Positions 1 through 353 of a DNA stretch of 353 bases are shown here, in pieces; position 1 is the first letter of the stretch; the number at the start of each line of letters is the position of its first letter. The stretch lies in assembly GCF_003334815.1 (NCBI RefSeq), contig NZ_QOWO01000135.1. One strand, given 5' to 3'. The stretch is from Escherichia coli. GTDB taxonomy: Bacteria > Pseudomonadota > Gammaproteobacteria > Enterobacterales > Enterobacteriaceae. The notes beneath the pieces were generated by a model. That model searched no databases. It was not told where the DNA came from and saw nothing but the letters and a program-made list of their open reading frames with translations. A program made the translations under genes and the position numbers.

Positions 1-353
1 CCAGCCACAGAAATCACAGCCCTGTTCGGCATACCAGTGCTCCAGCGTGCAGCTGAAACGGCGGCTTAATTCTGCAACAACGTCGCTTTCCGGCTGACAC
101 CACGGCGTGTCGAAATCCACCTGAATGAAGTTTTCCCCCTGACTGCTGATATTCAGGTCATACCCACAAGGCCACTTCACGCCATACTGTTCCGTATACC
201 AGTGATATGCAGAAGGAACACCGTTCAGAACACCACCGTTGAAGCCATTCACTTCAACATCCAGGCGGGTCGGCAGAACCGTCAGCAGGTCAAACGGCAT
301 GGTTTTTTCCGGCAGTACGTTGTCACACAGACGGTTCCACCACACCGATACAT
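1..353 (-). CDS. Internal fragment of a protein-coding gene (partial at both ends); hypothetical Trp/Cys-rich protein of unknown function
   Basis: Reverse-complement frame with codons at + strand 351..1 is open for all 117 codons (bases 352-353 belong to a partial codon). Translation: VSVWWNRLCDNVLPEKTMPFDLLTVLPTRLDVEVNGFNGGVLNGVPSAYHWYTEQYGVKWPCGYDLNISSQGENFIQVDFDTPWCQPESDVVAELSRRFSCTLEHWYAEQGCDFCGW. Codon usage is typical of Enterobacteriaceae (CTG, CCG, GGT, AAC, CAG, GAA). The only other long open frame (+ strand, 70-353) has no ATG and is rich in rare codons, consistent with an antisense shadow. No in-frame stop, so the true start and stop lie outside the window. Confidence 0.8.
22..39 (-). 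repeat. Intragenic direct repeat, copy 2 (encodes EHWYAEQ on the minus strand)
   Basis: Partner of the 187-204 repeat: same frame, 16 of 18 nt identical, both encode H-W-Y-[T/A]-E-Q. Confidence 0.6.
187..204 (-). repeat. Intragenic direct repeat, copy 1 (encodes YHWYTEQ on the minus strand)
   Basis: + strand 187-204 ctgttccgtataccagtg matches 22-39 ctgttcggcataccagtg at 16 of 18 positions; the copies are exactly 165 nt (55 codons) apart and in the same reading frame. Confidence 0.6.

Follow-up and report, generated by a model that had tools for sequence, protein, structure and literature searches.

A window of Escherichia coli DNA lies within the plasmid leading-region gene DUF1281/YubB, whose product is a possible establishment factor

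The 353-nucleotide stretch of E. coli DNA analyzed here (the window) is almost certainly an internal fragment of the DUF1281/YubB gene (also YccB, YfdA, or YafB) of IncF/IncI-type conjugative plasmids. This gene is already catalogued and its family is known; the window is identical to annotated database sequences and adds nothing new to them. We propose tentatively, giving the statement as a whole rather less than an even chance, that the product is an acidic, non-enzymatic establishment or anti-defense factor of conjugative elements that binds a host factor.

Results

Identity and distribution of the gene

Only one of the six reading frames is free of stop codons (frame -3, on the minus strand, from position 351 to position 1 of the window), and it encodes a peptide of 117 aa (VSVWWNRLC...GCDFCGW). 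A fully open frame over 353 nt was obtained in 195 of 5,000 mononucleotide shuffles. We consider the frame to be coding because of its Pfam homology, the 100% DNA match to annotated coding sequences, the excess of diversity at third codon positions, and the dN/dS of about 0.23. The sequence-only reading had placed the peptide in no recognized family, a view overturned by the Pfam matches to both DUF1281 (PF06924, E = 3.8e-14, fragment residues 3 to 60 on positions 123 to 177 of the 177 in the model) and DUF1281_C (PF18406, E = 6.7e-12, residues 63 to 116 on positions 1 to 54 of 88). The two domains occur in the right order, and the second is described in Pfam as the ferredoxin-like domain of Api92-like proteins. 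The window DNA is 100% identical to genes labeled "DUF1281 domain-containing protein," its reverse complement corresponds to L001:15001-15353, and the fragment covers residues 139 to 255 of the 300-aa RefSeq protein WP_023842311.1 (147 to 263 of the probable 308-aa protein). The NCBIfam search gave no match for the DUF1281/YubB protein. The features of the window are collected in Table 1.

Table 1. Positions of the features found in the window, with the evidence for each
Feature	Position	Strand	Evidence
Internal coding fragment of the DUF1281/YubB gene, 117 codons, both ends cut	1..351	-	100% DNA match
FCGW, start of the next beta-strand	1..12	-	Alignment
First two-thirds of the ferredoxin-like DUF1281_C domain (PF18406)	4..165	-	Pfam, AF2 model
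Helix end and beta-strand carrying S234, C239, H243, and E247	25..69	-	AF2 model, alignment
DFDTPWCQP motif (consensus DFDTPWxPP)	91..117	-	Alignment
C-terminal end of the helical DUF1281 domain (PF06924), including W143 (89% conserved)	172..345	-	Pfam
EVNGFNG loop motif (consensus EINGFNG); E171, N173, G174, and G177 79-92% conserved	235..255	-	Alignment
T6 homopolymer (A6 on the coding strand, Glu-Lys-Thr codons)	303..308		Allele comparison

Most of the places matching the window in E. coli were on plasmids (3,957 of 4,005). In PLSDB, 4,834 plasmids matched, the majority of them typed as conjugative. The whole gene is present in 3,101 of the 5,426 complete E. coli genomes (57%), which puts DUF1281 among the most widespread plasmid genes of this species. 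The composition of the peptide had been likened to that of accessory proteins of prophages, plasmids, and genomic islands. The plasmid part of this guess holds, given these counts and the leading-region neighbors of the gene. The prophage part does not: a prophage origin was rejected, since the phage search gave just two marginal matches and phages thus essentially lack the gene.

The gene is leading-region family 27 of Samuel et al. (2024, Nature 635:186), with the names YubB/YccB/YfdA/YfaB/YafB, the annotation string "Uncharacterized; DUF1281," and no function assigned. We found no functional study of the family in the literature on DUF1281, Api92, YubB/YccB/YfdA/YafB, or leading-region anti-defense, and the PADLOC defense-system HMMs gave 0 families at E ≤ 0.1.

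Protein architecture and conservation

The product is a soluble two-domain protein of about 308 aa, with an N-terminal helical domain and a C-terminal ferredoxin-like domain in the fold of Api92. The full protein matches the solved structure of Api92 (PDB 2IJR), with both the helical part and the ferredoxin-like part of the fold. At the N-terminus, a conserved strand (MPNWCxNRL) completes the sheet; at the C-terminus, the conserved tail GPxYIxxNxxHYGG follows an acidic linker. The window spans the last part of the helical domain and the greater part of the ferredoxin-like domain, for which the AF2 model predicts strands at residues 202-209, 213-219, 240-247, and 252-259 and a helix at 227-236. 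Searches of solved and predicted structures returned no structure of known function resembling the protein. A relation to bacterial STING was dismissed, since the family-profile match was borderline (E = 0.02, 16.7 bits) and structural support was absent. Among the AFDB50 matches, Zophobihabitans entericus carries at least four divergent DUF1281 paralogs, 23-27% identical to the query (A0A6G9IEM2, A0A6G9ID24, A0A6G9IEX0, and A0A6G9IE88), and in a Photorhabdus protein of 405 aa (A0A7X5TNJ6) the domain is apparently fused to a tyrosine recombinase domain.

An in-frame start codon 24 nt ahead of the RefSeq start, preceded by a GAGAGGAG ribosome-binding site, adds the motif MPNWCxNRL to the protein. 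Because this conserved N-terminus and the ribosome-binding site precede the RefSeq start in frame, the true product is probably of 308 aa and not 300. The longer start is already used in the records of NZ_CP027372 and pESBL-EA11. Many RefSeq records begin at MYFSGE... and thereby lose the conserved N-terminus MPNWCSNR (L001:14565-14588).

Conservation was evaluated in an alignment of 38 family members, with 25-56% identity to the query. The family motifs are the MPNWCxNRL N-terminus, EINGFNG, DFDTPWxPP, FCG, the acidic linker, and the terminal GPxYIxxNxxHYGG. The full gene has all of them, and three fall inside the window (EVNGFNG, DFDTPWCQP, and FCGW). In DFDTPWCQP, conservation reaches 92% for F218, 87% for D219, 89% for T220, and 73-74% for W222; in FCGW, it is 78-79% for C253 and 89% for G254, and W255 is mostly Tyr or Phe in the family. 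The other conserved Trp of the window are W143 (89%) and W198 (65%). At sixteen polar positions conservation is 70-95%, rising to 80-100% when the 20 best-conserved members are taken. S234, C239, H243, and E247, each conserved at about 73-92%, are lost independently of one another, and the spacing of the last three (i, i+4, i+8) places them on one strand face of the predicted structure. Losses are scattered and independent, with hydrophobic replacements (H243 to Y/F/M, C239 to A/V/L) even in otherwise fully conserved members, a pattern that speaks against an obligate metal site or catalytic triad. With a pI of 4.35 and a net charge of -25 over 300 aa, the protein is strongly acidic, as is the family at its medians (pI 4.7, net charge of -17.5); a few members are near neutral (pI 6.5-6.8).

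The sequence-only reading had counted 7 Trp and 6 Cys in the peptide and quoted the contexts WWNRLC, WPC, PWC, and CDFCGW. Recounting the translation gave the same numbers, and the contexts were found at residues 4-9, 60, 83, and 112. The E. coli proteome averages about 1.5% Trp and 1.15% Cys. Against these approximate values, the binomial probability of at least 7 Trp in the fragment is 2e-3 and that of at least 6 Cys is 2.4e-3, and the 15 Trp of the full 300-aa annotated protein have a probability of 6e-5. The high Trp content is partly clade specific (5% Trp here versus a family median of 2.5%); the family median for Cys is 2.7%.

Alleles and selection

Nucleotide diversity at the three codon positions is 0.028, 0.031, and 0.080, and the median dN/dS is 0.23 (27 pairs). 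From this excess at third positions and the low dN/dS, DUF1281 is a real gene under purifying selection. The 308-aa protein is intact in eight of the ten E. coli alleles. The homopolymer of Table 1 is shortened to A5 in the reference F plasmid and in the natural plasmid pOkiPb01692_1, which causes a frameshift and a stop at codon 169. In F (NC_002483, L002 4811-5781), this loss of 1 nt splits the gene into ORFs of 183 and 145 aa. At least some hosts can therefore dispense with the gene: F carries it in frameshifted form, and pO26_1 (L014) has lost the upstream element by deletion. Many truncated variants with more than 90% identity are present among the database representatives.

Leading-region context

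In pE2863-1, pESBL-EA11, and F, DUF1281 occupies the end of the leading region farthest from oriT. The genes follow each other on one strand in the order DUF1281, M.EcoGIX-type methylase, DUF1380, KlcA/ArdB, ssb, DUF905, ParB-like (HerB), psiB, psiA, ardA, and nikA/oriT. DUF1281 is thus co-oriented with ssb, psiB, psiA, and ardA, toward nikA/oriT, and can be transcribed from the T-strand as expected of a leading-region gene. Its upstream neighbor is variable (the imp operon, parM, or sopB). Downstream, all ten IncF/IncI alleles that we examined have the same succession of DUF1281, about 390 nt, and the methylase. Samuel et al. (2024) give family 27 a median position of 22 from oriT in T-strand orientation, and across 1,949 ORFs its T-strand-compatible orientation is consistent and accompanied by enrichment in the leading region.

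Distant homologs are found beside ArdA, ParB, PsiB, and PsiA, or 1.5 kb from DUF932 and a relaxase, and in two divergent lineages they lie directly downstream of ArdC. They also occur among SSB, RecT, and YqaJ genes, and one lies beside a CbtA toxin, an N6 methylase (three genes downstream), and a UvrD helicase. Others are found in long same-strand arrays of small ORFs. A non-mobile context was observed only for the most distant member, which matches DUF1281_C alone. The identification of DUF1281 with YfjB/HerB was rejected, as the "uncharacterised leading-region protein" of a July 2026 preprint is the ParB-like gene further downstream. A 73-aa "arginase" that some RefSeq records show opposite the 3' end of DUF1281 (L019:1477-1698, minus strand; also in hits H37, H56, H83, and H87) is very likely an annotation artifact.

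The upstream element and single-strand promoters

Wen et al. (2025, NAR 53:gkaf1299) describe six pESBL operons whose induction in transconjugants starts from single-strand promoters that form hairpins; one of these, a class 3 promoter, is placed "5' of M.EcoGIX," and the DUF1281 gene is not named in their text. We applied the published hairpin search to the pESBL T-strand (300-nt windows, DNA folding parameters, cut-off of -75 kcal/mol) and recovered exactly six loci. The M.EcoGIX hairpin (-88 kcal/mol), among the stronger T-strand hairpins of this region, is located between DUF1281 and the methylase, that is, downstream of DUF1281. The latter is therefore outside the M.EcoGIX operon, and the idea that it is the first gene of this zygotically induced operon was rejected. 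A "hypothetical protein" of about 103 aa, rich in Arg, is annotated at the same place as this hairpin (L001:15488-15875; pESBL [L021] 4495-4883). It lacks a coding signature (diversity of 0.029, 0.021, and 0.032 by codon position), and an indel of 1 nt shifts its frame between alleles. This ORF is probably spurious, overlying the class 3 single-strand promoter.

The 194 nt preceding the ATG of DUF1281 (L001:14371-14564, outside the window) are nearly invariant. Their diversity is 0.0115, versus 0.079 at synonymous-type sites, making this element about seven times less diverse than the third codon positions of the adjoining gene. The homology between F and IncI1 starts abruptly about 280 nt upstream of the ATG. 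The element forms a predicted T-strand hairpin of 164 nt (z = -4.0), and the most stable 300-nt stretch ahead of DUF1281 reaches -68 kcal/mol, short of the -75 kcal/mol cut-off. Along its 3' arm, the hairpin is about 74% identical over 73 nt to both class 2 promoter copies, those of klcA and ardA (E = 5.5e-4), and is putatively homologous to them. The shared core (GAnCGGGTGA, CTTGC, GCCCGGnTA, ACGGC, and TTGC-N15-TAnnnT) is also present upstream of a 40%-identical homolog, and the upstream gaps of other distant homologs fold better than shuffled controls (z of -2.8 to -4.8). No sigma-70 consensus was found on the coding strand upstream, and RNAalifold found no covariation among four upstream elements, which provide too few distinct sequences. 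Judging from these sequence features, zygotic induction of DUF1281 is plausible, and the element could be a so far unrecognized seventh single-strand promoter or a priming signal.

Two pairs of long direct repeats, 78-98% identical, are present in the same leading region: L001:18131-18430 and 25078-25377, upstream of klcA and ardA, and L001:19754-20276 and 26097-26617, upstream of ssb and of an ORF at 26646. Their published counterparts are the single-strand promoters of class 2 and class 1 (Frpo/ssi). An Rfam search of the leading region, including both pairs, gave no match.

Discussion

Possible role of DUF1281/YubB

A role of DUF1281/YubB in establishment is probable, as far as its genomic context indicates. 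The gene lies at the oriT-distal edge of the leading region, in an orientation that would allow transcription from the incoming T-strand, and is preceded by its own conserved hairpin, putatively related to class 2 single-strand promoters. Once produced, the acidic protein would act stoichiometrically: like anti-restriction or anti-defense proteins, it would bind and neutralize a host factor whose target is incoming DNA. That it works as a binder is a guess. Several results weigh against the proposal as a whole. No experiment or homology ties the family to any activity, and there was no sequence or structure match to known anti-restriction or anti-CRISPR proteins, PADLOC, or NCBIfam. The gene is outside the six recovered hairpin loci, its own element folding at -68 versus the -75 kcal/mol required. 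The charge density of the protein, about -0.08 per residue, seems to lie below that of the classic DNA mimics ArdA and Ocr, and a few members are near neutral. The frameshift in F and the deletion of the element in pO26_1 imply that at least some hosts can do without the gene.

Two alternatives start from the conserved residues. The sixteen conserved polar positions leave room for a ligand site, and DUF1281 may be an enzyme or small-molecule binder with a pocket where the helical and ferredoxin-like domains meet, which would modify a substrate or act as a sponge for a defense signal. The pocket would include D129, D159, E171, N173, D219, T220, S234, H243, E247, Y258, and the N-terminal Cys and Asn. 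The predicted location of C239, H243, and E247 on one strand face and the borderline profile match to bacterial STING (E = 0.02) fit this possibility, and the scattered losses described above speak against its catalytic form; we regard it as unlikely. The proposal of the sequence-only reading that the Cys pattern reflects metal coordination or disulfides fares worse and is highly improbable. The 6 Cys within 117 aa, including the CxxC-like GCDFCG, and the conservation of C239 and C253 at 73-79% would favor it. However, these are the only Cys of the window conserved in more than 70% of the family: C147, C200, and C223 are at 0-8% and C250 at 27%, so that the CxxC is no family feature, and no set of three or four Cys/His ligands is co-conserved across the family. 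C239 and C253 are themselves replaced independently of each other (by A/V/L or Q/E/H) in members that are otherwise intact, the crystallized Api92 clade among them. They are also predicted, from the modeled hairpin register, to lie on opposite faces of the sheet. Finally, the N-terminus MPNWCxNRL does not resemble a signal peptide by eye, hence a reducing cytoplasm is assumed.

Other alternatives concern the location of the gene. DUF1281 could be a vegetative or neutral plasmid gene (involved in maintenance, a regulator, or a hitchhiker) expressed from double-stranded DNA and unrelated to entry into the recipient. It borders maintenance genes (parM, sopB, or the imp operon immediately upstream), it is outside the six strong hairpin loci, and neither the frameshift in F nor the deletion of the element in pO26_1 led to plasmid loss. 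Yet the T-strand-compatible orientation and leading-region enrichment across 1,949 ORFs, the presence of very divergent homologs next to ArdC or ArdA, the conserved upstream element resembling a class 2 single-strand promoter, and the evident purifying selection all point away from this explanation, which we consider improbable. The constant arrangement with the methylase in the ten IncF/IncI alleles, and the distant homolog with an N6 methylase three genes downstream, raise the possibility that DUF1281 is an accessory subunit or specificity factor of the neighboring ssDNA methylase M.EcoGIX. This is very unlikely: a separate hairpin promoter for the methylase lies between the two genes, other homologs are beside ArdA or ArdC without an adjacent methylase, and the consulted parts of Fomenkov et al. 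(2020, PMC7736820) mention no partner protein.

A more ambitious form of the establishment proposal is doubtful. DUF1281 would then represent a new class of plasmid anti-defense/establishment protein, expressed from a weaker class-2-like single-strand promoter of its own (a seventh zygotic unit in the leading regions of IncI1/IncF) and neutralizing a DNA-targeting immunity factor by means of a fold without a characterized relative. The gene lies in the region on which the survival of an incoming resistance plasmid in its new host depends, and several of its neighbors there already have assigned roles in establishment or anti-defense (ArdA, KlcA/ArdB, PsiB, M.EcoGIX, and, in 2026, the ParB-like HerB). 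The structure of DUF1281 was solved in 2006, and we did not find a reported function in the literature. Assigning one would close an obvious gap in what is understood about plasmid establishment and might uncover a new anti-defense mechanism.

Comparison with known systems

The closest structural relative of DUF1281/YubB with which it shares its fold is Api92, a structural-genomics entry (PDB 2IJR) from the adhesion pathogenicity island of Yersinia pseudotuberculosis. The Api92 clade lacks C253 and most of the other Cys and Trp of the window, and relatives of Api92 are found downstream of ArdC in ICE-like islands, whereas the gene of the window is beside M.EcoGIX on IncF/IncI plasmids. Leading-region family 27 of Samuel et al. 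(2024) is the identical family, with no difference between the two, and was reported there without a match to known anti-defense proteins. The comparison with the DNA mimics ArdA and Ocr is a working analogy only: DUF1281 has in common with them the plasmid region, an acidic character, and the lack of enzymatic motifs, but it has no sequence or fold similarity to them and is not a member of their group. More generally, neither sequence nor structure comparisons revealed similarity to ArdA, ArdB/KlcA, ArdC, or anti-CRISPRs.

The YubB ferredoxin-like proteins of phages and giant viruses (170-270 aa) share the C-terminal domain (Foldseek E of 1e-5 to 1e-3; also phrog_20518 and phrog_12644) and lack the DUF1281 helical domain. 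The BFVD matches include Moumouvirus goulette (M1PN39), an Aureococcus anophagefferens virus (A0A076FMB3), and Mimiviridae ChoanoV1, as well as uncultured tailed phages, an unexpectedly wide spread for a domain known mainly from enterobacterial plasmids. At the level of expression, the nearest counterparts of the upstream element are the class 2 ssDNA promoters of klcA and ardA (Wen et al., 2025). They fold more stably, at -78 to -80 versus -68 kcal/mol per 300-nt window, and share with it the conserved core in the 3' arm of the T-strand hairpin.

Follow-up and report, generated by a model that had tools for sequence, protein, structure and literature searches.

The window analysed here, a 353-nt stretch of Escherichia coli DNA taken in its entirety, is very probably an internal piece of a single gene of 308 codons, intact and encoded on the minus strand, as judged from sequence comparison, and the ATG at 298-300 would then be internal to that gene and not its start. 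As such, the codon is an unremarkable internal methionine codon in an already annotated and widespread gene. It resembles a start, and is one in legacy annotation (that of YubB), only because a run of six adenines close by changes in length among plasmids. The features on which the argument turns are given below in window coordinates.

1 to 351, minus strand: DUF1281/Api92-like gene, codons 147-263 of 308, assigned from identity to L001, the ORF at L001 3565-4491 and Pfam; intact counterpart of yubA plus yubB of plasmid F
325 to 342, minus strand: codons W150, W151 ... C155; W151 invariant and C155 at least 90% conserved in the alignment
303 to 308, minus strand: run of six adenines (A6; T6 on the plus strand) in codons Glu161-Lys162-Thr163, three bases 5' of the ATG; its length differs between plasmids
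298 to 300, minus strand: ATG, probable internal Met164 codon, with weak anti-Shine-Dalgarno pairing, an unconserved residue and a predicted loop
282 to 284, minus strand: out-of-frame TGA, without a role in the A6 allele; where the run is A5 (F-type), it lies 16 nt past the ATG and terminates YubA

Gene identity and distribution

The window is 100% identical to positions 4001-4353 of L001 (NZ_AP018803.1, plasmid pE2863-1), its minus strand corresponding to the plus strand of L001, and is matched at 100% in at least 20 F-like plasmids among the matches listed. Matches to the window were found in 3,926 records and in 3,086 of the 5,426 complete E. coli genomes, almost always on plasmids, as well as in 4,834 PLSDB plasmids, which were mostly conjugative and came from Escherichia, Salmonella, Shigella and Klebsiella. 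Every match is annotated as "DUF1281 domain-containing protein". Both ends of the gene fall outside the window; at the distal end it runs 138 nt past window position 1, to a stop codon at L001 4489-4491.

The open reading frame

On the minus strand, the frame reads VSVWWNRLCDNVLPEKT before the ATG (300-298) and continues as MPFDLLTVLPTRLDVEVNG... (MPFDLLTVLP...). The original prediction described a 100-codon ORF opened by this ATG and a frame that stays open upstream to the window edge, and was accurate on both counts: the distance from the ATG to window position 1 is exactly 100 codons, and the 17 window codons upstream hold no stop. An opening of 17 codons has a chance of (61/64)^17, or about 0.44, and is not significant alone. 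The frame as a whole is free of stops in all 117 window codons, for which the chance is about 0.004, and each of the other five frames contains between one and six.

Beyond position 353, the frame remains open for a further 611 nt in the identical plasmid pE2863-1, up to a TAA at L001 3388-3390. Extension to the first in-frame upstream stop had been proposed as a check of the longer gene, and the stop so found is this TAA rather than one immediately past the edge; among identical database contexts, none showed an in-frame stop just beyond position 353. The stretch 5' of the ATG can moreover be recognised as protein-coding because W151 (window 339-337) and C155 (window 327-325) are conserved there. 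Downstream of Met164, residues D167, L172, P173, R175, L176 and D177 are invariant in our alignment of 18 sequences. As conserved residues lie on both sides of Met164, conservation passes straight through the ATG.

Protein family and structure

The predicted protein matches PF06924 (DUF1281) with an E-value of 3.6e-48 over residues 30-206, covering the model completely (1-177 of 177), and PF18406 (DUF1281_C, a C-terminal ferredoxin-like domain) with an E-value of 8.9e-15 over residues 209-282. Window codons 147-206 fall inside the first of these matches and codons 209-263 inside the second. An AlphaFold model generated from the alignment has a mean pLDDT of 84 and a pTM of 0.78, and the invariant N-terminal strand, MPNWCxNR, occupies residues 4-12 in it.

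Comparison of this model with the PDB using Foldseek returned 2IJR, the Api92 protein of Yersinia pseudotuberculosis (E 9.8e-24; TM-scores 0.81 and 0.88; 287 columns; 33% identity), and no other match at E ≤ 0.001. With Api92 as the sole PDB match, no functional analogue emerged. Api92 contains the same two Pfam domains at full model length and shares the N-terminal (M)xxWCxNR strand with our protein. It differs in having a cysteine in place of Met164 and in genomic setting, its gene being situated in a chromosomal pathogenicity island, whereas the gene described here is situated in a plasmid leading region.

Searches of NCBIfam and PADLOC with the full protein found no family, and a search of PHROGs returned only families of unknown function. 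Literature searches on DUF1281, on yubA/yubB and on yubB together with the leading region found no functional study, and neither DUF1281 nor Api92 is mentioned in the main text of the 2024 Nature paper on the leading region. Several database proteins (P0015, P0016, P0017, P0022, P0107 and P0119) contain DUF1281 fused to PsiB, FinO, DUF1380, IS66 TnpB or methylase domains. These fusions are likely to represent deletions or rearrangements of the leading region, or chimeras of assembly or gene calling.

Position of the translation start

Two candidate starts, both upstream of the window, were compared. The RefSeq coding sequence (WP_023842311.1, 300 aa) starts at L001 3589 (MYFSGE...), 412 nt past the window edge. 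The ATG at L001 3565, 436 nt past the edge, is preceded by GAGAGGAGAATTCCC, which includes a GAGGAG Shine-Dalgarno sequence, and yields MPNWCSNRMYFSGE... (MPNWCSNR...), a protein of 308 aa. DNA, frame and stop are identical in the two, and they differ in that RefSeq starts at Met9, 24 nt downstream of Met1. When the 20 nt upstream of each in-frame ATG, GTG or TTG were paired with the 16S anti-Shine-Dalgarno sequence, the ATG at L001 3565 showed the strongest pairing of the 14 start-type codons (-9.1 kcal/mol).

Homologues give further information on the N-terminus. Residues M1, P2, N3, W4, C5, N7 and R8, encoded at L001 3565-3588, are invariant in the 18 homologues, down to 47% identity, and residue 9, at which the RefSeq model starts, is leucine or valine in 13 of the 18. 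Api92 (PDB 2IJR, 300 aa) aligns colinearly with the protein, 3-274 to 3-274 (E 1e-49). The 308-position profile of phrog_37043 is matched from 1 to 308 of 308, and most database protein clusters have lengths of 304-312 aa at 100% coverage. The Shine-Dalgarno sequence, the invariant MPNWC, the colinearity with 2IJR and PHROG 37043 thus favour L001 3565 over the RefSeq start. On this evidence, the ATG at L001 3565 is most likely the start, although RefSeq/PGAP places it 8 codons downstream. The RefSeq/PGAP model of 300 aa is, by the same comparisons, probably too short by eight residues, which are the most conserved N-terminal ones (MPNWCSNR).

The choice between these starts leaves the ATG at 298-300 internal in either case, as Met164 of 308 or as Met156 in RefSeq numbering. 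A longer gene beginning past position 353, as had been proposed from the window alone, is therefore what both candidate starts describe.

The ATG at 298-300

The 12 bases 5' of this ATG are CCGGAAAAAACC. A Shine-Dalgarno sequence was sought before it and only -3.5 kcal/mol of pairing was found, equal to that of other internal ATG, GTG and TTG codons of the ORF and to be set against the -9.1 kcal/mol at the upstream start; the earlier reading that no convincing Shine-Dalgarno element precedes this codon is thereby borne out. The reading of the codon as an internal methionine agrees with its lack of conservation outside the closest alleles: in the 18-sequence alignment the column contains methionine in only four sequences, all with 90% identity or more to the query, and N, Q, E, R or A in the other 14, methionine being missing from every homologue at about 62% identity or less. 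Met164 falls inside the PF06924 match and, in the AlphaFold model, in a predicted loop of approximately residues 156-167, between a helical region and a C-terminal beta-rich region. Met164 is a lineage-specific residue, placed by the model in the linker between the helical and C-terminal beta-rich parts, and ribosomes most likely pass the ATG as an ordinary elongation codon. A scan of the window against Rfam at E ≤ 1 gave no matches, so that nothing points to an RNA element at either the ATG or the adenine run.

Some aspects of this locus could nevertheless be taken to indicate a genuine secondary initiation site, from which the intact allele would also produce a C-terminal isoform of 145 aa equivalent to YubB. 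The ATG follows by 3 nt an A-rich and probably unstructured stretch, and A-rich sequence before an ATG can allow some initiation independent of a Shine-Dalgarno sequence. The codon is located within the predicted inter-domain loop, and F-type alleles encode a 145-aa ORF from the homologous ATG. However, the anti-Shine-Dalgarno pairing here is no better than at other internal start-type codons, the absence of the methionine at 62% identity and below means that no isoform is conserved, and the product would start inside PF06924, without the invariant N-terminal strand. We consider such an isoform extremely improbable, and retain the reading of Met164 as an elongation codon.

Length of the adenine run and the YubA/YubB split

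In plasmid F (NC_002483), this gene is found at the equivalent point of the leading region, ahead of a small ORF and a DNA methylase gene, and differs from the window allele in being split. DNA alignment places GGAAAAACC (A5; L002 4337-4341) opposite the GGAAAAAACC (A6) of window 308-303. Because A5 replaces A6, a deletion of one nucleotide just before the ATG, the F gene is divided into YubA and YubB. Two ORFs are accordingly present in F, one ending in ...WWNRLCDNVLPEKPCRLTC at a stop codon and the other starting with MPFDLLTVLFTRLDVEV... at the counterpart of the ATG at window 298-300. By exact look-up they are the Swiss-Prot entries YUBA_ECOLI (168 aa) and YUBB_ECOLI (145 aa, starting MPFDLLTVLF). 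The upstream F ORF (L002 3811-4362) ends in ...PEKPCRLTC, and a 23-aa ORF of the window (282 to 353) ends in ...KKPCRLTC. RefSeq treats the F allele as a single, frameshifted pseudogene; the window allele is intact, with both halves in one 308-aa protein.

Entries beginning with MPFDLL have a direct bearing on the original prediction, in which homologues beginning at MPFDLLTVLP, along with an in-frame stop right past position 353, were named as what would speak for a start at 298-300. Entries starting MPFDLLTVL... do exist, YUBB_ECOLI among them, but they come from A5 alleles. Since they derive from a frameshift, they provide no evidence for a start at this ATG, and as the window carries the intact A6 allele, their existence leaves the longer gene in place. 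Some database names among entries of the YubB and YubA types are odd: the cluster members P0136 and P0162 comprise a 145-aa fragment of the YubB type called "putative aerotaxis sensor receptor, flavoprotein" and a 171-aa YubA-type entry attributed to Bacillus paranthracis. The former is probably a misannotation and the latter probably contamination.

Counting of the run gave A6 in L001, A5 in L002 to L006 and A7 in L007 (about L007 831-837). Both A5 and A7 break the frame, and RefSeq labels these alleles as frameshifted DUF1281 pseudogenes. An exact 75-mer of the window type, with A6, occurs in 302 records, and the exact F-type 74-mer, with A5, in 81 complete E. coli records. The latter include separately assembled F and F' strains (EMG2, XL1-Blue and NEB strains) in addition to isolates from cattle, goat, crow and patients. 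A sequencing error as the origin of the F frameshift was considered and rejected, the same A5 being present in independent modern assemblies of F/F' strains and in natural isolates.

Run-length changes on flanks of the window type are rarer. A7 was found there in three complete plasmids, RefSeq-flagged as frameshifted and stemming from early long-read assemblies, and A5 in two Logan assemblies. In one Logan contig, ERR4563283_6478 (L005 2323-3005), the methylase gene, too, is called as two pieces; a homopolymer sequencing error is therefore likely there and the A5 call doubtful. Among the matches listed for complete genomes, no exact full-length A5 match on window-type flanks was found, the best full-length match being at 98.7%. 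Five records in the band of at least 99% (A5, window-type flanks) ranked no higher than full-length matches of 98.7%, and are presumably partial alignments.

These variants raise the question of whether the adenine run and the ATG together constitute a switch, in which slippage between A6 and A5 or A7 would toggle the product between the fused protein and YubA plus YubB, with the ATG restarting translation by termination-reinitiation once the TGA 16 nt further on is reached. In favour of such a switch, A5 is a genuine, heritable state carried by 81 complete records, A7 occurs in three complete plasmids, A5 is seen on window-type flanks in the two Logan assemblies, and the upstream ORF of the A5 allele stops just past the ATG. 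Set against this, a run of six adenines is short for efficient slippage, as is generally known. The 81 A5 records, moreover, carry the flanking SNPs of F, and therefore look like one inherited mutation and not like recurrent switching. The A5 state on window-type flanks lacks an exact full-length representative among the complete-genome matches listed (98.7% at the top), the Logan A5 contigs with their split methylase (L005) suggest homopolymer errors, and the A7 records stem from long-read assemblies of early date. In RefSeq the A5 and A7 alleles count as pseudogenes, and the codons GAA-AAA-ACC form no canonical in-frame X XXY YYZ heptamer. We regard such a switch as very improbable. Little credence is likewise given to a split form, as in plasmid F, that stays functional, with Met164 as the reinitiation codon after slippage of A6, in place of a dead pseudogene. 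Programmed -1 frameshifting was a further candidate and was rejected, given that the zero-frame codons GAA AAA ACC end in ACC and not in AAN, and that the intact allele needs no frameshift.

Finally, the window might itself have come from a split, F-like allele, so that the ATG would open a downstream ORF of its own. Such alleles exist, as Swiss-Prot YubB attests. The window sequence refutes this origin, however: six adenines occupy 303-308 and the frame passes unbroken through the ATG, whereas split alleles have A5 or A7. Next to no probability attaches to it, and the ATG is best read as the internal Met164 codon of an intact gene.

Gene neighbourhood and the upstream region

Downstream of the gene in L001, and on its strand, come a small ORF that overlaps it by 4 nt, an orphan DNA methylase gene, DUF1380 genes and an antirestriction gene of the ArdB/KlcA type. 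Plasmid F has the same order, continuing with ssb, psiB and a hok-family toxin gene up to oriT/traM. In both L001 and F the gene is, by position and orientation, co-directional with the methylase, antirestriction, ssb and psiB genes, and the locus belongs to the leading region, the part of F-like conjugative plasmids that is transferred first. The left neighbour varies. Plasmid pE2863-1 has dinI-like, umuD and umuC genes (the last for a Y-family polymerase) on the opposite strand at L001 1218-3171, and F has sopA and sopB at L002 790-2927. Given these differing left neighbours, the DUF1281 gene and the hairpin described below appear to mark a boundary of the conserved leading-region module.

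Folded as single-stranded DNA, the 296 nt that precede the start reach -70.8 kcal/mol, compared with -52.0 ± 3.3 kcal/mol for shuffled sequences (z -5.66; 0/200). Approximately 240 nt of GC-rich sequence, at about L001 3300-3535, fold, when single-stranded, into a long, imperfect hairpin. A double-stranded, sigma-70-like promoter was sought in the upstream region on the strand of the gene and was not found. The operon of an M.EcoGIX-type methylase has been described as induced early in transconjugants, both for F and for the IncI plasmid pESBL, where it is driven by a hairpin of a new "class 3" of ssDNA promoters (PMC12672017, 2025). The hairpin upstream of our gene may correspond to the class 3 ssDNA promoter reported for the M.EcoGIX operon. 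The gene is the first after the hairpin-forming intergenic region and lies immediately ahead of the small ORF and the methylase gene; it would be expressed early in the recipient within the methylase operon, possibly from this ssDNA promoter hairpin.

Significance

The result carries little biological weight in itself, as a doubtful ATG has been confirmed as an internal codon of an annotated gene, and its value, a modest one, is for curation. Two points may be of use to curators, besides the homopolymer indel site itself. Firstly, the Swiss-Prot entries YubA and YubB are the halves of one DUF1281/Api92-like gene that was broken by a deletion of one nucleotide; a naive database look-up would therefore falsely trigger a test based on homologues that begin at MPFDLLTVLP, the entries found being products of broken alleles. 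Secondly, the RefSeq start probably leaves out the eight N-terminal residues. The gene to which the codon belongs is very common, occurring in approximately 55% of complete E. coli genomes, and uncharacterised, and it is located in the plasmid leading region, which is of current interest for anti-defence and establishment functions.
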